From positions 10,530 to 74,529 of the forward strand of contig JBBSWI010000019.1 of assembly GCA_038046405.1 (NCBI GenBank): a stretch of DNA of 64,000 nucleotides. The letters run 5' to 3'. The stretch comes from Nanobdellota archaeon. Its GTDB lineage: Archaea > Nanobdellota > Nanobdellia > SCGC-AAA011-G17 > JAGVZF01. Of this stretch, positions 1 through 64,000 are shown one piece after another (position 1 is the first letter of the stretch; each line of letters starts with the position of its first letter). The notes under the pieces are model-generated. The model was given only the letters and a program-made list of their open reading frames with translations. It was not told where the DNA came from and did no database searches. Both the position numbers and the translations under genes were made by a program.

Positions 1-30
1 GAACCTTTTATATATCCCTAATAATTCTTA

Positions 31-876
31 TTGTCTTATATGGAAAAAGAGGTTGATAGAGAAGAAAATATAAAAAATTTTACAACAGAACTTAAATTAA
101 AAGGTTTTTCTCAACAAACAATAAATGCTTATACAGTTCACACTAATCAGTTTCTCGAATATACGAACAAGGATATTTCAAAATTGGATGAGCAAGATAT
201 CAAAAACTATCTCTCATGGCTTATAAGTGATAAAAAATTAGCCTTGGCATCTGTTGCTTTAAAAAAAGCAGCTGTAAAATCTTTCTTTGAAGAAATATTA
301 AAAAAGAAAGTTCCGACGATAAAAACACCAAAAATCCCAAAAAAACTTCCAGAAGTATTAACAAAGGAAGAAGTAAAATTATTGATAGAGTCTGCGGCCA
401 CATTAAAGTCAAGATTAATCATGGAAATTTTATATTCTTCTGGTTTAAGAGTTTCAGAATTAGTTAAACTTAAACTAAGTGATATAGAATTAAATAACAA
501 AACGGGTTGGGTTAGAAAAGGCAAAGGTTCTAAAGATCGTATGTTTATTATATCAGATATTGTGGTAAAAACAATTGATAAATACTTAAAACATTTCAGC
601 ATCAAAGATTACCTATTCCCAGGAAAGAACTCAACTATTACGACTAGAAATGTACAGAAAATATTAAAGAAAACAGCCGCTAAATGTAATATAACAAAAA
701 AAGTGAGCCCTCACACAATTAGACATACATTCGCTACTCATTTGCTTGAAGGTGGAACAGATATCAGAATGATACAAGAACTACTGGGTCATTCATCATT
801 AAATACCACTGAAAGGTACACTCATGTGTCTTCTACTGAACTCAAAAAAATTAAGAGTCCTTTAGACAATCTTTAA
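31..876 (+). CDS. xerA: Tyrosine site-specific recombinase (XerA/XerC/XerD-like)
   Basis: 281 aa. The C-terminal catalytic box RHTFATHLLEGGTDIRMIQELLGHSSLNTTERYTHV carries the R..H..R..Y signature of tyrosine recombinases, and there is an N-terminal core-binding (SAM-like) domain. Confidence 0.7.
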   Translation: MSYMEKEVDREENIKNFTTELKLKGFSQQTINAYTVHTNQFLEYTNKDISKLDEQDIKNYLSWLISDKKLALASVALKKAAVKSFFEEILKKKVPTIKTPKIPKKLPEVLTKEEVKLLIESAATLKSRLIMEILYSSGLRVSELVKLKLSDIELNNKTGWVRKGKGSKDRMFIISDIVVKTIDKYLKHFSIKDYLFPGKNSTITTRNVQKILKKTAAKCNITKKVSPHTIRHTFATHLLEGGTDIRMIQELLGHSSLNTTERYTHVSSTELKKIKSPLDNL

Positions 877-901
877 ATAAGTTTGTACCATATAGTTATT
901 A

Positions 902-1282
902 ATGAAAGTTTACTATAAATTCGTTACTATATATGTTATTTTATTCTTGTCTATATTACTTTCGCTCTTCTTGATAGACTTAATAAAAAATACATTGATT
1001 CTTGCGGTTCTATTAGCAATAATCCCTCTTGTTGATTATTTCTGGTATTCTTTGATAACTAAAGACAAACTATTGATCAGCGAGGATAAAAGATTGATTC
1101 GTTATACGATGCACTGTAAGATATGCGGCTGGGAATGGATGTCTAACGTTTCAGACAAGATTCCTACCGTATGTCCAAACTGTCACTCTAAGGAGAAATC
1201 AGAGTTAATCGGCTGGAGAAAGGTCAGACTTTCAGACGGAAAACAGAAGGAAAAGGATTTAAGAAAATTCTTCAAGGTATAA
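902..1282 (+). CDS. Hypothetical membrane protein with C-terminal zinc ribbon (CxxC...CxxC)
   Basis: Two predicted TM helices at the N-terminus are followed by the motif CKICGWEWMSNVSDKIPTVCPNCHS. I recognise no family for it. Confidence 0.35.
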   Translation: MKVYYKFVTIYVILFLSILLSLFLIDLIKNTLILAVLLAIIPLVDYFWYSLITKDKLLISEDKRLIRYTMHCKICGWEWMSNVSDKIPTVCPNCHSKEKSELIGWRKVRLSDGKQKEKDLRKFFKV

Positions 1283-1684
1283 CTATTTGAAGTCCATAGA
1301 AAAATTGCTCAGGTCATGAAATTTGTTTATGTAATTGTCATAGCTTCTTATGCTTTTGAAACTTCTTACTCTCTCCTTTATCCTATTCAATGCTGTTGTT
1401 AGCCTCTCTTCAGTGTACCCGACATCTTCCTCGTCGAGAAGTATATTGACAAAATTATCAAAAGATTCATCAAAATTCAAATTGTATTTTACTTTTGCCT
1501 GTTTTTTTATTTCTGTAAGAAAATTTTTTGCAAACATCAGGCTGCTTTCATCGAGATTAAATTTTTTGTTTATTAAATAGGACCTGTCATTTTCTAAATA
1601 TTCTAGGTCTATATCAACAATATGTTTTGCAGAATCATACTTCTTCAGTTTTAAGCTCTTTAGCTTCAAAATTACTTTTGACAT
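1283..1684 (-). CDS. Hypothetical protein
   Basis: 133-aa ORF in an intergenic slot with no motif I recognise. Its coding status is uncertain. Confidence 0.25.
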   Translation of the reverse strand: MSKVILKLKSLKLKKYDSAKHIVDIDLEYLENDRSYLINKKFNLDESSLMFAKNFLTEIKKQAKVKYNLNFDESFDNFVNILLDEEDVGYTEERLTTALNRIKERVRSFKSIRSYDNYINKFHDLSNFSMDFK

Positions 1685-1852
1685 AGATAATAAAAATTAT
1701 CAAATCATTTATAAATTTTATCCTGCTGTAGCAATTGTATAGCAAAACATTTTTATTTTTGATTAAAACCTTTAGTCAACAATATAACTAAAACATTTAA
1801 GGAAAAATTAGAGTATTTGATGATTAAAACATTTAAGAATTGATTAAATATT

Positions 1853-2629
1853 TTATCCTAAATAATTCAGCTCGTCTTTTTGCTCTTTCAATTTGCTGGC
1901 AGACTTGCCTTTTTCTAATAAAGTTTTTAATTTCTCTTCGAATTCTTCAGCTTTTTTCAATAGAGGCTTATAATCAATTTTTAGTCCAAGATAAGAATCA
2001 AGCACCTCTATTACTTTTGCAGCGGCCCTAGAGTCAGGCAAATTAGTGTGAGTTTCGGCAAATAAGCAGCTTAATGGAACATCTTTTATGTTGAGCAATA
2101 AAGCTCCAGTAACGCCCATTACAATCCCTTCTTTTAATGGTAAAGATCCAGAAGAAAGCCATTTCTTTGGATTTTGTGAATAGAAATAAGATTTAGAGGC
2201 ATCTGTTGCATTAGGCATCATTATGGCCTGGCTTCCAATGCCCTCTATGCTGATTATTTCACCAACCTTTATTTCCTTGCATAATTGATTTAATATCTCA
2301 GCAAGCTCCCATTCTAGCCCATTAATTCCAATTAACGCATGCAGTATCAATATATTTGTTTTTGAATCATAGAAGATTCCTAATGGATCAATAACTTTTT
2401 CATCATGGACAGCCACCATAGGGCTTATTTTGTCAGAGACTATTCTCCCGATCTTCTTTGCCTTTAAATGATCTATAAGAAATTCTGTCGCTATCGTCCC
2501 TACAAGACCGAATCCAGGAAAACCCTCTATAAGTATAGAATTTCTTGGTTTCTTTTCTAATTCTATTTTCATTAGGCATAATAAACATGTTTTCTTTATA
2601 TACTTTTTGTTTGCGATGGCTTTGCACAA
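1853..2629 (-). CDS. PAC2-family proteasome assembly chaperone (ATP-grasp-like, COG1938)
   Basis: The motif IEGFPGFGLVGTIATEFLIDHLKAK is typical of PAC2/PbaA-like proteins. The true start is probably the internal Met at MKIELEKK, about coordinate 2572. Confidence 0.65.
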   Translation of the reverse strand: MCKAIANKKYIKKTCLLCLMKIELEKKPRNSILIEGFPGFGLVGTIATEFLIDHLKAKKIGRIVSDKISPMVAVHDEKVIDPLGIFYDSKTNILILHALIGINGLEWELAEILNQLCKEIKVGEIISIEGIGSQAIMMPNATDASKSYFYSQNPKKWLSSGSLPLKEGIVMGVTGALLLNIKDVPLSCLFAETHTNLPDSRAAAKVIEVLDSYLGLKIDYKPLLKKAEEFEEKLKTLLEKGKSASKLKEQKDELNYLG

Positions 2630-2714
2630 ATTCTTTTATAAATTATTGCAACTATTTTAGTTATGATTTTTGAGTAATGAACAAACATTTTAAAGATGCT
2701 TTAGAAACTATTTA

Positions 2715-3389
2715 GTGATGGTTAATCAAAAAATAGTCGACTTTATTAAAAATGCATTGCAAAAGGGTTATTCTGAAGATTATATTATCAAGGGATTGAA
2801 AGCAAAAAATTGGCCCCTAAATCTAATTAATGAGGCAATAGCTACCACAAAATCTCAGATGAGCCCACAAAAGATTCAGCAACAAGCCAAAACAGAAGTT
2901 CCAAAACAAACTCAACAAATAATAAAACCTCAACCAAAAGAGTTGAAACTAGAAGCAAAACCCCTACAAATAGCTCAGCAAAAACCAACTTCTCCTAAAA
3001 TATCAAAACCTATTTCGTTCAAACAAATTTCGTTATATGCTTTATTATTCCTCGGCATATTCGTTCTATTGACTTTTACCATTTTAGTTTATTTTTACAT
3101 GAACGGAACAATAAACTATGAAATACAAGACCCAAGTACAGGAACAAAATATAATAAATCTTGTATTCAAGAAGATTGCAGCGACTTAAGAGCTTTTGCT
3201 TTAGACTCTGTAAGAGATAAGTTTGTCCCAATATTAATCTCCGGGTTTATTTTAAGTGGTTTAATAATAATAGTCTACAAGCTTATACCCTTGAATTGGA
3301 AGAAAATATTCTTCTGGATAATTAACGGGATGTACTTCTTGTTTTTACTGATAATGGCATTTATCTGGATAAAGTTTTCTTCTTCATAA
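2715..3389 (+). CDS. Hypothetical membrane protein (N-terminal soluble domain, Q/P-rich linker, three TM segments)
   Basis: Low-complexity linker QQQAKTEVPKQTQQIIKPQPKELKLEAKPLQIAQQKP, followed by hydrophobic helices. Confidence 0.35.
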   Translation: MMVNQKIVDFIKNALQKGYSEDYIIKGLKAKNWPLNLINEAIATTKSQMSPQKIQQQAKTEVPKQTQQIIKPQPKELKLEAKPLQIAQQKPTSPKISKPISFKQISLYALLFLGIFVLLTFTILVYFYMNGTINYEIQDPSTGTKYNKSCIQEDCSDLRAFALDSVRDKFVPILISGFILSGLIIIVYKLIPLNWKKIFFWIINGMYFLFLLIMAFIWIKFSSS

Positions 3390-3430
3390 ACACAATATTT
3401 TTAAATCTCTTCTTTTAAAGGAAATAACGT

Positions 3431-3546
3431 GGGCTCGTAGCTCAGTCTGGTTAGAGCACTCGAAATATGATTGGTGAACCTCTTAACCTGCTGAAGAAAG
3501 CGAGTGGTCGCGGGTTCAAAAAGTTTTGAAAATCCCGTCGAGCCCA
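3431..3546 (+). tRNA. Intron-containing tRNA, 116 nt, with two presumptive introns; anticodon unresolved by eye
   Basis: Acceptor stem GGGCTCG/CGAGCCC with discriminator A, and D-arm GCTC-AGTCTGGTTA-GAGC. Anticodon stem CTCGA/(G)CGAG encloses 36 nt, which is 7 loop nt plus about 29 extra. T-stem GCGGG/CCCGT encloses 19 nt, which is 7 loop nt plus 12 extra, containing the inverted repeat TTCAAAA/TTTTGAA. There is no encoded CCA and the gene sits in a GC-richer island. Confidence 0.7.
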
Positions 3547-3583
3547 CATCAATAAAATACACCAATAAATTTTTATTGTCGAT

Positions 3584-3931
3584 TTGATTTTCTATTTTAT
3601 GGATACTCTGCATGATTGGGTTAAAAAACTTAAAGAATCTAATAAATTAATCATTGTTGAGGGCATAAAAGACAAAAAAACTTTAAATGAGCTAGGTATT
3701 GGCAAGGTGATTACTATAAACAAACCACTGTTTGAACTTGTGGAGGAAATAGCAAGTTTGACCAATGAATGTGTGCTCCTCTTAGATTTAGATTCAGAAG
3801 GTAGGAAACTTTATTCCTCCTTGAAAAAGAATCTAGAAAGAAACAAGGTAAAAATAGACAATAGGTATCGGGAATTTTTGTTTAGCAATACCCACATATC
3901 TAACATTGAGGGATTAAAAAATTATTTATAG
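3584..3931 (+). CDS. Small Toprim-domain protein (COG1658-like)
   Basis: The motifs IVEGIKD (conserved Glu) and LLLDLDSEG (DxD) match a Toprim fold. The start may be the second Met at 3599. Confidence 0.5.
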   Translation: MIFYFMDTLHDWVKKLKESNKLIIVEGIKDKKTLNELGIGKVITINKPLFELVEEIASLTNECVLLLDLDSEGRKLYSSLKKNLERNKVKIDNRYREFLFSNTHISNIEGLKNYL

Positions 3932-4201
3932 CAACTCCCTTATCTTTTCAATTGATTCTGCTACTTTGTCTCCGTTGTCTGTTAGCCTTATTACTTTTAT
4001 TCTTCCCTGCTTTTCAAAACTAACAAGCCTTGATTTTTCCATTTGCTGCAGGATTTTCACAGCATGCGAATAAGTGCAGTCAACTTCTTTTGCCAAAACA
4101 CTTCCATACTTGTATTTGTTGCTCTTTCTTAGCGCGACTAATATCATTGCCGGCTTTTTCCTAAAAAACACTTCGAAAATATCTTCTTTTTTTGCCATCA
4201 A
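3926..4201 (-). CDS. Small winged-helix DNA-binding protein (putative transcriptional regulator)
   Basis: 91 aa with an HTH-like segment YGSVLAKEVDCTYSHAVKILQQMEKSRLV followed by a wing. Confidence 0.4.
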   Translation of the reverse strand: MMAKKEDIFEVFFRKKPAMILVALRKSNKYKYGSVLAKEVDCTYSHAVKILQQMEKSRLVSFEKQGRIKVIRLTDNGDKVAESIEKIRELL

Positions 4202-4399
4202 ACCCCCTCCAAATCTATAGTTTTCAATGTAAATAACATAAAATATATAAACTTAACTCTTTTTTCTGTAAGTATATTAAGGATTTCTATTTATATACTT
4301 ATCTTTTTTATTTTTTCTTTAATTTCTGCAATTGTGATGTCTCATAATTAGTTCTCACTTATATATTTGTTTAAAATAATCTTCTTGAGGTGATATTTT

Positions 4400-5235
4400 A
4401 TGTTGAATTTCAAGAAGAGATTATGGATTATTAAACAAAAGCAAAAAGGAGAACTAACTGATTCTGAGATAGCAATCTCTCAGAGAATAACCAGAAGAGC
4501 GGTACAGAAGATATGGTCTGGTTATCAGAATGAAGGCATATCCTTTTTGCAAGACAAAACGGTTGGCAGAAAGCCAACTGAAACTCCAGAACATATTCTT
4601 ACTCAAATATTAAATCTTAGACGACAAAATCACGGAATAAGATCTATACAGGGCTTATTGGAACAGCAAGAGATTCATGTTTCAATAAAGCGTATACATA
4701 ATGAACTTAAGAAAAGGAATCTAGTGATACAAGAGCCAAAGAAAGGTAGACGGTATCACTATATCAAATGGGAAAGACAACATAGTAATAGTCTGTGGCA
4801 AACAGACTATTGCTGGCAGGAAAGCCAGCAATGCTGGTTAACAGCGTGGCTAGATGACCATTCTAGATTGATTACAGCATCTGATTATGTAACAGAAGCC
4901 ACTACAGAAAATGCTTTACGTATATTCGAGAGAGGAGTGAGAAAGTTTGGATTGCCCAGAGAAACATTGAGTGACAGAGACACTCAATACTATGCTGTTC
5001 TAGGAGAAACATCCAGTTTCTAGAGTATATGAGCTCTAGAAATGTAAATCATATCTATGCTTCAATTAAGAAGCCAACTACATGCGGTAAGCTAGAAAGA
5101 TGGTGGAGAACCCATAATGATGAACGGTGGGAATTCGGTAGTTTAAGGACTTTTGTTAATTTTTACAATTACAAAAGACCTCATATGTCTCTTAATTATG
5201 TCACACACTATGAGGTTTGGAAGAGAGACCTATAA
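4400..5235 (+). pseudogene. Disrupted DDE transposase with rve-type integrase core (IS481/IS3-like), split into two ORFs by in-frame stops and a frame change
   Basis: ORF1 (4400-5023) has an N-terminal HTH, then WQTDY and LDDHSRL, which are the first two acidic residues of the DDE triad. ORF2 (5029-5235) carries GKLERWWRT, the E-containing C-terminal rve block. The two ORFs are in different frames and are separated by TAG...TGA. Confidence 0.6.
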
Positions 5236-5313
5236 GGTGTGAACCTATTTCGAGATATCACATTAATTTCTGCAATAAATAAATTTAAATAAGACCAAAA
5301 ATTAGTTTGCATA

Positions 5314-6585
5314 ATGCTAGACACAAATCTTATCAGAGAAAGCCCAGATTTAGTAAAAACCAGTCTTAAAAAACGTGGCCTTGATCCCAGCAAAGTAGAT
5401 GATTTTTTGAATATAGACTCTAAATGGAAAACATTAAAGCGAGATTTAGATGATTTAAGGGCCGAAAGGAATCGAACCAGCAATTTAATCAACGATTTCA
5501 AAAAACAAGACAAAGATGTATTTGATTTAATAAAAAAATCCAAAGAGCTCCCGAAAAAAATCCATGATAAGGAACAAGAGTTTTTGGAATTAGAAACCCC
5601 CCGTGATTATATGATAGAGAATTTTCCAAATATTGTTGACAAATCAGTCCCTATCGGAGATGCATCAAAAAATAAAGTAATCTTTGTTTCAGAAAAGCCT
5701 AAAAAATTTAAATTTGCCACTAAGGGGCATGAAGAGCTCCTTATAAATCTAAATTCTGTAGACATCGAGAAAGCTGCAAAAGTTACGGGTGCAAGATTTT
5801 ATTATTTAAAGAAGGATATTGTAAAACTCAACTATGCTCTAATTAATTTCGCTATAGATTTTTTGAAGAAAAAAAATTTTACTTTGGTGCAGCCACCGTA
5901 TATGCTAAACAAAGATGCATTAAAAAGCGCTTTGCCTCTGGCAGCTTTTGAAGAGATGATTTATAAAATAGAAAATGAAGATTTGTATTTGATAGGCACA
6001 GCAGAACACGCATTAAATGCATATTATATGGGGGAGGTCTTAAAAGCAGAGAATCTGCCAATAAGATTTGCAGGCATCTCTCCATGTTTTAGGAAAGAAG
6101 CCGGAAGTCATGGGAAGGATACAAAAGGCATATTCAGGACACACCACTTTGAGAAGATAGAGCAGTTTGTGTTCTGCAAGCCAGAAGACTCCTGGAAAGA
6201 ATTTGACTTAATTCTAAACAATTCGAAGGAAATGTTAAAGAAACTCAAAATACCGTTTAGGTTTGTTGTTTTGGCCTCACAAGACCTTGGAAGGGTGCCA
6301 ACAAAAACAATAGACTTTGAGGGATGGTTCCCTAGCCAAAAGGCTTATAGAGAGCTAGGATCATGTTCAAACTGCCTCGATTACCAATCAAGAAGATCCA
6401 ACACAAAATATGAAGAAAAAGGGGCCAGGAACTATGTTCATACATTAAACAACACTGCAATCGCAACAGAAAGGATGATTGCTTGCATAACAGAGAACTA
6501 CCAAAGAAAAGACGGCTCAATAAAAATACCCGCAGTTTTAGTCCCTTATATGAACGGTGTTAAGGAAATCACCTCAGATAGATAA
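5314..6585 (+). CDS. serS: Seryl-tRNA synthetase
   Basis: 423 aa with an N-terminal coiled coil and class II motifs FRKEAGSHGKDTKGIFRTHHFEKIEQF and YRELGSCSNCLDYQSRR. Confidence 0.85.
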   Translation: MLDTNLIRESPDLVKTSLKKRGLDPSKVDDFLNIDSKWKTLKRDLDDLRAERNRTSNLINDFKKQDKDVFDLIKKSKELPKKIHDKEQEFLELETPRDYMIENFPNIVDKSVPIGDASKNKVIFVSEKPKKFKFATKGHEELLINLNSVDIEKAAKVTGARFYYLKKDIVKLNYALINFAIDFLKKKNFTLVQPPYMLNKDALKSALPLAAFEEMIYKIENEDLYLIGTAEHALNAYYMGEVLKAENLPIRFAGISPCFRKEAGSHGKDTKGIFRTHHFEKIEQFVFCKPEDSWKEFDLILNNSKEMLKKLKIPFRFVVLASQDLGRVPTKTIDFEGWFPSQKAYRELGSCSNCLDYQSRRSNTKYEEKGARNYVHTLNNTAIATERMIACITENYQRKDGSIKIPAVLVPYMNGVKEITSDR

Positions 6586-8271
6586 GGCTTTTTTAAGATT
6601 GCGTAGTCTGTAAGAATTTATTACATTCTTCGATTCCAACCAGCCTCTTCTCGCCTGCCCGATTCCAAGCCGCATAAAACTAAAATCGGCAGTTGAATGA
6701 CTGTCTGTGTTTATCACGAATTTAACTTTATACTTCTTAGCCATTTTTATCATAGTATCTTTCAAGTCAAGTCTTTCTGGATGGGCATTTATTTCAAGGA
6801 TTACATTTCTTTCTTTAGCCTTTTCAAAAACCTTGTCTGCATCAAATTCAAATGGCTCCCGCCTATTGATTAATCTTCCAGTAGGATGCCCAAGTATGTT
6901 TATGTAATTGTTGTCAAGAGCTTTTAATATGCGATTAGTCATCTCTTTGTTTCCCATTTTAAAATATGAATGAACCGATCCTATTACTATGTCGAGTTCT
7001 TTTAAGGTAGAGTTTTTTAAATCAAGAGATCCATATTTAGAAATGTTTACTTCGCTTCCTGCAAATATGGCAAGATCTTTGAAGTTTATTTTCCTAATTT
7101 TCTTTATATACCTCAATAAATCCTTATCATTCATTCCACCCGCTACAGCCAAATTTGAATGGTCAGTTATAGCGATGTATTCGTATCCAATTTTTTTTGA
7201 ATGAGCCGCCATTTCTTCAATTGTGTTCTGCCCATCACTAAACTTTGTATGTATGTGTAAATCGCCTTTGATGTCACCATATTTAATCAGATTAGGAAGT
7301 TTGTTTCTTTTCGAGGCGTCTATCTCCCCAGTGTTTTCCCGTAATTCAGGTTCTATATACTTTAATCCCAACAATGAATAGACTTCATTTTCATCTTTGC
7401 CGCCTATAAATTTATTTCCGAGGTATATACCATACTCATTTAGCTTAAATCCCTTTGAAAGCGCGATTTTTCTTAATGCAATATTATGCTCCTTGCTTCC
7501 TGTAAAATAATTCAGGGCGGCCCCATAATTTTTTCTTTCTACAACCCTTAAGTCTATTTGTAGGCCATCGCTTAATATTACAGAACTTTTAGTTTCCCCT
7601 CTTGCTAATATCTCCTGGACGTTATTCATTTTTATAAAGTAGTCCACCACTTTAGTTGGATTCCTTGACACTACTAAAATATCTATGTCACCAATAGTTT
7701 CCTTCATCCTCCTCACAGAGCCTGCGACGTTTACTAGTTCAACTTCTTTTAATTGCCTTAACAGCTCTTCAATCTCTTTTGCTATCGGCAACACATAACC
7801 CAAAAGAACCTTCCCCTGATTTTTCTCTAAAAATTCAATACCTCTTAATATAGAATCCTCGCTCTTTATACCCATCCTCTCTAAGTTTCTTATTTTATGG
7901 GACAAGGCAGCCCCCTTCAAATCAGAGATATTTTTTATTTTGAGTCTTTCATAAAGCAACCTTGCTTTTTTAGGCCCAATTTCGGGGATTTTCATTAATT
8001 CGTCAAGATCAATCGGAACTCTCTTTTTTAGCTCCTCGTAATATTTTAGCTTTCCAGTTTTAAGATATTCAGAAATTTTTTCTGCTATATGTTTCCCTAT
8101 TCCCGAGATTTCCTCAAGCCTATTTTCATTGAATATTTTTCCTATATCCTCGCTTAGAGATTCTATGTTTGAAGCAGCCCGCCTATATGCTGCGGGCTTA
8201 AAGTCCACGCCCAGAAATTCTAAGATATCAGCGATTTTGTACAAAAGTTTTGCTACCTCAATGTTCCTCAT
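6574..8271 (-). CDS. polX: DNA polymerase X family protein with C-terminal PHP domain
   Basis: N-terminal Pol-beta-like HhH and nucleotidyltransferase motifs GSVRRMKETIGDIDILV. The PHP domain shows HIHTKFSDG...AITDHS. Confidence 0.85.
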   Translation of the reverse strand: MRNIEVAKLLYKIADILEFLGVDFKPAAYRRAASNIESLSEDIGKIFNENRLEEISGIGKHIAEKISEYLKTGKLKYYEELKKRVPIDLDELMKIPEIGPKKARLLYERLKIKNISDLKGAALSHKIRNLERMGIKSEDSILRGIEFLEKNQGKVLLGYVLPIAKEIEELLRQLKEVELVNVAGSVRRMKETIGDIDILVVSRNPTKVVDYFIKMNNVQEILARGETKSSVILSDGLQIDLRVVERKNYGAALNYFTGSKEHNIALRKIALSKGFKLNEYGIYLGNKFIGGKDENEVYSLLGLKYIEPELRENTGEIDASKRNKLPNLIKYGDIKGDLHIHTKFSDGQNTIEEMAAHSKKIGYEYIAITDHSNLAVAGGMNDKDLLRYIKKIRKINFKDLAIFAGSEVNISKYGSLDLKNSTLKELDIVIGSVHSYFKMGNKEMTNRILKALDNNYINILGHPTGRLINRREPFEFDADKVFEKAKERNVILEINAHPERLDLKDTMIKMAKKYKVKFVINTDSHSTADFSFMRLGIGQARRGWLESKNVINSYRLRNLKKALSI

Positions 8272-8498
8272 TTTTTAAATAGGGTTTTTCCTCTTTTGCA
8301 ATCCAAACAAAAGCCGCCATCATAGCAGTTCGCACAGACAGCCTTGCCACATAATTTGCATATATAGTAAGCGATATTACTATTGCATCTTTTGCATAGT
8401 TGAAGTTTTTCCATAAAAATATGTATAGAAATCCATATTTAAACCTTCCCAGAAATAACAGTTAAATTTAAATATATACTACAGAATATAAAACAAAA

Positions 8499-9101
8499 AT
8501 GAAAATATTGGCTGCTTCAGATATACACGGGGATATTACTCTAGCAAGGAATCTAGCCGAGAAGGCAGAAAAGGAAAAAGTAGACCTTGTCATCTTATGT
8601 GGCGATATAACATTTCAGGAGCAAAGCACAGATAACTTAATAGGTCCTTTTGTAAAAAAAAATAAAAAAGTATTGCTTATCCCGGGAAATCATGAAACTA
8701 TAGCTACTGCAGACTTTTTGGCAGAATTGTATGATGCCACTAATTTACACGGTTATTCAGTAAAATTTGGAGAAATAGGCTTTTTTGGTTGCGGCTCAGC
8801 AAATATAGGCTTGTTCCAGTTAAGCGAAGATGAAATTTTTAATTTGCTCAAGAACGGATATGAAAGAATAAAAAACTTAAGAACAAAAATAATGGTCACT
8901 CACGTTCATCCTAAAGGATCAATAATGGAAAAATTCAGCGATTATTTTGAAGGTAGCTCTGGGGTAAGAAAAGCCATTGATAAATTCAAGCCAGACTTGT
9001 TGCTATGCGGACACGTCCATGAAGCTGAAGGCATAGAGGATAAAATTGGGAAAACAAAAATAATAAATGTTGGCAAGAAAGGGAAAATAATAAAAGTTTA
9101 A
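8499..9101 (+). CDS. Calcineurin-like metallophosphoesterase
   Basis: Motifs DIHGD, GD, GNHE and GHVH are present. This is a paralogue of the ORF at 45470-46069. Confidence 0.7.
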   Translation: MKILAASDIHGDITLARNLAEKAEKEKVDLVILCGDITFQEQSTDNLIGPFVKKNKKVLLIPGNHETIATADFLAELYDATNLHGYSVKFGEIGFFGCGSANIGLFQLSEDEIFNLLKNGYERIKNLRTKIMVTHVHPKGSIMEKFSDYFEGSSGVRKAIDKFKPDLLLCGHVHEAEGIEDKIGKTKIINVGKKGKIIKV

Positions 9102-9105
9102 TAAA

Positions 9106-11169
9106 ATGACATACACCCTAGTCACGACAGAAAAACCTTCAGCAGCCCAAAAAATAGCTTTGGCATTGGCAGATAAAAAACCGACTAAAAAAACTATCCA
9201 TGGTGTTGCTTATTACGAATTGTTCCATAATGGAGAAAAGATTGTTGTAGCTTCTGCTGCAGGACACCTCTTTACTCTTTCTGAAAAGAAAAAATCATCA
9301 AACTATCCCGTATTCGAAATCCATTGGGTGCCATCGTATGTTTACTCAAAAAAAGCAAAATTCACAAAGAGATTCTATGACTCACTAAAATCACTTTCTA
9401 AGAACGCATCCTCGTTCATTAACGCCTGCGATGTAGATATAGAAGGCGAATTAATATTTAAAAATATATTAACTTACATCTATGAAAAGAAAAATGCTAA
9501 CAGAATGTATTTCTCAACGCTCACAAAACAAGATTTATTGAATTCCTTTTCTTCCATGAAGCCTGACATAGACCATAGCCTTGCCGAAGCAGGCGAAACA
9601 AGACACATGCTAGACTACTTTTGGGGCATTTCCTCTTCTAGGGCCCTGACCAATTCAATAAAGAATGCGACAAAACACCACAAGATTATGTCAACAGGCA
9701 GGGTTCAAGGGCCCGCACTGAAGATGATTGTAGACAAAGAACGGGAGATAAAAGCCTTCAAGGCAACGCCTTATTGGGAAATAGAGCTGACTGCTTCCCA
9801 CGAATCAAAAAAAATTATAGCCAATCATGCAGATGGCAAAATATTCGAAAAAGAAAAAGCCACATCGATATTCAAGAACGTCCAAGAGAAAAAGGCACTT
9901 GTTTCAAATTTAGAAAAAAAAGAGTATAAGCAATTACCCCCCCATCCATTTGACCTGACAGGATTGCAGATAGAATCATATAGAGTTTTAAGGATTTCTC
10001 CAAAAGAGACTCTTGAAATAGCACAAAGCCTTTATTTAACTGGTTTAATCTCATATCCAAGGACAAGCTCTAATCAATTGCCAACATCACTAAATTATCA
10101 ATCAATTATTAGGTCATTAGAAAAACAACAGAAGTATAAGAGGCTAGCAGAGCTATTGTTAAATGGAGAAAAACTTTTCCCAAACAATGGCAAGAAATCT
10201 GATCCGGCACATCCAGCGATTTATCCCACTGGGGAAATCCCCGAGAAGTTATCTGAAAGAGAAATTAAGGTATACGATTTAATTGTAAAAAGAACTTTGG
10301 CAACATTTGCAGCGCCTTCATTAAGGCAATCAACAAGCCTAGAGATAGATGTTGACAAAGAGAAATTTGTGGCAAATGGCGTAACAACACTGCAAAAAGG
10401 CTGGTATGAATTTTATGAGCCATATGTTCCTTATAAGGAAGAAGAGATTCCTGCCTTGCAAAGGGGACAGGAGCTAAATATAGAAAAGATTTCTATGCTT
10501 GACAAAGAGACCCAACCTCCAAAAAGATATACTCCTGCATCAATAATAAAAGACCTGGAGAAAAAAGGGCTTGGAACTAAGGCGACAAGGTCTGCAATAA
10601 TAGACACTTTATATGATAGGCATTACACAACAAATGAGTCTATAGAAGCGACAAACTTAGGCCTAAAAACAATAGAAACCCTAGAAAAGTATTGTCCGGA
10701 AATAATCGATGAGAAACTGACAAAGCACTTTGAGAAAGAAATGGAATTGATTCAAAAAAATAAAAAGAATGAAACAGAAATACTGAACGAAGCAAAAGAA
10801 GTCCTTGTAAAAATATTTAAAACATTCAAAGAAAACGAATTAAAAATAGGGGCTGCCCTGTCAGAAGCAAATATCAAAACAGCAGATGAGCAAAATTATG
10901 TAGGTATATGTGAAAAATGTGGGGGCGCCTTAAGATTGATGTACTCTAAAAAGAACTCACAATATTTTGTGGCTTGCTCAAGCTATCCAAATTGCAAAAA
11001 TACTTTTTCTGTTCCGAAACAAGCACTAATAAAGCCGACAAGAGACATATGCAAAGAATGCGGTTTTTCAACAGTTTTGGTAATAAGAAAAGGCAAAAGA
11101 CCATTCACATATTGCTTAAACAAGAATTGCAAAACGAAAGAGGAATGGCGTAAAAGTGTTATTGCATAG
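9106..11169 (+). CDS. topA: DNA topoisomerase IA (Topo I/III type)
   Basis: Toprim N-terminus, active-site region ISYPRTSS with the catalytic Tyr, and C-terminal Zn ribbons CEKCGG...CSSYPNC, CKECG...C. Confidence 0.85.
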   Translation: MTYTLVTTEKPSAAQKIALALADKKPTKKTIHGVAYYELFHNGEKIVVASAAGHLFTLSEKKKSSNYPVFEIHWVPSYVYSKKAKFTKRFYDSLKSLSKNASSFINACDVDIEGELIFKNILTYIYEKKNANRMYFSTLTKQDLLNSFSSMKPDIDHSLAEAGETRHMLDYFWGISSSRALTNSIKNATKHHKIMSTGRVQGPALKMIVDKEREIKAFKATPYWEIELTASHESKKIIANHADGKIFEKEKATSIFKNVQEKKALVSNLEKKEYKQLPPHPFDLTGLQIESYRVLRISPKETLEIAQSLYLTGLISYPRTSSNQLPTSLNYQSIIRSLEKQQKYKRLAELLLNGEKLFPNNGKKSDPAHPAIYPTGEIPEKLSEREIKVYDLIVKRTLATFAAPSLRQSTSLEIDVDKEKFVANGVTTLQKGWYEFYEPYVPYKEEEIPALQRGQELNIEKISMLDKETQPPKRYTPASIIKDLEKKGLGTKATRSAIIDTLYDRHYTTNESIEATNLGLKTIETLEKYCPEIIDEKLTKHFEKEMELIQKNKKNETEILNEAKEVLVKIFKTFKENELKIGAALSEANIKTADEQNYVGICEKCGGALRLMYSKKNSQYFVACSSYPNCKNTFSVPKQALIKPTRDICKECGFSTVLVIRKGKRPFTYCLNKNCKTKEEWRKSVIA

Positions 11170-11172
11170 CCA

Positions 11173-11820
11173 TTAAATAATCTCTATTCCAGTTTCTAAA
11201 ATTTTGAAGTAAGCCGTTTTTCTCATTGGCTTTAATAAGTAAATTACTCTTTTTTCCAAATTTTCCAGCCTGAGTGTCTTATTACTGAATTCACTTATGA
11301 TGTTGTTTCCAACCATTTTGATAGTGTTAGTATCTATGTCAGTATACACTTGGTTTGTGATTATAACTGGCAGCCTTTTTGAAATATCTTTTAACATCTT
11401 TAATTGGCTATAGAGCATCTTATTTGCCAAATCAGGTTTCTTCTTTAGCAAAGACCTATAAAAATGGCCTATAGAATCAACAATAATCAAGGAAAACTTA
11501 CCAGTTTTTATGATCGATGCAATATTTTTTATCTGGTCTTGCTGTATCTTGAAGCTTTTTACTTTTGTTACGAGTATATTATCCAAGGTATTTATATTTC
11601 TTCCATTTAAAAGTTGTTTTATCCTTTCAACAGAAAAATTTATTTCTGTATCCAAAAACAAAACCTTTTTATTTTCTGCTTGACATAACGCCGCTTGCAA
11701 GCAAAGAGTGGTTTTTCCGGTGCCAGCAGGCCCATAAATTACGGTAATTTCATTATCATAACCACCCTCAAGAAATGAGTCTATTCCACTGTTTCCAGAA
11801 GTTATAATCATATTCACCAA
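11173..11820 (-). CDS. radB: RadB-like RecA-superfamily ATPase
   Basis: 215 aa with Walker A GPAGTGKTTLCLQAA and DTE. The length and layout are typical of archaeal RadB. Confidence 0.6.
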   Translation of the reverse strand: MVNMIITSGNSGIDSFLEGGYDNEITVIYGPAGTGKTTLCLQAALCQAENKKVLFLDTEINFSVERIKQLLNGRNINTLDNILVTKVKSFKIQQDQIKNIASIIKTGKFSLIIVDSIGHFYRSLLKKKPDLANKMLYSQLKMLKDISKRLPVIITNQVYTDIDTNTIKMVGNNIISEFSNKTLRLENLEKRVIYLLKPMRKTAYFKILETGIEII

Positions 11821-11883
11821 AAGGTTTATTAACCTTTTTTTGTAATAGAAGACTATTAGTTTTAAGTTATATACCTTACGAAA

Positions 11884-14800
11884 ATGCAGCAGAAAAAAGA
11901 ATTGACATTAAAGGTAATGGAAGCCTTGCAGGAAGAAGTCTATAAAGGAATTGTTAGAATAGACTCTGAAACAATGCATTTGATAGATGTAAGACCTGGA
12001 GACATAGTAGAAATAGAGGGGAGCAGGATTACAGTAGGCATTGTAGACAGGGCATATCCAACAGATGTTGGACAAGCCGTAATAAGAATGGATGGGATTC
12101 TAAGGAGGAATGCCCGCACCGGCATTGGCGAAATCGTTAAAGTAAGAAAGGCAGATATAAAAGAAGCAAAAACTTTGGTCATAGCTCCTGCACAAGAGGG
12201 TATAATGATACAGGCAAACCCAGAAATATTCAAAAGAAACCTTCTAGGAAGAGCGGTTGTCAAAGGGGATATCCTAGTTTTAGGGGGTCCAAGAAGGAGA
12301 AGACGCCCATCAATGGACCCATCATTCGACGATATAATGGGAGTTTTTGAAGAGACCTTCATCGGCAACTTCAATCTTGGGAACATAAAATTCATTGTAG
12401 TGGACACAAATCCAAAATCCGCTGTAATACTCTCTGAAAATACTCAGATATCAATCAGTTCAAAATCAGTCGAAATAAAAGAAGAAAAAGTCCCAGAAGT
12501 TACATATGAAGATCTAGGTGGTTTAGAGGAAGAGATAAAAAAGATTCGCGAAATGGTAGAGCTTCCTTTAAAGCATCCAGAAATTTTCACAAGGCTCGGA
12601 ATAGATCCGCCTTCTGGAGTATTGCTTCATGGCCCTCCAGGATCAGGTAAAACCTTACTTGCAAAAGCAGTCGCAAATGAAAGCGAGGCAAACTTCATCC
12701 TAGTAAATGGGCCGGAAATCATGAATAAATTTTATGGCGAATGTGTCTCAGAAGATTCATTGGTTATTACTAATGGCACAGGGTTAACTACAATTTCTGA
12801 AGCTGTAAATAATAAAAATACACATAAAATAGTCGGTTTAAATATGGATAAGCAAAAAATAGAACTTCTTCCAATCTCCGACGTTTATGACAAAGGCGTA
12901 CAAAAGACCCTGAAAATATCTACCCCTCATGGAATGATTGAATTGACTCCAACATCTAAGCTATTAATATTAGATGGTATAGAACCAAAATGGATTTTAA
13001 CAAAAGATCTAAAGATAAATGATAAAGTAGCTATAGCAAATACCCTTCCAGAAATTAATGAAGATGTACCAAACATTCTAGATTTTGTCGGAAGCACCAC
13101 TAAATTTTCTGGGGAATGGGTAAGGGACTTAATAAATCTTCATGGCACTAATAAAGACGTAGCTAAAATTCTTAATGTCAAAACGAAAAAAATAGAAGAT
13201 ATGAAATATAATCGATCCGCACCCCTTTGGGTTATTAAAAAACTTTACAAAACAGGATTTATAGAGTATTTTAACTTGACAGGGAAAGGGAGAATACCTT
13301 CTGCTATAACTAAGGATTTAATGTATGTAATCGGTTTAATCGCAGGTGATGGTCATTTGAGATATAACTATAAAGATGATGGTGTAAGCACAATAAGTTT
13401 GACTAATATTGATAAAAAAGTTATATCAGAATTTAAGAGATTAATAAAGGGATTGTTTGGAATACAAGACGTAAAATATGATGGGCACTACAGTTACTAT
13501 TTTTCATCTAGGCCAATTGGCAATTTAATTAAGAATCTAGGAATTCCTATAAGAAATAAATCAAAGACAATAACTGTTCCAAGTTATTTAATAACTCTTC
13601 CAAAAGAATACATAGCCTCCTATTTGAGGGGTTTATTCGACACAGATGGCCACGTTCATATAGTGCCTAGCGGAATGCAAATTTCATATTACAGTTCAAG
13701 CAGGCAAATGGTTAATGGTGTGAAGTACTTATTATTAAGGTTCCAAATTCAGTCAACATTTAGATACAAAAAAGACGGCACTTATGAATTAACAATAAAC
13801 GATATAGACTCATTAAAAAAATTTAATGAGTCTATAAATTTTAACCATGAAAAAAGAAAACAAAAATTAAAAAATATACCTTCTAACAAATACGACAAAC
13901 CAATCTATAATAGAATACCTATTAATGAAATTGTAAACAAAATTAAAAATAAACATTCATTTAATACTAGAGAGTTAATAAAGGTTGGATTAAATCCATA
14001 CGTAAAAAGCTACACTAGAACACAGACTGGAAGATTTATTTCTTTATTAAAAGATATGGGAGAAAACTGTAATGTTATAGAAAAAATAAATAAGCTTAAA
14101 ACTAATGATGTAATTTGGTCGCCCATAAAATTTATTCAAGAATCTGAATCTCATGTTTACGATTTTACAGTGCCAAAAGACCATAATTTTATTGCAAATG
14201 GGTTTATTGTACATAATTCAGAAAAAAGAATTCGTGACATATTCGAAGATGCAGAGCATAAAGCGCCATCAATCATTTTCATAGATGAAATTGACGCTAT
14301 CGCACCTAAAAGGGAAGAAACACATGGTGAAGTAGAAAGAAGAGTAGTCGCCCAAATTTTAACCGCAATGGATGGATTAAAGACAAGAAAGAATGTTGTC
14401 GTTATAGGCGCAACTAACCGCCCAAATGCATTAGATCCGGCATTAAGAAGGCCTGGAAGATTTGACAGGGAAATTTCTATTGGAGTTCCTAATAAAAAAG
14501 GCCGTTTAGAAATTTTAAAAATTCACACAAGAAATATGCCGCTTGCCGAAGATGTAAAATTAGACAAACTATCCGAGATAACCCACGGATTTGTAGGGGC
14601 AGACATATCTGCATTAGTAAAAGAAGCTGCCATGAATGTTCTAAGAAGAATACTTCCAGATATAAATCTCAAAGAAAAAGAGCCTATACCCAATGAGATG
14701 TTAGAAAAATTAAAAGTAGCTGAAGAAGATTTTAGGGAGGCATTAAAGATTGTTAGACCCAGTGCTCTAAGAGAAGTCCTAATAGAAAACCCAAATGTTC

Positions 14801-15687
14801 ATTGGTCTGATATTGGTGGGCTTGAAACCCTAAAAAATGTGTTAAAAGAAACAATAGAATGGCCAATGAAATATGCCAATGAATTTAAGAAACTCGGGAT
14901 TATCCCCCCGAGAGGTATTTTATTATATGGCCCCCCAGGGACTGGGAAAACTTTGCTGGCCAAAGCAGTTGCAACCGAAAGCCAGTCAAATTTTATTTCA
15001 GTGAAGGGCCCAGCTTTAGTGAATATGTGGGTCGGCGAGTCTGAACGAGGAGTTAGAAAGATCTTCGAAAAAGCCCGCCAAGCAGCCCCAACAGTAATAT
15101 TCTTTGATGAGATAGACTCTATTGCTCCAAGAAGATCTATTGGCGGCGGTGTAACAAAGAGAATAGTTAATACGATCCTTTCTGAAATGGATGGCCTGGA
15201 GAAATTAAATGAGGTTATTGTAATCGCAGCAACTAACAGGCCAGACATTTTAGATCCGGCATTACTAAGGCCTGGAAGATTTGAAAAGGTTATCCCTATT
15301 AATATGCCAGACAAAAAGTCGCGGCTCGAAATATTTAAGGTGCATACATCAAAGATGGCGGTTGCTAAGGATGTCTCTATAGAAAAATTGGCTGAAATTA
15401 CAGAAAATTACTCTGGGGCAGACATAGAAGCAGCTTGCAGAGAAGCCGGCATGAGTGCTTTAAGAAATTACATTAGTTTAAATGAAAAAACTAATAAAAC
15501 GACTAAGAAATCAAAGAGCCAAGAAAGATTGGAGATTAACTTTTCTGATTTCCAAGAGGCAATTAAAAGGATAAAACCATCTATTACACCAGAAGAATTA
15601 AAGAAATACCAGGAAATAGAAGATGAGTATATAAGAATAGCAAAAACAGCGAATATAAAACAAGCGCCACAACCTTATTTTGGTTAA
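11884..15687 (+). CDS. cdc48: CDC48/VCP-like AAA+ ATPase interrupted by a 492-aa intein
   Basis: CDC48 N-domain; D1 Walker A GPPGSGKT, then NKFYGE|C...intein...HN|[10 protein letters not shown]; D2 Walker A GPPGTGKT. The extein total of about 775 aa fits CDC48. Confidence 0.9.
12742..14217 (+). other. Intein with LAGLIDADG homing endonuclease inside cdc48 D1 domain
   Basis: It starts with Cys (CVSEDSLVI, block A) and ends with VHN followed by Ser at +1. It contains the LAGLIDADG blocks [11 protein letters not shown] and [11 protein letters not shown]. The flanking extein residues reconstitute the conserved ..GESEK.. motif. Confidence 0.85.
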
Positions 15688-15788
15688 TTTTTGGATTTTA
15701 GAAAGAGATATACATTATAATCTTGTTTAGGTTAATTATGAAAAAAGAGGTAGTTTGTGCAAGATAAATTTTGTCAATTTCGTCTTTA

Positions 15789-16472
15789 TTAACTTATTAA
15801 TTTTAATTTTCCAGGCCTTATCTGGAATATCTCCCCCTCTTTAATCAATTCGTCTATCATCTTATTTGTTTCAGTATCATCGAATCCGGAATTAGAAATA
15901 ATAATCTCTTTATCGGCGCCAACCTCCGAATCAAACTTTTCTATCAAACTTAATATCTTTTGTCTGTTGCTTTCATTAGGAACATTAACTATTTTCTCCT
16001 CACTAATCAAAATAATATTTTCATCAGCACCAATATCTTTGGGTTCCGGAATTTTATTTGCAATTTCCCTTTTGCCATACAATTTGTCGAGTTCGAGTTT
16101 CCTTATTTTTGCCCATACATGAGTTATTGGCTTAATTATTTCCGGCGTTATATACATCTCATTGTTGAATTCCCTTATCCGGCCTATCAAAAGGACTATA
16201 TCGCCTATATTTATGTTATTAAGAATTTTAATGTCTTCCTTCCAGCATTTTGCTCTTATTGTTTCAGTGCCGTCATCAAGTAATACTGAAGAATAGCTCT
16301 TGTCGGCGTTTTCATTCTTCATTATTACATGGGCTATAACATTCACTCTAGAAATTTTGTTTTCATTAAATAAAATATAATTTGGCTCCCATTCTCCAGT
16401 CTCTTTAATTAGCTGATTATTCTTTAAGTCGTAAATGCAAATTTTGTAGGCAGTCTGTCTAGATTGGGCCAT
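15789..16472 (-). CDS. RPA/SSB-like OB-fold single-stranded DNA-binding protein
   Basis: The OB-fold pattern VNVIAHVIMK...LLDDGTETIRAKCWKE...GDIVLLIGRIREF resembles an RPA DNA-binding domain. It lies immediately downstream of mcm on the same strand. Confidence 0.5.
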   Translation of the reverse strand: MAQSRQTAYKICIYDLKNNQLIKETGEWEPNYILFNENKISRVNVIAHVIMKNENADKSYSSVLLDDGTETIRAKCWKEDIKILNNINIGDIVLLIGRIREFNNEMYITPEIIKPITHVWAKIRKLELDKLYGKREIANKIPEPKDIGADENIILISEEKIVNVPNESNRQKILSLIEKFDSEVGADKEIIISNSGFDDTETNKMIDELIKEGEIFQIRPGKLKLIS

Positions 16473-16473
16473 T

Positions 16474-19400
16474 TTATATCTTCTGTATGAATCCCCGCTT
16501 AGGTTCGAATATGTCTCCAGAACGCTTCATATTTTCTACTAGTTCCTCTACTTTATCTTCGTCAATGCCTCTTTTTACAGCCTCTATTACAAGCTCTTCT
16601 AGAGGAATAGTTTTTCCAAGTCTTGCTTCCAAGTCATCAATCGTTTCTTTAATAATATGGATTCTGCTTCTCGTGGTTGCAGTAATTCCTATAGATATTT
16701 TGTCTATGTCTATCTTTCCAGTTTCCCTGTCTATTCCAATCTGCATTAAGCAATATTCCAACAATTTTATAGCTCTCTGGGCATCTTTCTTAGTGACTTT
16801 ATCACTTAACCTTACTCTTGCACTAGCCTCACTTAATCTAACTAAAGCTTCAAGTTGCCTTGCGGTTATCGGTATTCTATTTATTCCGGATTCATCTCCA
16901 ACGTTTCCTTCATTTCTCAAGCCAACATAGAATTTTATTATTTCATTTATAGCCGTATCCGTTAAAACAGGATTATAATTTTGTCTTGCATAAGAGATAT
17001 ACTTTTTTAGAAGACGCGAACTTATTACAGGCTGCGCCGCATTTGGATTTTGATGTGTTCCTAATACGTGGCGAGCTATTTTTTCGTCTTTTTCCCTGTT
17101 TGGAATGTCTTTTACTGGAAATATCAAATCAAATCTATTGATTAAAGTTGGTGGCAAGTCTATTTGGGCAGCAATTGGTGTATACGGATCGAATCTTCCC
17201 GTCTTTGGATTAGCTGCTGCTAATACAGTAGTTTCTGCCCTTAATGTAGCCTGAATATTTGCTTTCGAGATTGTTACCGTTTGCTGTTCCAATGCTTCAT
17301 GCAAAGCACTTCTATCTTCAGGGCTCATTTTATCAAGTTCATCTATTATGGCCATTCCTTTATTTGCCAGTACCATCGCCCCAGCTTCTAATGCCCAACC
17401 CCTTAAGAATTCATCCTTAACTACAGTAGCCGTAATTCCCGCACCCGTATTATGGCATATAACTCCCCCAAAACCACCCACAAAATTTTCATTTTCAAAA
17501 ACTGAAATATCATAAACATATGGGCTATTTGATTCAACTTCTTTTATGCTTTTAATACGAACAAATCCAAGATCACTGTCCATAATTAATCTAAAATCAT
17601 TTAATTCTTCCATTAGTTTAGTGCCTGTTTCAGATAAGGAAATAAACATTTCTCTGCCAATTTTAGTCTTTATAAAAATATCATCATTATCTGCAAAATA
17701 CTCTAATATAGACCCTCCAAAAATAGGTTTTAATTCTTTACTACACACTACGTTATTTTTTTGCATAAAATTTAATCTACTTAATAATGCAGAATTACTC
17801 ATTTTATATAATCTTGCTCTAGAATACTTACTAGATGATGCCCCCACAAGAAACCTTTTATTTACTAGATTACCAATTTTATCTAGTGGAGGGTTTTTAT
17901 ATAAATTTAAGAACTTTCTCCCGATTTTCGGACTTTTTAGATCATATCTGTATCCAACACCATTTATACACCTACCATTTATTTTTGTTGATTTAGAATC
18001 ATTCCTCTTGTTACAAGAGCCCATAATTCCATTTTGTAGGTATAGATATAACAAATCTGACATTAACCGTTTAGATTTGGTAACGCCAGCGTCTCCAGAA
18101 ATATACCCTTTAATAAATTCATTTCTTGCATAAAAATTAGAATTAAATATTGTTGTTGGGATATATTTTTCTTTAGCTTTCTTATGGGCCACATCACCCA
18201 ATAATTCTTTAAAGATGTTATAAACCATCTTCCCATACATGACAACCCTAATCCCATTCAATCCATGATTATAAACCTTTATTTCAGAGTCAAAATGTTT
18301 TTTAGCTATCTTTTTTATATCTTCAATTATATCCGTTTCCTTTTTATTTAAAGTAAGTTCTATTTTATAAGAGCCCTCTTTGTTTCTCATATGCCCCTCA
18401 GCCAAATAATAACCAATAAATCTAGCAACTTCCGGATGGAGATTATTAAAAACAGTAGTGGGTATTTTAGAAGGTATTAGTACGCAATCACCAATTTTTA
18501 GGTCTTTTGCCGGCTTTGTAATTGTTTTTCCATTCTCTAATATGAATATACTATGATCTTTTGTAGTAGACACTTCTCTGCCAGATTCTAAATCAAACTT
18601 CAATAATCTATCTTCATGTTTATGCCTATAAACAGCTTTTATAGGCTTCCATTCTATCTTCTTTGTTGTTAAATTCAGAGATAAAGATTCGGTGTATTCT
18701 TTTAGTCTAACAAAAACCTCATCAAGATTTTGACAATTATTGTCTACAAAACTACCAATATTAACAATTTCAATAGAACCATTTTTCCTGATGATGATGG
18801 GCTCATTAAATTCTAATGACGCTCCTCTTCCCGATATAAATCTTGCTTTTGGCGCAGCCTTAGCAATAAATTGAAGAGTTTGGCTTTTTCCGCTTCCAGG
18901 ATCGCCAACTAGCAAAATATGCATGTCTCCTCTTTGCTTAGTGCCATCATCCTTGACTTTCCTTACACCACCAAACATTTGTAACGACAATGCCTCCTTT
19001 ATCTCTCCATGCCCATAAATAGAGGGTGCTATGGAATCTCTTAACTTTTCATAGATATTTTCATCGCTAGATAATTTCCTGATTTCTGCCTCATCTTCAG
19101 GGCTTATGTCTATTTCTTCATATATTTCATCAGTAGGTTCAATGTAATTAGATTCTATAATCAAATCGTATCTTGTTGATTGAGCACCAGACTTAGATAT
19201 TAAAGGAATTTCCTTTACTAAGCCCATAATCTTTACTTTGCTTCCGGGAGTAGTTTTTTTCTCCATCCTGGGCTCTACTAAATCTTCGCTTAAGAAAACA
19301 GCAATTCTTTTTGGCTGATCTCCACCCTCTAATGTTTCTGGTGCCTCCTCTATTATTAGTCTTTGAACATCAACCAAGTCCTTGCTCAATAATCTAAATT

Positions 19401-19872
19401 TTCCGCGTCTTCCACAACTACATCTGCTGGGCTCTTTAAATTTTGAATCTAATTGTGGGATTGTGATACTATTGCCGCAGCTCGGACATTCAAACTTGGC
19501 CATAGTTACTTGTGGCCTTACATCAGAAGCTTGCCTCACTATCCCAAGTACAGAGATAAACTTATTCAGATCAACACTTCTTATATTTCTGATTGTAACA
19601 GATTGACTTTCTGGAAGATTGAAGAATCTGATTCTCTTTAGGTTATTAGGAAATACGCCTAATTGCGAAAGAGCTATGTCTCCAGCCTTGATAGTTTCTT
19701 CAGGACTCTCAAGAAGCTCCTCGCTCAATTCTAAATCAAATTTGCTTAGCTCAATAAAATCTACAACTAGTGATGTTTTGCCACTATTTATTATTTCATT
19801 AATTTTTTTATTATACTGTGACTCTAGAAAATCCTTGAATTTTTCAATCTGTACGGCTGCGTCTATTACCAT
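16474..19872 (-). CDS. mcm: MCM replicative helicase interrupted by a 457-aa intein
   Basis: N-terminal Zn finger CPSCG...CSCG; Walker A ILLVGDPGSGKSQ; then ISGRGA|S...intein...HN|TGAGITATV; arginine-finger region IDELDKM. Confidence 0.9.
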   Translation of the reverse strand: MVIDAAVQIEKFKDFLESQYNKKINEIINSGKTSLVVDFIELSKFDLELSEELLESPEETIKAGDIALSQLGVFPNNLKRIRFFNLPESQSVTIRNIRSVDLNKFISVLGIVRQASDVRPQVTMAKFECPSCGNSITIPQLDSKFKEPSRCSCGRRGKFRLLSKDLVDVQRLIIEEAPETLEGGDQPKRIAVFLSEDLVEPRMEKKTTPGSKVKIMGLVKEIPLISKSGAQSTRYDLIIESNYIEPTDEIYEEIDISPEDEAEIRKLSSDENIYEKLRDSIAPSIYGHGEIKEALSLQMFGGVRKVKDDGTKQRGDMHILLVGDPGSGKSQTLQFIAKAAPKARFISGRGASLEFNEPIIIRKNGSIEIVNIGSFVDNNCQNLDEVFVRLKEYTESLSLNLTTKKIEWKPIKAVYRHKHEDRLLKFDLESGREVSTTKDHSIFILENGKTITKPAKDLKIGDCVLIPSKIPTTVFNNLHPEVARFIGYYLAEGHMRNKEGSYKIELTLNKKETDIIEDIKKIAKKHFDSEIKVYNHGLNGIRVVMYGKMVYNIFKELLGDVAHKKAKEKYIPTTIFNSNFYARNEFIKGYISGDAGVTKSKRLMSDLLYLYLQNGIMGSCNKRNDSKSTKINGRCINGVGYRYDLKSPKIGRKFLNLYKNPPLDKIGNLVNKRFLVGASSSKYSRARLYKMSNSALLSRLNFMQKNNVVCSKELKPIFGGSILEYFADNDDIFIKTKIGREMFISLSETGTKLMEELNDFRLIMDSDLGFVRIKSIKEVESNSPYVYDISVFENENFVGGFGGVICHNTGAGITATVVKDEFLRGWALEAGAMVLANKGMAIIDELDKMSPEDRSALHEALEQQTVTISKANIQATLRAETTVLAAANPKTGRFDPYTPIAAQIDLPPTLINRFDLIFPVKDIPNREKDEKIARHVLGTHQNPNAAQPVISSRLLKKYISYARQNYNPVLTDTAINEIIKFYVGLRNEGNVGDESGINRIPITARQLEALVRLSEASARVRLSDKVTKKDAQRAIKLLEYCLMQIGIDRETGKIDIDKISIGITATTRSRIHIIKETIDDLEARLGKTIPLEELVIEAVKRGIDEDKVEELVENMKRSGDIFEPKRGFIQKI
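17449..18819 (-). other. Intein (Ser1 ... HN, +1 Thr) with LAGLIDADG homing endonuclease inside mcm
   Basis: Block A SLEFNEPIII; block B TTKDHSIF; LAGLIDADG motifs FIGYYLAEGHM and IKGYISGDAGV; C-terminus GGVICHN|T. Excising it restores SGRGATGAGITATV, which matches the MCM consensus SGKGSSAAGLTAAV. Confidence 0.85.
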
Positions 19873-19904
19873 ATTCCCTACCTATTTAAATAAAAATAAA
19901 AAGA

Positions 19905-20450
19905 TTACTTTTTGTTGACTCTCTTTAAATTAACAACTAGTTTGTCAACAGCTTCCCTTAATTTTCTTTCTGATCTAGTGCCCGTGCATACGATTTTTCC
20001 ATTGCTAAAAAGCAAAAATGTGGCCCTAGTACCGTTTAATTTGTAAACTAACCCAGGAAATTGCTCTGGCTCATATTCAGTGTTTTCTAGTTTCATGGCA
20101 AGGTCATTCAAATTCAGATCCATGCCAATAGCCCCGGACGCAACCATGTTCTGAACCTTTATTACAGGCACTATCTTCACTTTAATGCCTATCTTTTCTA
20201 CATTCTTTATTATTCCTTTAATAGACTCCTTTACCTTAAGCATCGATTTTGCCCCAGTGCATACTATCTTTCCAGAGCTGAATATCAATGCACTTGTCTT
20301 TGGTTCTCTAATGCGCATAACTAACCCAGGAAATTGCTCCGGATTGTACTCTGTATTTGGCAAGGCTTCCGCCAATTTTATTAATGGTATGTCATGCTCT
20401 AGAGATGTTGATGCAACTATGTTTTGAATCTTGATTTCTTTCTTAACCAT
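19905..20450 (-). CDS. tbp: TATA-box binding protein
   Basis: Two direct TBP repeats (IQNIVAS...FPGLV...SGKIVCTGAKS and VQNMVAS...FPGLV...NGKIVCTGTRS). Confidence 0.9.
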   Translation of the reverse strand: MVKKEIKIQNIVASTSLEHDIPLIKLAEALPNTEYNPEQFPGLVMRIREPKTSALIFSSGKIVCTGAKSMLKVKESIKGIIKNVEKIGIKVKIVPVIKVQNMVASGAIGMDLNLNDLAMKLENTEYEPEQFPGLVYKLNGTRATFLLFSNGKIVCTGTRSERKLREAVDKLVVNLKRVNKK

Positions 20451-20544
20451 TAAAACACCCCCAATCGGACCAGAATAAACTATAAACCTTAGAAAGTTTT
20501 ATAAAGGTATTTAAAAAGTATCGCTATTCAAAAGTTGTTAAATT

Positions 20545-23403
20545 TCACAATACATTAAATAATATCTCAAATTCCTTTTCTTTTATCCTTTCAACAGACT
20601 TATGCTTGTATTGTTTTTTGGCCTTTTCAAAACTTAAAGAACTAGCTCCAGTAATGTCCTTTATTTCATCAGCATATTTCTTTAAATCGTAATCGGTGTT
20701 AATGACGAGTTCTATTTTATTCTCTTTTTTCAACCCAGCATTTTTCCTCAAGTTTTGTATCCTTCTTATCAGTTCCCTAGAATAGCCTTCTTTTTCTAGG
20801 TTTTCATCCAGCTCTATGTTTAAATATACGCTCCCATATTCAAAATCAATGTGTTCATTCTTAACGTCTTTATTAGTATAGGAAACCTTCTTGATATTGG
20901 TCTGCTTCTTTATTATGCCTTCAAGTGCCTCAAGGCAGTTTTTCACATCTTTGTTTGTGCTAAAAACAATCACTTCTTTTAATGGCCACCTCACCCCTAT
21001 TTTTGCCTTATCCCTTCCAAATAATATTGCTTGCATTATCTTTTCTGCCACACCGAAATTTTTTTCCAATTCGTTGTTTATTTGCCTCTTGTCTGATTTT
21101 GGCCAGTCTAGCAGATGTATACTTTCTGTTTTTTCATATTTTTTAAAATTGTTCTGGTATAGGTGCTCTGTTATAAAAGGAATGAATGGCGAAAGCAATT
21201 TCAATAAAGTTAAATTTACAGCATAAAGTGTGTATATGGCCGATTCTTTATTTTTTCCAATTGAAGACTGGACTCTGTCTCTAACATATTGTATATAAGA
21301 TCTTGAAAATGTAGCCACAAAAAAATCTTCAAGCGATTTGGCAGCAATATTTGGCTTTAATCCTTCTAAGTTTTTTGTTGTATTGTTTACTAGGTTGTTT
21401 AGTTTAGAAAATGCCCATAAGTCTTCTATTTGAAAACTCTTTGGCTTTCTCGGCTTTTTTCCCTGCAGGGATATTTCTAAGTAAGAAGAAAGATTGAGCA
21501 ATAAGCTCAATGTCTGCTTTGTTTCTCCGGCCATTTTGTATCCGAAATTAAGATTAAACTTGGGGTCTTGCTTGCAATACATCCACCGCATCACATCTAC
21601 ACCCATTTTTTCAGCAGAATCATCAAACCAAATGGCATTTCCAGCGCTTTTGTGCATGGGTTTGCCATGCTCATCATATACTTTCTCATAGGAAAACACT
21701 TTTCTGTACGGTGCTCTATTTTCTAGAGTCACAGACATAAACATCAATGAGTAGAACCATAGCCTTACTTGCTCCCTCATCTCACAGACAAGTTCTGTAG
21801 GGAACCACTTCTTCCAATATTCCCGGTCATGTAAGTAATTTAATGTGGAAAATGGAACTATGCCTGCATCAAGCCATGCATCTCCAACATCTTTTATCCT
21901 AGTCATTTCTTTATTGCATTTCATGCATTTTATTTTTACATTGTCTATCCAAGGCCTGTGCAGTTCTTTTAGTTGCTTAACTCCAGAAATGGCTTTTTTA
22001 ATCAATTCGTCTTTTGTTGATATAACCTCAATATGTTTGTTCTCACATTCCCATATCGGCAGGGGCAATCCCCAGTATCTTTTTCTTGATATAACCCAAT
22101 TGCCCATATTCATCAGCCAGTCTTCCATAAGCTTGCCGACATGCTCTGGTTCCCAACGAACTGTTTTATTTGCCTTAATCATCAGGGGCCTTATTTCATT
22201 TACATCAATAAACCACTCATCAACCAATCTAAAAACAAGCTCTGTCCCGCAGCGCCAGCAAGTTGGATAGCGGTGAAGGTAATTTTTAGTATTGTAAATA
22301 AATCCTTTCTTCTCAAGGTCTTTAACTATGTCTTTTGTAGTGTTTGCAACATTCTTTCCAGTAAGCCATCCAAATCCATTTATGAAATTGCCTGCTTCGT
22401 CTAAAGGGGCAATTTCGGGAAGGCGCTCTTTTTTCCCCAGGTCATGGTCTTCTTTACCGCAACCAGGAGCTATATGCACTATCCCAGTGCCTTCTTCTTG
22501 GCTTACCAAGTCCCAACCAACAATTCTTGGCTTAACATTTTTCTGGGCCTCTACATCTCTGAACGGGCCATAATATTCAAGTCCAATTAATCTCTTTCCA
22601 GGGATTGTTTCTAAAACTACATAATCTCCCTTCAAAGAATTTAAAGTGCCTTCGCTCAAGTAATAAACATCATTTCCTTGCTTAACCCTAGCATATATTA
22701 GCTCTGGATGGACTGCAACAGCCACATTTGCTGACAAAGTCCATGGGGTAGTGGTCCAGACTAGCAAGAATTCATTTTCATTGTCTTTTATTGGAAACTT
22801 GAGGAATAATGAAAGGTGCGTCAATTCTTTGTAGGAATCATAAAGCTCATGCTGGCTCAATGAGGTTCCGCACCTATAACACCAGGGCATAGAATCAGAG
22901 CCTTTAAACAGCCATTTGTTGTCATAGCACTTTCTTAGAAAATACCAAATATGCTCCATATTATTGTCGCTTAATGTGTAATAAGAATCCTGCCAGTTAT
23001 TCCATTGCCCTAGCCTTATGCTTTGGTCTGTTTGTATTTTTGAGTATTTGTCTACCCTCTCTCTGCATTTTAGAGAAAATTTTTCTATTCCATATTCTTC
23101 TATATCTTTCTTAGAGTTTAGTCCAAGGTCTTTCTCTACTTCTACTTCGACCCATAAGCCCTGGCAGTCAAATCCATTCTGGAATCTTTGATCATAACCT
23201 TGCATGGCTTTAAATCTCTGGTACAAATCTTTGTAAGTGCGGCCCCAGGCATGATGCACGCCCATCGGGTTGTTTGCTGTAATTGGCCCATCTATGAATG
23301 ACCAATGCTTCCTACCTTTGTTCTTAGCCACTAGTTTTTCAAATACACTTTTTTTTTCCCAAAAATCAAGTATATTAAGTTCAATCTCGCTTGTGTTGTA
23401 CAT
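20545..23403 (-). CDS. ileS: Class Ia aminoacyl-tRNA synthetase, IleRS-like (isoleucyl-tRNA synthetase candidate)
   Basis: 952 aa. GFDCQGL matches IleRS GWDCHGLP. The CP1/editing-region block is WRCGTELVFRLVDEWFIDV. KMSKS-like PMHKSAGN. The HIGH position reads GVHH. Confidence 0.6.
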   Translation of the reverse strand: MYNTSEIELNILDFWEKKSVFEKLVAKNKGRKHWSFIDGPITANNPMGVHHAWGRTYKDLYQRFKAMQGYDQRFQNGFDCQGLWVEVEVEKDLGLNSKKDIEEYGIEKFSLKCRERVDKYSKIQTDQSIRLGQWNNWQDSYYTLSDNNMEHIWYFLRKCYDNKWLFKGSDSMPWCYRCGTSLSQHELYDSYKELTHLSLFLKFPIKDNENEFLLVWTTTPWTLSANVAVAVHPELIYARVKQGNDVYYLSEGTLNSLKGDYVVLETIPGKRLIGLEYYGPFRDVEAQKNVKPRIVGWDLVSQEEGTGIVHIAPGCGKEDHDLGKKERLPEIAPLDEAGNFINGFGWLTGKNVANTTKDIVKDLEKKGFIYNTKNYLHRYPTCWRCGTELVFRLVDEWFIDVNEIRPLMIKANKTVRWEPEHVGKLMEDWLMNMGNWVISRKRYWGLPLPIWECENKHIEVISTKDELIKKAISGVKQLKELHRPWIDNVKIKCMKCNKEMTRIKDVGDAWLDAGIVPFSTLNYLHDREYWKKWFPTELVCEMREQVRLWFYSLMFMSVTLENRAPYRKVFSYEKVYDEHGKPMHKSAGNAIWFDDSAEKMGVDVMRWMYCKQDPKFNLNFGYKMAGETKQTLSLLLNLSSYLEISLQGKKPRKPKSFQIEDLWAFSKLNNLVNNTTKNLEGLKPNIAAKSLEDFFVATFSRSYIQYVRDRVQSSIGKNKESAIYTLYAVNLTLLKLLSPFIPFITEHLYQNNFKKYEKTESIHLLDWPKSDKRQINNELEKNFGVAEKIMQAILFGRDKAKIGVRWPLKEVIVFSTNKDVKNCLEALEGIIKKQTNIKKVSYTNKDVKNEHIDFEYGSVYLNIELDENLEKEGYSRELIRRIQNLRKNAGLKKENKIELVINTDYDLKKYADEIKDITGASSLSFEKAKKQYKHKSVERIKEKEFEILFNVL

Positions 23404-23561
23404 TTATTGTTTACTTCCAAAGTTAGTTTAAATATTTTGCTTTTTTAGCTTTACTAACGCAAAACAAACCTTTATAAATATTAATAAAATCGCCTTTCTA
23501 GGCCTTAAAGTCTGTTTAAGGGTTCTTAAATAGCCTTAGGTTAGATTAAACAAAAGTCAAT

Positions 23562-23975
23562 GTGAGGTACAAAAGAATGTATAAGAAAGACAGGGGATTT
23601 GAGCAGCACAGAAGTTTTGCCCCCATAAAGGTCGGCGAAGAGTTAGATGTTAAAATAGAAGCCGTTGGCGGAAAAGGTGACGGAATAGCAAAAGTAAAGG
23701 GATTTGTAATTTTTGTCCCAAACACCAAAGCAGGCGAAGAGGTCAGGATTAGAATAAATAAAGTATCTAAAAAAGTAGGCTTTGGACAGGTAATTGACGG
23801 ATCCGAAGGAAGCAAGGAATCTTCAGAGGAATCTTCAGAGGAATCTTCAGATGAAACAGAAGATGTGCAAAAAAAGCATCATGATGAAGAGGAGTCATTA
23901 GATGATTCTAGTGGCGAATCTATAGATGAAACAGAAGATTCAGAGGACTTTGGGGAAGATAAAGAAGAATTCTAA
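23562..23975 (+). CDS. TRAM-domain protein with long acidic Ser/Glu/Asp-rich C-terminal tail
   Basis: The N-terminus VGEELDVKIEAVGGKGDGIAKVKGFVIFVPNTKAGEEVRIRINKV is a TRAM fold. The tail is SEESSEESSDETED...DETEDSEDFGEDKEEF. Confidence 0.55.
   Translation: MRYKRMYKKDRGFEQHRSFAPIKVGEELDVKIEAVGGKGDGIAKVKGFVIFVPNTKAGEEVRIRINKVSKKVGFGQVIDGSEGSKESSEESSEESSDETEDVQKKHHDEEESLDDSSGESIDETEDSEDFGEDKEEF
23816..23851 (+). repeat. Perfect 12-bp tandem repeat x3 (ggaatcttcaga) inside the TRAM-protein gene
   Basis: Read directly in the sequence. It encodes the SEESSEESS stretch. Confidence 0.9.
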
Positions 23976-24127
23976 TTCTTGCCCAAGCATTTTATTTTTA
24001 GATTATTTTTTCATTTTTTACGCTCAGTGTGAGCAGAAAGCCCACGACCTTAGTCGTTGGATGAATGCAAGCATATATAGTTTTCTGCCATAGAAATATT
24101 TAAATAGTTAACTGTCACACAAATAAT

Positions 24128-24529
24128 GTGGTAAGCAAGAGATGGATACATTCAAACACTTGCATATATAAGATAGGATATCATTTAATTTGGTGTCCTA
24201 AATATAGAAGAAAAGTTTTAGTTGGAAGTGTAGCAACAAGATTAAGGCAGCTATTAAATCAGAAAGCGAAGGAGATAGATACAAAGATTGAAACTATGGA
24301 AATATTAGAAGACCATATTCATTTATTTGTTAAGACAAAACCGATAGCTTCTCCTCATTGGATAGTTCAACAGTTTAAAGGTTATTCTTCCCATACTCTA
24401 AGGAAAGAATTTCCACATTTAAAATCAAGATTGCCTACACTTTGGACAAGAAGTTATTATTGTGAAAGTGTTGGGCATATATCTGAAGATTCTGTTAAAA
24501 AATATATAGAAGACCAAACTGGAAAATGA
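24128..24529 (+). CDS. tnpA: IS200/IS605 Y1 (HUH) transposase TnpA
   Basis: 133 aa with the HUH motif LEDHIHLFV and a C-terminal catalytic Tyr region (SYYCES). Confidence 0.8.
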   Translation: MVSKRWIHSNTCIYKIGYHLIWCPKYRRKVLVGSVATRLRQLLNQKAKEIDTKIETMEILEDHIHLFVKTKPIASPHWIVQQFKGYSSHTLRKEFPHLKSRLPTLWTRSYYCESVGHISEDSVKKYIEDQTGK

Positions 24530-25572
24530 TATTAACCTACAAAATAAAGCACGAACAGAATTTTGAAAGAGAATTAATACTTGCCAGAAAGATTGCCGAA
24601 TATGGCTTAGCAACAAAAAGCATAACAAGCAAGGATGTCTATCATATTGGATTGAAGTCAATGATTAGTAATCAAATCCTAAAGAAATATTCTAAAAATA
24701 AAAAGTTGAAGAATGTTAATTCTGTCCAATTAACAATTCCTAATCAGGGAATAAAAATCAAAGAAGATAGAGTATATATTCCCTGCTTAAAATTATATTT
24801 AGATATTTATTTCAATAGAAATTTTAAAAAGATAAACCAAATTGAGATAGGAAAAGAATTTGCGTTTATTTCAGTTAGCTACGAAGAACCACTAACATGC
24901 AAGCCTAAATGTTTAATTGGAGTTGATAGGAATACAACAAACCATACGCTTGTAGCTTCAAATATTGACACTGGAAAAGTTTTGAAGCTTGGAAAAGAAT
25001 GCAGTCATGTTCACAAGAAATACAAAGCAATAAGAAAACAACTCCAAAAGAATGGAAAATTAAAGAAAGTTAAGCAGATAAAAAATAGGGAAAGCCGGAT
25101 TATAAAAAATATCAATCATCAAATAAGTAGAAAACTCGTAAATGAAATCATAAAAGTGAACGGAGGATTGGTTCTAGAAAACATAAAGGATATAAGAAAA
25201 ACTGTAAAAACAAGAAAGAAACAAAGATATTCCTTGAACTCTTGGAGTTTCTATCAACTGCAACAAATGATAGAATATAAAGCCAAAAAGCTTGGAATAC
25301 CTATTTTCTATGTTGAACCACAATATACATCTCAAAGATGTTCAAGATGTGGTCATATAGAAGAAGCAAATAGAAGAGGAAGTCTGTTCCAATGCAAGGA
25401 ATGTGGAACAGTTGAGGATTCTGGTGCAAATGCAGGTTTCAATATAGCATATTTGCACAAATACAGCATACCTCAATTCTGCAAAGAAAGTGATTTGCAG
25501 AAAGGGAACACTGATATCCCTAAAGAAGCAATGCTTGTGAAACCAAGTAACTTTAGAACCCAATCACTTTAG
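24526..25572 (+). CDS. tnpB: IS605 OrfB / TnpB RuvC-like RNA-guided nuclease family protein
   Basis: RuvC-I GVDRN, RuvC-II LVLENIKDIRK (Glu present), Zn finger CSRCGH...CKECG, RuvC-III DSGANAGFNIA. Confidence 0.8.
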   Translation: MILTYKIKHEQNFERELILARKIAEYGLATKSITSKDVYHIGLKSMISNQILKKYSKNKKLKNVNSVQLTIPNQGIKIKEDRVYIPCLKLYLDIYFNRNFKKINQIEIGKEFAFISVSYEEPLTCKPKCLIGVDRNTTNHTLVASNIDTGKVLKLGKECSHVHKKYKAIRKQLQKNGKLKKVKQIKNRESRIIKNINHQISRKLVNEIIKVNGGLVLENIKDIRKTVKTRKKQRYSLNSWSFYQLQQMIEYKAKKLGIPIFYVEPQYTSQRCSRCGHIEEANRRGSLFQCKECGTVEDSGANAGFNIAYLHKYSIPQFCKESDLQKGNTDIPKEAMLVKPSNFRTQSL

Positions 25573-25641
25573 TGGTTGGAGTATGTCAGAAAGCTATGTA
25601 ACACGGCAGTTTTATATATTATGTCTATTAGCTAATTTTTC

Positions 25642-26586
25642 ATGGCAGATTCTATATGGACAGAAAAGTACCGTCCATCAAACTTTTCAGAAATCATAGG
25701 CCAGGATATAATAGTTGAAAGAGTCCAAGCTTTTGTGAAGAACAAGAATATGCCGAACCTGCTATTTACAGGCCAGGCCGGCATAGGAAAAAGTTCTTTG
25801 GCTTTAGTCATTGCAAGAGAGCTTTACGGGATTTCTTGGAAAGAAAACTTCCTTGAGTTAAATGCCTCAAATGATCGAGGCATAGATGTTGTAAGAAACG
25901 TAATAAAGGACTTTTCAAGGACAAAGGCCATAGGCAATGTGCCCCATAAAATAATTTTTCTTGATGAATGCGATTCTCTTACTAGAGAGGCGCAGCAAGC
26001 CCTAAGAAGGACAATGGAAAACTATACCAACACAACAAGGTTTATTCTAAGCTGCAATTATTCAAGCAAGATCATCGATCCCATATTAAGTAGATGTGCT
26101 GTTTTTAGGTTTAAGCCGCTTACAAAAGAAAATTTCGAGTTTATAATAAAGAACATATGCAAAAACGAAAAATTAAAAATAGATGAAAAAGCAATCGAAG
26201 CCCTATACCTAGTTTCTGAAGGCGATGCAAGGAAAATGGAAAATATTCTCCAGAGCTGCGCAGCAATTTCAGCAAATATCTCTGAAAAGCTGATATATGA
26301 CATAGTAAGTTTTGCCGAACCGAAAGAAATATTGGATATTTTAAACATTGCAAGGAAAGACTTCATCAAATCAAGAAACAGACTCCTAGATGTTATGCTC
26401 AAGCACGGCCTTTCTGGAATTGATGTGATAAAACAAATCTCCAGAGAAATATGGAATCTTAATATCGATGACGAGAAGAAAATAAAGCTTATAGACAAGT
26501 GTGGCGAAATAGAATTTCGAATGGTAGAGGGCAGTGACGAGTTCCTGCAACTTGAAGCATTATTATCAAATTTTCTAGAAAAATGA
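25642..26586 (+). CDS. rfcS: Replication factor C small subunit
   Basis: P-loop GQAGIGKSS, DEAD-like FLDECDSL, and SRC motif PILSRCAVFRF. Confidence 0.8.
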   Translation: MADSIWTEKYRPSNFSEIIGQDIIVERVQAFVKNKNMPNLLFTGQAGIGKSSLALVIARELYGISWKENFLELNASNDRGIDVVRNVIKDFSRTKAIGNVPHKIIFLDECDSLTREAQQALRRTMENYTNTTRFILSCNYSSKIIDPILSRCAVFRFKPLTKENFEFIIKNICKNEKLKIDEKAIEALYLVSEGDARKMENILQSCAAISANISEKLIYDIVSFAEPKEILDILNIARKDFIKSRNRLLDVMLKHGLSGIDVIKQISREIWNLNIDDEKKIKLIDKCGEIEFRMVEGSDEFLQLEALLSNFLEK

Positions 26587-27782
26587 CACATAGTCTGAAT
26601 TTATTTATACCAAAAAACACAAGCGAAATCTACGGGCAAGAGTTTGCAGTCCAAAAAATAAAGGACTTTATCCTTAACTTTAGCAAGCAGAAAAAGAAAG
26701 CAGCAATTATTTACGGGCCTCCTGGAACAGGAAAGACCTGTTCTATATATGCTATTGCAAAAGAACTTAATTTGGAATTACTCGAGATTAATGCATCTGA
26801 TTACAGGAATTCTGAAAATATAGACTCTATAATAAAGCCAGCAATTTCACAAAAAAGCCTTTTCTCTAGCAGCAAATTAATCTTCATAGACGAAATAGAC
26901 GGGTTTTTCGGCACTCAAGATTACGGCGGCATACAAGCCTTAGCCTCTCTCATAGAAAGCTCAAAATTCCCCATTGTGATGGCTGCAAATGACCCATGGA
27001 GCAGCAAACTGTCTTCATTAAGGAGCAAGTCAAACCTAATTGAATGCCCGAGCATAAACTATCTTGTAATATTAAAAGCACTAAAAAATTTCGCAAACAA
27101 ATTGGCAATAAAATATGATGAAGACTCTATTAAGGCAATAGCTATAAATGCCAATGGCGACTTAAGGGCCGCCTTAAATGACTTTTATGCGTTGTCTATA
27201 GGCAGAACCTCAATAAAACCTGAAGACATTAAACTAATCTCGAGCAGAAACAAAAAAGAATCAATATTCAAGTCTTTAAGCATTATATTCAAGACAAAAA
27301 ACACGAATGAAGTGTTAAATTCAATATTTAATACAGATATTGACTTAGATGAAGCATCACTATGGATTGATGAAAATCTGCCCCTCGAGTATTCAAATGA
27401 TGACTTAAAAAAAGCATACAATGCCTTATCTAGGGCAGATGTTTTTAAGGGGCGTATAATAAGGCAGCAATATTACCGACTTATGGTCTATCAAGGGAAC
27501 TTGATGACTGCGGGTGTTTCTTTCGCAAAGTCAAAAGATTCCAAAAACTACATCCCATACAAAAGAACCGGGCGCATTTTGAAGTACTGGATAGCAAAAA
27601 ACAAGTACTCGAAAAGAAAAACAATTTCAGAAAAGATTTCTAAGGCTACACATTCCTCAACTAAAAAAGTTTTGAAAGATACTCTTCCCTATTTTAAAGT
27701 ATTATTCAGGAAGAATAAGTCTCTGGGAATAGCAGCAAGCCTCGGCCTTAACGAAGAGGAAATAGAATATTTAACATCTTAA
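26583..27782 (+). CDS. rfcL: Replication factor C large subunit
   Basis: [20 protein letters not shown] and FIDEIDG. It overlaps rfcS by 4 bp. Confidence 0.75.
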   Translation: MTHSLNLFIPKNTSEIYGQEFAVQKIKDFILNFSKQKKKAAIIYGPPGTGKTCSIYAIAKELNLELLEINASDYRNSENIDSIIKPAISQKSLFSSSKLIFIDEIDGFFGTQDYGGIQALASLIESSKFPIVMAANDPWSSKLSSLRSKSNLIECPSINYLVILKALKNFANKLAIKYDEDSIKAIAINANGDLRAALNDFYALSIGRTSIKPEDIKLISSRNKKESIFKSLSIIFKTKNTNEVLNSIFNTDIDLDEASLWIDENLPLEYSNDDLKKAYNALSRADVFKGRIIRQQYYRLMVYQGNLMTAGVSFAKSKDSKNYIPYKRTGRILKYWIAKNKYSKRKTISEKISKATHSSTKKVLKDTLPYFKVLFRKNKSLGIAASLGLNEEEIEYLTS

Positions 27783-27818
27783 AACTTCAAAAACAATTCA
27801 AGGAAAAACTTTATAAAC

Positions 27819-28556
27819 GTGATTTTTGTAATATTTCAAACAAATATGAAACTCGCTGCAAACAAAGTTCCAAGACATATAGCTATAATTTTAGATGGAA
27901 ATAGACGTTTTGCTAAACGTTTAATGATTAAACCATTCATGGGACATGAATGGGGGGCAAAGAAAGTAGAAGCCCTTCTTAATTGGTGTCATGAACTCAG
28001 CATTAAAGAATTGACGCTGTATGCGTTTTCTGTGGATAATTTTAACCGTCCAAAGGAAGAATTTGACTATCTTATGAAATTGTTTAAAAAAGAGTTAGAG
28101 AAACTAAAGAAGGATCCAAGACTAGAAAAATTCAGGATTAGGATAAATTTTATTGGCCGCATTTATATGTTCCCAAAAGATGTTCAAAATGCAATGCACT
28201 CTTTAATGGACAAAACAAAGAACAACAATAAACATATAGTAAACCTGGCAATGGCATATGGTGGCAGGCAAGAGGTAATAGACGCAGTAAAGAAGATTTC
28301 TGAAGCTGTAAAAAAAGGAAAAATATCTATAGACAAAATTAACGAAGATACTTTTGCTTCAAATCTTTATATGAGAGATGAACCCGATCTTGTAATAAGG
28401 ACTGGCGGCGAGAAAAGAACTTCTAATTTCCTGATATGGCAGGCTAATTATTCTGAGTGGGTTTTCCTTGAAAAATCATGGCCTGAATTTGAGAAAAAAG
28501 ACCTAGTAGAATGTATTAATGAATATTCAAAAAGGGATAGGAGATTTGGAAATTGA
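27819..28556 (+). CDS. uppS: Undecaprenyl/di-trans,poly-cis-prenyl diphosphate synthase (cis-prenyltransferase)
   Basis: HIAIILDGNRRFAKR, and AFSVDNFNRPKEE. The likely true start is MKLAAN at 27846. Confidence 0.8.
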   Translation: MIFVIFQTNMKLAANKVPRHIAIILDGNRRFAKRLMIKPFMGHEWGAKKVEALLNWCHELSIKELTLYAFSVDNFNRPKEEFDYLMKLFKKELEKLKKDPRLEKFRIRINFIGRIYMFPKDVQNAMHSLMDKTKNNNKHIVNLAMAYGGRQEVIDAVKKISEAVKKGKISIDKINEDTFASNLYMRDEPDLVIRTGGEKRTSNFLIWQANYSEWVFLEKSWPEFEKKDLVECINEYSKRDRRFGN

Positions 28557-28994
28557 GTTCTTATTGCTTGTGTCTATAACATAAACATTATGTTTTCTTT
28601 CTAAAGCCTCGTTTAGTATCACTTCAAAAAGCTCTGCATCAAGGTTTTCACGTATTTTCTCTTTGCCATAATGTCTTTTCCCTAATCTTCTTTTGAGTGT
28701 CTTTAAATCACATCTTGTCACAATGCATACGCTCGCATACTTTCTAGGAATGAAATGGCTTAGGTGCCCATCTATGACTACTTTATTATTCTTTTTTATT
28801 AATTTTATAAGCTCTCTTGCCAGTTTTTTCTCATCAACAACTTTTGTCTTTCTTTTTTTATCATAAAAGACAGAAAGCTTTTTCTCTTTGATAACTTTAT
28901 TGATATCAATATACTGGAACTTCAGTTTTTTTGCAATCAGCCTTGCGATTGTAGTTTTTCCGGTTCCAGGAGTTCCAGTAACAATAATTGCCAT
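28527..28994 (-). CDS. Fap7/adenylate kinase isoenzyme-6-like P-loop nucleotide kinase
   Basis: IIVTGTPGTGKTTIARLIAKKL, with an overall length of 155 aa. Confidence 0.55.
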   Translation of the reverse strand: MAIIVTGTPGTGKTTIARLIAKKLKFQYIDINKVIKEKKLSVFYDKKRKTKVVDEKKLARELIKLIKKNNKVVIDGHLSHFIPRKYASVCIVTRCDLKTLKRRLGKRHYGKEKIRENLDAELFEVILNEALERKHNVYVIDTSNKNSISKSPIPF

Positions 28995-29028
28995 GATAAT
29001 AGAAGAAATCTCTTATTTTTTAACCTTG

Positions 29029-29724
29029 TTATGCTTCTTTTTGTTTCTTTTTCTCTTCTTCCTCTACCCTTTTCCGATTATCATTTAAATCCCTTATGCT
29101 ATTCATCAATTTTTTTGTTAAACCCCAATATTGCGAGGGGCTGTATCTCCTTTTCCAATTGTCTTCCTCATTGCAGATTATTATGGACCTGCTGGCTATA
29201 TCAGAAAAAGCCAATCTAGCCCTATGCAAGAAGATTCCAGCCTCTTCGTTATAGTCTTCTGGTCTTATTTTATAGTCTTCTGTTAGTATTTTATATATCA
29301 CATTTCCAAGATTTGCTTTTTGACTTGGCTCAGGTCGTCTTAATCTGCCAACATTTGACTCTGCAACCGCAAGATGTCTTATTAAAGAATCAAACCGCAT
29401 ATTAGCAAGTTCTCTTAATTTTCCTTCAAGCCCATTAGGTCCTACAGCCAGCCCATTAAGGTAAGCGTTTTCACTACCCCCACCAAACGGCCTTTCTCTG
29501 AATGAAATATCGGCTAAGAAAACCCCCATTCCATACAAACCGATGTTTATACTTGTATTATCTACAAGCTTTTTCAATTCCTTTAACCTTGGTTTTTTTA
29601 TATGAGTCGCTTTGTCTGCATCAAGACTTTTTATAACCCTTGGATAGTCTTCTTTTAAAACATCCCTTAAGTATCTCAGAGAGCCATAAATTGTGGGTTC
29701 ATAAGACTTGGAATTAATAGGCAT
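29029..29724 (-). CDS. Hypothetical protein
   Basis: 231 aa with a charged C-terminal tail and no motif I recognise. Confidence 0.3.
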   Translation of the reverse strand: MPINSKSYEPTIYGSLRYLRDVLKEDYPRVIKSLDADKATHIKKPRLKELKKLVDNTSINIGLYGMGVFLADISFRERPFGGGSENAYLNGLAVGPNGLEGKLRELANMRFDSLIRHLAVAESNVGRLRRPEPSQKANLGNVIYKILTEDYKIRPEDYNEEAGIFLHRARLAFSDIASRSIIICNEEDNWKRRYSPSQYWGLTKKLMNSIRDLNDNRKRVEEEEKKKQKEA

Positions 29725-29791
29725 GAATCTATATCCTAAAAAATATGTATTTAAATCTTTCTATTTTAAACCATTCTATAGTGGTTACAAA

Positions 29792-30463
29792 TTAAGAAAT
29801 CAATGTTCCCATGAATTTTCTCCCGGAAATTAAATTTTCAATATTTTTGGTGTTTCTGTTTACAATTGCTGTTTTGATATTTCTTGCATGAATCATTTTC
29901 GCTGCACTCGCATCTAGGACAAAATGCTGCCCGGCCTTAAATTTTATTCTTCTTGCAACTTCATAAAATTCTTTCAAGCTTATTTTTTGTATTAATTTTG
30001 CATCCTTGAATTTTCTCGGATCTTTATTATATAAGCCATTAACATTAGTTATATTGATGAATAGGTCTGCCGTGATATTAGAAGCAATTTCAGCCGCCGT
30101 CCCATCGCTTGTCATGTTCGGATGAAATCCTAAAGCGCCAGTCACAATTAACCTTTCTCTTTTTGCCATCTTATAAAATTGTTTTTCTGTTGTTGGGACC
30201 GTCTTCAATTTGAATATTGCTGCTATTAATCTTGCATTAAGCCTTGTAGTAAATATTCCAATATAAGAAAGCGTGTTTTTGTCAAGCCCTTCCTGTTCAA
30301 GCGCACTGATATAATTCCTAGCTGTTTTCCCACCGCCGGTAACTATTATTATTTTATGGCTTTTCTTCAGCTTAAGAATTAACTTCTTGAATTTGTCAAG
30401 ATAAGAAAGATCGACCTTATTTGGGATTATCACGCTGCCGCCCAGGCTGAACACAATTTTCAT
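29792..30463 (-). CDS. pyrH: Uridylate (UMP) kinase, amino-acid-kinase family
   Basis: MKIVFSLGGSVI...IIIVTGGGKTARNYI. The 223-aa length is typical of archaeal PyrH. Confidence 0.7.
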   Translation of the reverse strand: MKIVFSLGGSVIIPNKVDLSYLDKFKKLILKLKKSHKIIIVTGGGKTARNYISALEQEGLDKNTLSYIGIFTTRLNARLIAAIFKLKTVPTTEKQFYKMAKRERLIVTGALGFHPNMTSDGTAAEIASNITADLFINITNVNGLYNKDPRKFKDAKLIQKISLKEFYEVARRIKFKAGQHFVLDASAAKMIHARNIKTAIVNRNTKNIENLISGRKFMGTLIS

Positions 30464-30494
30464 TGTTACTTTGAAATTTCACAAATATAAAAAA

Positions 30495-32597
30495 TTATGT
30501 ATTAATCGAAGATGGAGTCTTATTACCATTAACATCTATTTCACAAGTAGCGCCATCACAAAATTTTTCAATTGCTTTTTCAGATAGGCCGATTTTGCTA
30601 AAATCAATCGGTTTTAATTTTGAAGCCATTTCCTTGTATTGTTCTTGACTTATTGCTTCATAAATCATCTGTTCATAAGCGCCATTTTTGGTTCTTGGCA
30701 AGAAACTAATGCCCTTTAGCTTATACTGGAAGTAATTTAATGCGTTAGCTATCTGTTTGCCTTCTGTTTCCGGATCAAACGTCACAGTGCAGCTTACTTG
30801 ATTATCTGCCCAGTGCTCTTGTAAGAATGCGGCCAAACTTAATTGTTCCCACATACTAACCTCTTTAGCGCTTCTTATCCCACGACCAATATGTATCGGG
30901 AATTGGACTAAAGAGCTGCTCGAATCATATTTTGCGTCTTCTATAATATACCCAGCATCTTTTAGTGGTTTTATTAGTTGGCTGTCTTTAGCTAATGTAA
31001 ACCTTCGTATGTAATACTCACTTTCTGGATAATGCATTCCAGGAGTTGCTCCTGTCAATAAACTTACACTTCCGGAAGGCTTTATGGATGTCGTTTTAAT
31101 TGATTTTGGAATAGTCAACCAGTCGCTGTAAATATCGTCATACCTCTGGATGGTTTTGTACGCCTCTTCACTCCATTTTATTAATTCGTCAAGACCTCTT
31201 TCAGTAATAAATTGGGCTATCCCGCTCATGCTATTGCCTATCCTTCTGTTTCTTAATAAAACTCTGTTCGTTTGTGGCCAATGAGTCTCTCCAAGTGTTA
31301 CAGTCTTTGCATACAAGTATGAGAATTTTTGTGTCCTCACAAAATCTTCCAGACTTTTATGCTTAAATGGAAAAGTTTCTACTAAGCAACATAATTCATA
31401 ACTTTCAAGGGATTGTTCTAAGCACGGATTTCCGCCGGCGACCCGGTGGTCTTTAAAATTTTTCCCATTCTTAATTCTTCCATAGGCCCTCATATTCTCA
31501 AGCCAAGCAATCCCAGGTTCGCCGTTGATTAATATTCTTCTCTCGATTTCGCTATAATCCATGCCTAAAGTTGCAAAAACAGAATTATTGCTGGCCCACC
31601 CATATCCTTCTCTTTCAGGATTCTTCTCTTTGTAGTTCTTCAAATCAAGGAATTCTTCATCATTCGGATCACCAAATGCTATCTCTGCAGTTCTTCTAAC
31701 ATTTCCGGCAACCACACATTTGCCAATCAAATTTTGAATGTCTACTATTGTTCTTGATGTAATTGGACTCAAGGCGTTTTTTTCCAATACATCTCTTATT
31801 TTTTCGTGAGCCTCTCTCAAAGGTTCTGGACCAGAAGACAAGCCCCCAAAACCTTTTATCAGTTCACCCCTTTTCCTGATTAAATCATATTCAAATCTAA
31901 CCTCTGGAGAGCCTGTAAAATAGCTATCTATTAGCATACCAACAGAGTCTACCCATCCCTCTCTAGAATCAGGGATATTATATGGCTCTATTCTTCTTCT
32001 ACGATCAGGAGACCTAACCATTATCGATCTTGCTCCAACAGTATCAAAACCAACACCGACTCCTAACATTGATGCATCCATCAGAAATTTAAATGGTTCT
32101 GACAAATCTTCCTTAAGATTAATAGTAGACACAAATGCACAGTTATTAAGCGCAGCATATAAGCCTCTTTCTTCAGTTATCGGGCTGCCCATAGCCCATA
32201 ATCCTCTTCCTGGCGGCAAAAATTTCATATGAAACATTCTATCATACATTTCTTGTGCACTATCCTGCCCTTTTTCATCATCCCAACTAAGGCCTCTTTC
32301 TTGTATCCATCTTTTTTGCATGTTATATGTGCCGTTAACAACCCTTTCTACAGTTTCATACCATCTTTCATTTCTCTCTGCGCCATTATCAGAAATGGGT
32401 CTAGAATAAGTCCTCAAGTAAACTATCTCGCCTAAACCATTAAATCCAAAAGGAGCAACAACATTCTTATACTTACTTACAAAAGAATCTCTTAACATAA
32501 ATGGTTTATAATGCGGATCTTTTAATCTTTCTTGTATCTTTTCTAATAATCTATTGTTCGTGCTTGTTTCATAATCTCTTATAGATGCAATTGTCAT
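30495..32597 (-). CDS. nrdJ: Class II (adenosylcobalamin-dependent) ribonucleotide reductase
   Basis: 700 aa with the active-site NPCLEQSL (NPC Cys) and overall class II architecture. Confidence 0.8.
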   Translation of the reverse strand: MTIASIRDYETSTNNRLLEKIQERLKDPHYKPFMLRDSFVSKYKNVVAPFGFNGLGEIVYLRTYSRPISDNGAERNERWYETVERVVNGTYNMQKRWIQERGLSWDDEKGQDSAQEMYDRMFHMKFLPPGRGLWAMGSPITEERGLYAALNNCAFVSTINLKEDLSEPFKFLMDASMLGVGVGFDTVGARSIMVRSPDRRRRIEPYNIPDSREGWVDSVGMLIDSYFTGSPEVRFEYDLIRKRGELIKGFGGLSSGPEPLREAHEKIRDVLEKNALSPITSRTIVDIQNLIGKCVVAGNVRRTAEIAFGDPNDEEFLDLKNYKEKNPEREGYGWASNNSVFATLGMDYSEIERRILINGEPGIAWLENMRAYGRIKNGKNFKDHRVAGGNPCLEQSLESYELCCLVETFPFKHKSLEDFVRTQKFSYLYAKTVTLGETHWPQTNRVLLRNRRIGNSMSGIAQFITERGLDELIKWSEEAYKTIQRYDDIYSDWLTIPKSIKTTSIKPSGSVSLLTGATPGMHYPESEYYIRRFTLAKDSQLIKPLKDAGYIIEDAKYDSSSSLVQFPIHIGRGIRSAKEVSMWEQLSLAAFLQEHWADNQVSCTVTFDPETEGKQIANALNYFQYKLKGISFLPRTKNGAYEQMIYEAISQEQYKEMASKLKPIDFSKIGLSEKAIEKFCDGATCEIDVNGNKTPSSINT

Positions 32598-32608
32598 AGT
32601 CTATCACC

Positions 32609-33067
32609 CTATTTCTTTGTCAAATCCTTTAGCTCTTTCTCGAATGAGCTTAAGTCCGTAAATTCTCTGTAAACAGATGCAAATCTTATGTAAGCGACTT
32701 TGTCAGTTTCCTTTAGCTTTTTCATAACAATTTCTCCAATAAAACTGCTTTCGACTTCGCTTGATTTTTGATTTCTTGCCTCATTTTCAATTTCATCAAC
32801 CATTTGGTCAATTAAGTCATTGCTGACAGGTCGTTTTTCGCAGGCCTTTAGTATCCCGCCCATAAGCTTGTCCCTGCTAAAGTGTTCTCTGCTTTTATCC
32901 TTTTTTATTATTATCAGTGGAACTGCTTCAAGTCTTTCATGTGTGGTAAAGCGTTTTCTGCACTTCAGGCACTCACGCCTTCTTCTTGTGATATGTAGCT
33001 TGCTTTCTCTCTTGTCAACTACCCTAGTACTAGTGTTCTTGCAAAATGGACATATCATATTAACCAC
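32609..33067 (-). CDS. nrdR: NrdR transcriptional repressor (Zn ribbon + ATP-cone)
   Basis: MICPFCKNTSTRVVDKR...ECLKCRKRFTTHE zinc ribbon followed by an ATP-cone region. It sits directly upstream of nrdJ on the same strand. Confidence 0.8.
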   Translation of the reverse strand: MVNMICPFCKNTSTRVVDKRESKLHITRRRRECLKCRKRFTTHERLEAVPLIIIKKDKSREHFSRDKLMGGILKACEKRPVSNDLIDQMVDEIENEARNQKSSEVESSFIGEIVMKKLKETDKVAYIRFASVYREFTDLSSFEKELKDLTKK

Positions 33068-33179
33068 AATATATTGTGTTTCTAACTAATTTTATACACA
33101 ATAAGTTGTATCAGAACTCTTATCTTATATTTAAGTACTTTGCAACTAAAAAATATAATTATTGAAATATATTCTAGGA

Positions 33180-33782
33180 TTATACTCTTAAAGTCTCCTT
33201 TACAATCATATTCCAGTTTTTCTGGCTCTTTTTCGGCAGGGCAATAAACCGGGTTTTACTGTTTGCAGAAAGTAATATTCGAGATGTTTTAAGGTAGTTT
33301 TTGAGCAGTTTGTCTATTTCTTCTCTGAACGTTTCGTTTTTAGACCGGTACTTATCTTTAGTGTCAAATTTTTTGCTTATTATCGGAACATAAAATATAT
33401 AGTCATAAGGCGATTTTTCAAAATGGTCCTTTATCATAGTAGTATAACTCTTGATTTTTTTGTCGAGTTCAGATTTCTTTGTTTTTGAATTTTTAAGCAC
33501 CCTTATTAAATAAACGAAGTTGTCAATTACGCTCCTGTCACATATCAAAATATCGTATTTTCTAGAATAGTGATTCTCAAGAGATATCTGCTTTTTTAAT
33601 ATCATATTCTGGGATTTTTCATTAGAATTTTCATTAATTTTGTAGCCCATATCAGCTATCATTCTCGCTGCTTCTGGCAGCATTTCAACAGAATTTCCTT
33701 CTTTTTTCAAATGCCCTGCCAATGTCCAGGCCAATCCGGTTTTTCCAACCCCATGCGTGCCTATAAATGTTATTTTCATCAA
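33180..33782 (-). CDS. P-loop NTPase (NadR/AAA_28-like putative kinase)
   Basis: Walker A ITFIGTHGVGKTGLA and a Walker B-like ILICDRS. Confidence 0.4.
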   Translation of the reverse strand: MMKITFIGTHGVGKTGLAWTLAGHLKKEGNSVEMLPEAARMIADMGYKINENSNEKSQNMILKKQISLENHYSRKYDILICDRSVIDNFVYLIRVLKNSKTKKSELDKKIKSYTTMIKDHFEKSPYDYIFYVPIISKKFDTKDKYRSKNETFREEIDKLLKNYLKTSRILLSANSKTRFIALPKKSQKNWNMIVKETLRV

Positions 33783-33864
33783 GTATTTAAAATACGAATA
33801 GTATTTAAATCATTTCGCTTTGCAGAATTTTATTTTATAACATATATATTAAATAAAATACAAA

Positions 33865-34188
33865 ATGAGAATTTTCAAAGACAAAAAAATAATCTTTGAA
33901 AATTCAAGATTTGTTGGCAGTTCTGGATTAATGTTCAGGAAAAAACCTGCTTTGAATGAAGCAGTTATACTAAAATGCCCAGGCAATTCAAGGCTATTTT
34001 CAATGATACACATGCTTTTCGTGTTTTTTCCGATATATATTATCTGGCTTGACAAACAAAAAAATATAGTGGACATTAAAAAAGCGTATCCATTTCAGCC
34101 GTTTTTAGTGCCTAGACATCCCGCTTACTATGTAATAGAATGCATAAAACTTCCAGAAATTAGAATAAACGACAGGTTAGAATTTTAG
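33865..34188 (+). CDS. DUF192/COG1430-like small conserved protein
   Basis: 107 aa, with the pattern GLMFRKKP...IWLDKQKNIVDIKKA...P. Confidence 0.45.
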   Translation: MRIFKDKKIIFENSRFVGSSGLMFRKKPALNEAVILKCPGNSRLFSMIHMLFVFFPIYIIWLDKQKNIVDIKKAYPFQPFLVPRHPAYYVIECIKLPEIRINDRLEF

Positions 34189-34225
34189 AAAACCTTATAA
34201 AACAATCATCATGCCTTATTGAAAA

Positions 34226-35563
34226 ATGAGCATTGAATTTTTTGCTATTGGCGGTTTTGAGGAAGTTGGCAAGAATATGTGTGCCTTGAAAATTGACAGT
34301 GATGTAATAATCCTGGACATGGGATTGTTTATTCCAAGGCTTCTTGACATAGAGGAAGAAAATTCAGCAAAAGAATACTTAACTAGGGAACGCCTGATAA
34401 AATTAGGCGCTGTTGCGGATGATTCAGTTCTTGACAACTATAAGGACAATGTTAAGGCAATAATCATCGGGCATTGCCATCTAGACCATTCGGGCGCTGC
34501 GCCGTATTTGGCTCCGCGCTATAGATGCCCAATCTATGGGTCTCCTTTTACTATAGAAGTGCTAAAAAATACCCTGAATGACGACCATATTAAAATTCCA
34601 AATGAGCTTAGAGCAATTAATCCAGGATCCTGGTTTAATCTCACGAAAGACATAAGCATAGAATTCATCAATATTACGCACTCAACAATACAAACAGTAG
34701 TAGTTGCAATCTCGACAAAATATGGCATCGTGGTTTATGCAAATGATTTCAAGCTGGACAACCATCCGGTTGTGGGAAAAAAGCCAGACTATCCGAGACT
34801 TAAAGCTCTTGGGGATAGCAAGAAAGTGCTTGCCCTGATTTCAGACGCATTATATGCTTCAGAAGAGAAAAAAACCCCGAGCGAGAAAGTCGCTAGGGAA
34901 ATGCTATCTGATGTCTTGCTTGGAACCGATAATAAAGGCCATGCTATTTTAGTGACTACTTTCGCTTCACATATCGCGAGGCTGAAAAGTATTATAGACT
35001 TAGGACAAGAGCTTGACAGAAAAGTGGTTTTTATGGGACGGAGTCTGAAAAAATATGTAAACTCTGCAGAAAATCTCAAGCTAGTGTATTTCAAGAATAA
35101 AATAAAGTTATTGCCTTACAGGAATCAAATAAAAAAGGCATTGAAGATTATTGAAAAAAATCGCGGAAAATACTTAATAGCGTGCACCGGAAATCAGGGC
35201 GAGCCAAATTCTGTGTTAGTCAGGATAGCAAATGGCGAATACGCCTTCAAGTTTATTCCAGAAGACCATGTGATATTTTCTTCTAGAACAATTCCGGCTC
35301 CAGAAAATATAGAAAACCGTGCCAAGCTAGAAACTAATTTAAAAAACAAGAAAGTAAGGATATTTAAAGACATTCATGTTTCTGGGCATGCTGCAAAAGA
35401 AGACTTAAGAGACTTCATAGACATACTAAAGCCAAAGCATATAATTCCAATCCAAGGCACACTAGAAATATTAGAGGGGCTTTCAAAATTAGCAGAGGAA
35501 ATGGGGTATAAAGACGAGAATATACACCTTCTTAATGACTCGGCAGTCATAGAATTATATTAG
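34226..35563 (+). CDS. Archaeal RNase J-like beta-CASP metallo-beta-lactamase ribonuclease
   Basis: HCHLDHSGAAPYL (HxHxDH) and beta-CASP region. The 445-aa length matches aRNase J. Confidence 0.75.
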   Translation: MSIEFFAIGGFEEVGKNMCALKIDSDVIILDMGLFIPRLLDIEEENSAKEYLTRERLIKLGAVADDSVLDNYKDNVKAIIIGHCHLDHSGAAPYLAPRYRCPIYGSPFTIEVLKNTLNDDHIKIPNELRAINPGSWFNLTKDISIEFINITHSTIQTVVVAISTKYGIVVYANDFKLDNHPVVGKKPDYPRLKALGDSKKVLALISDALYASEEKKTPSEKVAREMLSDVLLGTDNKGHAILVTTFASHIARLKSIIDLGQELDRKVVFMGRSLKKYVNSAENLKLVYFKNKIKLLPYRNQIKKALKIIEKNRGKYLIACTGNQGEPNSVLVRIANGEYAFKFIPEDHVIFSSRTIPAPENIENRAKLETNLKNKKVRIFKDIHVSGHAAKEDLRDFIDILKPKHIIPIQGTLEILEGLSKLAEEMGYKDENIHLLNDSAVIELY

Positions 35564-35597
35564 CAAACAATTTATACTTTTTTAATATCGTATAATC

Positions 35598-36833
35598 ATG
35601 AAATTCGCACATTTGGCTGATTGCCATATCGGCTCTTGGAGAGATCCTAAACTGCGCGAATTAGGGATAAAAAGTTTTGAGAAAGCAATTGAAATATGCA
35701 TAAATCAGAACGTCGCGTTTATTTTGATAAGCGGCGATTTATTTAACACTTCCTTGCCGTCAATAGACTTAATTAAGGAAACTGCTTCTATATTACAGAA
35801 GGCTAAAAATAAGGACATCTCGGTTTATATAATTCCAGGAAGCCACGACTACAGTCCAAGCAACAAAACAATAATTGATGTTTTTGAAAAAGCCGGATTA
35901 TTGGATAACGTTGCCAAATTTGAAGAAAAAAACAACAAGATTACTCTGAATTTTACAACAGACAAGACTAACACAAAAATAACTGGCGTATACGGAAAAA
36001 GAGCCGGGCTTGACAGGTTTGTCTACCAAAAACTTGAAAAAAATACCTTGGAACAAGAGCCGGGACTGAAGATATTTATGTTTCATTGCGGGATTAATGA
36101 ATTCAAGACTGTCGCATTTGAAAAGATCGACTTCGAATCGTTGAATTCCTTCCCAAAAAACTTCGATTATTATGCAGGAGGCCATATGCACTGCATTTAT
36201 GACAAAAAGATTCCGGGATATGGGCTATTTGTCTATCCAGGGCCTTTATTCCCAAACAATTTTGAAGAGGTCGAGACATTAAAGAACGGCAATTTTGTCA
36301 TTGCGGATGTAGATGAGAACAAGCAAATCAGCATAAAGAGAATCCCGATAAATTTTTATGAGGTATCATGCCTAAACATAGATGTCGATAATTTATCTAG
36401 TTTGGAGGCTAATTCTAAAATCAACTCAACTCTTAAACGCATAAATCCAGAAAACAAAATCATCACCTTAAGGATTGAAGGCACCCTGAAATCAGGAAAA
36501 ATAAGCGACATAGAGTTCAAGGAAATCTATAATACACTACAAGGAGCCTATGCGGTGTTGAAGAACACGAATAAGCTTTCAACCAAAGAATTTGAGTCTA
36601 TAAAAGTCGAAACGGGCTCATTGTCAGAGGTGGAATCCAGGTTGATAAGCTCCAGTCTAGGGGATTTGCAATTAAAGGGTATTACAAAAGAAAAAGAGTC
36701 TATTTTGATTAGTGACTTAATCAGCGCGCTTTCCATAGAGAAAGACGAAGCAGAGAAAACCTTTGAGTTTGAGTCTAGAATAGTATCTTCGGGAATTAAG
36801 ATATTGAACATAAATGCAATATTTGAAAAATGA
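35598..36833 (+). CDS. mre11: Mre11 double-strand-break repair nuclease
   Basis: MKFAHLADCHIG, GDLFN, PGSHD and GGHMH phosphoesterase motifs. Confidence 0.85.
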   Translation: MKFAHLADCHIGSWRDPKLRELGIKSFEKAIEICINQNVAFILISGDLFNTSLPSIDLIKETASILQKAKNKDISVYIIPGSHDYSPSNKTIIDVFEKAGLLDNVAKFEEKNNKITLNFTTDKTNTKITGVYGKRAGLDRFVYQKLEKNTLEQEPGLKIFMFHCGINEFKTVAFEKIDFESLNSFPKNFDYYAGGHMHCIYDKKIPGYGLFVYPGPLFPNNFEEVETLKNGNFVIADVDENKQISIKRIPINFYEVSCLNIDVDNLSSLEANSKINSTLKRINPENKIITLRIEGTLKSGKISDIEFKEIYNTLQGAYAVLKNTNKLSTKEFESIKVETGSLSEVESRLISSSLGDLQLKGITKEKESILISDLISALSIEKDEAEKTFEFESRIVSSGIKILNINAIFEK

Positions 36834-38884
36834 TAATAAAAAAGATAAAGCTGGAAAACATCAGGAGTTACATAAACCAAGAACTCGAGTTTCCGGAAGG
36901 CTCTATATTGCTTTCTGGCGATGTTGGATCAGGAAAAAGCACAATACTTCTTGCTGTTGAATTTGCACTTTTTGGAATAAGCAAGGGCTATTTGTCTGGA
37001 AGCTCCCTCCTCAGGAACGGAAAAGACAAAGGATCTGTCACACTAAACTTAAAAATCAATAATAAAGATGTCTCAATAAGAAGGACACTTAAAAGAATCG
37101 GTGAAAATGTTTCGCAGGATTCCGGGTTCATAATAATAGACGGCAAGAGATATGATCTGAGCGCCATGGAATTAAGGCAAGCAATCCTCGAGCTGTTAAA
37201 TTATCCTAGGGAGTCATTGACGAAGTCAAAATCCCTTATTTTTAGATATACTGTATACACGCCCCAAGAGGAAATGAAACATATCTTGATTAGTGACAAT
37301 GATACGAGGCTAGACATATTAAGAAAGGTTTTTGGCATAGACAAATACAAACTGATTAAAGACAATGCAAAAATATTACTGGCTTATTTCAAGGAGAAAA
37401 GAAAAGAATACGAAGCCATGACATCATCATTGCCAGAAAAAGAACTGGAAATATCAAATACAAAAGATTCAATTTCTAAACTAGAAAAAGAATTTAACGA
37501 AATATATCCTATACTGGACGCTACAAAGAAAAAATTAGCTAGTAAGGCAAATGAACTGAATAACATAGAATCAAATATAAAACAATACAACAATATTAAA
37601 AATGAGCTTGGAATAGTAGCATATACTCTAAAAGAAAAACAAAATGATTTGTTAAGAACCGAGTCGGACATTAATCTAGCAATTGCTTCTATCGAAGATG
37701 TTGAAAAAATTGACATAAGTTATTTTGAGAAAATTAAATTAGACCTATCTGAAAAACAAAATAATCTAGCCGCTGTAGAAAACTCGCTTAAGGAAATATC
37801 TTACAATATTTCGGTATGTGATGTAAATATAAAGAACTCTGAAAAAGTAAGGAAAGATATCTTTTCGTTAGACAAATGTCCGCTATGCAAACAGGATGTC
37901 ACAGAATCCCATAAAAGCCATATAATCAAGATAGAGGAAGATAAGATACTAATGTATGAAAATGAAAAAAGTGTTATTATCAAAAAAGAAACCTCATTTA
38001 AATCAGACTTGCAAGGCATAAAAAAATCTATATCCGAACTGGAAAAGAGACTCTTTGATTTTAAATTGGCAGAAATAAAGATAAAAAACAATAAAGATAA
38101 AAAACATCACATATCAAGAATTTCAGGTCATATTTCAGAATTAAAACTGTCTATCAGCAAGTTATTAGGCAAACAACACGAGCTCGAAACAAGCCTTTCG
38201 AAGATGAAAGACAACGAATCTGAGTACAACTCAATAAAAAAAGAGATAGAAAACCTTTACAGTGATAATACTAATCTAGAAGTGCAAATCTCTGTCATAA
38301 AATCAAAAATATTCCATTTTGAGTCCATACTTGAAAAATTAGAAAAAGAGATAGAAAAACAGTCTTTAATAAAAAACAAGCTTTATGATTTGATAACCTT
38401 GCAGAATTGGCTCGACTCATCCTTCATAAATTTAGTGGTGAACATAGAAAAGCACATGATGTTAAAGATAAACGCAGATTTCAATCAATTGTTCGATAGG
38501 TGGTTCAAGATTTTAATGGATTCAGAAAATATAAGTATAAGGCTAGATGAAAATTTTTCGCCGTTAATAGACCAAAACGGCTTCAACATAGAATATGAAA
38601 ATCTTTCTGGCGGGGAAAAAACTGCTGCTGCCCTTGCTTACAGGCTTGCATTAAATCAGGTAATAAACACATTAGTCTCATCAATAAATACCCGGGATTT
38701 GATAATATTGGATGAGCCTACCGATGGATTTAGCGAAGATCAGCTTGATAGGATAAGACTTGTCCTCAACGAACTAAACACAAGGCAAACAATAATTGTA
38801 AGCCACGAATCAAAGATTGAAAGCTTTGTAGACACAATAATCAAGCTCAACAAAGAAAACAATATCAGCCAAATAATTCCATGA
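36830..38884 (+). CDS. rad50: Rad50 SMC-like ATPase
   Basis: Walker A GDVGSGKST, long coiled coils, zinc hook CPLCKQ, signature LSGGEK, and D-loop ILDEPTDG. Confidence 0.85.
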   Translation: MIIKKIKLENIRSYINQELEFPEGSILLSGDVGSGKSTILLAVEFALFGISKGYLSGSSLLRNGKDKGSVTLNLKINNKDVSIRRTLKRIGENVSQDSGFIIIDGKRYDLSAMELRQAILELLNYPRESLTKSKSLIFRYTVYTPQEEMKHILISDNDTRLDILRKVFGIDKYKLIKDNAKILLAYFKEKRKEYEAMTSSLPEKELEISNTKDSISKLEKEFNEIYPILDATKKKLASKANELNNIESNIKQYNNIKNELGIVAYTLKEKQNDLLRTESDINLAIASIEDVEKIDISYFEKIKLDLSEKQNNLAAVENSLKEISYNISVCDVNIKNSEKVRKDIFSLDKCPLCKQDVTESHKSHIIKIEEDKILMYENEKSVIIKKETSFKSDLQGIKKSISELEKRLFDFKLAEIKIKNNKDKKHHISRISGHISELKLSISKLLGKQHELETSLSKMKDNESEYNSIKKEIENLYSDNTNLEVQISVIKSKIFHFESILEKLEKEIEKQSLIKNKLYDLITLQNWLDSSFINLVVNIEKHMMLKINADFNQLFDRWFKILMDSENISIRLDENFSPLIDQNGFNIEYENLSGGEKTAAALAYRLALNQVINTLVSSINTRDLIILDEPTDGFSEDQLDRIRLVLNELNTRQTIIVSHESKIESFVDTIIKLNKENNISQIIP

Positions 38885-39496
38885 TTAATTTTTCCACTCA
38901 ACTAACTTTCCGACATCGATTTCTAGCTTGCCAGATTTTCTGAGTTTTGCTGCCTGTGATTTATTTATTAGTTTTATGTGGGGCATCTTAAACAAATCTT
39001 TGTAGATATACCAAACATCATCTTCAGAAGTCATCCATCCATATTTATCGTACCTTGACAAGTCAATAGGCATGGTATAAGACCTCAGATTTTTGTTTCC
39101 ATAGTCATCATAATATTCATGGAAGTATGACATTATTAACTCTCTAACAGACTTGTAAACAGGATCCCTATACCTAAGCATATAGTGGTTTGTCTTGGAA
39201 ATTGCTCCCCAATACCCATTTTCCTTGAACACGGCAATCACATGGTCTTGGTCATATCTGGCCGTCGTCAAATCTACTATCAATGATCTATGCCCATTAA
39301 CTCTTAATGCGGCTGCCGCAAGCAGAGCGCCTTCAAAACAATGGGCCTTTCTTAATTTCAATACTTTTCTAGGGGAGAAGCATGTTTCACCATTTTCCTC
39401 AAAATTGATTTTTAAACTATCCAGGAAATCCTGTATTTTCTTTGGAGTGTTAATGCTATTCAGGAGTTTTATTTCTTCTTCTGTAAAGCCGTACAT
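38885..39496 (-). CDS. Transglutaminase-like (papain-fold) cysteine peptidase domain protein
   Basis: The Cys in KAHCFEGALLAAAALRVNGHRSLIV resembles the transglutaminase-core GxCxxfA...R.GiPaR pattern. His is in DQDHVIAVF. Confidence 0.4.
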   Translation of the reverse strand: MYGFTEEEIKLLNSINTPKKIQDFLDSLKINFEENGETCFSPRKVLKLRKAHCFEGALLAAAALRVNGHRSLIVDLTTARYDQDHVIAVFKENGYWGAISKTNHYMLRYRDPVYKSVRELIMSYFHEYYDDYGNKNLRSYTMPIDLSRYDKYGWMTSEDDVWYIYKDLFKMPHIKLINKSQAAKLRKSGKLEIDVGKLVEWKN

Positions 39497-39543
39497 AAAT
39501 TTGCTGGAGAATTTATTTAATTATAAACCTTATGAAAAACAAA

Positions 39544-40674
39544 TTAATCAACGAAATCAATGCCCAATTCTTCTTCCATCTGGGACCTTTTCTTGCCTGA
39601 AGATTTGGTTCTTCTGCTTCCGAATATCTGCGGGCTATTGACACCAGTAACAATTAGCATTGCCCTTATTGTTTTTTCTAAATCTTCAGAAATCTGCGCG
39701 CCCCAAATTATTTTTGCGTCTTCATCAAGTTTCATGGAAACAGTCTCAACTACTTTTCTTGCCTCATCTAAGGTCATATCTGGACCACCAGCAACATTGA
39801 TCAAAGCCCCATTAGCCCCAGAAATATCCACATCCAGTAAAGGATTTGTTATGGCCTTTTCTACAGCTTCTATAGCCCTGTTTTCAGTATCGCTCTCCCC
39901 AACACCTATCATGGCTACTCCACCTTTATCCATCACCGCCCTGATGTCTGCAAAATCAAGATTGACTAGTCCTGGTTTTGTGACTAGTTCTGCGATGCCT
40001 TTGACGGCATTTGTCAATATTTCATCTGCTACTTTAAATGCAGTATGCAATGGCAAGTCAGGCGCTAATTCAAGCAATTTATCATTAGGTATAACTATCA
40101 ATGTATCCACAATGTTCTCTAGTTTTTCAAGCCCCATTATGGCATTTTCATATCTTCTATGGCCTTCCATGCTGAAAGGCACAGTAACAATCGCGACAGT
40201 TAAGGCTCCAAGCTTTTTTGCAATCTCTGCCACAACAGGAGCACTTCCAGTTCCTGTCCCCCCACCGAGGCCAGCCGTGATAAATACCATATCCGCCCCC
40301 TGCAATTTCTGCCTTATGTCATGCTCGCTTTCACGTGCAGCTTCCTCGCCTACTTGAGGAATGCTTCCGGCCCCCAGGCCTTTGGTTATCTCTTTTCCAA
40401 TAAGAATTTTAGTATGGGCATTGGTGTAAAGCAAATCTTGAGCATCAGTATTAATCGCAATGGTCTCGCTGCCAGCAATCCCTACTTCAGAAATTCTGTT
40501 TATTGTATTGTTCCCACCGCCGCCACATCCAATGACTTTGATCTTGGCTTTCTGCAGCGCAATTAACTGTTCCAATTCTTCATCAATCTCACTTGTCTTC
40601 TGCGGAGTTCTTTTAAGACTCACATCAACACCAGAATTTCTTCTTGCAACATCTCTTATTATTGTATCAACCAT
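39544..40674 (-). CDS. ftsZ: Cell division GTPase FtsZ
   Basis: GCGGGGNN and the tubulin signature [20 protein letters not shown]. Confidence 0.9.
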
Positions 40675-40726
40675 TTCTATAGCACCTTATTTCAACAGAT
40701 TTGACTAAGCTTATATTTAAATTTAA

Positions 40727-41410
40727 TTATTCTTCAGTAGTTGTTTTTTCGAACACTAATTCTACCGATTTCAGATCTGGAACCAACTCTTTTATCTTTT
40801 TTTCTATATCTTTTAATGCATTAGCTTCTATATGCTCTGGCATCTTGAGCTTTATTTTAATTGAACTATCCTCATTTTTTATTAATTCATACTTAGTTTC
40901 ATCTATATAGAACTTGAAATTAAGCAGGCTTTTTAATTTCTCTTCAATAGAGTCTATTTTCCTTATTATATTGACTTCATATTCCAGTTCTCTGCCAGCA
41001 AGAGGATGGTTAAAGTCAACAACGCATCTTCCGCCAGACACACTTCTTACCGTGCCGATAAGTCCATCTATATCAACTTGAAGCCCTGGAAATGGGTTTA
41101 TGTTCTGCTTTAAGAAAACATTCAGGTTTACAATCCGTATTAGCTTCGGATTCTTCTTGCCAAAACCATCTTCAGGTTTAATTTCAAATTTATACTTTCC
41201 AAGACTTTTTCCTTCTAGCTGATTGTCAAGTCCATGGATCAAGAAGTTTTCACCTATGCAAATGATGACTGGCCCATATTTCCTATGTTCATCATACAAA
41301 TTATTTTCTTTTGCAAGATTTTCATCAGTCAGGTCAAATATTTGGCCAATGTTTTTTAGCTTTCCAGTATATTCTATTTCCACAAAATCATGTTTTTTTA
41401 TCATTTCCAT
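40727..41410 (-). CDS. FKBP-type peptidyl-prolyl cis-trans isomerase (long archaeal type)
   Basis: FVEIEYTGKL...GQIFD and IHGLDNQLEGKSLGKYKFEIKPEDGFG. Confidence 0.8.
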   Translation of the reverse strand: MEMIKKHDFVEIEYTGKLKNIGQIFDLTDENLAKENNLYDEHRKYGPVIICIGENFLIHGLDNQLEGKSLGKYKFEIKPEDGFGKKNPKLIRIVNLNVFLKQNINPFPGLQVDIDGLIGTVRSVSGGRCVVDFNHPLAGRELEYEVNIIRKIDSIEEKLKSLLNFKFYIDETKYELIKNEDSSIKIKLKMPEHIEANALKDIEKKIKELVPDLKSVELVFEKTTTEE

Positions 41411-41461
41411 AAATAACCTTGAAACTGCACATTTTTTAAAGTTTTTTATTATTTTAATTGC

Positions 41462-41755
41462 ATGGAATGGATAGAAAAGCTAGATGAACCGACAAAAGAG
41501 AGCCTGAAAACACAGATTAACATAACACATAATTATGAAGAGGCATTAAGATCTGCTAAAGATCCTCTAGTTGCGCAGCTCTGGCTGGCTGTGGCAAATC
41601 TTTCTAGGCAAATAAAGGATATAAAATCTAAGCTGGATTATCTTGAAAGAGCTCTGCAAGAGTCTCATAAGGAAAAAATGAAGACTACATCTAAAGAAGA
41701 AGCAAAAGAAATAAAAGAATACATGAAAAAAATAATGAAAGGGAAAAAAAAGTAA
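41462..41755 (+). CDS. Hypothetical coiled-coil protein
   Basis: 97 aa, charged and helical. Confidence 0.3.
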   Translation: MEWIEKLDEPTKESLKTQINITHNYEEALRSAKDPLVAQLWLAVANLSRQIKDIKSKLDYLERALQESHKEKMKTTSKEEAKEIKEYMKKIMKGKKK

Positions 41756-41814
41756 TTTTTTTAAAATTTTTAAAACAAAACTTTTATAAATCATCTGCAT
41801 TCTTTAATCATAAA

Positions 41815-42207
41815 ATGGGAGACAAAAAGGTAGTTGATGTCGGTTCTTTAAAAGTTGGCAGCTATGTAATCGTTGATGGCGCTGCCTGTGTTGTAAAAAA
41901 CATTCAGATCTCCAAGCCAGGAAAGCACGGAAGCACAAAGGCAAGGATCGAAGCCGTCGGCATAGTTGACGAACAAAAAAGAATATTTATCAAGCCAACA
42001 AGCGACAGAGTCGAAGTTCCTATAATAGAGAAGAAAAATGCGCAGGTTCTTTCAATACATGGAAACATTGCAAATGTAATGGAATCTGAAACATATGAAA
42101 CATTCGACATCGATATTCCCGAAGAGATGCAAAACCAAGTGAAGGAGGGGGGCTCAGTACTTTATTGGATCATCCTTGACAAAAAAGTATTGAAGCAAGT
42201 GAAATAA
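41815..42207 (+). CDS. eif5a: Translation initiation factor 5A
   Basis: The hypusine-loop motif KPGKHGSTKARIE is present, and the 130-aa length fits. Confidence 0.85.
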   Translation: MGDKKVVDVGSLKVGSYVIVDGAACVVKNIQISKPGKHGSTKARIEAVGIVDEQKRIFIKPTSDRVEVPIIEKKNAQVLSIHGNIANVMESETYETFDIDIPEEMQNQVKEGGSVLYWIILDKKVLKQVK

Positions 42208-42208
42208 A

Positions 42209-42373
42209 ATGGTAAAATCACCGGAAGCAAGTGCAAGGCTATTCCATAACGTGTTTGTCTGCAGAAAGTGCAAGAAAAAGCAGAGAACAAGCATGCAAAA
42301 GATACTTCAAGGCAGAATAATATGTAAAAACTGCGGCAGCAGGGCTTTTAGGGCAATTAAGAAAGGTAAATGA
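42209..42373 (+). CDS. rpl40e: Ribosomal protein L40e (not in ORF track; 54 aa)
   Basis: My own translation is MVKSPEASARLFHNVFVCRKCKKKQRTSMQKILQGRIICKNCGSRAFRAIKKGK. The ARLF...C.KC....Q.........C..C pattern matches archaeal L40e. It starts 1 nt after the aIF5A stop. Confidence 0.55.
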   Translation: MVKSPEASARLFHNVFVCRKCKKKQRTSMQKILQGRIICKNCGSRAFRAIKKGK

Positions 42374-43569
42374 TAATGAACTGGGATTTAATATTTCTTG
42401 TAATATTCTTGATCCTGCTATACATTTTTTATAGGGCCAACAAATCCAAATTTGAAGTCCAAAGCAAATTTGTATTCATCTACAAGTCTCAGATTGGAAT
42501 AAGGCCGATGGACAAAATTTCCAAACTACCAAGGCCGTTATTAAACACATTCTCTTTCATATCAGTTTTAACTGGATTTGCAGGAATGGTCTTTATTTTT
42601 TATACAATCGTGAAGTATACCTTTAAATTTTTGGCTGCGCCTTCAATAAATCAACCAGTGCTTTCTCCGGTTTTGCCCGGAGTAAATATTCCGGGAGTTG
42701 GAGTCATCTCTTTCTTTCATTGGATTATCGCAATATTTATCGTTGCAAGCATCCACGAATTCTCCCATGGTTTTCTCGCAAGATTTTACAATGTGAAAAT
42801 TAAGTCTTCGGGCTTTCTATTCCTAGGCCCAATACTGGGGGCATTTGTCGAGCCTGATGAAGAGCAACTAGCAAAAAAATCAAAATACTCACAACTAGCT
42901 ATTTTTTCTGCAGGCCCATTTTCAAACATCCTTACAGGACTCTTGTTTTTTCTCATATTGTTGATGATTACGTCTCCTGTTGGAAACATGTTTGAATATA
43001 AGGGTGTCGAGGTTGTTTCCGTTGATTCGCAATTTCCAGGTGCTTTAGCAGGAATAAAGCCCGGAGAAAGGATTTTGTCTGTCAACAATAAGCCAATCGA
43101 CAATCTAGAGGAGTTCAGCTCTATTCTCAATAAAACAAAGCCAAATGAAAAGCTGCCGATAGGGACAAATTTGATGAATTATACAGTTACTTTGGCAAAG
43201 CATCCAGAAAGTCCAGACAAAGGCTTCATAGGCGTAAGGACACAGCCAGCGTCATTTATAGTAAAGGACAATGTAAAGAATTCTTTAGGTACGTTTATCC
43301 CAAATGCGCTGCTTTGGATATATCAATTGTTTAAATGGCTGTTTTTAGTCAGCCTAGGAATAGCTTTATTTAATTTGCTTCCTTTGGGGCCATTAGACGG
43401 CGGAAGAATGTTCCTTACTCTGTTGATGGGCATTTTCAAGGATGAAAGAAAGGCCAAGTTTGTATGGGGTACTATAAGCATATTTCTCCTTGCATTGATA
43501 CTCGTCAACCTATGGCCGTTCATTAAGAAATCTTTCTTGTTTTTATTGAGCCCGATACTAGGGATATGA
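42370..43569 (+). CDS. Site-2 protease (M50 family) with PDZ domain
   Basis: HExxH (IHEFSHGFLA), a PDZ segment GALAGIKPGERILSVNNKPI, and a polytopic membrane layout. Confidence 0.75.
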   Translation: MIMNWDLIFLVIFLILLYIFYRANKSKFEVQSKFVFIYKSQIGIRPMDKISKLPRPLLNTFSFISVLTGFAGMVFIFYTIVKYTFKFLAAPSINQPVLSPVLPGVNIPGVGVISFFHWIIAIFIVASIHEFSHGFLARFYNVKIKSSGFLFLGPILGAFVEPDEEQLAKKSKYSQLAIFSAGPFSNILTGLLFFLILLMITSPVGNMFEYKGVEVVSVDSQFPGALAGIKPGERILSVNNKPIDNLEEFSSILNKTKPNEKLPIGTNLMNYTVTLAKHPESPDKGFIGVRTQPASFIVKDNVKNSLGTFIPNALLWIYQLFKWLFLVSLGIALFNLLPLGPLDGGRMFLTLLMGIFKDERKAKFVWGTISIFLLALILVNLWPFIKKSFLFLLSPILGI

Positions 43570-44535
43570 TTTTTCTAGAACGACTATCTTCCTGGTGAGG
43601 CCTTTATGGATCCTATTAAGTATTTCCGCTCTGACCTTGAAACCCCCAGTTTTTATCTCTATATTACTGGGCATTACTATTACCATCCGGCCATTATTTT
43701 TTAAAAGTTCATGACTTTTGTCCATAAATTTATTATACAAATCCTGAATATCTGCCCCATGCAAGCTAGAATGCCTCCCATAAGGCAGGTCGGTCACTAT
43801 AGCGTCCATTTTTAATTTTTTTATTTTCAAGGCGTCACCATTTTTCAGAACATAATTTTTTATTTTGTAATGTTCAAGATTTTTTTTGCATCTCAGCATA
43901 ATATATTTGTCAATGTCATTCCCTGTCACTTTGCAATTCAGGATTCCAGCCTCTATCAATATGGCCCCAACGCCGCAAAAAGGATCGAGCAAGGATTTAT
44001 TTTCTTCGATTCTGCTAAGATTTACCAAAGCCCTTGCAAAAATAGCATTCATTGTTGAAGGATGAAATCCCGGCCTGAACTTTGCATCTCTTTCTCTAAA
44101 ATTGCCACGATCAATTTTACATAGTTCAAGGCACACATAAACATTATTTTTTGTGAATATAAAATCAAAATTGGTTTTTGCATTCTGCAAGTCCACCTTA
44201 GGCTTTTTTAGCTTGCCCCAAATCAGGCTTCCAATTAATTTTTCGTTATAGGCAATCTTTAAATCAGAAGGAATCTTTATTACTCTTGCCCTGAAACTCT
44301 TTTTATAATATTTCTGAAACTCTACTTTTTTTATTTCTTCCATCAATTCTGTAGGTTTTGCTTTCAATAACAATTCATAAACTTTATGAGTGTATGCAAG
44401 CCTCTCGAAATCGAATTTTTTTGCTTCAAATACCAAGATTCTGTCTTCCAGGCAATATTCCTTGGCTCCACTTAAGGCCAGCACTTCCTCCTTTGCCAAG
44501 TTTACATTTTCCCCGCTCAATAAAAATGTATACAT
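43558..44535 (-). CDS. THUMP-domain tRNA (guanine-N2)-methyltransferase, Trm11/Trm-G10 family
   Basis: N-terminal THUMP-like region, SAM motif DPFCGVGAIL, and catalytic DLPYG (DPPY variant). Confidence 0.7.
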   Translation of the reverse strand: MYTFLLSGENVNLAKEEVLALSGAKEYCLEDRILVFEAKKFDFERLAYTHKVYELLLKAKPTELMEEIKKVEFQKYYKKSFRARVIKIPSDLKIAYNEKLIGSLIWGKLKKPKVDLQNAKTNFDFIFTKNNVYVCLELCKIDRGNFRERDAKFRPGFHPSTMNAIFARALVNLSRIEENKSLLDPFCGVGAILIEAGILNCKVTGNDIDKYIMLRCKKNLEHYKIKNYVLKNGDALKIKKLKMDAIVTDLPYGRHSSLHGADIQDLYNKFMDKSHELLKNNGRMVIVMPSNIEIKTGGFKVRAEILNRIHKGLTRKIVVLEKSYP

Positions 44536-44568
44536 AAATATTAAAAATAAGATGCTTTTATTTAATTT

Positions 44569-45330
44569 ATGTTATTTGATGTACACTGCCATTTGACAGA
44601 CATGTATTTTTCCGGCAAGATTGATTCTATAGTAGACGAATGTATAGGCAAAAATGTATCCATTCTAATATCGGCCGGTCTGAATCCGATAGACAACAGA
44701 AAAGTTCTAGAAATTTCTAAGAAACATAAAATAGTAAATGCCTCTTTAGGATTATACCCATTAGATGCAATTTCACTGAAAGAAGAGGAAATCATTGGTG
44801 AAATTGGATTTATAACAAAAAATAAGGAGAATATCATAGCTATCTCAGAGGTAGGCTTAGATCTGCATTACACGAATGAAATTAAAAAACAAATTTGGGC
44901 ATTTCAGAATTTCATCGAGCTTTCAGAAAAGATTGGCAAACCATTGATAGTACACTCCAGAAAAGCTGAGGCTGAAGTTATTGAGATGCTTGAATCTTCT
45001 AATGTGAAATCTGCAATACTGCATTCATTTGGCGGAAATAAAAACCTAATTAAGCGAGCAATTGACAACAAATTTTATTTTTCAATTCCGCCATTAATAG
45101 CAAGGTCCTCTAATTTTCAGACATTGGTTGATTTAGCACCCTTAAATTTATTGCTTACCGAATCAGACTCGCCATACCAGTCACCGACGAAGAATCAGAG
45201 AAATTATCCATTTAATGTAATAGAGTCATTTAAAAAAATTTCTGAAATAAAAAAATTGGACAAAATTGAAACTGAAAACATTCTTTTTATGAATTTTCAA
45301 AAAATTTTCAAAAAATGGAAAACTATATAA
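44569..45330 (+). CDS. tatD: TatD-family metal-dependent hydrolase/DNase
   Basis: MLFDVHCHL; the overall length is 253 aa. Confidence 0.75.
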   Translation: MLFDVHCHLTDMYFSGKIDSIVDECIGKNVSILISAGLNPIDNRKVLEISKKHKIVNASLGLYPLDAISLKEEEIIGEIGFITKNKENIIAISEVGLDLHYTNEIKKQIWAFQNFIELSEKIGKPLIVHSRKAEAEVIEMLESSNVKSAILHSFGGNKNLIKRAIDNKFYFSIPPLIARSSNFQTLVDLAPLNLLLTESDSPYQSPTKNQRNYPFNVIESFKKISEIKKLDKIETENILFMNFQKIFKKWKTI

Positions 45331-45469
45331 ACAAGTTAATACACTTTTTTATAAATTTATTATTTACTCTGCATTAGCTGGGGTAAGAGAGGTGTTTATC
45401 ATGGCAAAGAAGAAAAAAAGAAGATAAATAACATTTAAAATTCCAGATTTTTTTTCTTTTAAATTTTTT

Positions 45470-46069
45470 TTAAAATTCAAGAATCTTGCCAGCTTTTCCC
45501 GGATTTATAACTAATGTATTGTTTACCTCGTCAAATTTTCCAAAAGTTTCATGAAAATGGCCGCATATTGCTACTATCGGATTATATTTATCTATGAATC
45601 TTCTATAAGACTTGCATCCTCTATGGCCTAGTCCGTGAATCATGTCTACTTTAGTATTATAGACTGGGCCGTGCGTAATCAGAATTATTTTTTCCCCTTT
45701 AAGCAGTTCATTTTTTTTATTTTCTACGAACCTCTCAAATTCTGAATCGCGTGATGAAAATCCCCCTCCGCCCATCCCTATGAACAAATAGCCTCCAAGC
45801 CTTAAGATTTTTTTATGCATACAAACACAATCTTCAATATTTTCGCACAATGCCTTAAGTTCATCATAATCTTCGTGATTACCATGAATTATCAACAACG
45901 GTTTTTTGACAGATTTAATTGCATTAATAAGCATAGAAAGATTATCCCCGAAATTGCTCAAATCCCCAGCGCACACTAAAATATCAGGATCATCTTTTTT
46001 CACAGAGCCCAAAATAGCCTTTATTGCTTTTTTATCACCATGAATATCTGTAAATGCAAGTAATCTCAT
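45470..46069 (-). CDS. Calcineurin-like metallophosphoesterase (paralogue of 8499-9101)
   Basis: TDIHGD, GDL, GNHE, GHFH. Confidence 0.7.
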   Translation of the reverse strand: MRLLAFTDIHGDKKAIKAILGSVKKDDPDILVCAGDLSNFGDNLSMLINAIKSVKKPLLIIHGNHEDYDELKALCENIEDCVCMHKKILRLGGYLFIGMGGGGFSSRDSEFERFVENKKNELLKGEKIILITHGPVYNTKVDMIHGLGHRGCKSYRRFIDKYNPIVAICGHFHETFGKFDEVNNTLVINPGKAGKILEF

Positions 46070-46476
46070 AGAAAAGAAATAGCATGTCTCTCATTTTTAT
46101 TCTTTTCTAAAACAAAGAAATCAATCAATATCACAATAACCCTCCATAAACCCAAATTCAAAATCGTCTATCTCATCCTCATCAAACAATTTCCTCCTGT
46201 CTTCTTCTGAATATATATCCATTTTAGCCACCCCTCAAAATTTTTTTCATGCTGAAAGTCCTTTTTTCAAGCTCAGCATCATCTAGTGGAAGTCTCCTCA
46301 ACAATTCGCTTAATACTTCCTCAATTTCTTTAGTCATTATTATCCCCCCTTAAATTCCCCGCCGAGGTCCAGAAATAGATAATTTCAACTCCAAGGCTTA
46401 ATAGTTTCTCCTCAATTTCTCTGCTTATTTTCGATTTAACCATGACTAATTATAAGCAACATTTATTTATAAGCAA

Positions 46477-46512
46477 GTCGCGCGAGCCGTGGAATGTGAG
46501 AATTGTTTTCAA
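46477..46512 (+). repeat. 36-bp sequence identical to 57623-57658 (IS200/605 left-end-like element with palindrome tcgcgcga); orphan copy
   Basis: gtcgcgcgagccgtggaatgtgagaattgttttcaa is present at both loci, and the weaker similarity extends to about 60 bp. Confidence 0.8.
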
Positions 46513-46601
46513 GATATATTTTATAACATAGCATCTAAAGAATAATAAGTTTAAAGCCACATAACCGCATTAAATAGCCTTTTTAGGCATAAACAAAAAT
46601 C

Positions 46602-47666
46602 TCAAAATTCATCAAGCCTTCTTATATATTTCACTATATAGCTTTTGCCACTTGTTCCGATGTTTAATTCCTCTGTTTCTATGAGCTTGTTTTTCTTCAA
46701 CTCATTAATTCTCCGATGAAATGTAGTGTAAGCTTTTTCACCACCACCTTTTTTGTATATCTCATAGATCTCTTTTATTTTTTTCCCGGAATTTGCTTTT
46801 ATTATATCAAGAATTCTCTTTTCATCTAGCTCCAAAGAAAAATTATCAGCTACCCTAGATTTCTGGAATTTCTCTATTGCCTTCATAACATGGCCAGAAT
46901 TTATCTTCTTGCTAGATTCATTCTCGGCTATTTCTCCGGATTCTTTCATTAAATAAAGTCCAGCCCTAATATCCCGAACTTCATAGCATTTATCCACTAT
47001 AAATTCAAAAGCGTCATTATCTAAACTGCCTGGAACAAAAGCAATTTCCTGCCTGCTTTTCAAAATACCCCCTGTTTCTTCCTTATTGTAAAGCTTGAAC
47101 TCAATCTCTTCTATATTAAGCCTTGATCTTAATCTCTTGTCTAAATTAATCACAAAGTCTTTGTTGTTTGTTATTAGCAGAATTGTTTTCCTGTAGATTT
47201 CTTCAAGCAGACTATATAATGCATCAAAATCCTTTAACTTATCAACCTCGTCAAATACAATCACTGCAGACTTCTTGTTTACATTGCTAGAGATTACACT
47301 AATTAATTCGTCTGTCCTTTTGTTATGGGTGAACTTGTATCCAATCTGATTGCAGGTTTCATTTACAATTTTGAAACTCGTGTCGAATTTCCAGCAGTTA
47401 ATATAAATCAAATAGACTACATCATCATATTCCTCAAGTTCCTTGAGCACGTTCCTGCTGCTTACAGTCTTACCCACGCCAGGCGGCCCGAAAATAAACA
47501 GGTTTTTCCCATTCCTGTTATTGAATAAAGGCTTTATGCAAGAAGCAACATAATTCTGGAAATTTTCCCTGTAAAGAACTAATTTTGGCTGGTAGTCAAA
47601 ATCGAGGGCCATCGGATTAAGAAACAAAGATTCCGAATCCCTTAGAAAGTCCTTAAATGCAGCCAT
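46602..47666 (-). CDS. orc1: Orc1/Cdc6 replication initiator
   Basis: Walker A FIFGPPGVGKT, AAA+ core and a C-terminal winged helix. Confidence 0.9.
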   Translation of the reverse strand: MAAFKDFLRDSESLFLNPMALDFDYQPKLVLYRENFQNYVASCIKPLFNNRNGKNLFIFGPPGVGKTVSSRNVLKELEEYDDVVYLIYINCWKFDTSFKIVNETCNQIGYKFTHNKRTDELISVISSNVNKKSAVIVFDEVDKLKDFDALYSLLEEIYRKTILLITNNKDFVINLDKRLRSRLNIEEIEFKLYNKEETGGILKSRQEIAFVPGSLDNDAFEFIVDKCYEVRDIRAGLYLMKESGEIAENESSKKINSGHVMKAIEKFQKSRVADNFSLELDEKRILDIIKANSGKKIKEIYEIYKKGGGEKAYTTFHRRINELKKNKLIETEELNIGTSGKSYIVKYIRRLDEF

Positions 47667-47701
47667 GCCATAAAACAGCCAATGTAGAAATATAAAACTT
47701 T

Positions 47702-48055
47702 CTAAATCTCTTCCACGCCATTTTTGGTTAGGGCCATCAGCCTTATCCCAACACCAAGCTTCAGTAATGCGGAAACTAGTGCCATATGCTCCTTGCCAAT
47801 GCCAGAAATAAAGTTTACAGCAACCTCAGTACCCTTAATTCTCTCCTTGAGGTTATTGTAGATATCATCCCTTAATTCATTAATTCCTATATTCATATTT
47901 ACAGCTATTAATTCTGTTTTATCATCTTTGGTGAAGTTTTCCTTGCCGTAGTCGTTAGTAATAAGAAAAATGTTATCCCATTTACCGTCCTGAATAAGCT
48001 TAGAAACATGACCCCACGTTCCCTTTCCCGTAGACAAGCAAGCTACTAATTCCAT
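47702..48055 (-). CDS. Hypothetical alpha/beta protein
   Basis: 117 aa with no motif I recognise. Confidence 0.3.
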   Translation of the reverse strand: MELVACLSTGKGTWGHVSKLIQDGKWDNIFLITNDYGKENFTKDDKTELIAVNMNIGINELRDDIYNNLKERIKGTEVAVNFISGIGKEHMALVSALLKLGVGIRLMALTKNGVEEI

Positions 48056-48117
48056 AGAAATGCAAAATTTTATTGGTATTTATAAAACTTTTGAATCAGA
48101 TAAGAAATCAAGCAAGC

Positions 48118-48528
48118 TTAAACGTGATACCTTAATAGGCTTATAGGTTTTCTGTCCTTATAGCCGGTATTTGACTCATGCCAGAACCTTATTGAATCCT
48201 CTCCAAGCGTCCAGCACAAGAAAATTTCTCTATTTTGATGCAGGGAATAAATGTCTACCAATCCAGATTCTATATCATTTACTATGATCCCCCTATCAAG
48301 CAAATAATCCAAAAGCCTGTATAGTTCAAAACTTAACTTGAAGAATTTTTTGTTGAATTTTAAGTTGTTCCTCATCTCGCTATAGAGGTCATCATAGCTT
48401 ATTTCTACAGAGCTCATATATTCAAGTGTTTTGTTTACTGTAACAATTTTTCTAACCATCCTCTTTAGCCTTGGCAGAATCGCTTCAGCATATTCAAGAG
48501 TACAGTAATTTTTGTTGTAAAGTTCCAT
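48118..48528 (-). CDS. Hypothetical conserved protein (DUF2203-like)
   Basis: 136 aa; the family assignment is tentative. Confidence 0.3.
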   Translation of the reverse strand: MELYNKNYCTLEYAEAILPRLKRMVRKIVTVNKTLEYMSSVEISYDDLYSEMRNNLKFNKKFFKLSFELYRLLDYLLDRGIIVNDIESGLVDIYSLHQNREIFLCWTLGEDSIRFWHESNTGYKDRKPISLLRYHV

Positions 48529-48579
48529 TTGTTAGGATTAAATCAACCTCTTTGCATATTAAGTGAGTGTATATTTCAC

Positions 48580-48936
48580 TTAACCAAATGACTTTCCACA
48601 ATGGCAAGTCTCCTTTACATTCGGATTTTCGAATTTGAAACTTGAACCATAGAGATTGTCAATGTAATGTATTCTAGTACCCTTCAAGTGATGCAAACTG
48701 TTTCTGTCAAGAAAAAGCCTAACTCCATGGCTCTCTATTATTATATCTTCCTTTGAAGGTTCTTTGTCGAAATAAAGCGCATATTGGAATCCTGCACAGC
48801 CGCCAGGAATAGCTTGTATCTTCATGCCATAATCTGTTTTCTGCTGCTTTTTAGCCAAGAGTTTTATTTTTTGGGCAGCTTCTTTGCTTAAGGCCACAAT
48901 AGGGTCATTCTTTTTTTCTTCTACAATGCTCTTCAT
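48580..48936 (-). CDS. HesB/IscA-family Fe-S cluster insertion protein
   Basis: GGCAGFQY...CHCGKSF has the three conserved Cys. Confidence 0.8.
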   Translation of the reverse strand: MKSIVEEKKNDPIVALSKEAAQKIKLLAKKQQKTDYGMKIQAIPGGCAGFQYALYFDKEPSKEDIIIESHGVRLFLDRNSLHHLKGTRIHYIDNLYGSSFKFENPNVKETCHCGKSFG

Positions 48937-49025
48937 AACAATAGTTATATAAATATAATATAAAAACCTTTCGTTTAAATTAAAGAATAAACAAAATTTA
49001 AAAATTTAATTCAATTAATACATTA

Positions 49026-50108
49026 ATGGAAAAAATTGTCGTAGTTGGTGGCTCAGTAGCTGGCGGCTCTGCAGCATATAATTTAGCTAGAGATTTTGAC
49101 GTTGAAATTATAGAGGAACATTCCCACTTCAGAAAAACATGCTCTGGAATATTGACAGATCCTGTAAATGAACTTATTAAAGTGAAGCCTTCAGTAATAG
49201 AGAACAAAGTAAGCAAGTTCAGGATTTATTCTCCAAATAATAACTGCCTTGAATTAGAATTCAAAAAACCTGACATAATATTCAACCGGGAGAAATTAAA
49301 TGAATATATAGTAGACCTGGCTGTTAAGAAAGGCGCAAACATAAGGCAAAATACAAATTTTATACGGACTGAAAATAAAAAAATAATTGTAAAATCAAAA
49401 GGCAAAGAATTTGGCCTAAATACAAATTACTTAATAGGTGCAGACGGCGCTTTGAGCACAGTTGCAAAATCAATAAATCTGTTCAATGACAGAAAGTTTT
49501 TCCTAGCAGCAAAAGCGATAATAAAGAGCAAGAACGATAATGCAATAGAAATCTATCCTTATTATGGCTGCTTTTCTTGGGTCGTTCCCAGGAATGAAGA
49601 TGAAATCGAAGTAGGCACAATGTCCCACTACAATGATCCACAGGCTTTCAATAAGTTTTTGCAGAGATTTAACAAAACACCAATTAAAAAAGAGGCGTCA
49701 ATAATTCCAATTTACAATCCAAAAATAAAGACCTTTACCATACACAATAATATTAAAACTTATTTGATCGGTGATGCAGCTACGATGGCAAAGGCAACTA
49801 CTGGCGGTTCAATAATGCAGAGCCTCGCAGCAGCAAAAATTCTCGCAGATTCTATAATCAAAAACCAAAACTACGAGAAAAACTGGAAATCAAAGATAGG
49901 CAAGCAGCTTTATTTGCACCTCAAAATAAGAAAATTTCTTGACAAACTTAATTTAGAAGACTGGGATTGTTTAGTCGATTCATTGAAAGATCCAAAGATA
50001 AAAAATATTCTAGAAACAAAATATAGAGACAATCCAGGATTTATTTTTCAGATGCTGTATCTAAAGCCAAGCTTGCTGAAATTCTCGAAAATTTTTTTAA
50101 CAAAATAA
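49026..50108 (+). CDS. Geranylgeranyl reductase-family FAD-dependent oxidoreductase
   Basis: VVVGGSVAGGSAAYNLA Rossmann dinucleotide motif, and GDAA. Confidence 0.6.
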   Translation: MEKIVVVGGSVAGGSAAYNLARDFDVEIIEEHSHFRKTCSGILTDPVNELIKVKPSVIENKVSKFRIYSPNNNCLELEFKKPDIIFNREKLNEYIVDLAVKKGANIRQNTNFIRTENKKIIVKSKGKEFGLNTNYLIGADGALSTVAKSINLFNDRKFFLAAKAIIKSKNDNAIEIYPYYGCFSWVVPRNEDEIEVGTMSHYNDPQAFNKFLQRFNKTPIKKEASIIPIYNPKIKTFTIHNNIKTYLIGDAATMAKATTGGSIMQSLAAAKILADSIIKNQNYEKNWKSKIGKQLYLHLKIRKFLDKLNLEDWDCLVDSLKDPKIKNILETKYRDNPGFIFQMLYLKPSLLKFSKIFLTK

Positions 50109-50185
50109 AAATTCTGCGAATTTTTAAGCAATTTTCTCGTCACAAATTCCCAGAAATAGAAAAGTTTATAAACTAGTTTTGCATA

Positions 50186-50800
50186 TTGTTTTCCAATAGA
50201 ATATTTTACGGAGTTAAGCTACAAAAAACAAATATGAACCATAAGTATGGTCAGACTTCTAAGCCATATCAAAATGGCAGTGGTGTTTTTCGGCGTGGGC
50301 TAAAGACCGCCGAAGCTATAATAGGAGAGCATGCTGTATGTATAGGTTTTGGACCACATTTGATGCTTGATGGTTACGGGGCCGAAAGGAAAAAACTGGA
50401 AGATCTAAATTTAATTTATAGAGCCTTAGATGAATTGCCTTCAGAGATAGGCATGACAAAAATTATGCCTCCTTATGTTTTCAGGTATTCAGGAGTTAAA
50501 CCGGAAGACTGGGGGCTTTCTGGATTTGTATTGATAGCAGAAAGTCACATATCTATTCATACTTTTCCTGAAAAAAGATTCTTAAGTGTGGATATCTTTT
50601 CATGCAAGAATTTTGATACTGATTTTGCACAACAATATGTAAGAAAGCTTTTCAACGTAGGCAAATTTGAATCAATAGTTCTTGACCGTGGCACAGAGTT
50701 CCCAAAAGATATCAGAGCGACTGCAGATATAATAAGGCGGGCCAGAAAAGCTGCAACCTCTCCAGTAGAAGCCTGCAAACCTCTAGAAGAAAAACTTTAA
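50186..50800 (+). CDS. speH: S-adenosylmethionine decarboxylase proenzyme (SpeH type, pyruvoyl)
   Basis: LIAESHISIHTFPE matches the processing/active-site region ESHISIHTWPE. The N-terminal extension suggests that the real start is internal. Confidence 0.65.
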   Translation: MFSNRIFYGVKLQKTNMNHKYGQTSKPYQNGSGVFRRGLKTAEAIIGEHAVCIGFGPHLMLDGYGAERKKLEDLNLIYRALDELPSEIGMTKIMPPYVFRYSGVKPEDWGLSGFVLIAESHISIHTFPEKRFLSVDIFSCKNFDTDFAQQYVRKLFNVGKFESIVLDRGTEFPKDIRATADIIRRARKAATSPVEACKPLEEKL

Positions 50801-50840
50801 AACCAAAAATTTTTAAACAAACCCCGATATTCTAATATCG

Positions 50841-51296
50841 ATGCCAAAAACAATCTCAAAAGATACTCCTCTTGCGGAGATTACTTTAAGACGTTATGAA
50901 AAGCCTTACCCCACATCTAAGCGAGAGTTGATAAGAAAATTATGCCTCTCAATAGGATTGTTACAACCAGGAGATTCTAGGGATATTATAGTAGACCTCC
51001 TTCAGGTGCTTCTCGACGCAAAAAAATCAAAAAAACTTCTGAATTCAGAAGAAATACGCGAAAAGGTTATAAAATCAAGGAAGTCGCAAAAACTTCCATT
51101 AAAGGGAGTTGCATCCTCTAATATTCGGCGGCAGCTCAAAAGATTAAAAGACTTGTTTCTTATAGAGAAGCACCAGAACGAATACAGAGTGACAGAATTT
51201 GAAGACCTTAATATTATATTTGAAAAGAAAATTAAGGAAATTTACTTGAAATCAATTCTTGAAAGGGTCCACGAATATTTTAATGCATTAAAATGA
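50841..51296 (+). CDS. Hypothetical winged-helix protein
   Basis: 151 aa and basic. It is possibly co-transcribed with the downstream methyltransferase. Confidence 0.3.
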   Translation: MPKTISKDTPLAEITLRRYEKPYPTSKRELIRKLCLSIGLLQPGDSRDIIVDLLQVLLDAKKSKKLLNSEEIREKVIKSRKSQKLPLKGVASSNIRRQLKRLKDLFLIEKHQNEYRVTEFEDLNIIFEKKIKEIYLKSILERVHEYFNALK

Positions 51297-51817
51297 ACTA
51301 TGACTTAGTCTATGAGCCTGGCGACGACACCTTTCTTATCGCAGAGCAACTGAAAAAATTTCATGATATTAGAGTGCTGGATATGGGCTCAGGTTCTGGA
51401 TATCTAGCAGAGATTTTAATAAAAAACAACTGCAATGTATTGGCGGCAGACATAAACAAGAAGTCTGTTGAACTTTGCAGAAAGAAAGGCATAAATGCAG
51501 TGCAGTCAGATTTATTCTCAAATATCAAAGAGAAATTTGACCTAATTGTTTTTAATCCGCCTTACCTTCCTTTAGATGAAGACGAGCCAGAAGACTCAAG
51601 ATTGATCACTACTGCAGGCAAAAAAGGCCATGAAATAATACAGAAATTCCTCAAGGATGCAAAAAAACATCTTAACAAGGCCGGAAAAATATTGCTGCTT
51701 TTTTCCTCTCTGTCAGGAAATGTAGAAGATTTGTTTAAGAAATACGATTACGATGCTAAGAAAATATCTGAAAAAAAGCTATTTTTTGAAAAGATTTATG
51801 TATATTTGCTAAGATAG
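51293..51817 (+). CDS. HemK/Mtq2-like protein N5-glutamine methyltransferase
   Basis: SAM motif LDMGSGSGYL and catalytic NPPY. Confidence 0.65.
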   Translation: MNYDLVYEPGDDTFLIAEQLKKFHDIRVLDMGSGSGYLAEILIKNNCNVLAADINKKSVELCRKKGINAVQSDLFSNIKEKFDLIVFNPPYLPLDEDEPEDSRLITTAGKKGHEIIQKFLKDAKKHLNKAGKILLLFSSLSGNVEDLFKKYDYDAKKISEKKLFFEKIYVYLLR

Positions 51818-52261
51818 TCGCTTACTTATCTCTTGGCTATTCTGAGTGATTATTTTGTCTTTGTACATTATTTTAATCTTAAGATCATGCACTTTTTTAT
51901 TATCAACAATACCTAATCCAATTGATTCTAGGCTTAGTGCATAGTTGTGGTTTCCGCTAAAGCCCTCTCCGTAATAATCTATTTCAGGGTAATAGCCGCT
52001 TTTTATTTCATACCAGCTGCCATTCTTTTCTATGAACTGCTTTAACGAGAGTGTTATTGTTTTGTTATCTAAGCTAATACTAACCATAGAATCTAAAGGC
52101 AAGACAACATTACTGTCTGTAAATACAACAACATTTCCAGAAACCTTGTCCATGACATTTTTTACTGCAAATCCCGTTATGCTAGGATTAATAGCCACAA
52201 TGCCAAAAAGAACAATTATGCTTATAATCGGCAGCAAGTACGGCAAAAACTCTTTTTTCAT
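51809..52261 (-). CDS. Hypothetical membrane-anchored protein
   Basis: An N-terminal TM helix followed by a beta-rich domain. Confidence 0.3.
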   Translation of the reverse strand: MKKEFLPYLLPIISIIVLFGIVAINPSITGFAVKNVMDKVSGNVVVFTDSNVVLPLDSMVSISLDNKTITLSLKQFIEKNGSWYEIKSGYYPEIDYYGEGFSGNHNYALSLESIGLGIVDNKKVHDLKIKIMYKDKIITQNSQEISKRLS

Positions 52262-52293
52262 AGCTATTGATTATATCAAGAATTATTAAAATC

Positions 52294-53601
52294 TTACCTT
52301 TTTAGCAATTTCTTTAGGTTTTCTTTATATAACTCTACGTTTGGCTGGTCAAAAGGATTGACCATGAACAAATAAGCAAGATAAATAACCTCTATCTGTT
52401 TCATCATCAAGAATTCTCCCACAGAAAACTCATCATTGCTATTCAATAAGCATTCGGTAAAAGGAATGCTCCTTTCCTTAAATGATAATTTTACTGATTT
52501 TATTATTGCACCCATTATTATGGCCGCAGGCTTATTTTGTATATTATTAACTAGATTACTGTATTCTATGTGCTTAGGAATATTTATGGAAGGCGTCTTA
52601 TCCAAGCTTATTATATGCAATAATTTGTCTTTTGGACCAGCAATATACAATTGGAACATAGAATGCATATCATTGCTTCCTATTGCTACTGTAGGGGTTA
52701 TCCCAGCATTTATTTTATTCCCAAATTTTGTGAATTCCTTCCCTACAGATTCAGCCACTAATTGCCTGTACCATTTTCCCAAGGCTTCTAGCTCTATAGA
52801 AAAGAACAACGATTCATAGATATTCTTTTTTCCCTGGTTGCTCAGGTACATCACGATAGCATTTATTGCAGCAGGGTTTTCTTTTATGCTTAAGCATCTT
52901 TTTCTCATTACTTTTGCACCGTAAACTAATTTTTCTATATCAATGCCAAGTAACGCCAAAGGAAAAAAGCCGACTGCAGACAAAACAGAAAATCTTCCGG
53001 ACACCAAATTTGGGGTTTCTAAAACTTCAAATCTGTTTTCAATGGCAATTTTGTTGAGCAAAGATCCTTTGTCGGTTGTTACTACAACATATTTATGATA
53101 GTTATCAATATATTTTTTCATTACAGCAATCAATATTTCGAAATTAGCAATAGACTCAGTAGTTGTTCCGGAATTGCTTATTAAGTTAAGCAGTACTTTT
53201 TTTCCGGATTTAAAGGAATCTTCAAGCAAGTGGATTACTTGGGTTAAATAAAATGTGTCGAGGCTTTCAACAAAGATTATTTTTGGAGTATTATGCAGTA
53301 GGTTATAGAATTTTCCCTTTATTGCCTCCAAAATAGCAATGGTCCCAAGGCTGCTCCCACCAATGCCTATAACAACTAGATACTCGAGATCATTTTCCTT
53401 TTTTTGTAGGGTCAAATTTTTTATTTTAAGTATTAATGCCCTGTCATCTGGAAGATTGATAAAACCGTATTCGCTGGTGTACCTTAAGTTTAAACTTTCA
53501 TTCAGTTTTTTTATCTCTGGCTCCAGTTTCTTGAGATAGTCATTTATCAAAGACTTCCCTATTAAGCTGTTTTCATAGAAAAATTCAGATTCTCTCATCA
53601 A
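52294..53601 (-). CDS. pgi: Glucose-6-phosphate isomerase (PGI/SIS family)
   Basis: VVIGIGGSSLG and the 435-aa length. Confidence 0.65.
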   Translation of the reverse strand: MMRESEFFYENSLIGKSLINDYLKKLEPEIKKLNESLNLRYTSEYGFINLPDDRALILKIKNLTLQKKENDLEYLVVIGIGGSSLGTIAILEAIKGKFYNLLHNTPKIIFVESLDTFYLTQVIHLLEDSFKSGKKVLLNLISNSGTTTESIANFEILIAVMKKYIDNYHKYVVVTTDKGSLLNKIAIENRFEVLETPNLVSGRFSVLSAVGFFPLALLGIDIEKLVYGAKVMRKRCLSIKENPAAINAIVMYLSNQGKKNIYESLFFSIELEALGKWYRQLVAESVGKEFTKFGNKINAGITPTVAIGSNDMHSMFQLYIAGPKDKLLHIISLDKTPSINIPKHIEYSNLVNNIQNKPAAIIMGAIIKSVKLSFKERSIPFTECLLNSNDEFSVGEFLMMKQIEVIYLAYLFMVNPFDQPNVELYKENLKKLLKR

Positions 53602-53747
53602 TATCTTGAGGCGGAATTTTAAATAAAAACCTTTGTTTTAACTAATTAGGCGATAACCAGGAAGAAAAAATAAAAACAAAGGTTTAAATATCATCAATTT
53701 CCCGCATAAGAATCTCGTTCGAACTACTTTAAGTAGGAGAGCCAAAA

Positions 53748-54485
53748 ATGGACAAGAAAATATTCACCGAGTCAATAAAGAAGTTAAAAGAGATTTCTCC
53801 TAAACGAAAATTTACTCAATCAATTGACTTAGTTATCAATCTTAAAGGCATTGACTTGAAAAAGCCTGAGCAAAAAGTAGATTTATTTGTCATATTGCCG
53901 TATTCTAAGGGAAAACAGGTAAAGATATGCGCTTTGGTAGGAAATGAACTGGCTTCTCAGGCAAAGATCTTGTTTGACAAGACTATTACAAGCGAAGAAT
54001 TCCAAAAATACAACGAGAAAAAAGTGCTCAAGAAGATAGCGTCAGAATTCGATTATTTTATAGCCCAAGCAAACCTGATGGGGCAAATTGCAACTGTCTT
54101 TGGCAGAACCCTTGGACCTAGGGGAAAGATGCCTAATCCTAAAGCGGGTTGTGTAGTTCCTCCAACAGCCCAAATCACCGCATTAAAGGACAGACTCCAA
54201 AAGACAATCCATCTTCAAACTAAGAATGATGCTTCATTAAAAGCCTCGATAGGCCTTGAAGATATGGAAAATGAGGAACTTGCTGAAAATGCCTATTCTG
54301 CCTTTAGCTCTTTAATACACTCCTTGCCGCAAGAGAAGGCAAATATAAAATCTGTTATGGTAAAGACCACTATGGGTCCTATAGTTATTGTAACAGACCA
54401 AGGCCCCAAGATAAAAGAGACAAAAGAAGTCGAAATTGAAGCTAAAGAAACCAAGTCGAAGAAAACAAACAAAAATGAAACCTAA
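53748..54485 (+). CDS. rpl1: Ribosomal protein L1 (uL1)
   Basis: FGRTLGPRGKMPNPKAG and overall L1 architecture. Confidence 0.85.
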   Translation: MDKKIFTESIKKLKEISPKRKFTQSIDLVINLKGIDLKKPEQKVDLFVILPYSKGKQVKICALVGNELASQAKILFDKTITSEEFQKYNEKKVLKKIASEFDYFIAQANLMGQIATVFGRTLGPRGKMPNPKAGCVVPPTAQITALKDRLQKTIHLQTKNDASLKASIGLEDMENEELAENAYSAFSSLIHSLPQEKANIKSVMVKTTMGPIVIVTDQGPKIKETKEVEIEAKETKSKKTNKNET

Positions 54486-55446
54486 AGCATACGTCTCAGA
54501 ACAGAAAAAGGAAGAAGTCAAGCAAATCAAGAATTTGATAAAGAGATACCCCTGCTTTGGAATTATCGACCTGACTTCATTGCCAAGTTCGACGTTGCAG
54601 CAAATAAGGCACAAAATAAAGAAGCATGACGTAATAATCTTTACAACCAAAAAAAGTCTGATCAGTATAGCAATCAACGACTTTAAGGATGAAATTAAAA
54701 ACATCTCGGAATTATTGCCCGTACTTGAAAATTCAATGCCGGCCTTGATTTTTACTTCAATGAACCCATTCAAGCTTGCTTTGATGATAAACAAGAGCAA
54801 GACAAGCGCTTTCGCAAAGCCTGGCCAAATTGCCCCTCATGATATAATAATACCGGCAGGTCCCACAAAATTCACTCCTGGTCCTGTAATAGGGGAGCTA
54901 GGGGCAGTAGGTATTAAAACCATAATCCAAGAAGGGAAAATCACGATAAAGGACGACATAAATTTCGTGAAGCAAGGCGAAGTAATAGACAAGAAAAAGT
55001 CAGAGATCCTGACTAAACTCGGGATAGAACCGATGGAAGTAGAGATGAACCTTATTAGCCTATATGAAAAAGGAAAGGTCTACGGACATGACATATTAGG
55101 TATTTCAGAAGATGCCTATTTTAATAGGTTAAAAGAGGCACACCAAAACTCTTTTAATCTTGCAGTATTTATTAATTATACTTCAAAAGACACTATGGAA
55201 ACTTTAATAAAGAAGGCATATATGCAAGGCAAAGCCCTTGCTTCAAAAGCGAACATTGAATTCAGCGAAGAGATAATAACGCAAATCAATGAATCTCAAG
55301 AGTCTAGTGGGGAAAAAAAGCACAGTAATCAACTCCATGAAAAGAAAGATACAAGTGCAGTGGGCTATACAGAAGAGGCTGTAGAAAAGGCCTCAGAAAT
55401 ATTAAAACAGCTTCAAGATCAAAAAATTAAGGAAAACAGAACATAG
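54475..55446 (+). CDS. rpl10: Ribosomal stalk protein L10/P0 (uL10)
   Basis: The ORF track gives 54436. The start MKPKAYVSEQKKEEVKQIKNLIKRYP (54475) matches the conserved P0 N-terminus and avoids a long overlap with rpl1. Confidence 0.75.
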   Translation: MKPKAYVSEQKKEEVKQIKNLIKRYPCFGIIDLTSLPSSTLQQIRHKIKKHDVIIFTTKKSLISIAINDFKDEIKNISELLPVLENSMPALIFTSMNPFKLALMINKSKTSAFAKPGQIAPHDIIIPAGPTKFTPGPVIGELGAVGIKTIIQEGKITIKDDINFVKQGEVIDKKKSEILTKLGIEPMEVEMNLISLYEKGKVYGHDILGISEDAYFNRLKEAHQNSFNLAVFINYTSKDTMETLIKKAYMQGKALASKANIEFSEEIITQINESQESSGEKKHSNQLHEKKDTSAVGYTEEAVEKASEILKQLQDQKIKENRT

Positions 55447-55455
55447 GAGGATAAA

Positions 55456-55740
55456 ATGGAATACGTTTATGCTGCGTTATTGCTACACAAGCTCGGTCAC
55501 AAAGTAACTGAAGAAAACTTAAGAAGAGTACTTGAGTCAGCAGGCGCGAAGGTTGACGAAGCAAAAGTTAAATCTTTAGTGGCATCTTTAGAATCTGTCG
55601 ACATAGAGTCTGCTATAAAAGAAGCTGCCATGGCTCCAGCAATGACACAAGTAAAAGAAGAGAAGAAAGAAGATAAGAAGAAAGAAGAGAAATTAGATGA
55701 GTCAGCAGCATCAGCCGGACTAGGCGCATTGTTCGGCTAG
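55456..55740 (+). CDS. rpl12: Ribosomal stalk protein P1/L12e
   Basis: MEYVYAALLLHKLG... and the acidic C-terminus ending GLGALFG. Confidence 0.8.
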   Translation: MEYVYAALLLHKLGHKVTEENLRRVLESAGAKVDEAKVKSLVASLESVDIESAIKEAAMAPAMTQVKEEKKEDKKKEEKLDESAASAGLGALFG

Positions 55741-55834
55741 CTTTTACTTTTTTGTGTTGTATAATATGTTAAAGACACGATTTCTATAGTAATTTATGCA
55801 AATGTTTAAATAAAATTATACCTATTTAGCTTGA

Positions 55835-56554
55835 ATGAGGAAACTTAACAGTTTAAAAATTGGATTTACAGAAGCAATGATAATGTTTGTGATTCTAATA
55901 TTACTTGGCGTTGTAATCGCCCAGCCAGGACTGCCCCATCAATTTTATGGGGATGTAAAATGTCTCAACAATAACACTGTTCCTAATGGTTTAAATGTCT
56001 ATGTAAAAACAAATAACATCTTAATAAAATCAACAACAACATTCAATGGACAATATGGCTATGAGCCAGTTTTTTTAATATGGGGCCTTGAAGACAATAC
56101 GCTATTAGATTTTTATGTAAACAATAAACATGTGTCTTCATATAAATTTTTAGCAGGCCAGACTACACGCTTAGATTTGTTTGTTGATACAGATATTTGC
56201 AGCCCTACTAATAATCCTAGCAATCCTGGTTCTGGGAGTGGCTCGGCGAGTGGCTCTGGCAGTAGTTTCGGAATTGGCCCTATAGCTATTGCTATTAATG
56301 ATTTAGGAGCATTAATAACCAATAGGGGGGATATAAATAATAATCCCGGTAATAAAACTCAAAACCACCAACCAGCCAATTTTTCCGAGATAATATTTAA
56401 TTATGACAATCCTCTTAACATAAATAAAGTTGTTGCATTGAACATATCATTATGCGGTTTGATTATAATGGCCTTGATATCCCTGTACTCTATTCGCAGA
56501 CTTAAAAAACCCAACCAGCTTTGCACAAAAAATAGTCCTACAAGGACTTTATAG
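55835..56554 (+). CDS. Surface/membrane protein with N-terminal anchor, Gly/Ser linker and C-terminal TM; paralogue of 57731-58579
   Basis: QFYGDVKCLNNN domain and GSGSGSASGSGSS linker. The C-terminal TM is followed by a 15-aa extension overlapping the tnpB 3' end. Confidence 0.45.
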   Translation: MRKLNSLKIGFTEAMIMFVILILLGVVIAQPGLPHQFYGDVKCLNNNTVPNGLNVYVKTNNILIKSTTTFNGQYGYEPVFLIWGLEDNTLLDFYVNNKHVSSYKFLAGQTTRLDLFVDTDICSPTNNPSNPGSGSGSASGSGSSFGIGPIAIAINDLGALITNRGDINNNPGNKTQNHQPANFSEIIFNYDNPLNINKVVALNISLCGLIIMALISLYSIRRLKKPNQLCTKNSPTRTL

Positions 56555-57590
56555 TGCTTACCGCTTCTTGAGCGATTTTTGGGCTTAAGCCAGCAGCCCG
56601 GCTGCCAGACATGTAATCCGGCAGCATCTTCAATAGATTCATTGAAGCATTAAAATCTGCATTAACTTCATAGCTGCAGTCATTGCATTTAAACAATCCC
56701 TGATTTAATCTAGTTCCGATATTTCCGCATTTTGAACAAGTCTTGGAAGTGTTATATTCTTTCAGCTTAATCACTCTGATTCCATTCTGCATTGCCTTGT
56801 ATTCTATAAACTTGGTTAATCTAAAGTAAGGCATATGCCCGAGTATTTTGTTTATCTTTCTGCCGCGGTTCTTTCTTCTTATACCTTTTAAATTTCCAAT
56901 CACTATTAATGACTCGTTCTTTGCTGCATCACTTACTATTGAATTGCTTATCTTATGCAATTCCTGTTCAATGATTCTTTTCTCTTTGTCGTTTATTTTT
57001 TTTATTTTCTTCAGCAATTTCTTGTTTCCAAGCCTTCTTCTCAAATAGCTGTAATGCCTTCTTATGCCTTTTATATTGCGTCCATAGAAAATAGGCTTGA
57101 CGTTGCAAGAGTTACAAACTGTTGCAATATTACTATAGCCCAAATCTATGGAAGTGATACTATTATACTTGATTTCATTCACTTTGTACTGGAAAATCAA
57201 TCTTAACTCATAGTTCCCTTTCTTGTTTTTAATAAGCAAAGAATCTTTCAGGTATTTTATGTTCATTAATTCTTTATGCGGCTTGATCGGCAGCCATAAT
57301 CCAATGCCTTTTCTCTTTCTTACGCTTATCTTGATCCAGTGAGGAGTCAGTTTTGTGTTCTTCTTCCTGAACCATACCTGGTTTTTTGGAATTACCAGAG
57401 GATAGTCTTTGTATTTGATCTTTTTAGTGTCATAATACCAGCCCTTTGCTCTTTTATGCTGGCTTAAAATATCCTTGTCTATATTGAACTGCATCCACCA
57501 CTGGAATCCATTGTATTCATGGTCTAGAGCATCTAGCTTAGTTTTAGTTAGACTAAGAATTCCTGCATTAATCACCTTTGTTGCAAGCAT
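56538..57590 (-). CDS. tnpB: Solo TnpB-like protein (IS1341-type), RuvC-II Glu apparently replaced (IVIGNLKG)
   Basis: RuvC-I SIDLGYSN, Zn finger CSKCGN...CNDCS, RuvC-III NADFNASMNLLK. The position equivalent to VIEDLN reads VIGNLK. Confidence 0.75.
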   Translation of the reverse strand: MLATKVINAGILSLTKTKLDALDHEYNGFQWWMQFNIDKDILSQHKRAKGWYYDTKKIKYKDYPLVIPKNQVWFRKKNTKLTPHWIKISVRKRKGIGLWLPIKPHKELMNIKYLKDSLLIKNKKGNYELRLIFQYKVNEIKYNSITSIDLGYSNIATVCNSCNVKPIFYGRNIKGIRRHYSYLRRRLGNKKLLKKIKKINDKEKRIIEQELHKISNSIVSDAAKNESLIVIGNLKGIRRKNRGRKINKILGHMPYFRLTKFIEYKAMQNGIRVIKLKEYNTSKTCSKCGNIGTRLNQGLFKCNDCSYEVNADFNASMNLLKMLPDYMSGSRAAGLSPKIAQEAVSTIKSL

Positions 57591-57622
57591 ATGAATATTA
57601 ATGCAAACAAATTTATAAAGCT

Positions 57623-57658
57623 GTCGCGCGAGCCGTGGAATGTGAGAATTGTTTTCAA
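57623..57658 (+). repeat. IS200/605 left-end-like 36-bp element upstream of solo tnpB (second copy of 46477-46512)
   Basis: It is an identical 36-mer, and the palindrome tcgcgcga lies within it. Confidence 0.8.
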
Positions 57659-57730
57659 AATATATATTGAATTATATAATGACTTAATGCACAAAGCCAA
57701 CCCAACCAAAAAGTATATAAGTAAAAATTC

Positions 57731-58579
57731 ATGAATAAAACTATGGCCTTTAAAAAAGAGGGTGACAAATATATTCTATTCATCTTTGTCCTCATTTTTA
57801 TAGTCCTGCTGTTCTCTTTTATTACAATCAATCTAAGATTATTCGTTTACAAGGCCCCGCCATCACTGCATGAGTTCTATGGTCAGATAGTCTGTAGCAA
57901 TAATGCTCCATCGCTACAAGACAAGGTAATAAACATCACAGTCCTGGAGCAAACAGGTTATGTTTCCACATATGCCAAAATTTCAAATAACCAATATACA
58001 ACACCGGTACAAGGTTATACGGACAATACCTCAATAATATTTAAGATAGACAATATAAACATTGATAATTCTTCATTCAAGTCATTTGCGTATGAGCAGA
58101 AGAACCTTATAGTTGTTGATTCTTCATTATGCACAAATCCACCAAGCGGTGGCGGCTCTGGAGGCGGTGGAGGTTCAGGCGGCGGCTCTGGAGGCGGTGG
58201 AGGTTCAGGCACTTCACAAAATACTAGCGGTCAAAACTTAACAATAAATATCTCTTCCGAACCCATAGGAGCATCTGTGTACATTAACGACATCTATAAA
58301 GGCATCACTCCTATTAGTTTAACACTAGAAAAAGATCAATATACTATAAAACTTGTTAAACAAAACTATCAGACTTTCTTGCAGCAGATAGACTTAACAT
58401 CCAGCATGTCATTTAATATCAAACTCAAAAAAGTGAGCTCTGCAAATCCAGCATCAATAGAATTCACAAAATATTTCTTTAAAAGAACTGATATTTTGAT
58501 TATAAATGTCATTATCCTGGCACTTCTTTGCGCAGTTATATTCTACAGCAGGATATACCTCAAAAGGCAAAAACAATAG
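57731..58579 (+). CDS. Surface/membrane protein with Gly-rich linker and PEGA-like domain; C-terminal TM anchor
   Basis: EFYGQIVCSNN domain, linker (GGGSG)n, PEGA-like EPIGASVYINDIYKGITPISLTLEKDQYTIKLVKQNYQ, and the C-terminal TM ending in KRQKQ. Confidence 0.5.
   Translation: MNKTMAFKKEGDKYILFIFVLIFIVLLFSFITINLRLFVYKAPPSLHEFYGQIVCSNNAPSLQDKVINITVLEQTGYVSTYAKISNNQYTTPVQGYTDNTSIIFKIDNINIDNSSFKSFAYEQKNLIVVDSSLCTNPPSGGGSGGGGGSGGGSGGGGGSGTSQNTSGQNLTINISSEPIGASVYINDIYKGITPISLTLEKDQYTIKLVKQNYQTFLQQIDLTSSMSFNIKLKKVSSANPASIEFTKYFFKRTDILIINVIILALLCAVIFYSRIYLKRQKQ
58151..58210 (+). repeat. Perfect 30-bp tandem duplication (ggcggctctggaggcggtggaggttcaggc x2) in the Gly/Ser linker
   Basis: Read directly; the two units have no mismatches. 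Confidence 0.9.
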
Positions 58580-58625
58580 TCTTATTAATATGTTTTTCAG
58601 AATTTTTATATATTTCATTTAAAGT

Positions 58626-59486
58626 ATGGAAACCTCAAAAAATGAATTGAACAGGGAAATCAATGAGCTTAAAAGCCAGCTTAATGCACTCAACAGCCAA
58701 AAAGAATCATGGTTTTCTAGAAAAGAATCAATACAAAAAGAAATTTCTATTTTGATATATGAAATAAAAAAGGTAAGGTCTGAAAGGTCTAAAGTATTTT
58801 CCTCTCATGACAAAAACAAGGATGAAAGGAACAAGCAAAATAGAATAGTTAAATATTTGATTTCTGAAATCAAAGAGCTTAATAATAAGAAAGCAGAATT
58901 CATCAAGAAGAGCAAGCTAAAGGGTGATCCTGAAAGAATTCATGATTTAATTGAGGCGCTAGAGCAAAAAATAGAAACAGAAGCATTAACCTTTGACAAA
59001 GAGAAAGCAGTCATGAAGAGGATAAATGCCCTCAAAAAACAATATTTTGGCTATTCTGAACTTAAGTTACTGATAGGTGCGCACAGATTATTGTCTGCCA
59101 AGATAATGGAGCATAAAAAGCTTGCAAACGAATTCCATTCATTAATGAGGCAATCAGGGCTTGAAAACAAGGAAGACAATGAAAAGATAATAGAGATTTC
59201 TAGAAAAATAATGTTATTAAGAAAAGAGAAAGAAGAAGCAACGAAAAAATTCCTGGAGTTTAAGGCAAAATTCAAGGAAGCTAATAATCTTCTTAAATCA
59301 AAACTGCTGTATATTACTTCTATAAAACAGTCTGAAAACATGGAAAGGCGGTCAATAATAAAGAATAAGGAACAAAAAATAAGAACTATACTTGAGGAAA
59401 AAATAAAGAATGTCGAGGAAAAAATAAAGAGGAAGCAGAAGCTGACAACAGAAGATATTATTACTTTCCAGAAGGGTGCTTCCTGA
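58626..59486 (+). CDS. Hypothetical long coiled-coil protein
   Basis: 286 aa, a K/E-rich heptad-like sequence. Confidence 0.3.
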   Translation: METSKNELNREINELKSQLNALNSQKESWFSRKESIQKEISILIYEIKKVRSERSKVFSSHDKNKDERNKQNRIVKYLISEIKELNNKKAEFIKKSKLKGDPERIHDLIEALEQKIETEALTFDKEKAVMKRINALKKQYFGYSELKLLIGAHRLLSAKIMEHKKLANEFHSLMRQSGLENKEDNEKIIEISRKIMLLRKEKEEATKKFLEFKAKFKEANNLLKSKLLYITSIKQSENMERRSIIKNKEQKIRTILEEKIKNVEEKIKRKQKLTTEDIITFQKGAS

Positions 59487-60069
59487 TATTTTTGTATGCA
59501 ATGTATATAATGACTAATGCCATTATTGTCAATACAACAAGGTCTAAAATACTAGAGTACTTGCTTATTATGCTATAATTTTCCCCAAGCTTATATCCAA
59601 AATATGTAAGTATGAAATTCCACATAAACCCTCCAAGGAAGGTGAACAAGACAAACTTGCTCAATTTCATCCTGCCCGCGCCGGCAGGAATGCTGATTAA
59701 ATGCCTCACAACAGGGATAAATCTCGAGATGAAAATTGTGCTATTGCCGTATTTTTTGAAGAAATCGTAGGCTGAATTAAGGTGATGCTCATTCAAGAGG
59801 AAGAATTTATGGTATTTCCTTATCATGTGCTCGCCCTTAAGACCTATCCAATATGAGATTAAGCTTCCGATTATTGTGCCAAAGCTCCCTATAAAAACAA
59901 CAAGCCAAAAATCAAACCTTCCTGTTGCTGCGCCATATCCTGCAAAAGGCATCACTGCCTCGCTCGGGACAGGGAATATCATGCTCTCCAGCACCATCAA
60001 CAGAAATATCCCCAAATAGCCTACAGAATCTATGAAGCTGCTTATTATATTGAATAGCACCTCTATCAT
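59461..60069 (-). CDS. DedA/SNARE-associated family membrane protein
   Basis: GYLGIFLLMVLESMIFPVPSEAVMPFAGY motif. Confidence 0.7.
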   Translation of the reverse strand: MIEVLFNIISSFIDSVGYLGIFLLMVLESMIFPVPSEAVMPFAGYGAATGRFDFWLVVFIGSFGTIIGSLISYWIGLKGEHMIRKYHKFFLLNEHHLNSAYDFFKKYGNSTIFISRFIPVVRHLISIPAGAGRMKLSKFVLFTFLGGFMWNFILTYFGYKLGENYSIISKYSSILDLVVLTIMALVIIYIAYKNIRKHPSGK

Positions 60070-60593
60070 TTTTTCTTGCCCATTAGTGATTTTATTAAAA
60101 ATACAGCATCGCTATAAATAGGGATTGTCTTTATTTTGTAGAACCTTATCAAAAATATCCAGACTAGCAAAACATAAATGCTGCTTATAATGAGCCAAAA
60201 TGTCATATGCACAATATTAAACCAATCCAAACCAAAGTTAATAATCACTAATATGATCAAGGTGATCCTTAGTACATTCATCAAATATATTAATAATGAT
60301 CCTATCAGAAACATCTTTATTGATTTTTTCAATGAAATGCCTTTTGTGGTCAAAATAAGCAATGCCAGTAAGTAATATGCGGACGTCGCTATGCAAGCCT
60401 TAACAAATTCTAGGCTAATTCCATTTACAAGCAATAATTTCTCAGAAAATAAAAATTCAACGTCATAATTAAGTAAAATCATTACTAAATACGGGAATAG
60501 CATGGTCAAGAATACGAGTCCAAGATAAAACATCTCGGGCCTTAGCAATAAGGCAGTCAATACTCTTAATATAAGACTGAACTCATATCTCAT
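60066..60593 (-). CDS. Polytopic membrane protein, possibly a short archaeosortase/exosortase-family member
   Basis: About five TM helices, a conserved-looking Cys in VKACIATSAYY and Arg in NVLRI. The assignment is speculative. Confidence 0.25.
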   Translation of the reverse strand: MRYEFSLILRVLTALLLRPEMFYLGLVFLTMLFPYLVMILLNYDVEFLFSEKLLLVNGISLEFVKACIATSAYYLLALLILTTKGISLKKSIKMFLIGSLLIYLMNVLRITLIILVIINFGLDWFNIVHMTFWLIISSIYVLLVWIFLIRFYKIKTIPIYSDAVFLIKSLMGKKK

Positions 60594-60681
60594 GCAATTC
60601 CTCTAAAAGCCATATTTTTATTACTTTCTATTCTCTGGCTTTAGTTATGATAGTTATTTTTATAAACAAAGAAATCTTTCA

Positions 60682-61272
60682 TTGCCTATGAGAAAATTAA
60701 TCTTATTTGTAAGCCTTTTTTTGGTGTTTATAGTAAGTTTTTTAATTGACAAGCCAATATCTTTATTTTTCTCAAGTTTAAGAACACAATCTCTTAATTC
60801 AATAATGCTTTTTCTTTCAAAAATAGGAAATTTTTACAGTGCACTAATAATATTGATTGTAGTCTTAATATCGTTTGAACTCTCAAAAAAAGACAAGAAG
60901 TATATTCCAACTATATTCTTTTCTTTATTGGTTTCTTCGTTATTAGTCTATCTGCTAAAAAACATATTTCAAAGACAAAGGCCTTACGAAACATTTCCAA
61001 TCCAAGGCTTAGAGCAGAAATCAGATTTTTCATTTCCTTCAGGCCATGCGAATGCGGTATTTTCTTTGGTTCCGTTCATGAATATACATTTCAAGAAACT
61101 TAAATGGTTTTGGCTTGTTTTTTCTATATTGGTTGCGATAAGCCGAATCTATCTAGGGTCGCATTATTTGAGCGATGTTATTTTTTCGATAATAACAGGG
61201 CTTGGATTTTCTTATTTCTTTATATCCCTAGAAAGAAAATTTAAGCTCAGCCGCATATTCATTAAAAAATAA
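60682..61272 (+). CDS. PAP2-family lipid phosphatase
   Basis: All three PAP2 motifs: KNIFQRQRP, PSGH, SRIYLGSHYLSDV. Confidence 0.8.
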   Translation: MPMRKLILFVSLFLVFIVSFLIDKPISLFFSSLRTQSLNSIMLFLSKIGNFYSALIILIVVLISFELSKKDKKYIPTIFFSLLVSSLLVYLLKNIFQRQRPYETFPIQGLEQKSDFSFPSGHANAVFSLVPFMNIHFKKLKWFWLVFSILVAISRIYLGSHYLSDVIFSIITGLGFSYFFISLERKFKLSRIFIKK

Positions 61273-61526
61273 TGAAGAGTATATAATTATTATTAGCTAT
61301 TTAAATAAATCAGCCTTCTTATTTAGGCTATGTAAGGCTTGCATGTTCAGTGTGCCATTTAATAGGTATAACCTTAATAGATATAAGCCAGGCAATAAAA
61401 TACATGGCTATCAAATTTGGCACAAATAGCTCAATTTTTGAGTTTTAGAAAGCTTTAAATACCCATTTATAACTAGGGAATAACAACATATAGTTACTAT
61501 TATAATAACAATGGGGGTCAAATAAA

Positions 61527-63143
61527 ATGAGAAAATTACCTATATTAGGTGTTTTATTTTTGTTAGTCTTTATTGTCTTTGGCGCAAGCTATGCGTTGGC
61601 AGCAGCATCTGTGGATTTTCCAAATGGCAAAGTGGTAATATCTTCAGAACCAAAGAGCAAAACATTAACCACATTACCATTTGTTATAAGGAATAATGGC
61701 GATACTGCATTAATTGGAATAGCTATACAATCATTAAATTTCCTAGATTCTAATGGAAAACCATTTACAATAACTGGCCTTGTAGCACAAAGCTCATTAG
61801 GGCTTGGTGCAACCACTACAGGCACATTGACAGTTACAATACCTAGCGATGTAGATTTAGAGATATTAGATAAAACCGTTAATGTTGTAGCAACAAATGT
61901 CAATAACACAAATAATACAATAACAGTGCCTTTAAGTGTTGAGATAAGAATAGAACCAGAATCATGCCAAAGCGATCCAGATAAAACAGAGATAACTAGC
62001 ATAGACATAAAAGATCCAGACAGCGGCGATGATTTTGAAGTCGGAGACACTATAAGTGTAAGGGCCGAAGTTAGTAATCGCGATACTAAAGACAGAGATT
62101 ATAAAATAAAAGTACTTCTTTATGATGTTACAACAAATAAAAAAATAGAATCAGAAGAGTCAGATGAAGTAAACATTAATGATGGCGATTCAGAAACAGT
62201 AGAAGTAGACCTTAAAATTTCTACTGACGAAGATATTGATGACGATGACGAATATGTCTTGTTTGTAGAGGCATACCAATCAGGAAAGCGAACCTCAACA
62301 TGTAATTCTGAAAGCGTCGACATAAACATCAAAGTGCCCTCTCATAAAGTAGCAATTGAAGACTCTTCATTATCCCCTAGCCAGGTAAGTTGCGGAGATT
62401 CAGTAATTGCGACAGTAAATACTAGAAATGTTGGCAGCAGCACAGAAAGAAATGTCAGAATAAGGGCAAGAGAGCCTACAATGAACATTAATGTTTTATC
62501 AGATTCTTTTGAGCTTGAAAGAATGGGCAAAAGCAACGATTTCGCCAGTAAATCAGTAACTATTCCTATTCCTGGAGATGCCAAGCCAGGCCAATACACC
62601 TTTGAGCTATTTGCAGAGCCAGGAACCGCAAACAAAGTATCTGAATTCGAGACATTGCAAGTCACTTGCGAAGCTCCTGTAACCAAGACAGTCTTGGAAT
62701 TGCCTTCATTCAGCATTAAGGCAACACAAGGCTCTTTGCTTGACATTCCGGTAACAATAACAAACAACGCAAATTCAGAAAAAACCTTTACAGTAGAGGC
62801 AACAGCCGTCGGTAATTTCGCTTCGGCAGACACAAAGACAATAACATTGGCTGCAAATGAAGAAGGCACATTGACATTGTCAATGAACGTCGATCCCAGT
62901 TCAGACATAGGGTCTAAAACAGTGTTGATTGCGGTGAAAGAAGGGTCTACTGTAATAGCAAGTAAATCAGCACCAGTGCTCATAGAATCAAAAGCAACAC
63001 CAATTACAGGCTCTGTAACTGTGGGCAATTTATTCGGCAACACAAAGAATGCAGCAGTTTTCTTTGTTATAGCTGATGTATTGCTTGTATTGATAGCTCT
63101 ATACATCTTAATGCTGATTTTCAGAAGAAGGAAAAAGGAATAA
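61527..63143 (+). CDS. Secreted surface protein with CARDB-like domains and C-terminal TM anchor + RRRKK tail
   Basis: Signal peptide, two beta-rich CARDB-like modules (SVRAEVSNRD...YKIKVLLYD; ATVNTRNVGSS...ERNVRIRA), an acidic insert, and a C-terminal hydrophobic helix followed by FRRRKKE. Confidence 0.55.
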   Translation: MRKLPILGVLFLLVFIVFGASYALAAASVDFPNGKVVISSEPKSKTLTTLPFVIRNNGDTALIGIAIQSLNFLDSNGKPFTITGLVAQSSLGLGATTTGTLTVTIPSDVDLEILDKTVNVVATNVNNTNNTITVPLSVEIRIEPESCQSDPDKTEITSIDIKDPDSGDDFEVGDTISVRAEVSNRDTKDRDYKIKVLLYDVTTNKKIESEESDEVNINDGDSETVEVDLKISTDEDIDDDDEYVLFVEAYQSGKRTSTCNSESVDINIKVPSHKVAIEDSSLSPSQVSCGDSVIATVNTRNVGSSTERNVRIRAREPTMNINVLSDSFELERMGKSNDFASKSVTIPIPGDAKPGQYTFELFAEPGTANKVSEFETLQVTCEAPVTKTVLELPSFSIKATQGSLLDIPVTITNNANSEKTFTVEATAVGNFASADTKTITLAANEEGTLTLSMNVDPSSDIGSKTVLIAVKEGSTVIASKSAPVLIESKATPITGSVTVGNLFGNTKNAAVFFVIADVLLVLIALYILMLIFRRRKKE

Positions 63144-63278
63144 ACCTTCTTTTATTTTTCTTTTCTCTTTTCTATTCTTATTATCCAGTGGCTTGGAATA
63201 TATGTGTGCTCTAATCAAAGTATCAGTTCCAATATATTGAATAATTAAGCTTTTAAATTTTGTATATATACTGTTTTT

Positions 63279-64000
63279 ATGGCAAATTTCACGATTTTAA
63301 AAAATAATAAACTTATAACCGCGCATGAATGGAACAATAAGATATGCTCATTTCACAGCCCATTTAAAGAAAATCTATTAGTCAAAGATAAAAGACAAGC
63401 AAAGAGATTAATCGATACTTCATTAAAAAATGCCATTGATTTAAGAGCCAAAGATAATTTTGGAATATTGTTCTCTGGCGGCCTAGACTCCAGCTTAATT
63501 GCCTTAATCTGCAAGAAGCTAAACAAAAAGTTTGTTTGTTATTCTATAGGCTTAGAAAATTCCTCAGACTTGGATTATGCAAAAAAAGCGGCCTTAATGC
63601 TTGATTTAGAATTGAAAATAAAAGAGCTCTCAATAGAAGAAGTTGAAAAATATCTTGTAGAATGCATAAAGCTTCTTAATACTAAAGATGTAGTAAAATT
63701 AGAGATTGCAATAGTGGTTTATGCAGGCCTTGAATTTGCTGCTAAAGATAAATGCTTTAATATCTTTGCCGGCAATGGTTCAGAAGAGATATTTGCCGGA
63801 TACGAACGTCACATTAATTTTAATAAAGAGGGCCCTAAAAAAGTCTATGAGGAATGCTGGAATGGCTTGAAAAGCTGCTATAACCGCGACATTGTAAGAG
63901 ATTATGCTATAGCAAAGAAATTCAGCTGCAACTTATTGCTTCCGTTCTTTGATTTTGACTTGATAAGAAATGCCATGAAAATACATCCCAGCTTAAAGGT
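63279..64000 (+). CDS. Asparagine synthetase-like PP-loop ATP pyrophosphatase (partial, runs off window end)
   Basis: My own translation gives the PP-loop FSGGLDSSLIA. There is no stop codon before the end of the window. Confidence 0.55.
   Translation, partial: MANFTILKNNKLITAHEWNNKICSFHSPFKENLLVKDKRQAKRLIDTSLKNAIDLRAKDNFGILFSGGLDSSLIALICKKLNKKFVCYSIGLENSSDLDYAKKAALMLDLELKIKELSIEEVEKYLVECIKLLNTKDVVKLEIAIVVYAGLEFAAKDKCFNIFAGNGSEEIFAGYERHINFNKEGPKKVYEECWNGLKSCYNRDIVRDYAIAKKFSCNLLLPFFDFDLIRNAMKIHPSLK

Follow-up and report, generated by a model that had tools for sequence, protein, structure and literature searches.

The gene and its detection

The locus at positions 3431-3546 (+ strand) of the window, by which we mean the whole stretch of 64,000 nucleotides (64 kb) analyzed here, raises the question of which tRNA is encoded by a 116-nt gene that carries 41 nt more than the tRNA model accommodates. 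In a search of a 271-nt region, the covariance model RF00005 matched exactly these 116 nt, end to end over model positions 1-71, with 42.4 bits (gathering score 29) and E = 5.4e-08. The gene contains the acceptor (GGGCTCG/CGAGCCC), D (GCTC/GAGC) and T (GCGGG/CCCGT) stems as well as the anticodon-stem halves CTCG/CGAG, in line with the initial annotation, which had described canonical acceptor and D arms and good T-stem and anticodon-stem halves. Its estimate of a surplus of about 41 nt, about 29 on the anticodon side and 12 in the T loop, is matched by the alignment, in which 38 nt stand in place of 9 in the anticodon region (+29) and 13 nt in place of 1 in the T loop (+12). The parts of the gene follow each other as GGGCTCGTAGCTCAGTCTGGTTAGAGCACTCG AAATATGATTGGTGAA CCTCTTA ACCTGCTGAAGAA AGCGAGTGGTCGCGGGTTCAAA AAGTTTTGAAAA TCCCGTCGAGCCCA; the unspliced T loop is TTCAAAAAGTTTTGAAAAT, and CCA is absent from the encoded 3' end. 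The gene is not a product of chance, as an identical 116-nt copy is present in four other independent assemblies (L015, L016, L017 and L018) and orthologues occur in many related contigs.

Standard tools did not recover this gene. ARAGORN, for which an intron search had been suggested at the outset, returned nothing sensible for the window or the region with intron search on or off, and a spurious 'tRNA-Glu' with a 123-nt intron appeared only at a lowered threshold. Rfam run on the whole 64 kb, at the gathering threshold and at E <= 1, gave zero matches, the real tRNA being lost to the filters. Three very short predicted introns cause standard tRNA finders to miss or misname this tRNA-Lys(CUU) gene. 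A second tRNA was found in the 64-kb window neither by a GC-island scan nor by a T-arm motif scan, nor by a filter-off covariance scan, whose next-best scores were below 8 bits; this last scan used a home-made generic tRNA model intended purely as a screen. The most GC-rich 50-nt windows (up to 76% versus a background of 34%) lie at 58117-58240 (+), where they coincide with the repeated unit GGCGGCTCTGGAGGCGGTGGAGGTTCAGGC. This repeat is probably a Gly/Ser-rich linker within a coding region.

Reconstruction of a tRNA-Lys(CUU) with three predicted introns

The gene is very probably a tRNA-Lys(CUU) gene that is broken by three short introns and predicted to be spliced (Table 1). Excision of the three introns in silico yields a 75-nt tRNA-Lys(CUU), in which the stems of 7, 4, 5 and 5 bp are paired throughout, and which ARAGORN calls tRNA-Lys(ctt). 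The two excisions on the anticodon side leave CTCG-C CTCTTAA GCGAG, that is, a perfect 5-bp anticodon stem around the loop C32 U33 C34 U35 U36 A37 A38, and the third leaves the T loop TTCAAAT (UUCAAAU in the RNA). The 7-nt loop CUCUUAA with U33 and a purine at position 37, together with orthology to intronless tRNA-Lys(CUU), points to lysine identity. The micro-exon that carries the anticodon would rank among the shortest tRNA exons so far proposed.

Table 1. Predicted exons, introns and flanking elements of the tRNA gene (positions refer to the window)
Feature	Position	Strand	Description	Basis
TATA-box-like element	3398..3405	+	TTTTTAAA, 26-33 nt upstream of mature 5' end	read from sequence
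Exon 1	3431..3462	+	tRNA positions 1-30: acceptor 5' strand, D arm, A26, anticodon stem 27-30	RF00005 alignment, splicing reconstruction
Intron 1	3463..3478	+	16 nt, AAATATGATTGGTGAA, 30/31 (between G30 and C31); full hBHBh' motif	
Exon 2	3479..3485	+	7-nt micro-exon CCUCUUA, positions 31-37, with U33 and anticodon C34 U35 U36	
Intron 2	3486..3498	+	13 nt, ACCTGCTGAAGAA, canonical 37/38	
Exon 3	3499..3520	+	positions 38-59: A38, GCGAG, variable loop UGGUC, T stem GCGGG, UUCAAA	
Intron 3	3521..3532	+	12 nt, AAGTTTTGAAAA, T loop 59/60; relaxed hBH / bulge-helix-loop	
Exon 4	3533..3546	+	positions 60-73: U60, T stem and acceptor 3' strands, discriminator A73	
Oligo-T run	3570..3574	+	TTTTT, 24 nt past the gene	read from sequence

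The initial annotation had proposed two introns, one of 29 nt in the anticodon arm and the T-loop insert, with either a UAU anticodon (Ile-like, lacking U33) or a GAA anticodon (Phe-like). Some tool output agrees with this proposal: the 38 nt appear as a single insert in the Rfam alignment, and ARAGORN labels constructs with one intron as tRNA-Ile(tat), Ser or Leu and miscalls two-intron orthologues as Phe(gaa) or Thr(ggt). However, when every way of cutting a single 29-nt intron out of the 38 nt that separate CTCG from CGAG was enumerated, none combined U33, a purine at 37 and a paired 31:39; every product lacked U33, carried an A31xG39 mismatch, or both. The loop AAUAUGA from which UAU had been read is the 5' end of intron 1. 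CUGAAGA, the source of GAA, abuts no stem; it makes up the 3' part of intron 2, and its GAAG is paired to CUCU in the anticodon loop. Moreover, every orthologue has the loop CTCTTAA, even those that lack introns and share the acceptor and T arms, and a full bulge-helix-bulge (BHB) motif at 30/31 is kept in seven genes (six distinct cores). A two-intron gene for a UAU or GAA tRNA is thus extremely improbable. What stands of the proposal is an intron-bearing tRNA of archaeal type; the 29 surplus nt of its anticodon arm divide into two introns (16 and 13 nt) around CCUCUUA, which makes three in all.

Enumeration of the products of two anticodon-side introns gave ten, among which only CUU has good motifs at both introns. 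A gene with three introns of which the second lies elsewhere, giving CGA, AGA or CUA instead of CUU, is formally allowed by this enumeration and would share intron 1. Its second-intron motifs are poorer, with one to three central pairs and an outer helix of 0-1 bp, the orthologues fix the loop as CTCTTAA, and a CUA anticodon would read a stop codon. These anticodons are almost certainly wrong, and CUU is retained below.

Splicing motifs at the intron boundaries

Motifs were evaluated as a 4-bp helix between two 3-nt bulges, with a cut after the second base of each bulge. The exact cut within the bulge follows the Archaeoglobus fulgidus EndA-RNA structure and the yeast anticodon-intron pair. 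The bulge-helix-bulge motif in general has been described (PMC4090602). A strict motif was found for intron 1, a relaxed one for intron 3, and for intron 2 the canonical site with three of the four central pairs. Non-canonical intron placement or a BHB motif had been suspected at the first reading of the gene, and both are present.

The outer helix of intron 1 is formed by 3453-3456 (AGAG) with 3480-3483 (CUCU), i.e. A21G22A23G24 with C32U33C34U35, and the central helix by 3457-3460 (CACU, C25A26C27U28) with 3473-3476 (GGUG). The bulges are 3461-3463 (CG|A) and 3477-3479 (AA|C), and a 3-bp inner helix pairs 3464-3466 with 3470-3472 (AAU/AUU). Only 0.12% of shuffled introns reach four of four central and at least three inner pairs.

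The central helix of intron 2 pairs 3480-3483 (CUCU, C32-U35) with 3493-3496 (GAAG), with a C34xA mismatch, between the bulges UA|A and AA|A. Once intron 1 has been removed, the anticodon stem serves as the outer helix. As 16% of shuffled introns match this motif, it is not significant alone. Excision in the register 3487-3499 (38/39) gives the same product and a fully paired UCUU/AAGA helix, but leaves C32 unpaired and a 2-nt bulge; the orthologues L012 and L013 favour 37/38.

Intron 3 uses the T stem (3510-3514 with 3534-3538) as its outer helix and has a central helix with all four pairs, 3515-3518 (UUCA) with 3527-3530 (UGAA), which 2.8% of shuffled introns also reach. Its 3' site lies in the 3-nt bulge 3531-3533 (AA|U), whereas the 5' site lies in a hairpin loop or an extended helix and not in a 3-nt bulge. 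The registers 56/57 to 58/59 give the same product but only one to three of four central pairs and little or no outer helix; 59/60, the sole register that yields a motif, was chosen. Because adjacent A residues yield the same product, the registers of introns 2 and 3 are not fixed by sequence. Judged by the shuffles, the motif of intron 1 has good significance and that of intron 3 moderate significance, whereas intron 2 taken alone has none.

The relaxed motif of intron 3 leaves room for a reading in which the two anticodon-side introns are removed and the 12-nt insert is retained as an enlarged T loop or an extra hairpin. Besides the 5' site outside a 3-nt bulge and a helix of 6 bp in the minimum free energy (MFE) structure, the fact that T-loop introns are uncommon agrees with it. 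However, with a T loop of 19 nt the T54-A58 pair would be lost, as would the contacts between the T and D loops. Five orthologues (L013, L021, L023, L025 and L026) have a plain TTCAAAT between identical T stems. The insert measures 13, 20 and 82 nt in L019, L024 and L004, with changed sequence, while UGAA/UGAG plus two nucleotides and U60 are kept at the 3' splice bulge. T-arm introns such as those at 56/57 are documented (PMC4090602). Retention of the insert is thus very unlikely. The insert behaves as the intron for which it had initially been taken, with a plain loop in some orthologues and a diverged insert in others.

Self-splicing group I or group II introns were rejected, as the inserts measure 12-16 nt and no Rfam intron family matched the region even at E <= 10. 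A split or permuted tRNA gene was likewise dismissed, since the four exons follow one another collinearly on a single strand in a stretch of 116 nt.

Orthologues with zero to three introns

Relatives of the gene were found by an exact-pattern 26-mer scan of species-representative genomes and a gapped-pattern metagenome scan, sharing the D arm; syntenic loci were reached via homologues of the small Toprim protein encoded directly downstream. In L017 and L018, which carry the identical 116-nt gene, identity is only about 88-90% in the flanks and 80% in the Toprim protein. All three intron sites are also occupied in L019/L020 (Toprim protein 64% identical) and in L024 (59%), with lengths of 19/12/13 nt in L019 and 19/14/20 nt in L024. 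The exons of these two genes are identical to those of the window gene at 73 and 74 of 75 positions, respectively (31 of 32 nt in exon 1, 21-22 of 22 in exon 3 and all 14 in exon 4), whereas the introns agree at only 32 of 48 and 34 of 54 (about 65%).

Other relatives carry fewer introns. Introns 1 and 2 alone are found in L010, L012 and L013, and intron 1 alone, with 63 nt, in L003; L004 and L007 combine intron 2 with a long intron at 59/60. Intronless genes occur in L021, L022, L025 and L026, which have the acceptor stem and the T arm GCGGG TTCAAAT CCCGT in common with the window gene. The syntenic gene at L023:1370-1458 (+) has no intron at 30/31, 37/38 or 59/60; its only insert, of 14 nt, interrupts the D stem on the 3' side, and one of the possible registers gives a BHB-like motif (GGAU/GUCU, AG|A, AA|A). 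This indicates that intron sites turn over within the clade. The loop CTCTTAA is identical in every orthologue, the intronless L021 and L025 included.

The 30/31 site and its motif are shared by the window gene with L003, L010, L012, L013, L019 and L024. Across the six distinct sequences all 60 pair cells of this motif are paired, compared with 29-55% in slid controls; this is a small sample, in which three of four central and all four outer pairs, seven out of ten in total, are invariant. Among the variable pairs, 28:N' is found as U.G, C-G or U-A, and compensatory changes occur in both pairs of the inner helix. Introns at 37/38 in L004, L007, L010, L019 and L024 end, in all but two cases, in NNAGAA|A, and the intron 2 central helices of L012 and L013 are fully paired (4/4). 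The 59/60 intron has diverged to 13 nt in L019, 20 nt with UGAG in L024 and 82 nt in L004. Hence, the bases that form the motifs are kept or co-vary, the remainder of each intron drifts, and intronless orthologues exist.

L004 (minus strand, gene start at reverse-complement position 1835) and L007:2427-2700 (+) are GC-rich Aenigmatarchaeota-like MAGs with a tRNA-Lys(CUU). Their T-loop introns at 59/60 measure 82 nt in L004, where a UUCG/UGAA helix and a CA|U bulge are kept, and roughly 170 nt by eye in L007.

In intron mode, ARAGORN reads part of an intron as the anticodon loop in the two-intron genes of L010, L012 and L013 and names them tRNA-Phe(gaa) or tRNA-Thr(ggt). Automated annotations of these genomes likely contain such wrong isotypes. 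Two further hits, L011:998-1119 (+) and L014:1358-1474 (-), are tRNA-Ile(UAU) genes with canonical introns of 47 and 40 nt, which matched the search pattern only via CTCTTA inside the intron. In Nanoarchaeum equitans, an Ile tRNA with a UAU anticodon replaces the agmatidine-modified CAU tRNA; by analogy, the tRNA-Ile(UAU) of L011 and L014 may mark the same trait in their lineages.

Genomic context and the possibility of a pseudogene

An NCBI protein with the label 'MAG: ... [Nanoarchaeota archaeon]' matches the downstream Toprim protein without a difference, and by this label, now Nanobdellota, the host is placed in the kingdom Nanobdellati, DPANN. Identical contigs were obtained from Hainich groundwater 0.1-um filtrates. 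The gene order PAC2 - membrane protein - tRNA - Toprim - winged-helix - SerRS is conserved. The Toprim-domain protein (110 aa, 3599-3931, +), some homologues of which are named 'ribonuclease M5' by JGI, adjoins the 3' side of tRNA-Lys(CUU) in every relative examined (L013, L017-L026), with no correlation with introns. Between the winged-helix gene and SerRS lies an ORF (4400-5023, +) with HTH_28 and integrase-core (rve) domains; in the syntenic L024, SerRS directly follows the winged-helix gene. Situated about 0.85 kb downstream of the tRNA, this ORF resembles an insertion of the IS type that may be truncated.

Archaeal TATA boxes lie about 26 nt before the transcription start, and the placement of TTTTTAAA fits a putative archaeal promoter element. 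The pattern TTT[TA]AA lies 28-33 nt before the mature 5' end of ten AT-rich genes, with or without introns, namely the window gene and nine from relatives. The oligo-T run downstream of the gene, a possible archaeal transcription stop, is kept in L017 and L018 despite differing neighbouring bases.

The gene could also be read as a decayed tRNA pseudogene whose inserts are junk that is never removed. This would agree with the silence of the standard finders and with the integrase-type ORF nearby. A decaying gene, however, accords poorly with exons that are identical at 73-74 of 75 positions where the neighbouring protein is only 59-64% identical, with introns that vary in sequence and length and keep the motif-forming bases, or with a conserved promoter box and synteny. 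In addition, all stems of the spliced product are perfect, and the gene is the sole tRNA-like sequence in the 64 kb. Decay is therefore given a very low probability, and the reading as a tRNA-Lys(CUU) gene with three introns is preferred.

Proposed order of splicing and possible mechanism

Following the established archaeal pathway, the gene would be transcribed from the conserved putative TATA box and the pre-tRNA trimmed at its 5' and 3' ends. EndA would then cut at the BHB motifs in which exon pairs with intron, and the exons would be joined by an RtcB-type ligase into the canonical 75-nt tRNA, to which CCA would be added. In the motif at 30/31, the D-stem 3' strand (A21-U28) and C32-U35 of the anticodon loop would be borrowed; in that at 37/38, C32-U35 would form the central helix and the rejoined anticodon stem the outer one. 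Because both motifs need C32-U35, the two folds are mutually exclusive, and the use of the D-stem 3' strand means that the intron 1 fold also excludes the cloverleaf.

Structural logic and in-silico folding suggest, with about even chances, a sequential order in which intron 1 would be removed and its exons ligated, the RNA would refold and intron 2 would follow, intron 3 being independent. If intron 1 is removed and the ends are ligated before intron 2 is cut, the 7-nt exon CCUCUUA is never released. The MFE structure of the primary transcript (RNAfold, -40.7 kcal/mol, z = -3.7) holds GAG/CUC (three of the four outer pairs), three of the four central pairs and the AAC bulge of intron 1; at the T arm it contains the T stem, the AAU bulge and the helix, extended to 6 bp. 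Folding under BHB constraints, suggested with the initial annotation, gave a best structure of -36.0 kcal/mol with the strict motif enforced versus -34.7 kcal/mol for a cloverleaf-like fold, and the unconstrained MFE contains most, not all, of the intron 1 motif. After removal of intron 1 in silico, the MFE structure consists of the anticodon stem, the UCUU/AAGA helix and an AA bulge. When intron 2 was removed first, the intron 1 motif was absent from the MFE structure.

The relaxed T-loop motif and the non-canonical sites imply an EndA of broad specificity. A phmmer search of the ORFs with an approximate Methanocaldococcus jannaschii EndA query, a weak probe, found no EndA or ligase gene in the 64-kb window. 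A further suggestion, which we consider doubtful, is that the three introns are selected and not merely tolerated: the shared C32-U35 would enforce a sequence of cutting, ligation, refolding and cutting that could act as a maturation checkpoint, or the introns could shield the gene from integrating elements. The layout has been maintained in a DPANN clade, next to sister lineages with intronless copies. If the suggestion were true, Nanoarchaeota-labelled genomes would also possess an EndA with a substrate range matching that of the crenarchaeal and ARMAN enzymes.

Comparison with known disrupted tRNA genes

Multi-intron archaeal tRNAs are a known kind, of which this gene is a new member. No published description of a tRNA-Lys(CUU) family with introns at 30/31, 37/38 and 59/60 was found in the openly readable literature. 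The gene illustrates how a tRNA gene can escape both ARAGORN and the default filters of Rfam. Hidden multi-intron tRNAs in small DPANN genomes make tRNA sets look incomplete, which leads to wrong conclusions on codon usage, host dependence and genome completeness. The orthologues with zero to three introns at fixed sites form a compact natural series for the gain and loss of non-canonical introns beyond the Thermoproteales, and the gene poses the biochemical question of how one endonuclease deals with two mutually exclusive motifs flanking a 7-nt exon.

Archaeal pre-tRNAs with up to three introns, the documented maximum, and with relaxed hBH, HBh' and bulge-helix-loop motifs are established mostly from the Thermoproteales, for example tRNA-Glu(UUC) of Pyrobaculum calidifontis and tRNA-Pro(UGG) of P. 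islandicum with introns at 25/26, 37/38 and 56/57 (PMC4390854, PMC4090602, PMC4033280). Like these, the window gene is one collinear gene with one canonical and two non-canonical short introns, one of them in the T arm, and with BHB or relaxed hBH/HBh' motifs at the boundaries. In contrast to the hyperthermophilic crenarchaeotes, its host is a mesophilic groundwater DPANN archaeon; the isoacceptor is Lys CUU, the sites 30/31 and 59/60 differ, the middle exon is just 7 nt long, and four bases of the anticodon loop are claimed by two competing motifs. In the Thermoproteales, the endonuclease is an (alpha-beta)2 enzyme with the crenarchaeal loop.

Closer to the host, Kaneta et al. reported that tRNA disruption is more frequent in DPANN and associated with L3-loop alpha4 EndAs, and that incomplete DPANN tRNA sets point to undetected disrupted genes (PMC5829648). 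The epsilon2 EndA of ARMAN-2 cuts relaxed motifs (PMC3239211). The window gene resembles the disrupted tRNAs of these archaea (epsilon2 enzyme in ARMAN-2, L3-loop alpha4 in Pace-/Woesearchaeota) in belonging to the same superphylum and in its non-canonical introns with relaxed hBH or bulge-helix-loop motifs (PMC3239211, PMC3488258, PMC5829648).

Two more distant systems share part of this layout. The tRNA-Ile(UAU) of C. merolae also has three introns (PMC9602550), spread over three regions of one gene with BHB-like motifs, but it belongs to a eukaryotic nucleus, and the enzyme complex and the sites differ. In the tri-split tRNA-Gly of Caldivirga maquilingensis, too, a short middle piece from the anticodon region is joined at BHB motifs (cited in PMC4033280, PMC4390854). 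There, however, separate genes are joined in trans, whereas here four exons lie in order within 116 nt.
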